Source: Carcharhinus longimanus (Eukaryota). Taken from it: a DNA stretch of 63,970 bases. The number at the start of each line of letters is the position of its first letter. The stretch's first letter is position 1. Positions 1 to 63,970 of this stretch are shown here, piece after piece. The notes under the pieces were generated by a model. The model was not told the DNA's origin and searched no databases. It was given only the letters and a program-made list of their open reading frames with translations. A program made the translations under genes and the position numbers. Location of the stretch: positions 22,812,484-22,876,453 of the forward strand of contig JASCQW010000160.1 in NCBI GenBank assembly GCA_030264375.1, in the 5' to 3' direction.

Positions 1-388
1 TTACAGTAGATTTTGGAAAAGGAGAAAAATATCAATTCAAAATGTTCAAAGAAAATAAAAATTGTTGTAAAGAAATAGTTAAAATATAACAATGTCTCTT
101 TTACAGAATTCAGCCTGGAAAGGTGCAACTTATTGCCAAATAAAATTGCACTTTTTCTTCTGACAATAATATAGAAAATTGTCCCATGATTAACATCATG
201 TATTCCTGCTTTGCCATTACAAAAATTGGCACATCGACATTTTCTAACCTTTTGCATCCCCCTAATGTACCCAGGTAGAGGTCTGCATCATTAACTCTTC
301 ATTGTATGGATTGTTTGTTAGACAAGTAGCTATCTGAAATGATTGTACAAGTGAAAACAAATCCCACTGGCACCAACGGCAAACACAG

Positions 389-563
389 TAAGAAGTCTCA
401 CAACACCAGGTTAAAGTCCAACAGGTTTATTTGGTAGCAAAAGCCACGAGCTTACGGTACCAAATAAACTACCAAATTTTGCTACCAAATAAACCTGTTG
501 GACTTTAACCTAGTGTTGTGAGACTTCTTACAATGCTTACCCAGTCTAACACCAGCAACCCCA
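389..563 (+). mobile_element. Fold-back Penelope-like (PLE) terminal-repeat derivative, family A
   Basis: Inverted arms of about 55 bp: gtaagaagtctcacaacaccaggttaaagtccaacaggtttatttggtagcaaaa / ttttgctaccaaataaacctgttggactttaacctagtgttgtgagacttcttac. The same terminus ends the GIY-YIG-bearing copy at 36370-36935. Flanked by direct repeat caccaa(c/t)ggcaa(a)cacag at 371-388 and 564-580. Confidence 0.8.
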
Positions 564-640
564 CACCAATGGCAACACAGCCTAATGCTGTTTCCTGGAG
601 TACATAATGGCCTCCTGGCAAAACAGTTACCAACAGTTCT

Positions 641-986
641 CATAGAATAGAATCATATAGTCACAGAATCCCTACAGTGCAGAAGGAAGCCATTCGGCCC
701 ATTACGTCTGCACCAACCAGAATCTCACCCAAGCCCTATCCCCTTAACCCCACATATTTACCCTGCTATTCCCCCTACACTATAGGACAATTTACCATGG
801 CCAATCAACCTAACACGCACATCTTTAGACTGCGAGAAAACCGGAGCNNNNNNNNNNGGAGCACCTGGAGGAAACCCATGTAGACATGGGCAGAACGTGC
901 AAACTCCACAAAGACAATACCCAAATTAAACCCAAGTCTCTGATACTGTGAGGCAGCAGCATAACCACTATGATACCATGCTGCCC
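641..986 (-). mobile_element. HE1-type tRNA-derived V-SINE
   Basis: Minus strand has a tRNA-like head (gggcagcatggtatcatagtggtt...gctgcctcacag), the V-domain ggagtttgcacgttctgcccatgtctacatgggtttcctccaggtgctcc and a CR1-type tail ending gcactgtagggattct. Confidence 0.85.
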
Positions 987-1654
987 ATAACTTCTGGTTT
1001 TCAAGAACACAGGTGCATCCTTTGCATCAGTATTAACGATAAACCACTCTCATCTGATTTTTCATCCTGTGGTTGCGTACGTTAATTGGCATTTTCAAGT
1101 TTTCAAATCCACTGTCACACCCAGCACTACCTTTCAGAACTTCCAAATGTCAGAATGCATCCTCCTGATGTCCCAAGGCTTCACTTAGTGCTGGAAAATA
1201 TCCAAAGGCCCTCTTTCATTACAATGAGACACTGGTATTCTCACTCCAGTATTCCTAAATATCAGCATATCTCTTCCAAGAGGCCCATTTCTCACAACCT
1301 TCCGTCTTATTGTCTCAATCTCTTAAACACCTCAAATTCTCCAACATTATATGTTCCATTTTGCACAGGTGTAGGTGTGTCCTTAAAATATAATCCACAA
1401 AGCACTATCAGCTCTCTTTCACACCTTTGACCTCACTGCAGCATTGAACAATGTTCCTACCATTCCCCTTTGTATCCTTTGTTTAGAAAATTAAGATAAA
1501 GCAAACTACTATGTTAAACTAACCTTTAACATTAAGTAACACCACTGATTTATAACTTCCACATAGTATGTACAGAATCATTGATTTTTAAAACCCAAAC
1601 ACAACGGAATAATAAAGGGCAATTGGACTCTCTTTTGGAGTTTTTTTAACAGAT

Positions 1655-1880
1655 TAAGGTATCACTGCCCATCACTAACTGCCCTTGAGAAGGTGGTGTT
1701 GAGCTGTCCTCCTGAATAGCGGCAACCTTAGTGCTGCGGGTACACCCACACTGCTACTTGGTAGGGATTCCACGATTTTGGCCCACCAAAGAAGGAACAC
1801 TGATATGGTCCCATGTCAGAATGGTGGAGGGGACTTGCAGAGGATGGTGTTCCCATAAACCTGCTCCTCTTACTCTTCTA
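1655..1880 (-). mobile_element. Decayed 3' fragment of CR1-group LINE (same family as 52810-56387)
   Basis: ctgcccatcactaactgcccttgagaaggtggtg is the reverse complement of the family tail caccttctcaagggcaactagggatgggca. Confidence 0.65.
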
Positions 1881-3982
1881 GGTTCAATGAATCAGCACAC
1901 AGGTGACAGACTAAATCAATACAGATTACTGTATCTTATTGGATATTATATACCACAAAATAACCTAACTATTGATTCGCCACATGCAATGCCACAATAA
2001 GACTCCAAGTAATTACTATGTCTCAAATCTAAATAGAAAACTCTTAGATAATGGTTTAGCCCGTAATGGTAGATTTCAGGAGCTTTACGTACATTTTATT
2101 TTCTTTTATATATTGCATTGACAGTTACTCATACACTGCACACACTACAACTATAAAATGAACAAGCTGAAGTAATAGCGGCACTTAGAAATACTGTGTT
2201 CAAGTTCTGAAACTTTTAATTCATCATTAATCATTAGTGTTGAACTGGGAGGTTTTTCAGGTCTCTGCAGCTATGCCCACAACTGATGAGACATGCATAT
2301 AGAGCAAATGAACATGGACAGCACACTACTGACCACTCTCAACTTATTCTTTAAGCTACCGTACCTTGTTTTGTTCAAGATTATATAATTTAGTTCTCGT
2401 GAAACTGAAAGAATATGTTGGTCCTATCACTATTGGAGAACCATTCCTCTCCCTTTTGGATCAATTGGATTAAATTCACAATTAATCATTGGGTTGGTGC
2501 AGTTAGCTTCTGCTGCATTATTTGTAGCTCGAATTACTTTTATTCAAACTAATATTTAAAAACCAGCTAAATACAATCTCTAAGCCCCCTCGGTTGATTT
2601 TTGTTTTGCAGGATGTACTATAATAATGACATGACTTCTCCAGACTATAACTCTGATGACACTAATAAAGCCAAATGTTTTTTTTAAACAATAAGTAGTT
2701 CCACAGTGACTCTTCTATATTGTTGCACGTGTTCTGTTTTAAGAGCACGCTAATGATGGCAACAGCATTATTTAAAAAAAGCACTGAATGTATCACGTCA
2801 AAACACTGAATTCTAAATCATGCCTGTAACTCGGCACTGATTAACAAGAAAGTATAATTTTTAGATGATGGAAAAAGTTGGTCAATTTATGACTTTTGTA
2901 CTATCTTTTCCCAAAAATAACGTCAATAATTTGTAACATAAAGTGAAATTTCAAAAGCCAATACAACAATAAATTACCTGTGAGCCTGTTAAGACAGACC
3001 TCAGCCTGCAAGGGTGCAATTTATTGCCAAATGAAATTGAACTTTTTTCTTCTTTTGCATCAGTGTCTCCAAACTACATGCATCAGCTGGGTTTGCTGCA
3101 ATATCATCCAAGTTAATATGACTGAATCGCATGTTCTGTTCAGTGGTATTGAGGAACTGTTAAGTTGTTTAACATGTCACATATCAAATGGGTCGATTGG
3201 CTGGAATTTATGAGGAAAGGCTGGTTTCCCCTGAAGATAAGCTGATGCTCATGTCTACTTTAAAGATGACATCATGTCTGGAATAGGAAAGGTCAGCACT
3301 TTCTGCTTTCTACCTGCAATCACTTCTAAACAAAAAGTAAAGTCAATGTTGCTACAACATGGGTAATTTTGTGTAGGGGTTCTTCTGCTTGCCCACAACA
3401 TGTTTGGTGAAAGAAGTTCAAGTCCTCAGCTAGTTAGTATAAGTGCCGTCTTTCTACAGTTTTCTCAATCATTCTGCTGAAGAGACAGTGGATGATCAAA
3501 AAGGCTCTGGCAGGAATTCACTGTCTATAATTTTCACCAATTTTAAATTGTCTGATTAACTAATCTGATTTAGTTCATTACTAAATCTGATCTCATTTTT
3601 AATCAGCATCATCGAGCTGAAAAGAGATTTGTTTCACAGCCCCTTCAAGGCTGAGAAAGTTGGACCATTCGGCACACATTTTAAACTACGGCATCAATCG
3701 GGGGGACAGGCTGAAGTAGGCAGTGATCCAATCAGCACCCAACAGCATGCAGCCTGTGCTATCATAGCTTTATAGAACTGATCACATCATAGGCCTCATT
3801 TTATTGTTTCCTCACAGGCACCTGCCCAAAGCTGATATGAATAACATGTTGCCAATGGGAAAGGACAGTAAAAATAGGCTGCTGCACAGGGAGGGATATG
3901 GGAACAATCATGATCAAAAGCAGGGAGTGGCCCAAAACAGTTGAAGCCTAAGATCTGCTTGTGGAGTCAGAGAATCATTCTG

Positions 3983-4375
3983 GATAAAAGCAAATTACTG
4001 CAGATGCTGGAATCTGGAACAAGAAAAAATGCTGAATAATCTCAGCAGGTCTGGCAGCATCTGTAAGGAGAGAAAAGAGCTGACGTTTCGAGTCTAGGCT
4101 TTGACAAAGGGTCATTTGGGCTCGAAACATCAGCTCTTTCCTCTCCTTATAGATGCTGCCAGACCTGCTGAGATTATCCAGCATTTTCTCTTTCAGTTNN
4201 NNNNNNNNNNNNNNNNNNNNNNNNNNNNNNNNNNNNNNNNNNNNNNNNNNNNNNNNNNNNNNNNNNNNNNNNNNNNNNNNNNNNNNNNNNNNNNNNNNTC
4301 GAAACATCAGCTCTTTCCTCTCCTTATAGATGCTGCCAGACCTGCTGAGATTATCCAGCATTTTCTCTTTCAGTT
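3983..4375. mobile_element. Fold-back PLE terminal-repeat derivative, family B, with degenerate hammerhead motif
   Basis: Inverted arms aatgctgaataatctcagcaggtctggcagcatctgtaaggagagaaaagagctgacgtttcgag / ctcgaaacatcagctctttcctctccttatagatgctgccagacctgctgagattatccagcatt. Centre ttgacaaa-gggtc-atttg-ggctc-gaaa-catc. Flanking repeat agagaatca(t/c)tctg at 3969-3982 and 4376-4389. Right arm is duplicated across an N gap. Confidence 0.75.
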
Positions 4376-6404
4376 AGAGAATCACTCTGCTTTCTCCTGG
4401 CCTCAAAGGAACTTTGCAAGACTGTTTTAAAAATTACCTGGACCTCTTCTGCTATCAATTAGTTGGCCCTGAATTAAAATTATCTGAGTGCTGTAATTAT
4501 GTAACTGGATCACAGTTTTGACTTTGTAATTAAGCCACAGCTTATCTGGTGCAAGTAGCTGTCTTGAAACCAGGTGATTGCTAGTTAAATTTCCGTGCAT
4601 CATTAGTGGGGCAGGAATGGAATGGATTCCCTAAAAGGTCATTTTAATTTCTTCCAGCCTGTGGGTCTCTTGTCTTTCGACTTGCTTTCTTACTTTGGTA
4701 GTAAAATTGATATAGAGTTGTTATAATATTCAGAATATTTAATGTTTTTCACTTTCATGGTATCAATATCAATGCATAAATAGTTGAAATATCCTGACAA
4801 ATGCGATGTTCATTTTATGACAACGTTTGTAATCTTACTCTTTGGTTTTACAAATCTACAAGTACAGCACAAGGTAGAATTTCCACTGGCCGCTCATATA
4901 TCATAACTCGGATCTCCGGGCCACCTATTAAATCTACATGTTGTTATTTCTGGCACTTTCTGTCAGAACGTAATAACAGGAAAAATGACAAGAATATGTC
5001 ATGTGCACCTTAATGCATCAAGTGATACACCTCTTGTCAAGTGCTCACTGTTGCTATGAGTACAAGGGCTCAATTTAAATCTAAAATCCTCAAAAGGAAG
5101 TGAAAGAACTGGGTGGGTGATCAAATTCTCCAGTCACAGAATTTTGAAGAATTGGAAAATAATTGTCAGCCGTCAGGTATTCAGGATGTGATTTATCATT
5201 TACTTTGAGGCAACTCTCAAGTTCCAAGATGCCAGAATCATTTAAATTACTGTAACTTTGGAAACTTGGTTGCTGACAGAGGGAATCTTTGAAATGGGTG
5301 GCAGTGCTGAACTGCAATTGGTATTACAGTCCAGGTTGATCTGTCTAATACATATTGTCCCGGAGGTGTGNNNNNNNNNNNNNNNNNNNNNNNNNNNNNN
5401 NNNNNNNNNNNNNNNNNNNNNNNNNNNNNNNNNNNNNNNNNNNNNNNNNNNNNNNNNNNNNNNNNNNNNNTTTCACAGTAACTTCATTGCAGTGTTAATG
5501 TAAGCCAATTTGTGATACTAATAAGTAAGTTTTTTTTAAAACCTTCAGTGTTGTAAAAAATCTGAAGCTGCTGCCTAGGTGCATTAATCATGGAATTTTC
5601 CCAACCATAAGAGGTACTGGAACAGCTGGCCAAAAGTTTGGTCAAAGAGATAGGTTTTAAGGAATGTTCTTAATGAAACACACTCCTAGGCATATATAGT
5701 TACTCAGGAAGCCAACTGGCAAAGGATGACCTTTTATTTATCAAAGCAAAGTTAAATCACAACCTTGTGGTACATGTACATGAGTCCCATTTGGGACAAT
5801 AGACCCACTCAGGGGTCTACCTTGTCAGGGGTTCAGGCTATTAGTTCCACTGGGTTAGGCAAAAAGCCTATTCCCACAAGAACCCATATTCCATGAGTCC
5901 CACACAAAGGTCAATTAGAGATTCCCCATCTAAGTCCTGCGGGTTATCACAACATAAGTGATTATTCATGTCGCTGGCAGGAGCAGAGATCGATAGTTTT
6001 GTGGATCTTACCCTCTGCCCTCAGAGCTGAACTGATTCCACACACTGGGTGAATCCATCATGATGTCAGCTTTGCGACCCAAATACACCGACCCAGAACA
6101 AACTCCAACAGCAAGGCCTCCAGCCCAGTCACATAAACATTGACAAGTGTCCCTGTGCAACATTCTATGCAGCTATGGATAAGAATCGATCTTTCTGTCA
6201 CATCATCAGCCTTTGACAGGCCAAGAGGAGAATGGGGCAGGTTTAAATATATAAACAAAATGAGTTTGCAATATGTGGGGGAGCCTGACATGGGATTGCA
6301 CTCCATCGAGGTGCCATCATCCTGACCGGTATTCAATGCTGAATATTTGTTTTTAGAGTGCTCTATCCCTGATGGTTTTCTACACTGCTCCTTCCAACTT
6401 TTCA

Positions 6405-6955
6405 CAAGAACATAAGGAATAAGAGTAGGAAAAGGCCATTCGGTCCCTCAAGCCTGCTCTGCCATTCAATAAGATCATGGTTGTTCTGATTTGTGGTCTC
6501 AACTCTACTTTCCTGACTGCCTCCCTTGGCTCAAAAGCATCATCTCATTCAGCTTTGAATGTATTCACTGACCCAACCTCCACTTCTCCCTGGATTACAG
6601 AATTCCAAAGATTATTGACCCTCAGAGAAAAAACCCTCCTCATCTCTACCTTAAATGGGAGACTTCAGATATTGAAACTGCTTTTCGAGTTCTGGATTCC
6701 ACTGTGAGGAGAAACACCTTCTCAGCTTCTACGCTGTCAAGCCCAGAATCATGTATGTATCAATGAGGTCACCTCTCATTTTTCTAAACTCCAATGAGAT
6801 AGACCCAACCTGGTCAACCTTGTCTTTGGGCAACCCCCTCATCCCAGGAATCAGCCTAGTGAACCATCTCTGAACTTCTTCCAATGAAAGTCTATCCCTC
6901 CTTAACTAAGATTAAAACTGTACCCTAGGTGTGGTCTCACCTGTACAGTTGTAAT
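6405..6955 (-). mobile_element. CR1/HER1-like LINE 3' fragment
   Basis: Starts with the reverse-complemented CR1 tail (aagaacataaggaataagagtaggaaaaggccattcggtccctcaagcctgctctgccattcaataagatcatgg), followed by decayed ORF2 C-terminal sequence. Confidence 0.8.
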
Positions 6956-7106
6956 GTAGAAATCCTGGTGTTGGACTGGGGTGGGCACAGTAAGAAGTCT
7001 CACAACACCAGGTTAAAGTCCAACAGGTTTATTTGGAATCACTTGAGGAAGGAGCAGCGCTCTGAAAGCCCGTGATTCCAAATAAACCTGTTGGACTTTA
7101 ACCTGG
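6955..7106. mobile_element. Fold-back PLE derivative, family A, with partial hammerhead motif
   Basis: ccaggttaaagtccaacaggtttatttggaatcac ... gtgattccaaataaacctgttggactttaacctgg inverted arms enclosing tgagga-aggagcagcgctct-gaaa-gccc. Confidence 0.8.
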
Positions 7107-8909
7107 ATTACAATTAACATACCTAGACCACATCCATAAGAAGTGTCGCACCTACCTATACTTACCCCAAAATATCAAGGACAATAAGGCCTCAGATTCT
7201 CTATCTCCAGGACTAACAGTTAAAAATGGAGAATTAAGGAAACTGATTATACACAAGGGAAATGCTCTGAACTTCAATCTGTTTTGACTGTATATCAATG
7301 GTTTTGACCAGGGGAGACTTAAACTCCTCTGTTAACATGAATTTATTATTTCCCATCGGGTATCAATGGCCAGTAGTCACATGACTGAAGCTTTCTGAAA
7401 TTTGAAAGTTTTTTATAAATAGACTTACTACGATCAACCAAAGCAGTTCTTGGACCTTTCCTTGCCTGTCCATAACGATATGCAGCTATTATAGTACAGA
7501 ATTAAAGTACTGCATCCTGAATAACAAATCTGAGTGGATAGACTGATATGCTAGTCATCAAAAAAATTACATGATAAAGTGGTGACAGGTTTATATAAAA
7601 ACCAACCAGCAGATATGTACAATCCCCAAGAGTTTCACTGTTACAAATGTAAAAACAGAAATCCACTGCTAGTGTTTATAATCACCTGGTTATCACTGAA
7701 ATTCTTCAAACATGTTACAAATTTGTATCTTGTCTATCTATGCTCTTAACTGTTGCTGCAAAAAAATCTAATTCTGATGCAGGGTTGAGTACTGAATAAG
7801 AAGCATGAGAAACTATTTGTCTCTACTTGGTGAATTTACAATAGGTGCTTTATCTTTTTTAAAAAGTAAAACTGTAATGAATCGGGAAGATGTTACTATA
7901 GTTGTGTGGACTATACTGAAGTTTGGGTTTCATAAACAGCATATTCTCTCACTTCCCTCTGTTTTACTCTGGATTATTTTTTGCAGGCATGTTATCAATT
8001 ACTTTAAGTGTATGTAGCAGATGCACACAACCACAAAATGACATCACTGAAAACTGCATGCTGATAACTGTAATTTATGCCTTATTACAATCCTGCAACC
8101 AGGATAATAAATAACAAAATGACCTAAGTTACAACCAGTCAACTTTTCTGAAACCATTCTTGATGAGAGCACTCGCGAGGAATTCAGTGTGATATTGTAA
8201 TGTGAAAGAAAGCTTGCATTGGTATCACAGCTTATCACATCTGTGAGAAACATTTCAAAGAACTTCATTTTTGAGAATTAAGTTGAGTTGCAGTTATTGT
8301 TATGTTGGTGAAAGTGGTAACCACACAACAGACAATATCATTCCACAAGTATTCCAGTTAATTTGTTTTTGAGACGTCATGCTTTGTAAACTTAGCATCA
8401 GTGTAAAACAAAAACTATTTTACAGCTACTCTAAATTCAGAATTTTAGTCAGGTACCAAGATCCAATGTGATTGCAAAGCAAAGTAGAATGAGACTACGT
8501 TGTCCAGGGAATTTCATTCCATTTTGCTCTGCTGTCAGTTTATACCAGGCTCAGCTGCGTTCACACTATACTGGCAGATCCAGTGTGAAGTCAAATTGCT
8601 TGGCACGTTCTGTACAATTGCAGTGAGAATGCAAATTTCAACAAAAAAATTATTGAGAATTCTAATCTGAACACTTTTCAGCTATGGTGGGTTAACTGAC
8701 AATATCATTAAAATCTACCATTACATTCTACTAAATGGCAGAGGAGCTGTCTAAGCCACATAAGGAAAATCCTTCCTGGAGACAGCTGCAAGTTATGTTT
8801 CCAGAATGGAGAAGACAAAAGATCAAGGGATCTTTGAATATTACATGAAAGATATCTTTGGATATAGCAGCCAATGAACTAGTTTATTCATCAGCCGTAT
8901 ATACATATG

Positions 8910-9290
8910 TATGAATTAGAAGGATGAGGCCACTTGAGCCTGTTCCGCCATTACATAAGATCATGGCTGATCTGACTGTAATCTCAACTCCAATTACTGC
9001 CTACCAATAACCTTTTTCCCCTTGCTTATCAGGAATCTACCTACCAATGCCTTACAAGCATTCAAAAACTCAGGTTCCATCAGATTTTGAGGAAGAGTGT
9101 TCCAAAGACACATGACCCTCAGAGAAACGAATTCTCCTCATCGCTGTCTTAAATGAACAACCTCTTATTTTGAAACAGTAGCCCCTAGTTCTTGATTCTC
9201 TCACAAGAGGAGACATTCTTTCCACATTTGCCCTCTTAAATTCCCTCAGACTTTCATATGTTTCAATCAAGTCACCTGTTACTCTTTTAA
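8910..9290 (-). mobile_element. CR1-like LINE 3' fragment
   Basis: Minus-strand ORF IETYESLREFKRANVERMSPLVRESRTRGYCFKIRGCSFKT resembles the CR1 ORF2 C-terminus; the CR1 tail is present. Confidence 0.8.
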
Positions 9291-9472
9291 GCTTCTAAAT
9301 ATAAAGTTACACTTGGTGCAAAAGCAAATGGCCATAAAGGACTTTAATACTGTACAACAGTGCTGAATATTTGATCCATTCTTGCCATCATCAAGGCTCC
9401 GCACCTTCGTAGCATCAGAAGTTCAGCAATAGTATCTCTTTTGCAAAACTGTTTTGAAATTCCAGCCTTGTA

Positions 9473-9774
9473 TCATAGTGCAGAAGGCCATTCAGCCCAT
9501 CGAGCCTGCACCAACAACAATCCTACACTGACCCTATCCTTGTAACCCCACCTATTTACCCTAGCTAGACACCCTGGTACTAAGGGGCAATTTAGTATGG
9601 CCAATCAACCTGCACATCTTGGGAAACTGACAGAAAACTGGAACACCCGGAGGAAACTCATGCAGACATGGGAAGAAGGTGCAAACTCCACTCAGGCAGT
9701 CACCCAAGGCCAAAATTGAACTCGGATTTCTGGCACTGAGGTATCAGTGCTAACCAGTGAGCCACTGTGCCGCC
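9473..9774 (-). mobile_element. HE1-type V-SINE
   Basis: Head ggcggcacagtggctcactggttagcactg on minus strand, V-domain and tail. Confidence 0.85.
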
Positions 9775-9817
9775 ACCTAGTTCTTAAATATTGGGGGATG
9801 GGTGCAATTATTACAAC

Positions 9818-10066
9818 TGAGTTTGATCCCGGCTGGGGTCACTGTGTGGAGTTTGCACGTTCACCCCATGTCTGCGTGTGCGCCCCGTCCCACATTCCGA
9901 AGATGTGCAGGTTAGGTTGAGTGGCCATGCTAAATTGCCCTTTAGTGTGAGGGGGTCTAGGTAGGATAAATTCTTGGGGGTTACAGGGATAGGACCAATT
10001 TGGGATTGTTGTTGGTGCAGGCTCGATGGGCCGAATGGCCTTCTTCTGCACTATAGGATTCTATGA
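9818..10066 (+). mobile_element. HE1-type V-SINE (5'-truncated)
   Basis: gtcactgtgtggagtttgcacgttcaccccatgtctgcgtg ... ggtgcaggctcgatgggccgaatggccttcttctgcactataggattctatg. Confidence 0.85.
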
Positions 10067-10094
10067 GTTCAACAACATTGATATGTTTTACTTA

Positions 10095-10360
10095 GTGACC
10101 CTAATAATTGCTCCAACATTGGTGGTTGTGCCTTCAGTTACTTAGATCCCAAGCTACGTAATTTCCTCCCTACATCTTTCCGCCCGTTTACCTCATTTAA
10201 GACACCTAACACCTACCACTGTGACTGAGCTTTTGGTCACCTGACCTGATATTGTTTTATGTAGCTTGGTTTCATATTGTGTTTTCCAAAGCTCTGTGAA
10301 ATACCTTGGGAAGTTTTTTAAAGTTAAAGGCACTATAACCATATAAGTTGCTGTTTTTAT
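10095..10360 (+). mobile_element. L2-like LINE 3' end
   Basis: attggtggttgtgccttcagt...gctctgtgaaataccttgggaagttttttaaagttaaaggcactata...aagttgctgtt resembles the conserved L2 3' tail. Confidence 0.6.
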
Positions 10361-10946
10361 TGTCCTTATTACCAACTCAACAGCTGAAGGAAAAAAATCC
10401 TCTGTTTTGAAGTAAAGAAATCATTATACACAAGTGAATTATTTCTATCTACCGTTCCAAGATTGAATTGTCCACTATTGCTATCATAGGATTGCATTTT
10501 AAAATTTCAAATAAGGCATAATTTCAACATTTCTAAATAAGGAGTTACTCATTTTATCATACTCCACATTAGTTTGTGTTCCTGCCATCCTGACAGGTAC
10601 TTCAGAAACTAGTCATCAAAACCTGACGTTATATTGCTTAAAACAAGTGTGCGTGGTTTGGCATAACTTGTTAACATCTCAGCTGCAGAGAAAGAATAAG
10701 GTGTCTGTTACAACCTGTACAGATACTATCAGAATTATGTATTGCATTGATGGAACTTAAATTTCATTATTTTATTTTCATACAATGCAGAAAACTAAAA
10801 TATATTTTGTGAGATAATGAACGTACCTGATAACCACTTAACACTCTGACAACTTGCAGCTGCAACTAACAGTGACAAACTATTTTGTTACAAGCTTCAG
10901 AATTACTTGCAGTTCTCCCATCAAACGTCCTGGCTGAAACTTCATT

Positions 10947-11225
10947 ATGTGGGTATGCCGGCGTTGGACTGGCGTAAACACAGTAAAAAGTCTGACAACA
11001 CCAGGTATTGTCTGGAGACAATACACATCTCTTTAAACTGTGATCAGTGCTCNNNNNNNNNNNNNNNNNNNNNNNNNNNNNNNNNNNNNNNNNNNNNNNN
11101 NNNNNNNNNNNNNNNNNNNNNNNNNNNNNNNNNNNNNNNNNNNNNNNNNNNNCCTCGAAAGCTTGTGAGTATATTATCAAATAAATAGGTTGGACTAAAA
11201 CCTGGTGTTGTCAGACTTTTTACTG
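10947..11225. mobile_element. Fold-back PLE derivative, family A variant (gap inside)
   Basis: cacagtaaaaagtctgacaacaccagg ... cctggtgttgtcagactttttactgtg inverted ends. Hammerhead 3' half ctcgaaagctt just after the gap. Perfect 12-bp flanking repeat tgaaacttcatt at 10935-10946 and 11226-11237. Confidence 0.8.
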
Positions 11226-11700
11226 TGAAACTTCATTGACATTTTCCAAAGAAGCTCAAATATTGACAAGATTTTTGGTAATAATTGTCGTACTATATCA
11301 AGCGACACTTGACATGGCGATGTTAAAAGGTCCAAAGACAAAGGCTTTATTCAGCCAGTATGGAAATGGGGATGCAGTTCAAAATAGACTGTTCAGTGAA
11401 CAATGTTTGCTGTATCTGTTTATAAGCTCTTACAACCATGCCTATGTGTCAGTATTCCGCTTATCACATGACTATATGATAAACAAAGGGCTCCTCAAAA
11501 CTGTGTTAAAGCTCATCAAGTCTTTAACATTTAAATTCATCAAGTCCAAACAGATTAATCAGGTCACAAACTGATCAGGTGTCAACCCTTAAATCAATCA
11601 GGCCTACAGCTATGTGTTACTATCATATTGAGCTTACTATTCTATTTCCCTCTTCCCATTATGTAACTATTCCCCTCTACATGCCTGTCTTAGTTAATTA

Positions 11701-11862
11701 TCATAGAAGAGTCACAGAATCCCTAAAGTGCAGACGGATGCCATTAAGCCCATCAAGTCTGTACAGGCTCTCTGCCAAGAGTATCTAACCCAGGCCCTCT
11801 CCCCGCCCTATTCCTCTAGCCCTACAAATTTACCATGGTTACTCCATCTTACCTACACATCT
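11701..11862 (-). mobile_element. HE1-type SINE 3' half
   Basis: cacagaatccctaaagtgcag...gccattaagcccatcaagtctg...tttaccatgg matches the tails of the other copies. Confidence 0.7.
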
Positions 11863-11899
11863 TGGAAGAGGTAGAAGTAGAGAGATTTGGCAGTGGAAT

Positions 11900-13800
11900 C
11901 AGTATGGATCAGCTGAAAATAAAACTAATTAAGCAGTCTGTTCAATCTAAATGAGCAGTCAAGGTGTCAAGAAATCCAGACTTACTTATTGTCAGGTGGA
12001 TGTCGATGACCGCAATCTGGGGCAGGCTGCAAGTTTTGGTGCATGTGCACTGTGTGACAGCATGTTTGGCTACACATGCTCTGTTCTGAGTTTCTCCTCC
12101 ACAGTTAAAGGGCTCAGTTATCCTGAAAGCCGTGTGCCTGTGTGCGGAGAGATAAAGAAAACCCGCAAAAAACTGGACCATGTGACCAGGATCCAACTGC
12201 CAAACATCGAGAAGAGTCTCAGCTAGGGCAGGCAGAGAGATCCCAAAAGATAATCTCAAGCTGAGAGCAGGAAGCGGTCTTAGAAGAGGAGTTACATCAG
12301 GTGGACAGGAAGAGGGGATAGGGAAAGTCCCAAAGGGAGTTTAAGACTGTAAACTGGACGAGAGTCATGCATTAGGCCCAGTTTACAAGTGATTGGAATA
12401 AAGAAGAAAAAGGATTGCATTTTGCAAATTTTAGTAATAGGTGCTCAGCTTATGCCCCGAAGATCTAAAGAGCCAGTGAAATGTTGGGAGTGTCCTTGCT
12501 GCAAGCCGGTGAGGTGAAGGTTACCCTTTGGAACAGTAGTGTTCTGTTCGACAAGCCCAAGAGCTGAAGTTGTCTTTTTGAGTGGTGCTGGAGTGCAGAC
12601 TCGGGAATCCAAAGAAATGATGTCTTAGGAGTTGAAATTGAAACCCTGTGAGATGGATCAACTTTACAACGTGAGATCTTTGAAGGTAAAGACTGGAATT
12701 CCTCATGAGAGGGGCAGAGTTTCAGTGAGACTGACTGGAGGCCTTGTCGTGCAGTAGTAGCGTCCCTACCACTGGACCAGAATCTCTGTGTTCAAATCCA
12801 AATTGCAGGACTTTGTTGGCCACTGAAGGAGTATTCAACACAGTTCAATAGGTCAACAATCAGCATGGAAATCCTTCCACCACTTCCCCGCACTATTCCC
12901 TAAACGATAAAAAAAAGTGTATGAAGATATGCTTTAAAAAAGGTTGAGATTGGCTAACTCAGTGTTCACTGATGTATAGTTGGATTGTTGATTAATCAAT
13001 GGAATCTGTTTTGATCGACTGAGCCATTTAGTCTGTACTGCGGTGTGTTCAACTACAATTTGCCTGTTAAATTCACATGTACCTTATATTAATTCTGAAT
13101 GTTAGCGTGTGAGGAAGATGTTGTAAATTATTTTATCTTTCTGACCTTGCCTAGTAAAGTTTATTTTTATTTGTTCAAAACTCAAGGAACCTCTATTCTC
13201 TTAGCAAGTGGTTTAAATATGAAATATTGTCCACTTTAAACAGGTCACTGGTCTGTAACTGAATCAAACCCGGAACCTGGGGATCTGATCCAGGATGATA
13301 TCGAAGATCAGTGGTGTCTGGAAAGGGTAAAGGACTTGTCGGTAAGTCCAAAAAAATGATAATCCTTGGGTCCAACTGTAGGAAATTTTGGCTTATACTT
13401 GGTTTAGTAGGAAAAAGGTAATCTGATAGTATGGTGATTTTCCTATTGACGCTAATAGTGAATGTCATCACTGTTCATATAGAATCTAAACTCACATCTA
13501 CAGATGTGTTTTTTAGGTAGTACAATGAAGAAGAGGAAAGTGCAAAGATGGATTTTTGGGGAATACTAGCAAGGGCTGTGTGGATCCTAGAGGAAATGTT
13601 GCATATGGAGATCTATTGCATTGATATTGGTAGCAGCAAAACCCCACCTATGTATGCATTGACAGAAGTGAAGCCTGGGATGACATAATGACAAACTGGG
13701 ACAGTCAGTTCAGGAAATAGAACCCCCCAAAAAAACAGTACGGGGCAACACAATTCCACTAAAGACAAGAGGTGTCAGTTAGAGGTAATAAGTGTGTGAC
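11900..13800 (+). mobile_element. Possible decayed LTR plus start of internal region
   Basis: Purine-rich U3-like tract, then a T-rich tract with agtaaa (13150-13170), then purine-rich gag-like sequence. No partner LTR or intact motif was found. Confidence 0.25.
12738..12900 (+). mobile_element. tRNA-derived SINE fragment (family shared with 28844-29165)
   Basis: A-box-like gtgcagtagtagc and B-box-like gttcaaatcc; caggactt...tggcca...gaagg...aaatccttcca is shared with 28844. Confidence 0.55.
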
Positions 13801-14660
13801 TTCACCAAGAATAGGAAGCATTGCTGGATAGGGCCAGGTTTTAAATGAAACAGTCAAAAGGGCAATGAAGAAATGTAGAGGAAAACACTTGAGTCTAGTC
13901 TAAGTAGGGTCAGCTATACATTTTGATTTCATTTAGTAAGATGAGCCATGAATATATAACAGTTCTCAGCATTAAACTAACAAGTGACTTTTCAAAATAC
14001 ATTTGTAAAATCTACTTTCCATTGCTTCTGGCAGAGTAACTCCCTACTGGCATTTTATGCCTATAATTACTAATGATAGAAGGAAATGAATAACACGTGT
14101 AATTTTCATAATTTTATTTAAAATGCTAAACATTCAGAGGTTGATGGGCAAAAATGAGAATGTCAAAGCCGTGGTAATGATTTACAAACTCTTGATATTC
14201 TGTGGGCGATACTTACACATAATAAAAAGTTCCTTCCCAATTTACTGAAAAGCTGTCATACATATATTGGCATCAAAATGGGAAAGGTGTTGCTCCACTA
14301 TTCATGGCGTTTTGCAGGACAGGCAATCTGGACATATTGGAATGGTGCAGATACTTGCCTGTTAATAGAATGACTTGGGATTTGGAAAGGAATAAAAGTC
14401 TGAGCATTTGGCAGCCTGAAGTCACAACCCATAATATTCCCAGAGTGCAGTAGGGCTCAAAGATTTTTCAAGTTTTGAAAAATCTCCATGCTCCCAGCCT
14501 CCCCACACCTTTGCTACCTCCTTCTAACTATCAGGGCCAAAATTCATTACACCTGAGCAAAAATTACTTGTTTTCTCTTTGACCGCCAAAAGATGTTGCC
14601 TGCTGTTTTGCGGTAGTTTGTACAGTAGCTTTAAGGCTGTTACTGTTAATGCATTGAGTG

Positions 14661-14772
14661 GACACCTCCAGACATTGAAAGATGCCCTCATAAGAACAGG
14701 ATATGGTGCACAACTCATCGATCGACAGTTCCGATGTGCCACAGCGAAAAACTGCACCGAGACTTCTTACAG
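14661..14772 (+). mobile_element. PLE internal fragment (RT C-terminal/thumb region) fused to PLE terminus
   Basis: Translates HLQTLKDALIRTGYGAQLIDRQFRCATAKN (Penelope L...GY motif). Ends in gagacttcttac, as in the family A terminus. Perfect 11-bp flanking repeat tgcattgagtg at 14650-14660 and 14773-14783. Confidence 0.75.
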
Positions 14773-16119
14773 TGCATTGAGTGCCAGTGATTGATATAAA
14801 ACCTAAGGCAACCTGGTGTCAGCAGTCTCCACATTATTCATTATTGCTGATTAACAATCAACAATAGTACTAGCAAACAGGAGAGAACATACTGAAAACC
14901 AAATTCCACCAAGGAAATAATGCATTGGACAATATAAAGAAATCAAATTGGCACATTGAGCTTTTATTTCAGATACTTGATATCCTGTAAAAAAAAAATA
15001 GGATAAAGGTTTCTCTGAAGGCTGGTTGAAGGAATCCCAATTTAAATTTGTTTTGATAGCCTGAAACTACTTCCATGTGGGCATGAATCCCTAAGTACAA
15101 AACTGAAATTAATTAAGGACTAATCCCAATCATCAGATGGCCACCGAACGGTTGGTGTGGAAAATGGAAAATCTGATTGTGAGCATAAATAAGAGGTGCT
15201 CTTTCAAGGTGGCAAAGGAAGCATCCATGTTACTCCACAAGTGTTTGATGCTGGTACAATATAGACATGTTTCACTCCTCAACACCAGCTTAATAGGCAC
15301 AAAAAAGGAGTAAAGAAAAGAAACAAAAATATGCACACTAAGAATTTATTGCAATGGTTTATCTCTCAAAAGTTAAATTTTGAGAGTAAATTTTGCTTTT
15401 TTGGAATTCATACCAGACATGGGTTACATACACATTGCCTCTCTTTTTCGCATTCAAGAATCCCAGTAGTGTAGGCTGAAAATGGGAAGCAATCTGGCAC
15501 ACAAAAGCCATAAGCAGGCTAACTCTCTTCATCCACACCAGACATATCACATCAACCTATTGGGCGCACTTTAGCATATGTGTCACTCAAACAAAGTTTT
15601 GTAATTGGTGAAGAATTAATCCATTATACTTGAACCAAAATCTAAGTCCTATCCTGAGGACCTTAAGGAAATGCTGCCTGCACTCTGCATCCCCAAATTT
15701 TGCAAAACATTTAATTAAAAGTATACGTTTATAACCGACCATAAAATGTAAAATAATAATCATGTCACAAGTTATTAGTTTGTCAGAAACTGAATGTTAT
15801 TTGAAACTTTGGCTACTGATTTTTACAGCAATAATGTATTTATGTCAAGACCATTGGGTATTTTCTGCGATATCTGACAGTTCCAGTGAATTCAACATAG
15901 AATACAAGTGTTATGATAATAATTGGAAACAGAGGTGTTCAATGAGTATGTATAATTTATTTCTAATTATATGTTTTATTTATTTATAATTTTTGCTCTA
16001 TAGTCAGTCTCAAAGAAATAAAGGTTGAATTCATATGATATGGGTTATGACGATGCAACAGGGCAGAGAAAGCAGAGCCATCATGTGTTGGATATGTTAT
16101 ATAAAAGCAAAAAATTTGG

Positions 16120-16665
16120 ATTTATGTAGTTTTTTCATGACATCTCAAAGGGCTTCAATTAAGTACCTTTTAAAGTTTAGTTACTGTTTTAATACAGGAA
16201 ATGTTAAAGCCAATTTGCACCATCCTAAAAACAGTAAAGTGATAATAACAAGATCATCTGATTTTGTGATGTTGCTCAAGGGATAAATGTTGGTCAAGGA
16301 TAACCGCCTTGCTCTTTCTCAAAATAGTACCATGGAATCTTTAACATTCACCACAGTAGTCAGATGGTGCCTCAGTTTAATGTATCATCAGAAAGACAGC
16401 AACTTTGACAGTGCAACATTCCCTCAGTACTGTATCAAATGCTGGAAATTTACTGCTCCATTGCCACAGGAATCGGAGTGGGTGAGGGGCGGACAATGGG
16501 AAGGTCTGTTGACCTCGTGCGAGATTTTACGGTTTCAGGACAAGCAAGGCCGTAAAATCCCACCCTAAGAGTCAGCCTTGATTTTTATGCTCAGCCCTGG
16601 AATGGACTTGAACCAGAAATTATATGACTTGGAGGCAAGAGTACTACCAACTGCGTCACAGCTCA
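16120..16665 (-). mobile_element. DeuSINE (SacSINE1/AmnSINE-like), interrupted by a MITE
   Basis: Minus strand: tRNA-like head (gctgtgacgcagttggtagtactcttgcctcc...tggttcaagtcc), Deu-domain cagtactgagggaatgttgcactgtc...taaactgaggcacc...aaagattccatggtactattttgagaaagagcaagg and an L2-type tail. Confidence 0.75.
16440..16566. mobile_element. Short non-autonomous DNA-transposon (MITE) insert within the DeuSINE
   Basis: GC-richer insert with degenerate terminal inverted ends gctggaaatttac ... gtaaaatcccaccc; the SINE sequence resumes on both sides. Confidence 0.55.
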
Positions 16666-16844
16666 AACACTACTGAGTTTCAACAGTATAATAGAGTATG
16701 GAATCTAAGTAGGTAATTGCTCCAATTTTTCAATTACTCAAACTATCTGATGTCTACCTCTTAAATCCAGGTGTTCAATTTACACAGGTATTGACATCAA
16801 CTATTGATCACATTAATGGATGATGTAAAAACTATAGCAAAAAC

Positions 16845-17203
16845 GGCATGAAGACACAGTGGTCAACACGACTGCCTCAGAACACCAGGGACCTTGGGTT
16901 TGATTTTGGCCTCAGGTAATGAATGGTCTGTGCGGAGTTTGCATGTTCTCCCCATGTCTGAAGGGGTTTCCTCCAGGTGCTCCAGTTTCCTTTCACAGTC
17001 CAAAGACGTGCAGGTTAGATGGATTGGCCATGCTAAACTGCCCCTTTGTGTCCATGATGTGTAGGTTAGATAGATTAGTCATGGGAAATGTGTGGGGTTA
17101 CAGGGATAGGGCAGGGGATAAGGCCTGGTTAATATGCTCTGTCAGAGAGTTCATGCAGACCCAATGGCTGAATGGCCTGTTCTGCACTGTCGGGATTCTA
17201 TGT
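16845..17203 (+). mobile_element. HE1-type V-SINE
   Basis: Head, V-domain ggagtttgcatgttctccccatgtctg and tail aatggcctgttctgcactgtcgggattctatg. Confidence 0.85.
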
Positions 17204-17854
17204 ATTGATTGACAGACAATCAGCAATATTATCTATTATGTGCTTCTTACGATGTACCTTTACTAAGACTTTTAGCAGTTTTAGCATTAAAATTCCAGCA
17301 CAATATTTGGTCAGATTTAACACAGAGATCTTAAGTGATGTTTGAGAAAAGTGAAAGTGTGATAAAGCTCAGAAGACATTTGGATCATTTGCTTTTTGAC
17401 TGCAAGCCCATTTTCTGCACTTCTGACCCTCAGAGGCAGATTTCCATCACAAGACAAATTACAGATTATTAGTTTGTCTACTTTTCCTTTACTCACAGGA
17501 GCATTATCTGAGCCCATCAGGCACCAACTGTATCTTTCAATGTTCCACCCTACCATACAAACATGTACCACATGTTTCAAACCCCCCAGTTCCTCATTTT
17601 GAGCATGTTGTGAGTACAAAACATTAATAAAAGCAGCATTCTATTGGGAAATAACCATTAAAAGAGGAAAAGCAAAACAAATAATGGCTGGACACGCAGA
17701 ACAATTATGAGAAGTTTAATTAAATTGGTTCCATTGACTGCCAAGATTGTTACATGACCATTTTTGGTAAACGTTTTAGTCACTGCCTTTTGCACAAAAT
17801 ATTTGCTATATGATCATCATCAGCATAATTAATGCATAAAGGCTTTAATAACGA

Positions 17855-17880
17855 GTGTGTGTGTGTGTGTGTGTGTGTGT
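17855..17880. repeat. (GT)n microsatellite
   Basis: About 13 uninterrupted GT units. Confidence 0.95.
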
Positions 17881-17966
17881 ATGTTGGGGGGGAGGAGACA
17901 CGGCAGGAAGGTTATAAATCGGTTTCACACTGGCATGAATTTACAGTGGTATCTTCCACTGATGCC

Positions 17967-19249
17967 CATCATGGTTGCTCAGAAAACCCGCCAGAGGCTG
18001 ATTCCATTACAATGGGATACAGACAAAGACCTCCCCCATCCCGCCCCACACCAGATTCTCTGCATTGCCGACAGAAAGGCACATTGGCATAAAACAATTG
18101 GAACACTGTAGCATGCAGACATTGGGACTCATCTGAACAATATCTGGGGCTGGCTCCTGAGTTCAGGGTGGAGGCAGCCCACAACCCTGCACCCTTGAAC
18201 ATCACAGCAGTGAGTCAGGGGAGCATCTGCAGGTGGGTCTTCCAGATCAGGTGCCCTGGAGAGAGGTCCATCTTCCAGGCTCAGAATGTTCCTGGAGATC
18301 CATCTTCATTCTCAGGAAGTCCATCTTCTGATCTCTGAGTGTTCCAAAGATCTATCTTAATTTTCAGGAGGTCTACCTTCTTTCTGCAATAGTGGCTCAG
18401 TGATATTGGGCACATAAGAAATAGGAGCAGGAGTAGGCCATCTGGCCCTTCGAGCCTGCCCCGCNNNNNNNNNNNNNNNNNNNNNNNNNNNNNNNNNNNN
18501 NNNNNNNNNNNNNNNNNNNNNNNNNNNNNNNNNNNNNNNNNNNNNNNNNNNNNNNNNNNNNNNNCGCAGGTGCGGCGCCCAAAACTGCACACAGTACTCC
18601 AGCTGCGGCCTCACCAATGCCCTATACAGCTGCAGCAAGACACCCGGACACAAAAGCAGACCGCACACCATCCAGGCTTGCCCCACTGCTGAATACAGCA
18701 TAAAATACCCGGGTGCATAATTAATGAGGTCAACACTGGAAGATTTGGCCAGCCACCACAGCGACAAACATTCCATGTTCCTGCACCCATCACAGCACTT
18801 AGTCTCAAATGGGAGAATTCTGCCCATTGTGCATGCATTTTCCAGTAGGATGCCATCTTTTCTTCCAATGCAAGGTTACATCATTAACTTGGGCTGACTA
18901 TTCATTAACCAACCAGTATTTAAGCAACACACTCAAAACACTTATCTGAGGAGACAGATTTTGCAACACTAAAAGATAAAAGCATGACCCAATTAATTGG
19001 CCCATTGCATCTGCATTAAAACTCTAATTTAAATTATTGGCATTTTGAAGCCTGATTTTATTATTCATGGTTCTGAAGATTGTATAATGTTCTTGAAATG
19101 TGTGTTTTGTGCAACCACTTTCCCCAGAATAACCTATTAACGTAAAATTCGCAGTATTTCACTAAAAAAAAGCAGGGCGGGGGAGGTCTTTGTCTGTATC
19201 CCATTATAATGGAATCAGCCTCTGGTGGGTTTTCTGACCAACCATGATG
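17967..19249. repeat. 71-bp inverted duplication (17967-18037 / 19179-19249)
   Basis: Arms differ at 3 of 71 positions by manual alignment; both strands translate to HHG.SENPPEADSI.MGYRQRPPP in the ORF track. Confidence 0.9.
18413..18640 (-). mobile_element. Young CR1-like LINE 3' fragment (gap inside)
   Basis: VLLQLYRALVRPQLEYCVQFWAPHL is the canonical CR1 ORF2 C-terminal motif; tail cataagaaataggagcaggagtaggcc. Confidence 0.9.
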
Positions 19250-19251
19250 AG

Positions 19252-19330
19252 ACACACACACACACACACACACATACACACATCCTCTCCCCCCCACACA
19301 CACACCCTCCCTCCCACACACACACACATA
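19252..19330. repeat. Interrupted (CA)n microsatellite
   Basis: CA runs separated by C-rich spacers. Confidence 0.9.
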
Positions 19331-20654
19331 CTTTCAACTCTTAAAAAGTTAAGTTTTGGTGTCAACCAAAACCATAGGATTCGACCAACCAGTAAGGTAC
19401 CAGTTAAACATAAATCAGACAGTAGTTTTATGTCAGTTGGCTGAAGTCAGAGTTTACCAAGTGTGTGCCTCCTCTGTATTCACACTCAATGATCAACAAG
19501 AGTTTAGAATCAGCTGCAAACATAAAAGGGCCTAAATTTATTTCACTTCAGGTCTTTTAACTGCCAAGCACGGGAACAAACAACATGATTGAGAAATAAT
19601 TATTTTCAAATTTGAATTTTAATGGCCAATAGTACAAATCTTTTCATTCTCTTTTCAGTGTTGAGAATGGTAAATATTTTAAGATTTTCACGTATTCTAT
19701 GAATTGTTTTCTTGCCCCTAACAGGACCTATTTAAAATAATAATTATTCCCTGATTCCTCCATGATTTTTATTCTTGGACCGTTTCACTGGCATCACTCG
19801 AGCACTATTTCCCAACAGGTCAATCTTTATGTTTACCGACTCGGCAACCAGTTCAGTAATTTGTTCAAATATCTCCGATGTCACAGTAACACCAAAAACT
19901 GTCCTTACCTAACATCCCGGAAACATGCAATTTCAAATTGGGGTTGCAGGGCAGCAAGTAGAGTTAGAAACTCGACCTCTTTTCCCTTTCTGATGCCAGA
20001 GACTCCATATGCAATTGTAGTATTCCCCTCGTACAGCCCTGACTGGGAAGAGCAAACTCTGCACAGACCGAAGGGATTTGCTGTCCTGGACAGTTCTGTA
20101 CCACACTAATCTGGACTTCTTCCAAATAAGCCACGAGAGGCATAAACAGATATTGTACCACAAGGACTATGTCTAAGCCAATGAGTACTCTTAAAACCAT
20201 AAACTGACGTAAGGTTGCCGATATACTGCAGTTCCACAATAAAAACAACAGTCTCAAAATCAGGTTCCAAATGTCTTCAATAAAATAATGTAATTTAATA
20301 GTTTAAATTTACTCTACAAAAATGTTTTTGCATGCATAAAAACAAGTTGCACTTCAGCCAAGTCATTTGTTGAGCACGCAAAACCCGTTTATTGCCTCAT
20401 AAACTTGGCAGCTCCAACAGACGTTGTTTAATCATTTGAAAAATTACGCTAGGTGTCCTGAACAGACACTGAAAGGCAAGGACTATAGCTCAATGCAAAG
20501 TAATGCACACAAATCACTAGTACTAATAATACTTGTGTCCTTCAGTGTTTTTGAAACTATTTGTTGTAGTTTTACTTGAAGATGTTATTTTCGGCAGAAT
20601 TAACTTAATAGACAGTATTTGATAATGCTATAGTGAAAGATGCTGATCCAATAG

Positions 20655-20992
20655 CATCTTCAGCTACTTCATCAACTACCTTCCTTCGATTAAAAGGTCA
20701 GAAATGGGGATGTTTGCAAATGACTGCACAATGTTCGGTATTATTCACAATTCCTCAGATACCGAAGCAGTCTGTGTTCCATATGCAGCAAGACCTGCAT
20801 AGTATCCATGCTTGGGCTGACAAGTGACAAGTAACATTTGCACCTCACAAGTGCCAGGCAATAATTATCTCCAATAAGAGTGGATATATTGCCCCTTGAC
20901 ATTCAATGGCTGAATACTCCACTATCAACGTCCTGGGGTGGTGGTGGTGGCGGGGGAGGGGGGAGGAGTTTACCATTGACCAGAAATGGTAT
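20655..20992 (+). mobile_element. CR1-group LINE RT fragment
   Basis: atcttcagctacttcatcaactaccttccttc...aggtcagaaatggggatgtttgcaaatgactgcacaatgttc is homologous to 49346 and 55468 (FSCFINDL...MFADDC region). Confidence 0.8.
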
Positions 20993-22199
20993 TCCAACTT
21001 ACACCACCACCACTCCAAGGCTCTCATGCAGCCATTCTCTATTGCCAGGACCTGCTGTCTGAGAGAAAATGGGTTGCTAAAATCAATGTTAAAGCTGTAA
21101 GATAATCAGCTTTTCCTCAAGAAAGTTGCAAGATCTTTGAAATTAGTTTAGAGATGCAGGGGAAGGATTATGCAGATCAATATATGCGCATTTAGGAATT
21201 TGCTATATCCAATGAACAGAATGCATTCACAATACTCTCTTCTGATGCGAAGAAGTAGTGAGATCTTAAGTTGAAGTTAGGAAGGCACAGAACTGAATGG
21301 AAAGCCAATGGAACCACAACTTGTGTTGGCCTAAGTCAAGAGGACATTGGAGTCTTAACGGGGAGGCAATGGACTGCAAAGTGACAGCCAGAAAGTGGGT
21401 CGAAATTTCCATTATAAAATCATAATTGATTTGTAATGTCAAACTGTTTGCAGGATTATGTTGGGATCTGACTGACATAGCATCATGGAGCCACGGTCTA
21501 ATCTGCTACATTTGAGGCTTACCACAATACTGAAAATCACACCCCTATAAATTGCAACACTGTTGTCTAGTTGCATTGTAATAATGCTCATTTCTTAAGC
21601 AGAGGAGAGGAAAAAGAATTAGAGCCCAGTTATACTGATTCTCTGCCCTCTCTTCAGGCACACTTCCAGAAATATCGATAAGGGATTGTGGTAGATTTCT
21701 GCCTGGTAGAAATGAAAGCATTTAAATGGATGCTAAATATGTGGGAGTATGACCAAAACATCCCTCATCTTATCTTTCCAAATGTCTGCCTAGCAGAAGC
21801 CAAGTGCAACAGTGCTTATTGCAAATAGGCTTTTCAAGCAACGCCTGCTCCCCTCAGACTGGAAAATTTGAGAAGGAGCTTCCAACGATATCCTCCTGTC
21901 TCCATACAACAGGATTCATTTTCAAACTGTTCTTAAATTCAGGAAGATCTGTGGCACTTCAGATATTGTAGCTGCTGTTTCTAAGCAACAAGCAGCAGGT
22001 ACCACAATCAGTGCTGCTGTTGCCAGCCTCTCATGCTTGCAATAATGAAGCACTTTACTCCCTCGCTTGTGGTGCACTTCCCTTCCAACCTCTTCAGAAT
22101 ATCACAAACAGGTATATTCCAGTAGTTTCAGGAGTATTTTGCCCAAATTGCACTCAATTTGATAAAGAAAAAGAAAATTAAACAGATATTTCAATAAAG

Positions 22200-22555
22200 T
22201 GCACCATGATAGATACCACACTGAGATGCACAATTACCCCCTGGTGGGGAACCCAGCAGCAAGGGGTTACCAACTCAGAATTAGAAATTGCCCATTTAGG
22301 TCAGAGATGAAGGAATATTTCTTCATTCACAGTACTGTGAATGTTTGGAATTCAGTAAACCAGAGATGCTTTGTCAATGCTTAGCTGTTGAGTACATTCC
22401 AAGGTCAATAGGTTTTTGGGTACTAAGGGAATAATGGAATATGGAGGAAGTGCAAGGAAGTTGGAGTTCAAGTAAAGATCACTCAGGGTCTTCTTGAATA
22501 ATGGAGCAAGCACTAAGAACCAAATGGCCTATCCTAATCATATCACTTTAGTTTC
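22200..22555 (+). mobile_element. Old CR1-like LINE 3' end
   Basis: PLVGNPAARGYQLRIRNCPFRSEMKEYFFIHSTVNVWNS resembles the CR1 ORF2 C-terminus. Confidence 0.7.
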
Positions 22556-22839
22556 TTAAAGCTGTAACTCAATAACAGATACAAAACAAAAGAACTGTGG
22601 CTCGTTATCCCTCTCTCAATCTGTTATATTTTTCAGGAATTTAATACCGAGAAGAAAAATTTCTTAATTATATATTTGTAATTTTTAGTTCCAACATGCA
22701 TTTGATTTCTATTACATATCAACCCTAAACTTGCAGTGTACCTCAAGAGATATCGGAGGAAGGCTGTGGTGAACTGATGGAGGAGGAGGTAATCATTTAC
22801 AGTAGTACAATCCTTGGCCAGACTAAGAAGTGCAAAAAG

Positions 22840-22958
22840 AACAAAAAAAATTACAGCACAGGAACAGGTTCTTAGGTCCTCCAAGCCTGCATCAACCAAG
22901 CTGCCTGACTGAACTTCCGGGGACCATATCCTTCCATTCCCATCCATTCATGTATTTA
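22840..22958 (-). mobile_element. CR1 3' tail fragment (same family as 38965-39335)
   Basis: aattacagcacaggaacagg...ccaagcctgcatcaaccaagctgcctgact...gggaccatatcc is shared with the 38965 copy. Confidence 0.75.
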
Positions 22959-23179
22959 ATTAATGTTTGAATCAAATCCAACTTCTCTGGTAATCTATAA
23001 CACATATTGATCAGAAGTAATTGTTTTTTCTGAGTGGATGCAAAACTAAACTAAGTTCTACTTTTTCATCTTCATTTCCAGTGAATATTAAATGTAGATA
23101 GAAATAAAAGTTGATTTGGGCAAATGACAACTTGCTAACTGTGCTACCCTTGAACATACTGTATAATTTTACCCTTATG

Positions 23180-23960
23180 AAAAGGTTATTTTCCTCCTCC
23201 AGAGTGTCCTGTAGCGACTCTGAGACATCCTTGACATTATCACCTGGGAGACAACTTAGCATCCTCCACAATTAAATACCCAATAAATATTGCTTTCCCA
23301 CACTTTTCACTTCTCTGCCATGCAACAGAGCTGTTGCTGCTTTCCTTTCAGAGGCCATTTCCCCCATCAGTATTCAAAACGATATATTTATTTTTCAGGG
23401 GTATGGTCACAGGAGATTGCAGCACTGGCTACCTGGTTCTCTTGCTCGGCCTGCCTAGTGGTCACCCATTTCCTTTCTGTAGTGGATTCTTAGCCATGCG
23501 GTGTGACCACCTCTCCATATGTACTATCCACAATATGCTCTGCCTCATGGATACTCAACAGTGATCCCAGCCACTGCTCCAACTGCATAACCCAGGCTTC
23601 CAGACGATGCAGCTGGAGACACTTTCTGGCCCCAGGCACTGGAAATATTCCCAGCTTCCCACATTGAGCAAGAGGAATACACCATAGCTTTGGCCTCGCT
23701 TGCCATGATTTACCCCTTTAAATTAAACCTTTTGGAAGATTCTTAAAATCAAATAATATCAATTATTCTGGAACCTTATGTCCCTGGTCCTCATTACTAC
23801 TGAATACAGCCCTTACAAACTGTAGACCACAAAACAAAACTTTACAAATTATAAGCAATTAAAGTAATAACGACTGTGCTCACTCGATCACTTCACTTGC
23901 CCTGCATCACTTTTGAATCCTGACTTCAGGAGCTCCAAACTCGAAGCTACCGCTCAGATT
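23180..23960 (-). mobile_element. CR1-like LINE 5' region / ORF1 remnant (zinc finger plus SGNH-esterase)
   Basis: Minus strand gives VYSSCSMWE (CxxC-like) and RMLSCLPGDNVKDVSESLQDTLEEE, resembling the CR1 ORF1 esterase motif CCLPGARVKDV. Confidence 0.7.
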
Positions 23961-24119
23961 TTTCACTGCGCTCTTGCGGGCTTCTTGTGATGTCATTCTT
24001 TGTTCTTTTACAGCAAGGACTGACTCATAGATACTCTTCCCAGACTGCTTCACTACGATATTGACTGCAAGGACACTCTTCCCAGACCAATATTTAGATG
24101 GAAGATAGCCAATTTCGGC

Positions 24120-24430
24120 TGTTAAGGTCAAAGAGGTGGGTTTTAAAGAGCGTCATAAATGAGGAAAATTGGTCGGGAAGTGCTTTCCAGACTAAAGGAC
24201 ATTAACAACTGAAGGTGTGTTGCCAATGGTAATAAACCACTTCCGAAAGCTTGTGGGATTACTATCAAATAAACTGGTTGGACTCTAACCTGGTGAGTAA
24301 AATTAAAACCAGGGATGTACAACAAGTCAGTTAATGCTTTGATGATCCCCTCAAAGGAATAGTAAAGCATGACAAAAATACTCTCTGTCTCATCAGGATT
24401 GTAGTATATCAAGAGGATGAGGAAATTTTA
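24120..24430 (-). mobile_element. L2-like fragment containing a PLE terminal fragment (about 24240-24295)
   Basis: ggtcaaagaggtgggttttaaagagcgtcataaatgagg is a reverse L2 3' region. The insert ccgaaagcttgtgggattactatcaaataaactggttggactctaacctggtg is the family A terminus. Confidence 0.6.
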
Positions 24431-24599
24431 GTTATACAAAGCCATAAGAGCATAAGTAATAGGAGGAAGAGGAGGCCATCTGGTTCTTTCAGCCAGTTGT
24501 GATATGCAATAAGATCATAGTTTTCATCAATAAATCACTTTTGAAAAGAATATGCTGCATGGAATGACTTTAATAAAATTAATTAGAAATCTTGCAAAC

Positions 24600-25101
24600 A
24601 TTAAGGACATTTGGCATGTCCGCTACGATTCTCACCAACATTTACAATGCACCGTAGAAAGCATTCTTCCTAGTTGTACCATAGCTTGCTGTGGCTCTTG
24701 CTCTGTCCAATGCCGCAAGAAACTACAAAGGATTGTGAATGAAGCCCAGTCCATCACGCAAACCAGCCTCCCAACCATCAACTCTGTCTACACTTCCTAC
24801 TGCCTCAGAAGAGCAGCCAGCATAATCAAGGACCCTATGCACCCCAGACATACTCATTTCCACCTTCTTCCATTGGGAAGAAGATACAAAAGTCTGAGAC
24901 ATGTACCAAACGACTCAAGAACAGCTTCTTCTCCGTTGCCATCAGACTTTTGAATGGACGTACCTCACACTAAGTTGATCTTTCCTACAGCTTAGCTTTG
25001 ACTGTAATACTACATTCGGCATACTCTTCTTTTCTTCTCTGTGAACGGTATGCCTTGTCTATACTTTTCACTATAATAATACATGACTATAATAAATCAA
25101 A
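24600..25101 (+). mobile_element. Rex1/Babar-like LINE 3' portion
   Basis: TVESILPSCTIACCGSCSVQCRKKLQRIVNEAQSITQTSLPTINSVYTSYCLRRAASIIKDPMHPRHTHFHLLPLGRRYKSLR is typical of the Rex1/Babar C-terminus; tail aataaatcaaat. Confidence 0.85.
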
Positions 25102-26056
25102 TACTTAGAAGTAATGCTGGAGAATTTCACATTGTTAATGGAGCACTTGTAATAATATGCAGCAACGTGTATAACAAACAAAGGATAAAAATCTGCTTCG
25201 TAAAAAGAACAAATCTTCTCCAGTTCGATGGTCAGCTGTAAAACATAGGATATTTTGTGAGCAGGAACACAACCTATCACATGCTTCGTTATAGATTATG
25301 CTGAAAACCAATTTTCCTACACTACAGAACAACTTTTCATTGCAGTGAAGAAAGAGATGAATGTTCTATGGCATGGTATTTCTTCCAGTCACCTGAGCAG
25401 GTAGGTGTGGCCTTTTGCTGGCCAGTTATACAATCTGATCCATTGTTGGGCAGGACTCTGCTGACATGAATTCAATTAAGACTGTGCTATTAAGGTACAT
25501 AGGCCCTCCATATCCCTACAATCATGTTCCTGCTCTCCTCACTCCATATGCATTGAAGGCCTAATAATAGTTTCAAGTAGAAGATCTTCAGTCCATCTAG
25601 CCCACCTATCCACAATATTCATGTGGCGCATTTCACATAATCATGAATGTTATTTGTTGACAAGAATTTCATTCATTCCTTAAAACAAGGCACTGATCCC
25701 TTGTGAGCCACAGCTATAAATTACAAACTGACATCGTTAAGTCTCCTGCCTGGAAGCTGCTTGCAGAAGTGTAATCATTTTCTATGGCTATTGGAAGAAG
25801 AGTGTCAATGTAGCTCCTTACTCGTAGGTCTGCTTCCTGAAGTAATTTCTCGATAGCTTCCTTGATGAGATTGCAAAAGCTCGCTTGCTGAGATAACAGT
25901 GACTCTAGCCAATCTCAGTCTCTTCTTTTTCTACCTCTAAAGGGGATTCATGCTGCTGTGTGGACTGAAACAGCTTCCAATGTCGCCCTTAAGCTGCAGA
26001 CAGGATTTTGATTTTCTCCAATGCTGTAGTACTATTTTTAAAGCAGATGCCAATAA

Positions 26057-26394
26057 CATAGAAACACAGACTCCCTACAGTACAGAAGAGGCCAGTCAGC
26101 CCATCAAGTCTGCATCGACTCAGATAGCGCATCTTACCCAGGGTTTATCCCCATAGCCCCATGTATTTACCCCGCTAAGCTCCCTAACCTACACACCTTG
26201 GGACACAAAAGGGCAATTTAGCATGGCCAATCCATTACCCGACACATGGACTATGGGAGGAAAGAGAAGCATCCAGAGGAAACCCATGCAGACCCAAGGA
26301 GAACGTGCAAACTCCACACAGTCAACCAAGGCTGGAACTGAACCCAGGTCCCTGGAGCTGTCAGGCTTCAGTGCTAACCATTGTGCCACGTGCC
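26057..26394 (-). mobile_element. HE1-type V-SINE
   Basis: Head ggcacgtggcacaatggttagcactg, V-domain and tail on the minus strand. Confidence 0.85.
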
Positions 26395-26551
26395 TCCCTG
26401 ATGACAGTTCAAAGGCAAACGTGATTATAGCTCCACGTTTGCCACTAACCATAGGTAGCCATAGGTATTTATCAAGGCAAACAAAACAAAAACCTTTAGA
26501 AATATTCTGCAGTCTTTATAGAAAAAAAAACCTTCATTTTTAACCAGTTAA

Positions 26552-28212
26552 CCACAACAGACTTCAACTCTCTAAATTAAAAACTTGTCTTCAGTATTTG
26601 AACAATAACTTTCATGGACCTAGTTAGTAATTGTAAAAACTCTATTTTTTATGTGCAAGGAAAGTAATCTTAAAATATTTTATAATTAAGGAGTAGGAAA
26701 GAATTCAGATGAGAAAGGATTAAGACAAGTTATAATTTTAGGAAGTTTTGATATCTGTTCTTACAGGAAGCTTAACAATGAAAGATTCAACTGAAGACAA
26801 TCTCTGCAAACTTTAATATGCTTTTAGTTTCACAGATTGTGAACATGCACCTCCTAACCTTTATTTTTTGTACTATAAAGACTGCAGCATGTTTCTTTTT
26901 AATGGTGCTAAGATGGGCAGGACCCCATGTTTCTTGCCAGGTTGCTTTTTGAGGCACAATTCTCCACCATACGCTCTCCCCATTAATATAGAACTTTCAA
27001 CCCCGTGATACTTTTAATTCATGTAACAGTTAGAAATAGAATTCTTACAGAAGAATTTACTTGCATTTTTAAATCATACATTTTAAAAAGAAAAAACATT
27101 GAATTAGATCTTCATGGCCAGAATTTAGAAAATTAATCTTTTTGCCATATAGAAAGATTCACTAGCAACACCAATGGTAGCTGAAATATTCCAAATAAAC
27201 AGGAATACTAACCATGGAATCTTTCCTAAATAATTATATTTGTATGCAATTATTATCCTGGGAATGTGATTTTTCTTACTGAGGTGAAGACTATCTGGGT
27301 ATCTGTAAATTGCTTTCTTTTTATACATAATAAAACAGTAGTTTTCTAATGTCAGGAGCCATACACTGATTTAATAGTGAGCGAGGCTTGCACAGCAAAT
27401 ATTTAGCAGACAATTTTTCTTTAATTCAGAATTGAAGAGAACTACAGGTGATGGCCTTTACTCTTTACGGAGCTGTGTGAAAAGATTAAAATGTTGTTTC
27501 ACATTCTGCAATATCTTTCTCCCTGCCTTCTCAGCTTTAACACAGTTAGTTCTTGGCAAGTCATAATCAAAAGCACTATAAGATCCGGCAAAAATTAATA
27601 CTGGAAAACAAGTGAAGAATGGCTTTGCACCGGTTTAACAATTTAACGCCTGCCAGGTGTCCAGGGATCTATTATCAACATTGACTTAACCTCAGCAGGG
27701 AGCTAGCCACAAAATGACTTACTCCTTGCTGTGAACAGGGTGAAATAAAGAACCACTGCTGACCTATTTAGGTTCTAAAATGCTATGTTTTATACTACAG
27801 ACTCTGCTATATATAAAGGCACAAGAGAGGAAGATAAAGAGGAGCTAATGATTCTAAGACAGCTCCAAATATTTTGATTTAGCAAGTTATTCTTCCACAA
27901 TAGACTTCAATTCTCTAAATTAAAAACGTGTCTGCCATATCTGAATATAACTTTCATGGACCTGTTGATTATAAAATAGGATTACTTTACTTGCACATAA
28001 AATTGTACTTTTATGTACAAGTAACCCTGTTTTATAATTAATAAGTAGAAAAGGATTCAGTTGGGAAAGGATTAAGACAAGTTATAATTTTAGGAAGTTT
28101 TGTTATCTGTTATTACGGGAAGCCTAATGACGAAGGATTCAACTGAAGCCAATCTCTGCAAATTTTAATAAGCTTTTAGTTACAGAGATTGTGAACATGC
28201 ACCTCCTAACCT
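26552..28212 (+). repeat. About 310-bp direct duplication (26552-26860 / 27895-28212)
   Basis: Both copies run from ccacaa.agacttcaa.tctctaaattaaaaac to gattgtgaacatgcacctcctaacct and share the identical block gaaaggattaagacaagttataattttaggaagttttg. Confidence 0.9.
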
Positions 28213-28843
28213 AACTGGTTTTAATCTGTTCCTATCTATCATAACACAAATGAATCCCCAATTAACGTACGTCACCCCTAGACAACGAAGCACGATTAAT
28301 ATACACTAAAGACCTTTTCTGAGTATTAAAAGTGTTTCATTCACAACTGTGAAACATATAGCTACCAGTGAATTAAATCTTCTCTATTGTTCTTTACAAC
28401 TTTAAACTTAATGGTATATGGGATTTCATCATGCCCGAAGATGCACCCTTTGGGTCAAATTGGAGCACTGAACTTTAGTTGTGGAATTAATAACTGCAGT
28501 AAAATTGAGGCTGCCATGCCAGAGAACAAAGGTTCCACTCATGTAACTGTCTCTTATTCTTTCTTACATCCACTTCCTAATTAATTTATTTTAACAATTG
28601 ACCTTCCACAGTATATTTCTCAGCTGTTTAATGCACTGGTTAAACTATGAAACTGCAAAACACGCTCTCAAGTACACTATGCTGACAAAACATGGTTGAA
28701 AGTCCAAAGGAAATCAGCTATACTGCTATATTCATTGGAATATAAGTAGACCATTCAGTAAGATCATGGGTTGATCTCTACCTCAACTCCATTTACCCAT
28801 CTTTGTTCCATAGTCCTCAATACCCTTACCCATCAAAAATCTA

Positions 28844-29165
28844 GGTCTTATGATGCAGTGAGTAGCATCACTGCCTCTGAGCCAGAAGGTCTGAGTTCGA
28901 GTCCCACCCCAGGACTTGATGGCCAAGGAAGGTGCATTCATAATGCAGTCAAACAGGTTAACTGTCAACCTGCAAATCCTTCCAAATGTGCCAATGGCTG
29001 GCGGTAAGAGCAGGAAAGATTCTTTGTCATTTACACTTGGATGTGAAGTGGTGCCTCTCAACTTGTAAGCCCCTGGCGACAGACTAGTGACCTGTTCTGG
29101 GAATTAGTAGATATGGAAACAGACAAATGCCTGCCATAGTGCACTATCAGGTGTGGGAAGAAAAA
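28844..29165 (+). mobile_element. tRNA-derived SINE nested in an old minus-strand CR1 tail (about 28745-29470)
   Basis: A box tgatgcagtgagtagc and B box gagttcgagtccc; CR1 tail sequence on both sides. Confidence 0.65.
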
Positions 29166-30714
29166 TTAAGTGAAATCATAAATCTATCAACCTCAGTCTT
29201 ACAGAATTTAATGGACCCATCATGCACCACCTTGTAGAGGAGAGAATTTCTAACTTTTGTGCAAAAAGCCCTTTTAAATTTCACAGTCATATGACCCAAT
29301 TCTAATTTTATTATACCCATATTGCTCTGGATTCACCCAACAGGGGAAATTGTTTCTCTTCATCTCTTTAACCACTTCAAGTGGATCATCTCTCACCTTC
29401 CAATTCAATGGAATACAACTTCATGAAACCTATCCTTACAATTTAGCTCTTTAATCCCTGGTATTATTCTGATTAACAGTGTAGCTAGCTGAATAAGAAT
29501 TATCCTACTATAGATTGTACTATCATTGACCCCAAGGTCTGTGTTATAGACAGATAAGATCACGATTCTATTCCACTGTGTGTTTATCTGTCATACCTTG
29601 GCAAGCATAGAAAAACTATCTTTTTTTTCTAATTGTTACCATGTTGCTAATGTTCCTTTTGGCATTGGAATTTTTGACTTTACAATCTTATTAGGAAGTG
29701 ATTCAGTTGATCTTTCTGCAACACGGGTCAAAGGATCAAAGCTTCTACTGATTAAAAGCAGTCATTTTGCTTGCCAAAATATAATTAGAAATGAAAAAAG
29801 TTAAATAACAAGAAGACACAGAAAATATCCATCTAGCCTACATACAACAGAAAATAACCCATGGAAAACAGTAGATGTAACAGAATCAGGAGGGAGAAAC
29901 TCTTTGAAAACAAGGTACTACTACAAGTTCATTGGATATTAGAAGGATTGCATCCAAAAGTTGTTCTCAGATTACAAAAATGAGTAACTGTTAACCTGGA
30001 TCAATGAGCTCCTATCTGCTACATCCAGAAGTGGTCATCCTACACCATGACTCTCTAACAGTGGTTCCACTGTACCATTACACAGCTACTGCAGTTAGAC
30101 CAAATTAACTGAGGTAATAGGTCACTTCCATGTGTGCTTATGTTCCTTTTGGTTGCCACTACTTTTACGCTAGAGTCGACTGGAAACTTGTCAAAAGAAC
30201 AAAGAGAAGGACGAGACAGTTTGATAGCTTGGTTGCATACCTCACATTCCCATAGTCACAAATTTAAGCATCAGTTTTCTATATGCTTATTTTACACTCC
30301 TATAGTTACAGGTTTGAGCACCAACATCACCAGTCAAGCCAGGTTAAGTATTATAAATTGGATTTCACTGTTGGTCAACTGAACCCCAATGTTCATAGCT
30401 AGAGCACTGAAATGTTCATGTCTGACGAGCAAGAGGACTTGCTTTCTGTTTGTCACTCTCAGTTAATTAGGTTTAATCTCAATTTTGAAGGTGCATTACC
30501 AATAGACAGAGAAATGCACAACACTAATCAGTCCAATCAACCTCCATCTGAAACCTAATGTATTAAGATCAATGGCTTTAATAAACAGGAAAAACACAAC
30601 CAGTGAACCCGACTTTGAATAGTGCAATGGGGGGGGAAAAAACCTCATCAGGGCTGAAGTGAAGCATAACTCAGAATACAGTAGCAGTGTGCACAACATT
30701 GAAATAAAACCTGA

Positions 30715-31172
30715 TTTGATTTGATTAATTGCCANNNNNNNNNNNNNNNNNNNNNNNNNNNNNNNNNNNNNNNNNNNNNNNNNNNNNNNNNNNNNNNNNN
30801 NNNNNNNNNNNNNNNNNNNNNNNNNNNNNNNNNNNNNNNNNNNNNNNNNNNNNNNNNNNNNNNNNNNNNNNNNNNNNNNNNNNNNNNNNNNNNNNNNNNN
30901 NNNNNNNNNNNNNNNNNNNNNNNNNNNNNNNNNNNNNNNNNNNNNNNNNNNNCTGTTCTTGAGTTGGTTGGTATGTGACCTCAGATTTTTGTATCTTTTT
31001 CCAGGGAGCATGAGGTCCTTGATGAAGCTGGCTGCTTTTTCAAGGCAGCAGGAAGTGTAGACAAAGTCAATGGATGGGTGGCTGGTTTGCATGATGGACT
31101 GGACTACGTTCCCAACCCTTTGTAGTTTCTTGCACAGAGCAGGAGCTATACCAAGCTGTGATACATCCAGAA
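30715..31172 (-). mobile_element. Rex1/Babar-like LINE 3' portion (gap inside)
   Basis: QTSHPSIDFVYTSCCLEKAASFIKDLMLPGKRYKNLRSHTNQLKN; tail (atttg)n. Confidence 0.8.
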
Positions 31173-31758
31173 AGGATCCAAAACTGAATAAATTCTTCCA
31201 TTGTAACAGCAGTACTTTTAGTAAGTGTCGACATGCAAATTCAACTGGTTTTAACAGTAATGTTTATCCTCTCATTTGCATGAGTAGCTTTGTCACAGTT
31301 TAGAATGCAACAATAGCTCACAGGATCATTGTTGACATCCTTGAATAATAGCATACCAACAGTAGTAATAACTGGCAGCAACTTTATTATTCTTCATGGG
31401 TGTTACAGCCAGAATTCTAGAAGGGAAAAACATAAGTGAAGTAGATAAATTGTTCCTGTCTGTGAAAACATGGCTTCAGCTCATGATAAACTGCAGCAAT
31501 CTGATGTTCTTGCAAGGAAAAAGCTGAAATCTAGAAGAGCACAATAAATTAAGTACATCTCTGAATAAAAGATATTGGCTTGAAGAGATCTTAACTGTTC
31601 AAGAATCGTCTGAAAAACAACTGACAGGGATCCAGATAAAATTGTAGTTTTACTTAAGATGTTTCTTGGGAGAGAGGAAATAAATCTGTTGTCCAAAAAT
31701 GTCTTCTTACTCATCCTTTGGGGGCAATAACTAGATCATCCCCTCCTGAAATATGACA

Positions 31759-31942
31759 TATTGTGTATTTGGAGTACAGCACTCAGGAAACACTCAATAA
31801 ACAAATGTAACTTCATTGTGGTGTGCTTTCTCTCATACCTGCTGCCTCTCAGTTTCCTGCTCTACACTGCATTGCATCACTTTTCTGCGTACATCACTAC
31901 AGCGGGGTTCTATGGTGAGCCAAAATGGACAAACATATAACA
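31759..31942 (-). repeat. 3' LTR of Gypsy element
   Basis: tgtgtatttggag...caggaa...ataaa...ttgtggtg...tctc..atac.tgctgc...ctctaca...tacat..ctaca aligns with 34647-34823. Confidence 0.85.
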
Positions 31943-32701
31943 TTTTCTTCCCCCCTTAATTTGAACATCCCCAAAACAAGTTCAACATGAACAATGGTTA
32001 ATAGGTTAGTGACTACTATAAATTCAGCATCTTGGAGGTCATCACTCTCAAAATAATTGACAGCAAACCACACTGGTGTTTTCACCCTCACACTGATGTC
32101 AGCAGTGGCCAGTTTAATTGGTGTTGACTGGGAATTGGATACACCTGAACACAGTGAGGTGCTGACTTCCTCAACAGTGTCTGGTGGTGTAGGGGGAGGT
32201 CACAGATACATCCTGACTTGTTAAAGCTGAACCTGATTTCTCAACAGGCTCAAGTTTTAGAGGATGCTTTTCTAGCCAGTAACTGATCTGCATGTCTCCT
32301 CGAGATAAGATCATTTGAGGTCTGGACAGTGTAAGAGACAGCCCAGTTTGTGCAAGGACTGTGGCAGGAACCCATTTCTCCCCTATGGAGTAACTCTGAA
32401 CCAATACTCCTTGTCCCTGATTGAAAACTCAGTGCTTTGCCTTACTTTCACACCGTTCCATTTGTTCTTGTTCCTCTTGTCACATGATCTCCTTGCTTTT
32501 TAGAGGTTTCAGAAGATCGAATGCAGAATGCATTATGAGCAATGCAGCAGAGGTCTTGGTCATGACAGGTGTGATGTTCGGATGGACTAGTAAGAATGTG
32601 ANNNNNNNNNNNNNNNNNNNNNNNNNNNNNNNNNNNNNNNNNNNNNNNNNNNNNNNNNNNNNNNNNNNNNNNNNNNNNNNNNNNNNNNNNNNNNNNNNNN
32701 N

Positions 32702-32866
32702 CAGATCAGCCATGATCTTATTGAATGGCGGGGCAGGCTCGAGGGGCCAGATGGCCTACTCCTGCTCCTATTTCTTATATTTATTTATTAGTGTCACAAG
32801 TGCTTACTTTAACACTGCAATAAAGTTGCTGTGAAAATCCCCTAGTTGCCACACTCCGGTGCCTGA
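32702..32866. mobile_element. CR1 tail (+) abutting a V-SINE-variant tail (-), inserted in the Gypsy element
   Basis: gatcagccatgatcttattgaatggcggggcaggctcgagggg...ctcctgctcctatttcttat, then the reverse complement of the tail seen at 40055-40140. Confidence 0.75.
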
Positions 32867-34646
32867 ATTACATGAATGCAATATGTGTGTGCCATTTTCT
32901 TGGAGGAGCTTTCCTCAATGCGAGATAATGGGTACTGTTCAGCACATAACACTGTATTTGTGGTCATCTTAAAGCCCCCACAAATCCCCACATACCCATC
33001 TTTCTTGATGACTGGAACAATATGAGTGAGCCATTCACTAATGCTGACAGGTTCCAAAAAGCCTACCTTCACAAGTCGCTCCAAGTCAGTCTCTACCTTT
33101 GGCCGATTACACCTGGTATAAGCCATTTTGCTTGGCTTCCGTCTTTTATTTTCAGTGTTACTGTAGTATCCTTCAAGCTCTCTAATTCTGCTTTGAAAAA
33201 AGGTGTGCATTTAAAACATTTAATGAGGTCTGATTCCATTGGCCATCATATGGACTTTAGCCGAATTCAGTCGAATTTTCTCCAACCGTGCATGACCCAT
33301 CAATGCTGGGTAGTTTCCCCTCACTGCGTGCAGAGGCAACTCTGCCATTTGTCCTTTGAATTGTACAGCCACTTCAATGCAGCCCTTCGGAAGAACCACC
33401 TTTCCTGTGTACATCTTCAGCATTATCCTTGATTGCTTTAAGGGAATATGTTTGAGTGATTCATTGTAGACGGTGTCTGGCACAAATGAGACTGCTGCCT
33501 CAGTGACAACTTCCATCTTTATTGGCTGTCCTTCCAGCATTGGAGTGACCCAGTATCTGCATACAGTATCAACAATGGTTAGCAAATATAGTGATAGCTC
33601 CTCTGTGTCACTTCTCTCTTCTCAACCCTGTTATACAGTATGGACCTTTCTTCTTTTGTTCCAATGTTGTTTTGATTTGTTCTGGGTTTTTATTTTTATT
33701 TATAGTTTGCTTTTTGTCCTTGCAGAAGTGCACTGTGTGCACTTTGTTTCCATAGCTTCGACATTCCATGTCTTTACACCAGCATTCAGTAACAGGATGC
33801 TCTGGCTTTGCATACCAGTAACATGTACGAGCTCTGGCAGCTTTGGATTGATATTTTGTGCACCTGAGTGGATGAACACAATTTCCTTTACAGCCAGTTC
33901 CATAGAAACAGTGATTTCAATTATTTTCAATGGCAACGAGTGAGATTACTCAGTTAACAGATGTTTCTCTGTTGTTTTGTTGCATTGATCATAAACAAGT
34001 CAGTCACGAATGGTCTCATTATGCACGTTTCCAAATTCACCACATTCTGCAAGTCTCTTCAGCACTGCAACAAACTGTATGATTGGCTCCCCTTCCTTTT
34101 GGTTTCTTTGATGTAATCTAAAGTGCTCTGTAAACAACAGGGGCTTAGTTGAAAAACGTGCTTGCAAAATTTCCATAATTTGCTTGTACATTTAGTGGAG
34201 AAGATTAAAAGTTTTACCACCCATCACGCTCAGGAAAGTGGGCACCATAATATCTTCATCTATTTTGTTCACCAGCGCAGAATAGTCAAAACGCCCAGTC
34301 TAAGCCCTCCACTATTCCACAGTCTCATCAAAAGCTCCAATGATGCCAAAAACTCCTGCCATTTTCACTCATGCAGGTTTCTCATATGCTTATTTTGCAA
34401 CCACATTTCCAGAAGCTACATCAGTTTTCTTATTTACACAAGGCATTCATTTGAGCTTCAGTCTGTCAACCAGCTCTGGAATCTGTTTTCAGAGTATCTT
34501 TTACACACTAGTCAACTGATTTTCCCCGTGGACAGAAAAGCAGCGTACACATGAGAGAAGTTTCTCATTTTCAGACTTTTCATTGCTTAAACTTCTTCTT
34601 GCTAGTTGTTTACCAAGTGCACGTCCACTATCCTCATCACTGATTT

Positions 34647-34823
34647 TGCTGTGTATTTGGAGAATGACACGCAGGAACACATGATAAATGAAAGAACTTT
34701 ATTGTGGTGCTTCTCTGATACGTGCTGCTTCGGTTTCCCACTCTACATCGCACTGCATCGCTTCCTTGTGTACATTCCTACAGTAGGGCTCTTTGGTAAG
34801 CCAAAAGGGACAAATATATGACA
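34647..34823 (-). repeat. 5' LTR of Gypsy element
   Basis: TG...CA ends; aligns with 31759-31942; followed on the minus strand by a PBS-like motif. Confidence 0.85.
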
Positions 34824-35098
34824 CTACACATCTCACGTTACATGACATAATACAGGGATACTGCTGGAATGCTTAAGAAACCCAATCGAAGTGGAAAAAT
34901 TTTATTATAATATAGAATGTTTAAGTAATCCAATAAAGCACCTCTAAATACTTTCACCGGCAGACAATGAGAAAAACATTACATGCTTCAATCAAATTTT
35001 CACATACAACAAAATACCTCAGATATATTCGATAGTTTAAAATGTGCATCTACTTCTACGTTGTGGAAATTTCAAGCCTGACAAAGTAGCAGTCCACT

Positions 35099-35262
35099 TA
35101 GAATCCTACAGTGTAGAAGGAGGCTTTTCAATGCATCAAGTCTGCACCAACCACAATCCCATCCAGGCCCTCTCTCCATAACACCAATGCATTTACCCTA
35201 GCTAGTCCCCCTGACACTGAGGGGCAATTTAGCACGGCCAATCCACCTAACCCACACATCTT
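35099..35262 (-). mobile_element. HE1-type SINE 3' half
   Basis: tagaatcctacagtgtagaaggagg...ggggcaatttagcacggccaatccacctaacccacacatc. Confidence 0.8.
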
Positions 35263-36310
35263 GAGCAGATGCACACAAAATTACACTGAAGCTCAGTGAC
35301 TGATTGGGCATGATTTTGGTTTTGGGCTGGGAAAAGGTGCACTTTGAACAGCTTCCTGTCTATTCTGCAGATTATCTCCACACCTGTGAGTAATTTGCTG
35401 GAGGTGCGATGCAGCATAGCAGAGGAAAAGAAAAAGAAAGTTGATTCAATGACACAACCTTGTTTGACCCCAGTCCATACCGAGATAGGGTCTGTGGTGG
35501 TTCAAATGGTGAGGATCACGGTTTGCATCTCATCATGGAGTTGGCAGAGCATAATGATGAACAACTTTTGAGGGAAGCCAAGCTTGCAAAAGATATGCTG
35601 TAGGGCTTTCCTGAGATCAAAAAAGGCCACGTACATTGGTAGATGCTGTTACTCACATTTTCTTGAAGTCGCTGCTCAATGAAGATCATGTCTGTGCTGC
35701 CTCTCAATGGATCAAAACCACATTGGACGGAGCTCTTCAATCACTGGGAGAAGGTAATTGAAGAGGATCCTTGCAACGATCTTGCCTGTGACAGACAGCA
35801 GGAAGATTTCTTTGTAGTTATAACAACTGGAGACCTTTCTGGAATATGGTCGCAATTATAGCATTCCTGAGATTAGCATTACATTATGAGATGTGGGAAA
35901 TGAGTTGTGCTGTCGTACCAGAACTGTATCTCTGTTTTGTTTCAGAATTTCCGCAGGAATTTCATTTGTTCCAGCACGATTTGCCTTGTTATCATTCTGC
36001 TGCTGAATGGCTTTTTCAACTTCACACAGGCCCAGGGTAGACTCTGTGGCAGCGCTCAGACTGAGCTGGGTGGGGTACTGAGGAATGTTATTTTGGATGT
36101 TCAAGCTGAAGACAGGGTCTCAATTTTCAAAATGTTCTCCCCAATGATCATTGAATGTCTCCCTGTCTCAGTGAGCTTTCCTCCATGTTTTGCTCCCAGC
36201 AGGATGAGTCTTTGAGTACTTGGGCCATAGATCATCTTGATAGCACCAAGGAAACTATGCATGTCACTGGTGTTTGTAAAATGTTGGCTCATCCACACTC
36301 TTTCTATCCC
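35263..36310 (-). mobile_element. RTE-clade LINE, inverted 5' segment (RT N-terminal half)
   Basis: Minus strand: IKMIYGPSTQ, EVEKAIQQQNDNKA...EIPAEILK, QCGFDPLRGSTDMIF...LQE, GVKQGCVI, ending at VTELQ just before the expected YADD. Confidence 0.85.
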
Positions 36311-36319
36311 CCATTTGTT

Positions 36320-37640
36320 CTTGATTAAGGTCAATGGTGAGATCTTGGAAAATGTAGGCCATTTTCTGTACAGCAGGAAAGGATGTCCCAAAGCGTGGTA
36401 CACCAGAGAGATCATGCAGACACTATGACAACGGATGAACAGACACTGCGCGACAATCCCCAGGCAGGAGTGTTCCCTTCCTGTCAAGAGCATTTCAGCA
36501 TTCAGTCTCCGAGCTTCGGGTAAGGCGACCTTCAAGACACACGACAATGCAAAACTGCCGATCAGAAACTGATAGCCAAGTTCCACATGTATGAGGACGG
36601 CCTCAACTGGGACCTTGCATTCATGTCACACCATGTATAACTCCCACCATATGGCCTGGGCTTGCAAAATCCTACTAACCGTCCTGGCTTGAGACAATTC
36701 ACACCTCTTTCACCTGTGATTATCCCTCTCTCCACTCGCATTGTCTGTACCTGTAAAGATTTGGTTACCTATTAAGACTCACATTCCAATCTTGCAATTG
36801 TGCCTTTGTCTACATATGCCATTTTTGTGAACCCAACTTTCCACCCACCTGATGAAGGAGCAGCACTTCAAAAGCTTGAGGGGCCAAATAAATCTGTTGA
36901 ACTTTAACCCCAGTCCAACGCCGGCATCTCCACATCATTCTCTGTGTCATCCTCTTGATGAAGTCTGGCTTAAAGATGAAATTTATCATTGCCTCCAGCG
37001 TGCCAACTCAGCCTCCGGGNNNNNNNNNNAGCAGTGATCCTTGCACTCTCTTCTGCCTTGGACAACCTACAGAAGCCATTAAAAGACACTGGAGAAGTAC
37101 CATCAGCAGTGTCTTTGAAAGATCCTGCAAATCCTGTGACATGAAAGGTGGCTCAACAGCAGCCTCCACTCCCAGGTCAACATGCCCTGCATCAAGGCAC
37201 CAATCATTTAAAACCAGCTCCGCTGGGAAGGACATGTCATTTGTATGCTTGACCAGATTCCAAAAGCAACTATTCTACTCAAAACCCAATTGTAGCAGCA
37301 ATTGAGGGGAGCAGAAACACTTTAGGGACATGCGCAAAGCAGCCCTGAAGACATAAAACATCCCCGCCAACTCATGGGAGCTCCTGGCTTGTGAGTGACT
37401 CAAAGGCAGGTGGTTTGTTTGCAAAAGGCACTGAACAAATCAACAGACTTCTTCAAAATGACCCAGAGGTGAAGTCACAGTATGGCAGAGAGCACACAAA
37501 CCTACAAACACCTCACCTGACCAACCCTTCAAGAGCACCACATACCCTGTGGATCGTGCATTAGACACATCAATCATCTCAGAACCCACCAAACCACGGT
37601 GGAAGCAACTCATCGCTGATCCCAAGGGAGTCTAAGAAGA
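36320..37640 (+). mobile_element. RTE-clade LINE, forward 3' segment, split by PLE insertion
   Basis: IKVNGEILENVGHFLY, then the PLE, then KDEIYHCLQRANSASG, KTLEKYHQQCL and NQLRWEGHV...FQKQLFYS; tail ctaagaaga. Confidence 0.8.
36370..36935 (+). mobile_element. Penelope-like element 3' part: GIY-YIG endonuclease C-terminus plus terminal repeat with hammerhead remnant
   Basis: RKGCPKAWYTREIMQTL*QRMNRH (YIGET...L..R...H motif), DQKLIAKFHMYEDGLNWDL (GLN motif), then cctgatgaaggagcagcacttcaaaagctt at 36848-36877 and family A end ccagtccaacgccggcatctccacat. Flanking catt(t/c)tctgt at 36360-36369 and 36936-36945. Confidence 0.9.
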
Positions 37641-38964
37641 TAGTTGTAGATACTTAATTTGTTAAATGTGAGGGAGCTGTTTTGTCAGATCACACTAACT
37701 ATTGTACAGAATTAAGAACTGAATGACTTAAATTAGAAAGCAAAAAGGGTTCTGAGAACAGTTAAATTTGTTTGAGGCTCATTACTCAAAACTCAACATA
37801 TTACCACTCAGAAATAGGAAAATGCAAAATCCTATATACCTCACCACAACTGGCTTCTTAGTTGCAAAGCAGAGCAGACCTCCATTATCAACACCCCAAT
37901 CATTCTATGTCTGTTTATGTTACTCTGAATTCATATTGCAATTTGAAGTGAAGTTCAGCTGAAAGAAATGCAATGTGCATTAGAAACCATTGTGTTGCAT
38001 GGGAAATGATTAGATAGAATCAACAGGCGGAAGCCTTCCAGTTCAGACACACTGTTATTAAGACATTGTTCTCCATTCTCCTGTACTACACGTTCCTAGA
38101 GTACTACTAAATTCAGATTGATATATGTTCCAATTTAAAAAAAAAGTTGAAATCTGAGACATAAAGCATATAATGAACCACTGTTGAAGGTACTTGAGAG
38201 TTAAGGCCATCTTCTTTGTCAATGTATGAATGTTGTACTCCACTTTTACAAGTCAGAATGACAACTTTCACATATTTTATATACAATATTATTCTAAAAC
38301 AAAACTATCTTATTAAACCAAAGCCATTAGCACAATTGTAAATCCTTTTATAAGTACGTCACCAAAGATTAAGAACATTTTAAGGCCATAAAGAGAATTA
38401 GCTGACGAAACATGCTTACACAAAGCAAGCCAAATCAATGCAATATCCAGATAACAGAAGTTATATTAACCTGCCACAAGATTGCTTTCTGTAAACATCG
38501 ATTATTGTTCCTCTATCTGTGCAATATATTGAAAACTTAATCAGTAATCCAATCTTCTAACCTAATCAACAAGCTCTGAAAACTTTTATCCAAAGAACTC
38601 AAGGGAGATGTGATAATAAGCGATCAATTCACGTGAAATCTTAACATGCTGTCCCATTTCCAATAAAAATTGGATCTTTTGGTTATGGTTCCTGCATACT
38701 ACTGTTGAACAACATCCAATATATTCCAACTTCTTGCCATAACATTTAGTATTCAGAGGTCTATAACTCTACATCCTCTCTTACAACACTGTTTGCCATG
38801 CTATTGCCAGGACCAAAGACTGTTGTCATATCAGCCTTTTCATGTAACAGGGATTTGCAGCACATAATCAACTAATATGTAGTTACTCAAATGTAATAAA
38901 AAGCAAGCCTCATTAAACTTTATTTTTTCAAAAATATTTAAAATAATTTTTAATATCAATACTA

Positions 38965-39335
38965 TTAAAGAACAGAAAATTATAGCACAGGAACACACTC
39001 TTTGGCTCTCCAAGTCTGCACCGACCATGCTGCCTGACTTAACTGAAACCCTCTACCCTTAAGGGACCATATCCCTCCATTCCCATCCGATTCATGTATT
39101 TGTCAAGACGCCCCTTAATAGTCACTACCATATCTGCTTCCACTATTTTCCCCCAGCAGCGAGTTCCAGGCACCCATCACCCTCTGTGTTAAAAAAACCT
39201 GTATATTTGCCCCTCGCACCCTAAACCTATGCCCTCTAGTAACAGACCCTTCCACCCTGGGAAAAAGTTTCTGACTATCCACGCTGTCTAGGCCTCTCAT
39301 TATCTTGTAGACTTCTATCAGGTCGCCCCTCAACT
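38965..39335 (-). mobile_element. CR1-like LINE 3' end
   Basis: KLRGDLIEVYKIMRGLDSVDSQKLFPRVEGSVTRGHRFRVRG is the canonical CR1 ORF2 C-terminus. Confidence 0.9.
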
Positions 39336-39840
39336 TGTTGATTAAATCAAATATGGGGTCTAGTACCATGGAAACCTGCTGCTTGAACAACTGTGACAAA
39401 GGAGTTAGGAAGTAAAGGTATAATAAACTATTTAATTTGTTTTAGATTTTAAAACATCAATAAATTACTGGCACAGAAATAATAAGCACATCCCATATGT
39501 GTAAATGTCAAACTAACTCAAAATTGGACTAGTCAATTTGAAGCAGCAATTAATATAGCCTAATCAGCAGTTTCTAATCATGGCTGGTTCACACATACTC
39601 TTTTAAGATAACATTATTTAACTTTTTATTAAATACAGTGGAAATTGAATATTGTTTAAAATAACTATACACCATTTAAGTCTACAGAGCCAGTGGCAGT
39701 CAAGCTATAATTAAGAAAGTTTTAATTCTCTACTGTCTTCTCTTGAAGGTGCTGACTTGTGCTGAGGTACAGTTCCACTGAAATTGGAAAACCTTTAGTC
39801 AAGTACTGTTCATGTGAGCCTAGGCAGTAGGCAACAAATG

Positions 39841-40166
39841 AGCAGCACAGTGACTCAGTGGTTAGCACTGCTCCCTCTCAGTGGCAGGGATCTGGGTACG
39901 ATTCCCCACTGGGTCACTGTCTGTGTGGTGTTTGCATGTTCTCCTCGTGTCTGCATGGGTTTCCTCCGGACACTCCATTTCCTCCCACAGTCCGAAAGAT
40001 GTGCTAGTTAGGTGCAATGGCCATGCTAAATTCCCTCTCAGCGAACCAGAGCAGGTGCCAGAGTGTGGTGAGTAGGGGATTTTCACAGTAACTTCATGGC
40101 CATATTAATGTAAGTCTACTTGTGACACTGATAAATAAATAAAATAAAAAATAAAATAAATAAAAA
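39841..40166 (+). mobile_element. V-SINE variant with alternative 3' tail and (AAAAT)n end
   Basis: HE1-like head and V-domain, but tail aggggattttcacagtaacttcat...taatgtaagtctacttgtgacactgataaataaataaaat. The same tail occurs at about 5471-5530 and 32780-32866. Confidence 0.8.
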
Positions 40167-40857
40167 CATTCATTCAGTGGGGAACCTCAAAAGAGCTTGC
40201 TCTGTTCCTACAAGTATAGGTCACATAGATATATGATCGGGAGCAGGAATCCTTTCTGATTCAGCTTTCTTGAGTCATCATGTAACCTTTTAAGTAAAAC
40301 TTAATGGGGGCAGTTTAAAAAGGTAAATTTGCTATTTCATAACAATACAATTAAACTTTGAAGTGAAAAAGGGCCTACTCAGCAACCATGATATTCTACT
40401 GCCATCTACTGCTTTGAGTCTACACTTGTAATACAGCTCAGAGCCAGTCATGTTAACTCTATTACCTCTCTCAGCTGGAATGCATGTTATAATTAAACAT
40501 AAGCCATGAGTCAAGTGATCTATTTAGCTTTCCTAGAACACATGAATTACATCCAACATTATTCTTTCATATTAAAAGCACTCAAATATTTAAACACTTA
40601 GCAAGTTATCCATTGTATTCTCAGAAAAAGGCTCTCACTTTCCGTGATTGCCACATTTTGAAGCTCTCTTTCAGAAATACCTTTTAAGGAGAATGTGGGT
40701 ACTATGTAAAATCCTAATATGGATTCTCAACCCACATTCTTCCCCATTAACTGCTGGCATTACATTTTTAAAATTTATTTCACTTGTTTTACTATAATTT
40801 GGGGCTCTTTGCAAGCAACTCGCACATGTGTGGTGATTAACTCAAATGGTACCTCAA

Positions 40858-41720
40858 TCTTTGATTTGATTTATTATTGTCACATATATTAGCACACAGT
40901 GAAAAGTATTGTTTCCTGCGCGCTATACAGACAAAGAATATCGTTCGTAGAGAAGGAACCGAGACAGTGCAGAATGTAGTGTTACAGTCATTGTTAGGAT
41001 GTAGAGGAAGATCAACTTAATGCAAGGTAAGTCCATTCAAAAGTCTGATGGCAGCAGGGAAGAAGCTGTTCTTGAGTCGGTTGGNNNNNNNNNNNNNNNN
41101 NNNNNNNNNNNNNNNNNNNNNNNNNNNNNNNNNNNNNNNNNNNNNNNNNNNNNNNNNNNNNNNNNNNNNNNNNNNNNNNNNNNNNNNNNNNNNNNNNNNN
41201 NNNNNNNNNNNNNNNNNNNNNNNNNNNNNNNNNNNNNNNNNNNNNNNNNNNNNNNNNNNNNNNNNNNNNNNNNNNNNNNNNNNNNNNNNNNNNNNNNNNN
41301 NNNNNNNNNNNNNNNNNNNNNNNNNNNNNNNNNNNNNNNNNNNNNNNNNNNNNNNNNAAGTCGTAGCTGACATGCCAAATTTCTTTAGTCTTTTGAAAAA
41401 GTAGAGGCATTGTCAGCTTTCTTAACTACAGTGTCAGCATGGGAGGACCAGGACATGTTGTTGGTGATCTGGACACCGAAAAACTTGAAGCTCCTGACCC
41501 TTTCTACTTTGTTCCCATTGATGTAGATGTGGCACGTTGTTCTTTGAAGTCGATGACAACATCCTTTGTCCTGCTATCATTCAGGGAAAGATTATTGTTG
41601 CCACACCAGTTCACCAGATTTTCAATCTCATTCCTGTACTCTGTCTCGTCATCGTTTGACATCTGACCCACTACAGTAGTGTCGTCAGCAAACTTGAAAA
41701 TCAAATTGGAGGGGAATTTG
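40858..41720 (-). mobile_element. Rex1/Babar-like LINE (RT YADD region to 3' end, gap inside)
   Basis: IFKFADDTTVVGQMSNDDETEYRNEIENLVNWCGNNNLSLN and NRLKNSFFPAAIRLLN. Confidence 0.9.
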
Positions 41721-41734
41721 TCAGCTCTATCAAA

Positions 41735-42175
41735 AAAGACTAAACGGTCTGAGCCTGTATCCCTTGCAGTTCACAAAAGTGAGGGATGGCCTTATTCAAA
41801 CATTCAAGATCTTGAGGGGGCTTGACAGGGTAGATGGTGAGATGTTTTCACCAGTGGAAGAGTCTCGAACAAGGGGTCATAGCTACCAGATAAAGGGCCA
41901 GTCATTTAAACCGGAGTTGGGTAAAATATTATTCTGGCAGGAGGCATGAATTTCTAGAATTTCCTGTCTCAAAGAGTGGTGGAGGCTGGATCATTAGAAG
42001 TCTTCAAAGCGGAGGTGGATAAGCATTTGATTGAAGAATTGAGAGCAATGGGGAAATGATACAGAAAAGGAGTTGAGGCCGGCATACATCAGCCATGATC
42101 ATACTGAATGACGGGAAGGCTTGAAGGGCCTGGTAGCCTACACCTGTTTCTATTTTTTGTGTTATAATGTATGTT
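41735..42175 (+). mobile_element. CR1-like LINE 3' end
   Basis: VRDGLIQTFKILRGLDRVDGEMFSPVEESRTRGHSYQIKG plus CR1 tail. Confidence 0.85.
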
Positions 42176-42884
42176 CTCAGGAACCAAAACAGATAAGAGA
42201 ACCAAGTTGCACATGTACATTCTGGCAAAGTGACAATGAAATGCTTTCTCCACTTTTCTAGGAACCAGCACATTTCCACAAAGCCAAAATCTCAGCCACG
42301 CTTCTGGCCAAAAACTATTGCTGACAAATCTTTTATATCAATAACTAAACATTTCTTAGTGGAGAAAATATATCTTATTTATTTGCTTTAGATGTACTAA
42401 AGCTTCAAAATATAACAAGGAATAAGGTTTCTTTCAAGCCATGTGTTGGGCTTTTAACAATTTAATTTTAATTATTTTAAGTGTGCACACTATAAAAATT
42501 GCTTATTTTAAAAAGCAATGGAAAAATCACTGCTTACCACATGTTCAAACTGATGTAAAAATGTGATTACTTTCCCTGCAAAACATTACCTTGCAGTTGG
42601 ATTTTGTATCTAAATGTTGTCACAAAAGTTATTATTTTTGCCCTATATGGACTACTTTGCTTCCACAGTGGACCATACAGTAAAGATACAGTCCAGTAGA
42701 TCACCAAACCAGACAGGCTTCAAAGATCCCAAGTTCAAACTTCATTCAGTGTAAACATTTCCTGAACGTACAACGAACTGATTCCGAGGATGGATCAGTC
42801 ACCTTTCGGTGCATTATCAGAATTTTTATTCATTGTATGCTAACAATTTAAGACACAGAGCTTGCCAAAAATATCAATATTGCT

Positions 42885-43208
42885 CGCGATGGTCAAACTC
42901 ATTAAACAGAGGTCCCATTCGAACTTTCACATGGACATATAAAGATCCCATGAAGATTCGCACAGGGAAGGGGTGTTACTCCTGATTCCCGCCTAATATT
43001 TATCTCTCAATCAACATTACAAAAAAAAGGATGATCTGGTTATTTTTCCATTATTGTCTGTGGGAGCCTGCTATGTATGAATTGGCTGTCACATTTTCTG
43101 CATTACAACAGTGACTATGCTAAGTACAAAAAGTACTTGGTTAGCTTTAAAACGCTTTGGGACATCATTTTGTGGTGAAAGGCACTACATAATGCAAGTC
43201 CTCTTTTA
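42885..43208 (+). mobile_element. DeuSINE 3' half (Deu-domain plus L2-type tail)
   Basis: ttaaacagaggtccc...aaagatcccatg...aatatttatctctcaatcaacat...cgctttgggacatc...gtgaaaggcactacataatgcaagtc. Confidence 0.7.
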
Positions 43209-43369
43209 TCTGTAATCAATATGCAGCCATATGCACCATCATGAGCAAGTGGAGAAGTTGGCAGGTCCACCCTTCTCTGCAGTTCTATAATCCTGGACTG
43301 TGTCTTTACCATGTGATCCATTGTGGGAGCAAAGCAGTCCATTTGGACAAAAATAAGAACTTTTTTGAG

Positions 43370-43691
43370 TGGCATGGTGGCTAGCACTGCTGCCTCACAG
43401 GACCAGGGACCTGGGTTCAATTCTGGCCTTGAGTCACAGTCTGTGTGGAGTTTGTACATTCTCCCCATGTCTGTTGGATCACTTGGATTTCCTCCTTATG
43501 ATCCGGTTTCCTCCCACAGTCCAAGGATTGTGCAGGTTAGGTTGATTGGCCATGGTAAATTGCCCTATCGTGTCAGGGGGAATACCAGGGTAAACACATG
43601 GAGTCAAGGGGATAGGGCCTGGGTGGCATTGTGGTCGGTGCAGACTCGATGGGCCGAATGGCCTTCTTCTGCACTACATGAAATCTATGAT
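43370..43691 (+). mobile_element. HE1-type V-SINE
   Basis: ggcatggtggctagcactgctgcctcacaggaccagggacctgggttcaattct head, V-domain and tail. Confidence 0.85.
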
Positions 43692-46600
43692 ACTAATCTG
43701 AGCTGACTGCTTTTACAGCAGCATTTCCAATGTAGAAATCAATGGCCTTGAAAGTTCTATTTTACGAAGGACGGATGTGGAGAACTCTAAGGTCAGTTAA
43801 GTTTTTTAAATAGCTAAAGGCAGAATATCCCAAGGTGAAAACAGCTGGGGAGCACAGTTTTAAATTCTATTTTCTGCACTGGCTGCCAGGTACCCACCAT
43901 TCTATCTTATGTTTAGGTTTGGAGAAAGATTGTCAAAGCAGGCTGCTACCCGTGAATGAATTCAGGACATAAAAGCTTGAATTGGATGGATGAACTCAAA
44001 TCAGGGTACTGAAAATACATTCAGGTCAAATAACAATTTTGTGGGTACCTCACAATATGGTACACTGCAACATCAGCCTTAGTACAAAGCAAAACAACAA
44101 GGTACTGATACTCCCACTGCAACACAGATTCACCCCAAGCTGTCATTGAAAAACAAATAGTTGAAACACACAGAAAAGGCAGTAAATGATAATATTTGAA
44201 ATACTGCAGTGCAGTGACTATGTTACTGGTGAATAGACTAATAAATGAGAATATGCATTCAAATCTAACCATGGTATTTTGAGAATATTAATTTCAAAAC
44301 AATTTTGAAATAATTGGTATGGGACTTGCTAATGAGTAACTCCATCGGCTATAATTGAACATTGTGATCAGTTTCTGGTGATACCATTGGTTGAGTGCCA
44401 GAGAACTTTCTGAAAGGATGTGCAAAGTTTAAGATACAAAGAGGAACTTGAGTCTTTTCCTTAGTCGAAACTCCAGAATCACATTCATGACCTGTGCCTT
44501 AACTATCAGCTTCAGGGAAGAACAAAGATCAGAAGAAAAAAGAACCACGAGGAAGAGCCACAGCCGAGGGCAGACCTGGCCGGTTCACTCAGACAGTATT
44601 TGTTTTCAGTCAGGCTTAAAAGTTAAACTGGGGCAAGAGTTGAAGTTAAATTAGTTAAATTTAAGATTGAAGTTAAATTAATTAAATTAAGCTTAAGTAA
44701 GTGTTGCAACTAATGTATATTTATGTTGAACATTGGTACCTTTAAAGTTAAATAAAGAGAGCTTTGTTTTAAGTGAAATTAGAGTTGACTCTTTTTTTTG
44801 TTAGTCACACAAGGGGGAAATATCTGGAAGGGAATAGATTAGTATTGGAGCTATAAAGGGTCATGAGAGTTGGGTGGATGGTTATAGGTTGATATGCAGG
44901 GTATCAGGGGTTATGGGAATGGATAAATGGCGAGAGTCGGCATGGATGGGACATGGGGAATGTATGGGACATGAGGAATGTATGGGAGAGTGAAGAGAAG
45001 GTGAGTTGACGGCTGGAAGGATGTTTCAGGTTCTAATCTTTATTTTCAAACTTTGAACACAGCTCCAGAGACTTGAAGCAGGCCTTTGATCCAGCATGTG
45101 TCCATATCCAGCATCCTACGGAGTCCCACTGATCTTATCAATCAATCTGGCCAATACTTAACTGCAGTCTCACACAAACCTCACTGCCAACTGAAATGGT
45201 CGAGCTACTCACTCATTGTATCGAATCATGGCAATTCAAGAAGGCCTTCATCCACCTTCTCAAGACTGTCAAGCAGGGCCAGCAAATGTTGGCCATGCCA
45301 GGACATCCCCATCCCAAGAATAGATTTTTAAGATCTGATCAGTTCACAAACAAAAGCTCAAAGAAATTATTTAACAGTTTACAAACCTGAATCTCGTTCA
45401 TTGCCTAATATTACAGAGGTTTCTAGGCTGGCTGAAAACATTCGGGTTTTTATTAACTTGAATTCTATTACTTTGGCAACAAGCAAACAATCCCCAAGAT
45501 TCTGCAAAATATTGCTGTGGGTTCAGTTTTTATACAAACCTCTTATTTAATAAATATATTTACACACAGTAGACACTGAAAAGTATCCGATGTATGTATA
45601 ATTCCATGAGATACAAGCATATTCTGTTGAACCATTTAGGATATTCCATCTTTCTTACTTGTAAAGCCGTCTGCAGAATTCACCATTACTGCTGTACAGA
45701 AGATGGGATTCAGCTCAAATTTGAGGTGAATTAATGTGGTGTCTATTTCAGATGAACTTGAGTATCAAGTTGCCATGAACTTTCAGTGACCTTACAAAAA
45801 TAACAAGGCTCTTGTCCAAACCAAAACACAGCATAATACTACTTGGGAAGCATTTCATCCACATCTAAATGTCTCTTTTGTGCCAGTCAAATGGGTATAA
45901 GGAAGACAAATGTAATCTCATCCTTCCTGAAATTGGAATGGAATTAGAGGGCTTTTTTTTTAAACCACCATTCTTGCAGCCAAGGAGTGAATGTCAAATA
46001 AATAAAATTATACGTGAAAGGAATTATTTTCCATTCCCTAACAGGCCAGCAATGGTTTAATGTTGCTTCATAAACGTGACATTGACTGGTGGAAATAATT
46101 GAGTGGGTCGACCTTCTGTGTCAGTGTAACGTAACTGAGGTCAAGGCACGTGCAACCAAAAGCAAAACAATGTACACCCCAACAAGTAACAGTTTAGCTA
46201 TACAAAGAGCAGGAAAAAAAGCACAATTGGATAAAATTCCTGGATCTTCACCAAGAATCCTTTTTTTTCCAGCTAAAAGAATGTTGAACTATCAGATGTT
46301 ATATGTTGCTTACATTGCCCTGTTGGCTGGGGTCCTTCTACCATGCAACAAATGACATTAAGTACCTCTTTCACAGAACAATACCATTTTCGGTCAACAG
46401 ATTACTTGAGCAGCACCAAGACTAAAAATACAGGCCAGATTTATAGAGACAGCTTCATGACAGAAATATTCCTGCAGTCAACTCTCGCTAGGAAGAAGCT
46501 ATCGGTGGCCTGCAGGTCCAGTTATCTGCTAAAAAAAAATCCTTGATATTATGGAGCATGACCGTGCTGCATTAACTGATGACTTCATGTCAGTTAGAAC

Positions 46601-47448
46601 TTGAGGCTGGAATATATTCAGTGGACTTTGAGCTAATATTACATATACTTGATCATGTTGCCAATCACGGAGTCCAGATTCTAACAACATTCAATCTCAG
46701 AGTTTACCCTTTGTCACGACTGTAAACTAAAATCAACAGTTAAATAGGTTTGATGAATATTGCCAAAATTCCACACATGCTTTATCATTTGTACAATATT
46801 TCTAAAAATACTTGCTGGACCATTTTATTTGTTTGTTCAGTGTCACTTGACCACCCATGAAATAGGTTCTTTACAAGACCACCACTTAGAAGTGAGTAGA
46901 GTCATTTCAAAACTTACTGCCATATGCTTACACTGCAAGTGAAAGACATTGACTTTTTAGGACAGAATTCATGATCACAAAGGTCTTGTATGTCTCTTAA
47001 GGTGTGTGCTATAATAATTCAAGATATAACTATTTGAAGTTTTAGATCTAGACCAAAGGTCCTCAATGTCCAGTGGATTTTGTCAGCATTGGATAAAATG
47101 ATAGTGCATTGGCCCAATTAAAAATAACAGTGAAGTGATCAGTGTGCACCATTATTAAAAAGAGTAAATTGAACAGCGATTTCCAGCATCCTCACAAGTG
47201 CAGTTAAACAGAAATCAGGAAGCTGCCATCTGAGTTGCATGAGCTTTGCTTTAACAGTATCTTACCAAGAAATTAGGCATCAAAACACATGCAATGGTGT
47301 GAAGTTGCAGAATTACCACTAATACACTCGCAAAACTTAAGATTAGTTCATTCAAATATAAGAGAATTTTTAATAGCGTATGAAGTCTGAATTACTGCAA
47401 AGTGACTACTGTGACACTGAAAATTAACTTTTACAAATTTGGAGTTTT

Positions 47449-47878
47449 AATGCCCTACAGTGCTGGTAATGGTGGAAGTCTGATGGAAGGCCTCCATCTT
47501 ATTTTCCTTCACTTTTTGATACTTTATTTCCAAATTTTAGACAATGTGGTAGATGAAAATCCAGCTCACAATTTAACAGAAATCAAATGTGGCATAATGC
47601 TGCTTAATCCTCTTACATTAACTTGGAAGTAAAAAAACTTGAATATTGCTGAAAAGCAAGACGTGGTGCTGAAGCTTTTCATCTCGCACTCATCAGGACA
47701 AATGCAAGAATGCCAAATTTCATGTAACATTGAATTTGATTTGATTTCTGCAATACTGTGGGCTGGATTTTCATCTACCACATTGTCCAAAATTCAGAAA
47801 TAAAGTATCAAAAAGTGAAGGAAAATAAGATGGAGGCCTTCCACCAGATTTCCACCATTACCAGCACCGTAGGGCATT
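47449..47878. repeat. 140-bp inverted duplication (47449-47588 / 47739-47878)
   Basis: Manual alignment gives about 11 mismatches in 140 bp, no indels, and a 150-bp spacer. Confidence 0.95.
47664..47702 (-). ncRNA. Minimal type I hammerhead ribozyme motif (PLE-type, family C) within a PLE terminal fragment of about 47635-47725
   Basis: Minus strand ugu-c-CUGAUGA-gugcgagau-GAAA-agcu-UC-agca. Both core boxes are intact, stem II is short, and a one-pair stem III closes the palindromic AGCU loop before the UC cleavage site. Stem I is imperfect in this copy. Confidence 0.7.
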
Positions 47879-49244
47879 TTCCCCAGTCATCGATTCCTCC
47901 CATATTTAAATGAAGGTGGAGAGTCGGCCCCAAGAACATTGTTCAATTTCAACCACAAATACTACCAGCTGAAGACAGTCCATCCTTAGACAGCAATAGA
48001 AAGCCCACTGCTGCCAGGTTGGAGAGGGAGCCACGAGTTTTTTATTAATTTTCAAAAATCAGCTACAAATTCTGCTCTGTTTAAAACATCTCCCTCGAGG
48101 CGCTGCAGATCTTTTGTCCTGTGTACGTGCCACTGAACTTTCAGGGGCACAGAAATAGCAGGTTGCATCTGTACAGTGGAGATTCTTCAAGGATGCCACC
48201 CTAAAAACTTCAGGTGGATCAGAAACACAATAGAGTTAGCCAAGGTTTGCCTGAGATCAACTCTAATGAAAACTTTGCACTGTTACTTTTGTTCACACTG
48301 TGCACAATGCTGCAGTTCTCCCATTGCAATGTGCTGCAAGATATGGACTACTGTTGAATGTGTTTTGATATTCACTAAATGCTTATACACTGGTGCAACT
48401 TCAACATTTGATTTTACTGATTTATAAATAGTAGTTGCATAACTAGACTGTCACATCCACTGTTAATTTTTTTATATCTGTAACATTTTTAAGAGTAAAA
48501 ATATACATAAGGTTTATAATAAAATNNNNNNNNNNNNNNNNNNNNNNNNNNNNNNNNNNNNNNNNNNNNNNNNNNNNNNNNNNNNNNNNNNNNNNNNNNN
48601 NNNNNNNNNNNNNNNNNNNNNNNNNNNNNNNNNNNNNNNNNNNNNNNNNNNNNNNNNNNNNNNNNNNNNNNNNNNNNNNNNNNNNNNNNNNNNNNNNNNN
48701 NNNNNNNNNNNNNNNNNNNNNNNNNNNNNNNNNNNNNCAAAATGGCTACATTGGGGAAAAAAGCATCTGCATTGGTTGAACGTAAGAAAAAAATGTTCTG
48801 ATACTGTAAATACAGGAGGGAGCAGTGACTTTGGTTTTAGAAAAATGGGTAGTTGAAGACTGCTCTATGCATCACTTTGACCAAACAGCTCTGTATCAGT
48901 TCTTGTGGAGCTTTGCTTTGCAGAGATTGCTAGTCTGTTTGTGCTCATAATTCATAAAACTGATTGCTCAGCGTTGTCATCTCTTTCTGCAATTTGAAAC
49001 CACTTATCTCTGCATTATGATACAAGTGTGCCTGATGTATGAGGCTGCCAAGAAAGGCAATGAACTGTAGTCCACAAAGGAACATGGACATTTCTCTCTA
49101 TTACAAGCACTGTATGGAAGCAGGCCTCCATGAACCACGACAGTTGGTTAGGGGATTAAACTTTAGCCATTGGCATCATTCTGCATCACACTATAGCCAC
49201 CTAGCAACTGAATGAAATGATCTCCATGGTTGCCAAGTTGGAGT

Positions 49245-50204
49245 CATACTTGGTAGATAGGAAGATGGTTGTGGTTGTGAAGGTCAGTCATCTCAGCTCC
49301 ATGACATCTTTGCAAGACTCCCTCAGGGTAGTGTCCTAGACCAACAATCTTCAGCTGCTTCATCAATGACTTTTCCTCCATCATAAGGTCAGAAGTGGGG
49401 ATGTTTGCTGACAATTGCACAATGTTCACGCCATTCACAACTCCTCAGATGCTGAAGCAGTCCATGTTCAAATGCAACAAGATCTGTACCATCACCCCTT
49501 AACATTCAATGGTGTAACCATCACAGAATCTCCCACTGTCAATATCCTTGGGGTTACCATTGACCAGAAACTTACCTGGACTCACCACATAATCACAGTG
49601 GCTACAAGAGCAGGTCAAAGGTGAGGAATACTGTGGCAAGTAACTCATCTCCTGACTATTCAGAGACTATCCACCATCTACAAGGCACAAGTCAGGAGTG
49701 TGATGGGATACTCCCCACTTGCCTGGATAGGTGCAGCTTCAACAACACTCAGGAAAGTTGACACCATCAGGACAAAGCAACCCACTTGACTGCCACCGCA
49801 TCTACAAACATTCAATCTCCCCACCACCGACAATCAGTAGCAGCAGAGTGACTATCCACAAGATGCACTGCAGCAATTCACCCAAGATCCATAGACAGCA
49901 CCTTCCAAACCCATGACCACTTCCATCTACAAGAACAAGGCAGCACTTACATGAGAACACCACCACCTGCAAGCTCCCCACCAAGCCAGTCATCATCCTG
50001 ACTTGGAAATATACTGCCGTTCCTTCACAGTCACGGAGTCAAAATGCTGGAATTCCCTCCCTATCGGCATTGCGGATCAATCCACAGAACATGGACTGCA
50101 GCGATTCAAGAAGGCAGCTCACCGCCACCTTCTCAAGGGCAACTAGGGATGAGCAATAAATGCTGGCCAGTCAGTGACGCCCATGTTCCAGATTTTAAAA
50201 AAAA
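49245..50204 (+). mobile_element. CR1-group LINE 3' part (RT C-half to tail)
   Basis: PQGSVL..TIFSCFIND...GMFADNC and LTFNGVTITESPTVNILGVTIDQKLTWTHHI; tail caccttctcaagggcaactagggatgagcaataaatgctggcc plus poly(A). Confidence 0.9.
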
Positions 50205-51184
50205 GCAATTTTAGTTAACTTCAGATCACATCAAGCAGATTATATCACAATAAATATCCCCCATAACTTGGTTTGCACTATTACCACTGGGCATATGTTC
50301 ATGTCCAAAAATATTATTAAAACACAAAGACAGCAATCTACGGCTTTTGAATTTTTTTTTTCCTTTCCCACCTCATCCCCTAGTCTTCTGTCCCCGTAAG
50401 GTTGATACAGCTACCAGATCTGTCAAAGGAAGATTCAGGCAGAGAAAATAATGGAAATCAACTGAAACTCATTTTGAGTGCCCAGGGAAATTTGCAGATC
50501 CTACACATTACTGAGAACTATTTTTGTCAAGTTTCATTAATTTTTAGAATTCAGTTATAAGTATGTATGGTTTTAGCCATAACCTTTGTGACTAAAGTTG
50601 GGATTCTCCAATGTTGATCGCTTCACCCTTGCTGCCAACAGGAATGGCGAACTTGGCGCCCAGCCAAATCTCCATTCAGAACAGGGGGACCGGAGAATCT
50701 CAGAGCTCCTTAACCTGAACTCTGCAGGAGTTTCAGAATTTGAACTTGGTTTGAAATAATCTGAAAATAAAAGGCTTGTAACCGAGGAGGTGATCTTGAA
50801 GCTGTCAGATTGTTGGAACAATACAATTGGTTCACTTGTGTCCTTCAAGGAAGGTAACCTGCTGTCCTTATCAATCTGACTGGAGAATCTCAGCCGTGGA
50901 CCAGGTCGGAGAATCTTGGCCTTAGTTTTTTGGTTGGACAAATGTCAATATCTCGCACAAGTTTTAATCAAACTTATATGATTAACTTATTGTCTGAAAT
51001 ATTCATTTGTTTAAAAATCAGTGACAGTTCAAAAATGATTGAAACATTAAGGACACGATTTATTGCCCAGGAACATAAAATATACAGATATAACATCTGA
51101 GGATACTACCTTCAGCATGTACAGGGTAAATAAAGCTAACAAGCTCAACATTTTGAGGTTGTTCAGTTGACAAATTTATATGAA

Positions 51185-51512
51185 AGTGGAGTGACAGCTT
51201 TGTTTAAGAAGGGTGCCAGGCAAAAGGCGGGGAATTATAGGCCGGTTAGTTTAACGTCTGTGGTAGGTAATATGTTAGAATCCGTCATTAAGGAGGAAAT
51301 TGCGAGGCATCTTGAAGGGAATTGCTTGATAGAGCAGACGCAGCACGGNNNNNNNNNNNNNNNNNNNNNNNNNNNNNNNNNNNNNNNNNNNNNNNNNNNN
51401 NNNNNNNNNNNNNNNNNNNNNNNNNNNNNNNNNNNNNNNNNNNNNNNNTTATTGAATGGCGGGGCAGGCTCGAAGGGCTAGATGGCCTACTCCTGCTCCT
51501 TATTTCTTATGT
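51185..51512 (+). mobile_element. Young CR1-like LINE (RT fragment and tail around gap)
   Basis: VTALFKKGARQKAGNYRPVSLTSVVGNMLESVIKEEIARHLEGNCLIEQTQH (NYRPVSLTS motif); the tail follows the gap. Confidence 0.9.
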
Positions 51513-51639
51513 AACAATTGACTATCAGTTGTCAGAATTGCCAAATTATATTTCAGCAACTGTAACCATACTCCTATTCTTACAGATTTGAAAACTGGAT
51601 CAAAAAATCATTCCACTCTCATGGCAAGATTTGTCACAT

Positions 51640-51960
51640 TCATTTTTGGGGTCTGTGAATCACTTGCAAACCTGCATTTACCGTCTACCCTTAATCGCCA
51701 TAAGAAGATGGTAAGTGATTTAATACAACTGAGTGGCTTGTTAGGCCACTTCAGAAGGCAGTTAAGAGTCAACCATTTTGGTGTGGGTCTGAAATTGCTT
51801 ATTGGCCAGATTGAGCAAGGACAGCAGATTACCTTCCTTGAAGGACACGAGTGAACCAATTGTGTTGTTCCAACAATCTGATAGCTTCAAGATCATCTTC
51901 TCAGTTACAAGCCTTTTATTTTCAGATTACTTCAAGCCAAATTCAAATTCTCAAACCCCT
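51640..51960 (-). mobile_element. Old SINE sharing head/body and tail with the LINE at 52810
   Basis: Minus strand ggttcactcgtgtccttcaaggaaggtaatctgctgtcctt...tggttgactcttaactgccttctgaagtggcc followed by a decayed LINE tail. Confidence 0.7.
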
Positions 51961-52809
51961 ACAGAGTTAAGTTTTAGGAGCTTTGATGGCAAAAAACACC
52001 TTTTTACATTCTATCAATTTTGTGCTACACTTGACTGTTGGGGGCTTTCATTAACTTTGCGAGAGAATTTGCATCCATCTTTGGCAAGTTTGGGAAAAGA
52101 TTCTAATTTTTGGTACCCATGTCACGTCAGGTGCACCAACATATGTTTATACAATATTGCTTCCTCTATTTTGCTTCAAATATGTGTTTCAGCCCTGACC
52201 GCAGAAAAGCTTTCCCATCTGCACTAAATACTTTTTTTTGTTTCCTATGTCAGTCATTCTTACAAGCCCATTAAGTTTGACAGTCAAGTTACATGCTGTG
52301 GAATTGCCTGCCAAACTCAGTTTGCTTAGGGTCATTTCGTTCCATCATTAAAAGTCAGAGGTGCCAAGAGAAGTGTGTTAGGCTGCAAAGGATAAGAATT
52401 ATCAACAGAGTTTATAAAAGTCCTCCATCTGTCTGAGGTTAAGCTCCTGAGGTGGGAGAACCTGGTGTGCCTTCTAAATGGCAAAATGTTCTGGGACCTG
52501 ACATGATCAATTTCCACTACGGTAATTAACATGGAAAAGGTATCATTATTTAGGCACAATCCAAATTAAATGTAATCACTCCATTGCAAAACATTAACAC
52601 TGATCTTATAAATGGTAACCATTAATGTTTTCTCCCCTTGTCATTCCAAAAAAATCCCACTCATAGCCTATATTGCTGGTGTAGTCCAAAATAGGTTCCT
52701 GACAGTAATGTTTCTTCAAAAATAATGTTTGAATATTTCATATTATGAAAAAAATTGCCAACATAACTACACCTCAAGAAGCACACAGAAACTGAATTTC
52801 ATTCATCAC

Positions 52810-55800
52810 AGGGGGGCAATGGCCTAGTGGTATTATCACTTGACTATTAATCCAGAAATCTAGATAATGAATAGGGTTTGAATCCCGCCACAGCAGATGG
52901 TGGAATTTGAATTCAATAAAAAATATATGGAAGAGTCTACTGAACACTATGAAACCATTGTTGATTGTTGAAAAAACCCATGTGGCTCCCAATGTTCTTT
53001 AGGGAAGGAAATCTACCGTCCTTACCTGGTCTGGCCTGCATGTGATTTCAGAACCAAAGTGGTTGACTCTCAACTGCCCTCTGAAATGGCCAAATCTAAC
53101 AATCGCTACAAAGTCTCAACAAAGAAATGAAACCAGATGCACCACCTGGCATCAACCGGGGCACCAGAAAAGACAACAATAAAACAAACAGCCCTGTCGA
53201 TCCTGCAAAGTCCTCCTTACTATCACCTGGGGGTTAGTGAAAAAAATTGGGAGAGCTGTCTCACATAGTCCAGCAACAGCCTGACATAGTCATTCTCATA
53301 GAATCATACCTTACAGATAACACACAGACACCACCGTTGCCATCCCTGGATATGTCTTGTCCCACCGGCTGAACAGATCCAGCAGAGGTAGCAGCACAGT
53401 TGCATACAGTCGGAAGGGAGTTGCCCTGGGAGTCCTTAACATCGACTCTGGATGCCATAAAGTCTCNNNNNNNNNNNNNNNNNNNNNNNNNNNNNNNNNN
53501 NNNNNNNNNNNNNNNNNNNNNNNNNNNNNNNNNNNNNNNNNNNNNNNNNNNNNNNNNNNNNNNNNNNNNNNNNNNNNNNNNNNNNNNNNNNNNNNNNNNN
53601 NNNNNNNNNNNNNNNNNNNNNNNNNNNNNNNNNNNNNNNNNNNNNNNNNNNNNNNNNNNNNNNNNNNNNNNNNNNNNNNNNNNNNNNNNNNNNNNNNNNN
53701 NNNNNNNNNNNNNNNNNNNNNNNNNNNNNNNNNNNNNNNNNNNNNNNNNNNNNNNNNNNNNNNNNNNNNNNNNNNNNNNNNNNNNNNNNNNNNNNNNNNN
53801 NNNNNNNNNNNNNNNNNNNNNNNNNNNNNNNNNNNNNNNNNNNNNNNNNNNNNNNNNNNNNNNNNNNNNNNNNNNNNNNNNNNNNNNNNNNNNNNNNNNN
53901 NNNNNNNNNNNNNNNNNNNNNNNNNNNNNNNNNNNNNNNNNNNNNNNNNNNNNNNNNNNNNNNNNNNNNNNNNNNNNNNNNNNNNNNNNNNNNNNNNNNN
54001 NNNNNNNNNNNNNNNNNNNNNNNNNNNNNNNNNNNNNNNNNNNNNNNNNNNNNNNNNNNNNNNNNNNNNNNNNNNNNNNNNNNNNNNNNNNNNNNNNNNN
54101 NNNNNNNNNNNNNNNNNNNNNNNNNNNNNNNNNNNNNNNNNNNNNNNNNNNNNNNNNNNNNNNNNNNNNNNNNNNNNNNNNNNNNNNNNNNNNNNNNNNN
54201 NNNNNNNNNNNNNNNNNNNNNNNNNNNNNNNNNNNNNNNNNNNNNNNNNNNNNNNNNNNNNNNNNNNNNNNNNNNNNNNNNNNNNNNNNNNNNNNNNNNN
54301 NNNNNNNNNNNNNNNNNNNNNNNNNNNNNNNNNNNNNAGGGAGTTGCCCTGGGAGTCCTTAACATCGACTCTGGATGCCATAAAGTCTCATGGCTTCAGG
54401 TTAAACCAACAAGAGGAAATAACATTCTTGACCTCATCCTTACCAATCTGCTAGCTAAGGATGCATCTGTTCGTGACAGTATCAGTAAGTGTGTCCACCG
54501 CACAGTTCTTGTGGAAATGAAGTCCAGCCTTCGCATTGAGAATAACCTCCATCATGTTGTGTGGCACTATCACCGTGCTAAATGGGACAGGCTTCGAACT
54601 GATCTAGCAACTCAAGACTGGACCATCAACAGCAGCGGAACTGTACTCCAGCACAATCTGCAACTTCATGGCCCGGCATATCTCCCACTCAACCATTACC
54701 ATCAAGCCAGGGGATCAACCCTGGTTCAACGGGGAGTGCAGGAGGGCATGCCAGGAGCAGCACCAGGCATACTTAAAAATGAAGTGTCGACCTGGTGGAG
54801 CTACTAAATAGAACCAAATGGCAAAAACAGAAAGTGATAGACAGAACTAACCGAGTCCACAACCAACAGATCAGACCAAAGCTCTGCAGTCCTTCCTCAT
54901 CCAGTCGGGAATGGTGATGGACAATTAAACAACTCACTGGAGGAGGAGGATTTGCAAACATCCTCAATGAGGGAAGAGTCCAGCACATCAGCACAAAAGA
55001 TAAGGCTGAAGTGTCTGCAGCAATCTTCAGCCAAAAGTGCCGAGTGATGATCCATGTCGGCTCCTCCAGTGGTCCCAGCATCTCAGATGCCAGTCTCCAG
55101 CCAATTCGATTCACTCCACATGATATCAAAAAACAGTTGGAGGTACTGGATACTGCAAAGGCAATGGGCCCTGATACATTCCGGCAGTAATTCTAAAAAC
55201 CTGCCCTCCCCTAACCAAGCTCTTCCAGGACAGTTACAACACTGGCATCTACCCAACAATGTGGAAAATTGTCCAGGTACGTCCTGTACACAAAAAGCAG
55301 GACAAATCCAACCCGGCCAATTACTGCCCAGTCTACTCTCGATCACCAGTAAAGTGATGGAAGGGGTTATCAACAGTGCTATCAAGCAGCACCTACTCAA
55401 CAATAACCTGCTCAGTGACGCCCAGTTTGGGTTTCGTCAGGGTCACTCAGCTCCTGAGGCTCAATGATCTTCAGCTGCTTCATCAATGACATTCCCTCTG
55501 TCATAAGGTCAGAAGTGGGGGTGTTCACCGATGATTGCACAATGTTCAGCACTATTCGCAACTACTCAGATACTGAAGCAGCTCATGTTCAACTGCAACA
55601 AGTTCTGGACAATATCCAGGCTTCAGTTGACAAGTGGCAAATAACATTCATGCCACACAAATGCCAGGCAATGACCATCACCGATAAGAAACACGCAACA
55701 CGCTGCCCCTTAACATTAAATCCCCACTGTCAACATCCTTGGGTAATCACTGACCAGAAATTCAAGTGGACCCACCACATAAAAACATTGGCTACAAGAG

Positions 55801-56387
55801 CATGTCACAGGCTAGGAATACTGTGCGAGTAACTCACTTCCTGACTCACCAGAGCCTATCCAACATCTACGAGGCACAAATCAGGAGTGTGATGGAATAT
55901 TCCCCACTTGCCTGGATGAGTGCAGGTCCAACAACACTCAAGAAGCTTGACACCATCCAGGACAAAGCAGCCCGTTTGATTGGCACCACAGCTACAAACA
56001 TTCAACCCTCCATCACTAGCAACGTGTACTAGCTACAAGATGCACTGCAGCAATTCATCAAAAATCCTCAGACAGCACCTTCCAAACCAATGACCACTTC
56101 CGTCCAGAAGGACAAGGGCAGCAGATACATGGGAACACCAACACCTGCAAGTTCGCTTCCAAGCCACTCACCATCCTGCCTTGGGAATGTATCACCGTTC
56201 CTTCGCAGTTGCTGAGTCAAAATCCTGGAATTCCCTTCCTAACGACATTGTGAGTCAACCCACAAAACATGGACTGCAGCTATTCAAGAAAGCAGCTCAC
56301 CATCACCTTCTCAAGGGCAACTAGGATGGGCAATAAATGCTGGTCAGCAAGCGATGCCCATGTCCCACGAATGAATTAAAAAAAAAG
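52810..56387 (+). mobile_element. Long CR1-group LINE with tRNA-like 5' head, APE endonuclease and RT (decayed, gapped, internally deleted)
   Basis: Head tggcctagtgg...gggtttgaatccc. Endonuclease remnant KLGELSH..QQQPDIVILIESYLTDN...IPGY. RT remnants NPANYCP and KVMEGVINSAIKQHLLNNNLLSDAQFGFRQGHSAP, IFSCFINDIP...VFTDDC, IRSVMEYSPLAW. Tail gggcaactaggatgggcaataaatgctgg...gaatgaatt plus poly(A). Confidence 0.9.
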
Positions 56388-56639
56388 GATTAAGCAGCAG
56401 TGCTTGTAAAAACGTATGCTATGGGGGCACTTAAAAATACCATCGGCACAAATCACAATTTTCACATATGATGCTTTAGCCTATCAGAGATTGAGTGATG
56501 ATTAGAAGCTCACTTTATGGCTGCAGAATTGAGACCACAAGACGATATATTCACTTCCAGACTTTCAAAAAGACTCAAGACTATACAGGACAAAGCAGCC
56601 CACTTAACCAGTCCCTCCACCACCAACACTCAGTAACCA

Positions 56640-57052
56640 CAGTTAAAAAACCCACACACCCCGGACATGCACACTTCCACCTTCTCCTGTCAGGAAAAAG
56701 ATACAAAAGTCTGAGGAAAGTACCAACTGACTCAAGATCAGCTTCTTCCTTGCTGCCATTAGACTTTTGAATGGACCTACCTTGCATTAAATTGACCTTT
56801 CTCTACACCCTANNNNNNNNNNNNNNNNNNNNNNNNNNNNNNNNNNNNNNNNNNNNNNNNNNNNNNNNNNNNNNNNNNNNNNNNNNNNNNNNNNNNNNNN
56901 NNNNNNNNNNNNACACCCTAGCTATGACTGTAACACTACATTCTGCACTGTCTCCTTTCCTTCTCTATGAACGGTATGCTTTGTCTGTACAGGGAACAAG
57001 AAACAATACTTTTCACTGTGTATTAATACACACGCCAATAATAAATCAAATC
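56640..57052 (+). mobile_element. Rex1/Babar-like LINE 3' end
   Basis: KKPTHPGHAHFHLLLSGKRYKSLR; 3' UTR ending aataataaatcaaatc. Confidence 0.85.
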
Positions 57053-57499
57053 ATCTCACATGGAATTCACCCATTCCATTTCACCTTTCTTCTCAATCTT
57101 TTCTATTTATTTCTCAATCCTGTAATCTCATTGGTTAAGGAGGTATAGCATGTGACCTGCTGCTCACCCAAGGTCCACGATAACTTGTTCCTTTTGGTCT
57201 CAGCTTGCACAACCAGCAACTTTGTGGGCAAAAAGATTGTAGAACCTAAAAGTGCAACTCTAACTAACAAGGCATGTCACAAGATGTCAAACTCCAGCAA
57301 AATTGTTATCTCATATTTCCAAAAAATAATGTTTCAGTAAATGTGGTATGTTTTGGAGGAACAGGTTATTTTGGAACTATGGTCCCCAAGCTTTTCACCA
57401 CTGATAGTTTCCTCGACTCAATGTCTGGATTTTTTGTAGACAACTGGATAGTGGTTGAGTGCTATAATTACTCAACAAAACCATCATCATTGTATCATG

Positions 57500-57808
57500 G
57501 GGAGGCATTGTCACTGGACTAGTAATCTAGAGGCCTGGGGACCTGGGTTCAAATCCCACCATGGCAGATGGTGAATTTAGAATTAAATAATAATCTGGAA
57601 CTGAAAGTCTAGTGATGACTATGAAACCATTGTCAATTGTCATAAAACCTCATTTGTTTTGGACTTTAGGAAAAGAAATCTTCTGTCCTTAACTGCTGTG
57701 ATTCTAGATCCACAGCAATGTGGCTGATATTTAAATAGAGGGTAATAAGGGATAGGCAACAAATACTGGCCCAGCCAGCGACACTCACGTCTGTAAAATT
57801 TTTTAAAT
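57500..57808 (+). mobile_element. tRNA-headed SINE sharing both ends with the LINE at 52810
   Basis: ggactagtaatctagag...gggttcaaatcccaccatggcagatggtg...ctatgaaaccattgtc... then gggataggcaacaaatactggcccagccagcgacactcac. Confidence 0.8.
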
Positions 57809-58132
57809 GAGCCAAATAAAATGCACCCTGATCTTTTGTCATCCAGCAAATCTTATTCTCCTGATGGCTTCCCTATCCAACCTACATAATGTTCACTTAC
57901 CCTACTTTCCCTATCCACTCCTGACTTGAGCCTCTTTTCCATATCCTCTCCTGTGACTTTGCCATTGCTGGAAGAACCTTCTAGAACCCACTCTCTTGAA
58001 TTTCCTCCTTTAACTGCTCTGCTTCTTCTTCCTTTATAAAAGTCCGGAAAATCCAAATTTCTGGTTCTCCTTTGCAATCTTTCCTTTCACCGCTCTGCGA
58101 TCATGTTTATCACATTAAAGATGCAAATAAAG

Positions 58133-58642
58133 ACCATAAGACAAAGGAGCACAAGTAGGTCATTTGGCCCATCAAGTCTGCTTCATTACTCAAGAAGATC
58201 ACATCTGATATGAAAATCCTCACACCACTTGCACACCTTAGCCCAATAACCCGTGATTCCCTTACTGATTAAAAATCTATCTCAGCCTTGAAGATACTTA
58301 ACCCAATCTCTACAGGCCTTTGCGGTAAAGAATTCCATAGATTCACTAATGTCCAAGAGAATAAATTCCTTTTCATTCCTGTCTGAAATGAAATTATTTT
58401 GAGATTATGCCCTCTGGTCCTAAACTTTTCCACAAGGAAAATAACCTCTCAACATCTTTTCTGTCCAGCCCTCCAAGAATCCTATATGTCTCAATAAAAT
58501 CACCACTGGTTCTTCAAAACTCCAATGAGAACAGGCCCAACCTACTCAACCTCTCCTCATAAGAAAAACCTGGGATCAATCTCGTGAATCTTCTCTGCCT
58601 GCATATCTTTTCTTAAATGAGAAGATCAAATCTGTTCACAAA
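58133..58642 (-). mobile_element. CR1-like LINE 3' fragment
   Basis: accataagacaaaggagcacaagtaggtcatttggcccatcaagtctg tail, then decayed ORF2 C-terminus. Confidence 0.8.
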
Positions 58643-58644
58643 TT

Positions 58645-58930
58645 GTTCACAGGAGGCCACCATTTGGCCCAGCGAGCCTGCACCCACACCAATCCCTATC
58701 CCCGTAAGCCCACATATTTACTCCCCCTGACACTCAGGGGCAAGTTAGCATGGCCAATCAATCTAACATGCACATCTTTGGGAGGAAACTGGGGCATTCG
58801 GAGGAAACTGGAGCATCCGGGGGAAACCCACACAGACACTGGGAGAACATGCGAACTCCACACAGTTACCCGAGGCTGGAATTGAATCTGGGTCCCTGTG
58901 GGGCAACAGCGTTAGGCGCTATGCCATCTT
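58645..58930 (-). mobile_element. HE1-type V-SINE
   Basis: ggaaactggagcatccgggggaaacccacacagacactgggagaacatgcgaactccacacag (reverse V-domain). Confidence 0.85.
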
Positions 58931-60493
58931 GTTGTCACATAATTATTTTAGGAAGATTATCACAATGATACAATGTCAAATGTGATAAGGAAAAGAGGTC
59001 TGAAAATAGTTCTGCATATTTAACTATGCTAGTAAAACTCAAAATTTAATGATGCAATATGTTAAATAAAATTACTTTCAAACCCAGAGATAAAATAGTA
59101 TAGTGCGATTTTTGTCATAAAATGGAATTCTTTGGAATAAATTACAATTGAACATTTTTCCTTTGAATTATCTGAGATTTCAGTAGAGCTCGGTAAAATA
59201 CATAGATCTGAATTTCTGGGGTAGTGGGGTCTCATTTCCCACCACTGAAACAGTCAGCTGGAAACACATCCCTGCCAACCCTAAAATTTTGAGGGGAGNN
59301 NNNNNNNNNNNNNNNNNNNNNNNNNNNNNNNNNNAGGCCACTGAACCTTAAGGAGGAAACACCCAAATTCAGAAGGAGAACATGAAACTTTGGCTATAGG
59401 ATTTTCTTTGGTACTAAAAAAGATCCAGAAGAAAATAAATGTTACTTAGAAAGAGGTGTAATATCTACTCTGATTTATGCAGTGTGCTATGCAAGGATAA
59501 ATCATATATTATACTATGTAAAGCATATGTGTAAACAACTGTTATGAATCATCCCTTAATGCTCTCGTAGGGCAAATTCTTTCCTTTCTATATTGCATCA
59601 ACATGCCAAAAGAGGTCATTTTCTTCCTATGACAAAGAACAGATCTGAGTATCTCTCAGCCAAATCTTCGAAACAAATGAAGTTTTGAACATTCTGGGTC
59701 ATCTATATTTGTCTCTGATCGTGGTCCTCTGCAACTTATTTCGGTTCATTTAGAAACCAATATGATGTCAGTGCGGTGACAGTAAAACCAATATAATGCG
59801 GTCTAATTCAGGTCGCCTAACATGCCTCAAAGCATAAACTTTCCTCTGCAAATAAAACAAAGCTGAGGAACATCTGGTGAAATAAAATGCTCCCCCCTCC
59901 GCAAATAGTTATGACATTTGGTACAGCATTAAGGAGGATTAAAACTGAAAGTGTTAATACGCAATTATTGAACCGTATACACTTCATTTTCTAGAAAAAA
60001 ATAAACTTTGGGAATAAAACACCATAACATGTACGGTTCCAGGGTAACACAGCCCACCAGCAGCCTTAGGAAAGATTGTATCACATATCACATTCAGATG
60101 TTACTGAACAGTTTAAGTAGCATCAGTTTCACCAGCCCACACCTGCATCTTGTTTTTTCAAATATATTTGCAACACCTTATTATAAAAAATCTAAATTCT
60201 ATTAACATTCTTCAAATTTTAACATGATTTGCCATTCCGTTGCTGAGTTTATAGCACTGCCATCATTTTTAACATCTTTTTCTTTTAAAAGGTGTATGAA
60301 ATTGAACAACGCTATGAAGAAGTCACTTGACAAATTTCATATTTGTTAGCATCTAGCACCGCAATATGTGCTTGCAAGGTGAGAAATTCCCTGTATCTAT
60401 CTATTGGTCCAATAATTTCACTGAATTGATTTTGAGGTTTCGAGATCCCCAGCAATCCTTTGCTTCACATGATCAGTCATTTGTCTCCCAGCA

Positions 60494-61205
60494 TCATAGA
60501 ATCATTATAGTGCAGTAGGGGGCCATTCAGCCCATCGAGTCCACACCAACCCTCCAACAGAGTATCTTACCCAGGCCCATCTCTATCCCCGTAAGCCCAC
60601 GCATTTATACCACTAATCCCCTTAGGCTGCATAACTTGGGACACTAAGGGACAATTTAGCATGGCCCATCCACCTGACCTGCACATTTTTTTTATTCATT
60701 TGGGGACATAGGCATCGCTGATTGGCCAGCATTTATTGCCCATTTTTGTTGCCCTTGGAGGGCAGTTGAGAGTCAACCACAATGCTGCGGCTCTGGAGTT
60801 ACATGTAGGTCATACCAGGTAAGGACAGATTTCTTTCCCTAAAGCACACTAGTCGGCCAGATGGGTTTTTCCAACAATCAACAATGATTTCATAATCATC
60901 AGTAGATTCTTACTTTCATATTTTTTTAATGGACTCAAATTCCACTATCTGCCATAACGGAATTTGAACACAGGTCTATAGAACAGTAGCTGAGTTTCTG
61001 GATTATTAGTCTGGCAATAATACCACTAGGCCATCACCTCCCCACCTTTAGGCTGTGGGAAGAAACTGGAGCACCTGGAGGAAAACTCATGCGGACATGA
61101 GGAAAAAATACATACTCCACACAGACAATCACCCCAGGCTGAAACTGAACATGGGTTCCTGGTGCTGTGAGGCAGCAATGTGCACATTGTGCCAATGTGC
61201 TGCCC
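60494..61205 (-). mobile_element. HE1-type V-SINE split by a nested tRNA-headed SINE (60687-61045, minus)
   Basis: HE1 tail half at 60494-60686 and head half at 61047-61205. The insert runs from the reverse LINE-type tail (tttttttattcatttggggacataggcatcgctg...gcatttattgccca) to the reverse head (ataataccactaggccatcacctccc). Confidence 0.85.
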
Positions 61206-61449
61206 TATGTATCCAAGGATCCATACATTGAAAATGTTTGCTCTCCAACTGGCAAAATTAACACAACAATCAAATATTTATTTGCCTTAAACATAATCCA
61301 TTCAATGTTACGCGCAGCACAACTAAATCTGCAGTCCAATCCCTCAAAAAAGCGGACGAGTTGCAAAACATAGAATGACGAACTATGAGCTCAACAAGTT
61401 ACAGCAATCAAATCATGATGACTGCAAGTTAATCCAGGCAGTTGCTAAA

Positions 61450-61715
61450 CTGTATATACTGGGAAGATTCCTGGTTTGATCCCTGGTGTCTGCTGAGTGA
61501 ATTGATTTCAGCCACATCAGCTATAGGACTGCTTTAACAAGTCTTAACATTACTGCCTTGAGATGAGAGAATTATTCAGGGTTCCTATTCCTAGCTGCTA
61601 TCCAGCATTTGCTGCTAGAAGTGAGGTTAGGATTGGATCAGTCTGCACTGTGAATAGCCTGATTAGCTCAGCAGTTACTACCAAGGCTTGCACATTTAAA
61701 CAAAGTACCAGAGAT
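61450..61715 (+). mobile_element. Ancient tRNA-derived SINE-like remnant
   Basis: B-box-like ggtttgatccctgg followed by a body resembling old vertebrate SINEs; heavily decayed. Confidence 0.35.
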
Positions 61716-62278
61716 AGACCAAGCCAAATTAGGCCAATTGATTAGTTTGGGGGGNNNNNNNNNNNNNNNNNNNNNNNNNNNNNNNNNNNNNNNNNNNNNN
61801 NNNNNNNNNNNNNNNNNNNNNNNNNNNNNNNNNNNNNNNNNNNNNNNNNNNNNNNNNNNNNNNNNNNNNNNNNNNNNNNNNNNNNNNNNNNNNNNNNNNN
61901 NNNNNNNNNNNNNNNNNNNNNNNNNNNNNNNNNNNNNNNNNNNNNNNNNNNNNNNNNNNNNNNNNNNNNNNNNNNNNNNNNNNNNNNNNNNNNNNNNNNN
62001 NNNNNNNNNNNNNNNNNNNNNNNNNNNNNNNNNNNNNNNNNNNNNNNNNNNNNNNNNNNNNNNNNNNNNNNNNNNNNNNNNNNNNNNNNNNNNNNNNNNN
62101 NNNNNNNNNNNNNNNNNNNNNNNNNNNNNNNNNNNNNNNNNNNNNNNNNNNNNNNNNNNNNNNNNNNNNNNNNNNNNNNNNNNNNNNNNNNNNNNNNNNN
62201 NNNNNNNNNNNNNNNNNNNNNNNNNNNNNNNNNNNNNNNNNNNNNNNNNNNNNNNNNNNNNNNNNNNNNNNNNNNNNN

Positions 62279-62691
62279 GGGTCCACTGTTATTTGTCATT
62301 TATATTAATGATTTGGATGAGAATTTAGTAGGCATGGATAGTAAGTTTGCAGATGGTGGCATCATGGACTGTGAAGAAGGTCATCTAAGATTGTAGCGGG
62401 ATCTTGATCACCTGATGCCACACAGGGACCTGGGTTCAATTCCAGTCTCGGGTGACTGTGTGGAATTTGCATGTTCTTCCCATGTCTGCATGGATTTCCT
62501 CCAGATGCTCCAGTTTCCTCCGACAGTCCAAAGGTGGGAAGGTTAGATTGATTGGTTATGCTAAAGTAACGCTAGTGTCAGGGGATTAATAGGATAAATA
62601 TGTGGGGTTATGGGAATAGGCCTGGGTGGGATTGTGGTCTGTGCAGGCTTGATGGGCCAAATGGCCTTCTTCTGGATTGTGGGGATTCTAA
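62279..62691 (+). mobile_element. CR1 RT fragment (62279-62412) followed by HE1-type V-SINE (62416-62691)
   Basis: GPLLFVIYINDLDENLVGMDSKFADG, then gccacacagggacctgggttcaattcc, V-domain and tail. Confidence 0.85.
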
Positions 62692-63754
62692 GTCAGCTGA
62701 CCTTTTACTTTTTCCCTAAAGGCTATGGGCGGCAGAAAAACCATAATTTATCTGCTTAGGATTATGCAACAATTTGGGGGTAAAGAACAAAGTTTTGAAA
62801 GAGGGATGGCAAGCTGGATGAATGCTGTGTTTAAATGGGGAGGATGCTGTCTTCATCATACAAAGAGATGAGAAAAAATAATTTTCTCTTTCAGCGTAGC
62901 AGCTTTCACATGCCACGCAAAGCAGGCTGTCAACAAAGGAAAACTCAGAATCGTCTCTGGTCAAATTGCTGGTTTCAACCCATCGCTGCACTCTATCAGC
63001 TGATGTCTCAGGAATAACCACATGCAAAGTGAAGCTGCAGAAAAGTCAAAAGAGTTGCCAGGAGAAACTGCCATTCAGCAGCAAATGGTGAAGCACCTTG
63101 GGCTCTTGCAACTCTGTCAGCCAATACCAAAACTGCCAGCACCTCCAGATTAACCAGACTGAAGCAGAAGAGTCAGTTGGAATTCATGACTGCAATATAA
63201 CGGTCTGGCACTATAGAGTTGTATGGGACTGAGTATAGCAACGTCCACACAGTGATGTAAGAGAACACATGACCTGCACTTAAGGGTCATTCAGGTGTTG
63301 GACACCGGTGTGTGCACAAGTAAGCGTGGAGACAGTCCTAGCTTGGACCTTTTACTGTGTATACATACACAGTTCTTGCAGTTAACCAATACAGAAATAT
63401 TCCGGCTTTCAATGTTGGCCATTTTGAAGGCCATTTGCCACATGGTTAATATATTGGTTCACAGTATGGTGGTTGAGGAACATGACATAAGATTCAAAAT
63501 AGTCTAAGAGTGCCCAAAGGAGGCAAAACTGATACTAAACAAGAAATGCAAGTTATTCAAAAACATCAGTTCGGTTCCAGGGACATACCGTCAGCAATGA
63601 AGGCATCACGATGGACAAACAAAAAACTAAAGCTATTAACAAGTCCCCAAGCCCATCCTCAATTCCAGACCTGCAGCAATTGTTAGGGATGGTGAAACAG
63701 CTTCATCATGTTCACCTATAAAACAGTATATGTCCAACATAAAAACCAATACGA

Positions 63755-63970
63755 AGGTTGGTGGTATTGTGGACGGTCTGGAGGGATGTCAGAAGTTGCA
63801 GCGGGACATAGATAGGATGCAAGACTGAGCGGAGAAGTGGCAGGTGGACTTCAACGGGGATAAATGTGTAGTGGTCTATTTTGGCAGGACCAGTGGGATG
63901 AAGGAATACAATATCAAGGGTAGGAGTCTTAGCTGTGTTGAAGAGCAGAGGGATCTTGGGGTCCGGGTCC
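63755..63970 (+). mobile_element. CR1-like LINE RT C-terminal fragment, continues beyond window
   Basis: KVGGIVDGLEGCQKLQRDIDRMQD*AEKWQVDFNGDKCVVVYFG...EEQRDLGV. Confidence 0.9.

Follow-up and report, generated by a model that had tools for sequence, protein, structure and literature searches.

Minimal hammerhead ribozymes have been described at the pLTR of Penelope-like elements, where they combine the core boxes with a short helix I and a tiny palindromic helix III (PMC4209133). They occur mainly as solitary truncated copies, with some close opposite-strand pairs, and according to the account given there single motifs did not cleave and dimers cleaved little. Insertions of EN+ Penelope-like elements, as characterised in PMC8557442 and PMC11167929, are 5'-truncated and carry a tail after the hammerhead, and the inverted repeats described in those papers consist of element DNA and were made at insertion. 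In the non-LTR retrozyme (10.64898/2026.07.22.740005), tandem units each contain a type I hammerhead. Inverted repeats are also produced by template switching; in the four-point scheme of PMC5453318, the 1-3-4-2 type yields an inverted repeat around a spacer that is itself inverted, and accounts for 23% of 794 filtered human-chimp events.

The locus presented here lies in a window of 63,970 nt (the whole stretch of DNA that was analysed), which is gap-rich, repeat-rich, vertebrate-type DNA. Its hammerhead is of the kind described in PMC4209133, with core boxes, a short helix I and a tiny palindromic helix III at a pLTR, and the family to which it belongs shares 5' truncation and a tail after the hammerhead with the EN+ Penelope-like insertions. 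The locus differs from those insertions in that its arms are host DNA, a single element copy occupies the loop, and the arms appear to have been made later than the insertion.

Geometry of the hairpin and its flanks

The sequence-only reading had claimed a 140-bp inverted duplication with about 11 mismatches, and this was confirmed: the arm at 47449-47588 is the reverse complement of that at 47739-47878 apart from 11 mismatches in 140 positions. The two arms are separated by 150 nt, and match each other up to a sharp boundary at either end. A search of the 2.68-Gb assembly with the right arm returned two matches only, namely itself and the left arm. As the arm finds only its partner, and as the motif in the loop belongs to a family with 507 pattern matches against 0 for the control, the arm pairing and the motif are real rather than chance resemblances. 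The right arm (plus strand) is single-copy and is read as the host DNA that was there originally; it passes without a break into the right flank, as it also does in runs X1, X2, X6, X8, X14 and X22. The left arm (minus strand), which is also present in organism D, is read as its derived inverted copy. Next to the left arm lies a stretch of about 30 nt of host DNA (47589-47619, minus strand) that is found in organisms F and H between the element and a single arm, in opposite orientation; it would have followed the 3' end of the element and been inverted together with it. On its outer side the left arm cuts an older, unclassified repeat (47121-47445, plus strand) with 27 other genomic matches at 72-86% identity. 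These other copies extend beyond 47445, where the window copy ends. Together with L127-L145, this segment represents an old unclassified non-coding repeat family of 28 matches with the same range of identities.

Elsewhere in the window, a domain scan of 52 of the 123 stop-free frames of at least 75 aa gave one RT match, at 55458-55829 (RVT_1), and no host domain in the frames scanned. Two LINE-like fragments, at 49347-50204 and 55467-56385, are ~82% identical, and a regular-expression scan located, on the minus strand near 55474, another CUGA.GA...GAAAC pattern that could form longer stems. Short palindromes at 388-531, 4021-4192 and 7008-7106 belong to other repeat families and resemble head-to-head Penelope stumps. 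Identical copies of 50-77 nt are present at 4122-4198/4299-4375, 53415-53466/54338-54389 and 384-434/6986-7036, the first two pairs flanking N gaps, and these copies are likely to be assembly overlaps.

A decayed hammerhead in a Penelope-like stump

The piece in the loop (47620-47722, minus strand, with a tail that may reach 47615) is a 5'-truncated 3' stump of ~100 nt, made up of the pLTR end and tail of an abundant, old Penelope-like element, and contains no coding part. A genome search with the spacer gave 2539 first-look candidates, 40 of which were scored. The stump differs from its subfamily majority sequence at 9 of 100 positions, and in the family alignment the hammerhead is preceded by CCAAT and TATA-like boxes and followed by a short tail. 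A CpG-tolerant 29-nt pattern has 507 exact matches in the genome, compared with 0 for the reversed control; the same pattern with both CpGs intact has one match, and just 1 of 90 fetched copies retains both CpGs and an intact helix I, indicating that the family is old.

The coding capacity of the source family was read from longer copies. An RT piece of locus L187 matched 620 proteins at E<=0.001; RVT_1 was found in all 12 of the proteins scanned, and a weak GIY-YIG domain, below the curated cut-off, in 2 of the 12. The order RT, nuclease, hammerhead on one strand was seen in L173, L174, L179, L187, L188, L193 and L195, and same-strand C-terminal remnants were present in 11 of 63 entries of the stump's own subfamily, some of these entries being one place twice. 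Because of this order in the longer copies, the source family is assigned to the EN+ Penelope-like elements, in which RT and then a C-terminal GIY-YIG domain precede the pLTR on one strand. The hammerhead within the pLTR, the short tail, the 5' truncation and the head-to-head copies are likewise those of that class, head-to-head pairs being frequent elsewhere in the family (e.g., L003, L004, L016 and L026). A Pfam scan of 14 short decayed frames from longer copies gave nothing relevant, and word-indexed protein searches and a PDB search returned no match. The earlier recognition of a Penelope-type minimal type I hammerhead is upheld.

The hammerhead occupies 47667-47700 on the minus strand, where the motif CUGAUGA-gugcgagau-GAAA-agcu-UC is present as described from the sequence; its C3 is position 47696, and the base at the cleavage site is 47671. 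The core elements CUGAnGA, GAAA and UH are all found together with a palindromic helix III, whose loop palindrome is kept. The reading of this ribozyme as near-intact holds for these core letters but not for the helices: a G·U stands at 10.1-11.1 in place of the G10.1-C11.1 pair, and a C·A at 2.1-1.1 removes the first pair of helix I and leaves that helix unclosed. The hammerheads of PMC4209133 differ from the window copy in these same two pairs, and from the family here in helix II, which in this family consists of 2 bp and a 5-nt loop. One family copy is present at the locus, so that there is neither a second same-strand copy for a dimeric fold nor a tandem array of the retrozyme type.

In the predicted fold of the 430-nt segment, all eight hammerhead pairs have a probability of 0.0000 and a local competing hairpin hides the CUGAUGA box. 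Equilibrium folding under-calls hammerheads, and the lost pairs and absent partner therefore outweigh the fold probabilities. An Rfam hammerhead scan gave no match up to E 10, a null result that was given no weight since Rfam covers minimal hammerhead motifs poorly. The window hammerhead is predicted neither to fold nor to cleave, and the suggestion of a working ribozyme in a dsRNA loop is not supported, given the two lost helix-closing pairs, the missing dimer partner and the predicted competing hairpin. It is extremely improbable that the hairpin now acts as a working RNA, whether as a long stem with an active ribozyme or as a source of small RNAs. The minus-strand transcript is predicted to fold at -263.8 kcal/mol, three or more related organisms have retained the hairpin, and 7 of 9 transition mismatches would form G·U on the ribozyme strand (p 0.09, not significant); against these points stand the null pairing probabilities, the buried box, the absent partner and uncompensated arm mismatches that are still accumulating.

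Related organisms and the origin of the arms

Relatives were compared through 8 of 22 listed runs, with X13 and X17 (14/30 bins covered) left out. Organism D diverges from the window by 2.7%, and organisms F and H by 5.3-5.5%; F and H have most of their variants in common and were counted as a single outgroup. Both arms are present in organism D, while F and H have one arm and a flipped stump, in keeping with the second option of the sequence-only reading, that a later inversion captured the ribozyme. In organism F (X14), a single contig maps from 47693 to 47543 on the minus strand and then from 47786 to 48429 on the plus strand, and organism H (X22) shows the same one-contig layout with its joint at 47531/47797. 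In both contigs (the F joint being 47543/47786), the stump and the 30-nt host piece, in the opposite orientation, run directly into the single arm and the right flank. Over 47490-47538, F has a depth of 0 and H one of 2.28, the latter from 8 nt of the same joint contig, and depth at 47735-47783 is 0 in F; no second arm is seen in either organism. The left-flank contigs of both cease to match at 47445, that of F extending 280 nt further.

The spacer piece differs from the window at 9 of 151 positions in F and 14 of 166 in H, as compared with 58/1090 and 59/1079 in the respective flanks (Fisher p 0.70 and 0.15). Since it differs no more than the flanks do, the F/H spacer is taken to be the same stump copy, inverted. 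At the positions of the arm mismatches, the single F/H arm agrees sometimes with the left arm (47868) and sometimes with the right (47575), and the relatives' letters at 47478 and 47796 restore arm identity, which indicates that the mismatches at these two positions are recent. The arms diverge by 7.9% (CI 4.0-13.6), against ~17% expected for arms of the same age as a stump lying 9% off the majority sequence (p 0.001), although the stump may be younger than this distance suggests. A date after the F/H split would agree with the same arm divergence (p 0.14). Both this shortfall, 11/140 against ~17%, and the presence in the relatives of the stump with a single arm argue that the arms are younger than the stump.

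The most probable reading, to which we assign a probability of roughly 0.8, is that the arms arose much later than the stump insertion, in one template-switch event during replication or repair. The ancestral order would have been the left repeat, a segment of at least ~200 nt that has since disappeared, the stump on the plus strand, the 30-nt piece, the arm and the right flank; we infer this order and the size of the loss, as no contig of F or H bridges the left flank to the stump. The polymerase would have left its template at 47445-47448, a point at which no clear homology was seen, copied the arm, the 30-nt piece and the stump backwards from the opposite strand over ~290 nt, and returned at the start of the arm. 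The return junction is placed at 47723-47747, perhaps via a 9-nt microhomology at 47739-47747; there is a hint of this in one H contig (depth 14.3) that covers 47728-47732 and, judged from bin depth, extends to ~47747, where the depth of F is 0. A single event of this kind would cover the inversion, the duplication and the loss, and would fall in the 1-3-4-2 type of the four-point model. As in that type, the spacer is inverted relative to the ancestral state, as the opposite-strand joints of F and H indicate, and one arm is ancestral and two derived, a direction taken from the truncated left repeat and a single outgroup lineage. The ribozyme would be a passenger, and both arms have likely drifted since like neutral DNA.

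If the two-arm state were ancestral, recombination between the arms could have flipped the spacer in F and H, with one arm lost afterwards. The inner F/H arm is mostly like the left arm, as expected from such a crossover, and a single outgroup lineage was examined. This history is nevertheless improbable, as it requires a flip and then a loss ending at the outer edge of the arm, where the old repeat is cut, and with the arms diverged by 7.9% (CI 4.0-13.6) there is little time before F and H split off at 5.3-5.5%; under this history, too, the stump would predate the arms. Less probable than this, and largely refuted, is an origin as a head-to-head insertion pair in which both arms held the same ~170 nt of neighbouring DNA and two independent deletions followed. 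Locus L118 has such a layout within the family, with single-copy flank in both arms, but its arms are 74% identical, with gaps, compared with 92% here, and paralogous stumps in F and H should differ by ~17% from the window copy where 9/151 and 14/166 were observed (p 5e-5 and 0.001).

The proposal that Penelope insertion or its repair produced the fold-back in place of a target duplication is less probable again. At the two ends of the stump there are an inverted match of 6 nt and a gapped one that is weaker, and the endonuclease class of the element cuts both strands in vitro in the work described in PMC11167929. F and H, however, hold the stump, inverted, without a second arm, the arm distance is about half of that expected, the arms are younger than the stump, and the layout recurs at none of 120 other family loci. 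Two further ideas have a negligible probability: that the arms represent the terminal inverted repeats of some multi-copy MITE, and that they are an artefact of assembly. The 12-nt end motif gggctggatttt is common to six other fetched loci and the assembly contains many gaps. The right arm had been described as running into a MITE-like element, but no such family was found and the description goes back to the 12-nt motif. In genome searches that skipped very common words, the arms had, in place of many copies with these termini, two matches, both at this locus, and 47755-48330 had no other copy; no arm or flank family emerged from a sensitive BLAST search of the fetched loci and the window. 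The observation that about 20 bp outside the MITE-like end is also copied was correct (21 nt outside the motif are duplicated), as was the conclusion that the arms are a local duplication rather than two insertions or MITE termini. A fixed palindromic element of ~800 nt was also considered and was rejected when the two-way matches were traced to a palindromic query. An artefact is refuted by contigs of organism D that cover 47000-47696 and 47693-48450, and X1 and X2 contain letters specific to each arm, X1 being possibly the source sample and hence not independent; the hairpin structure is therefore real.

Other family loci and comparison with known systems

The 120 other family loci comprise 29 best matches, L035, which of the natural copies is the best preserved, and 90 of the 507 pattern matches, the 90 having been taken in order from 100 matches listed; two of the 120 are one place. 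Inverted flank duplications of the window layout were looked for at these copies and none was found, nor did any of them have host-only arms around one stump. An inverted match encloses the hammerhead in 26 of the 120, and in 25 of these the arms are repeats, either a second element copy or SINEs. The remaining one, L118, has arms made up of the element and ~140 nt of single-copy flank. L118:810-1779 (G000:C43:72856387-72858415) is a head-to-head Penelope multimer whose outer ends share this single-copy DNA in inverted orientation; the arms have 74% identity, with gaps, over 330 columns and only two genomic matches, and the insertion itself may have produced them as an inverted duplication of the flank. 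In L036:1598-1871 (G000:C1:11135989-11136262), a 274-nt AT-rich single-copy fold-back lies ~15 nt past the tail, with the element outside the arms. Loci L039, L044, L054, L080, L083 and L116 are self-complementary head-to-head pairs of the stump family, with hammerheads on opposite strands, tens to a few hundred bases apart.

Besides the window locus, single-copy fold-backs of at least 130 nt per arm that touch the element were thus found in 2 of the 120 fetched loci, and none of that size was found away from the element in the fetched 2-kb stretches. The two cases, L036 and L118, give a hint of a tendency of long single-copy fold-backs to adjoin Penelope ends. That Penelope-like ends are hotspots for the folding back of neighbouring single-copy DNA, giving long inverted duplications either during insertion (L118) or well after it (the window locus and L036), is unlikely; were it true, dead, ribozyme-carrying retroelements would act as a lasting source of long hairpins newly formed in the genome. 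In the literature searched, which included few subscription papers and no supplements, no description was found of inverted duplications of host DNA at the ends of Penelope elements.

Both parts of the locus, the decayed Penelope hammerhead and the probable template-switch duplication, are of known kinds, and the locus is ordinary. It adds one case to the many hundreds of decayed Penelope hammerheads, enclosed here by a known kind of replication error, and would matter more only if fold-backs prove to be enriched at Penelope ends. What it offers is a tidy, datable template switch of ~300 nt with living one-arm relatives.

The template switch favoured here corresponds to type 1-3-4-2 / 3-1-2-4 of PMC5453318, in which, as at this locus, a new inverted repeat and an inverted spacer replace the DNA between the switch points. 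The ~290 nt copied and at least ~200 nt lost are far larger than the short clusters treated in that study and place the event nearer to the FoSTeS/MMBIR range named there; the ancestral state here, unlike in PMC5453318, is known from unbridged contigs only. The hairpins and miRNAs attributed to template switching in PMC10710096 likewise arise by a single replication error that yields a long stem, and the transposons near them are generally older than the event, as is the stump at this locus. The stem here is 140 bp with a 150-nt loop, whereas the miRNA-like class described in PMC10710096 has stems of 30-55 bp.
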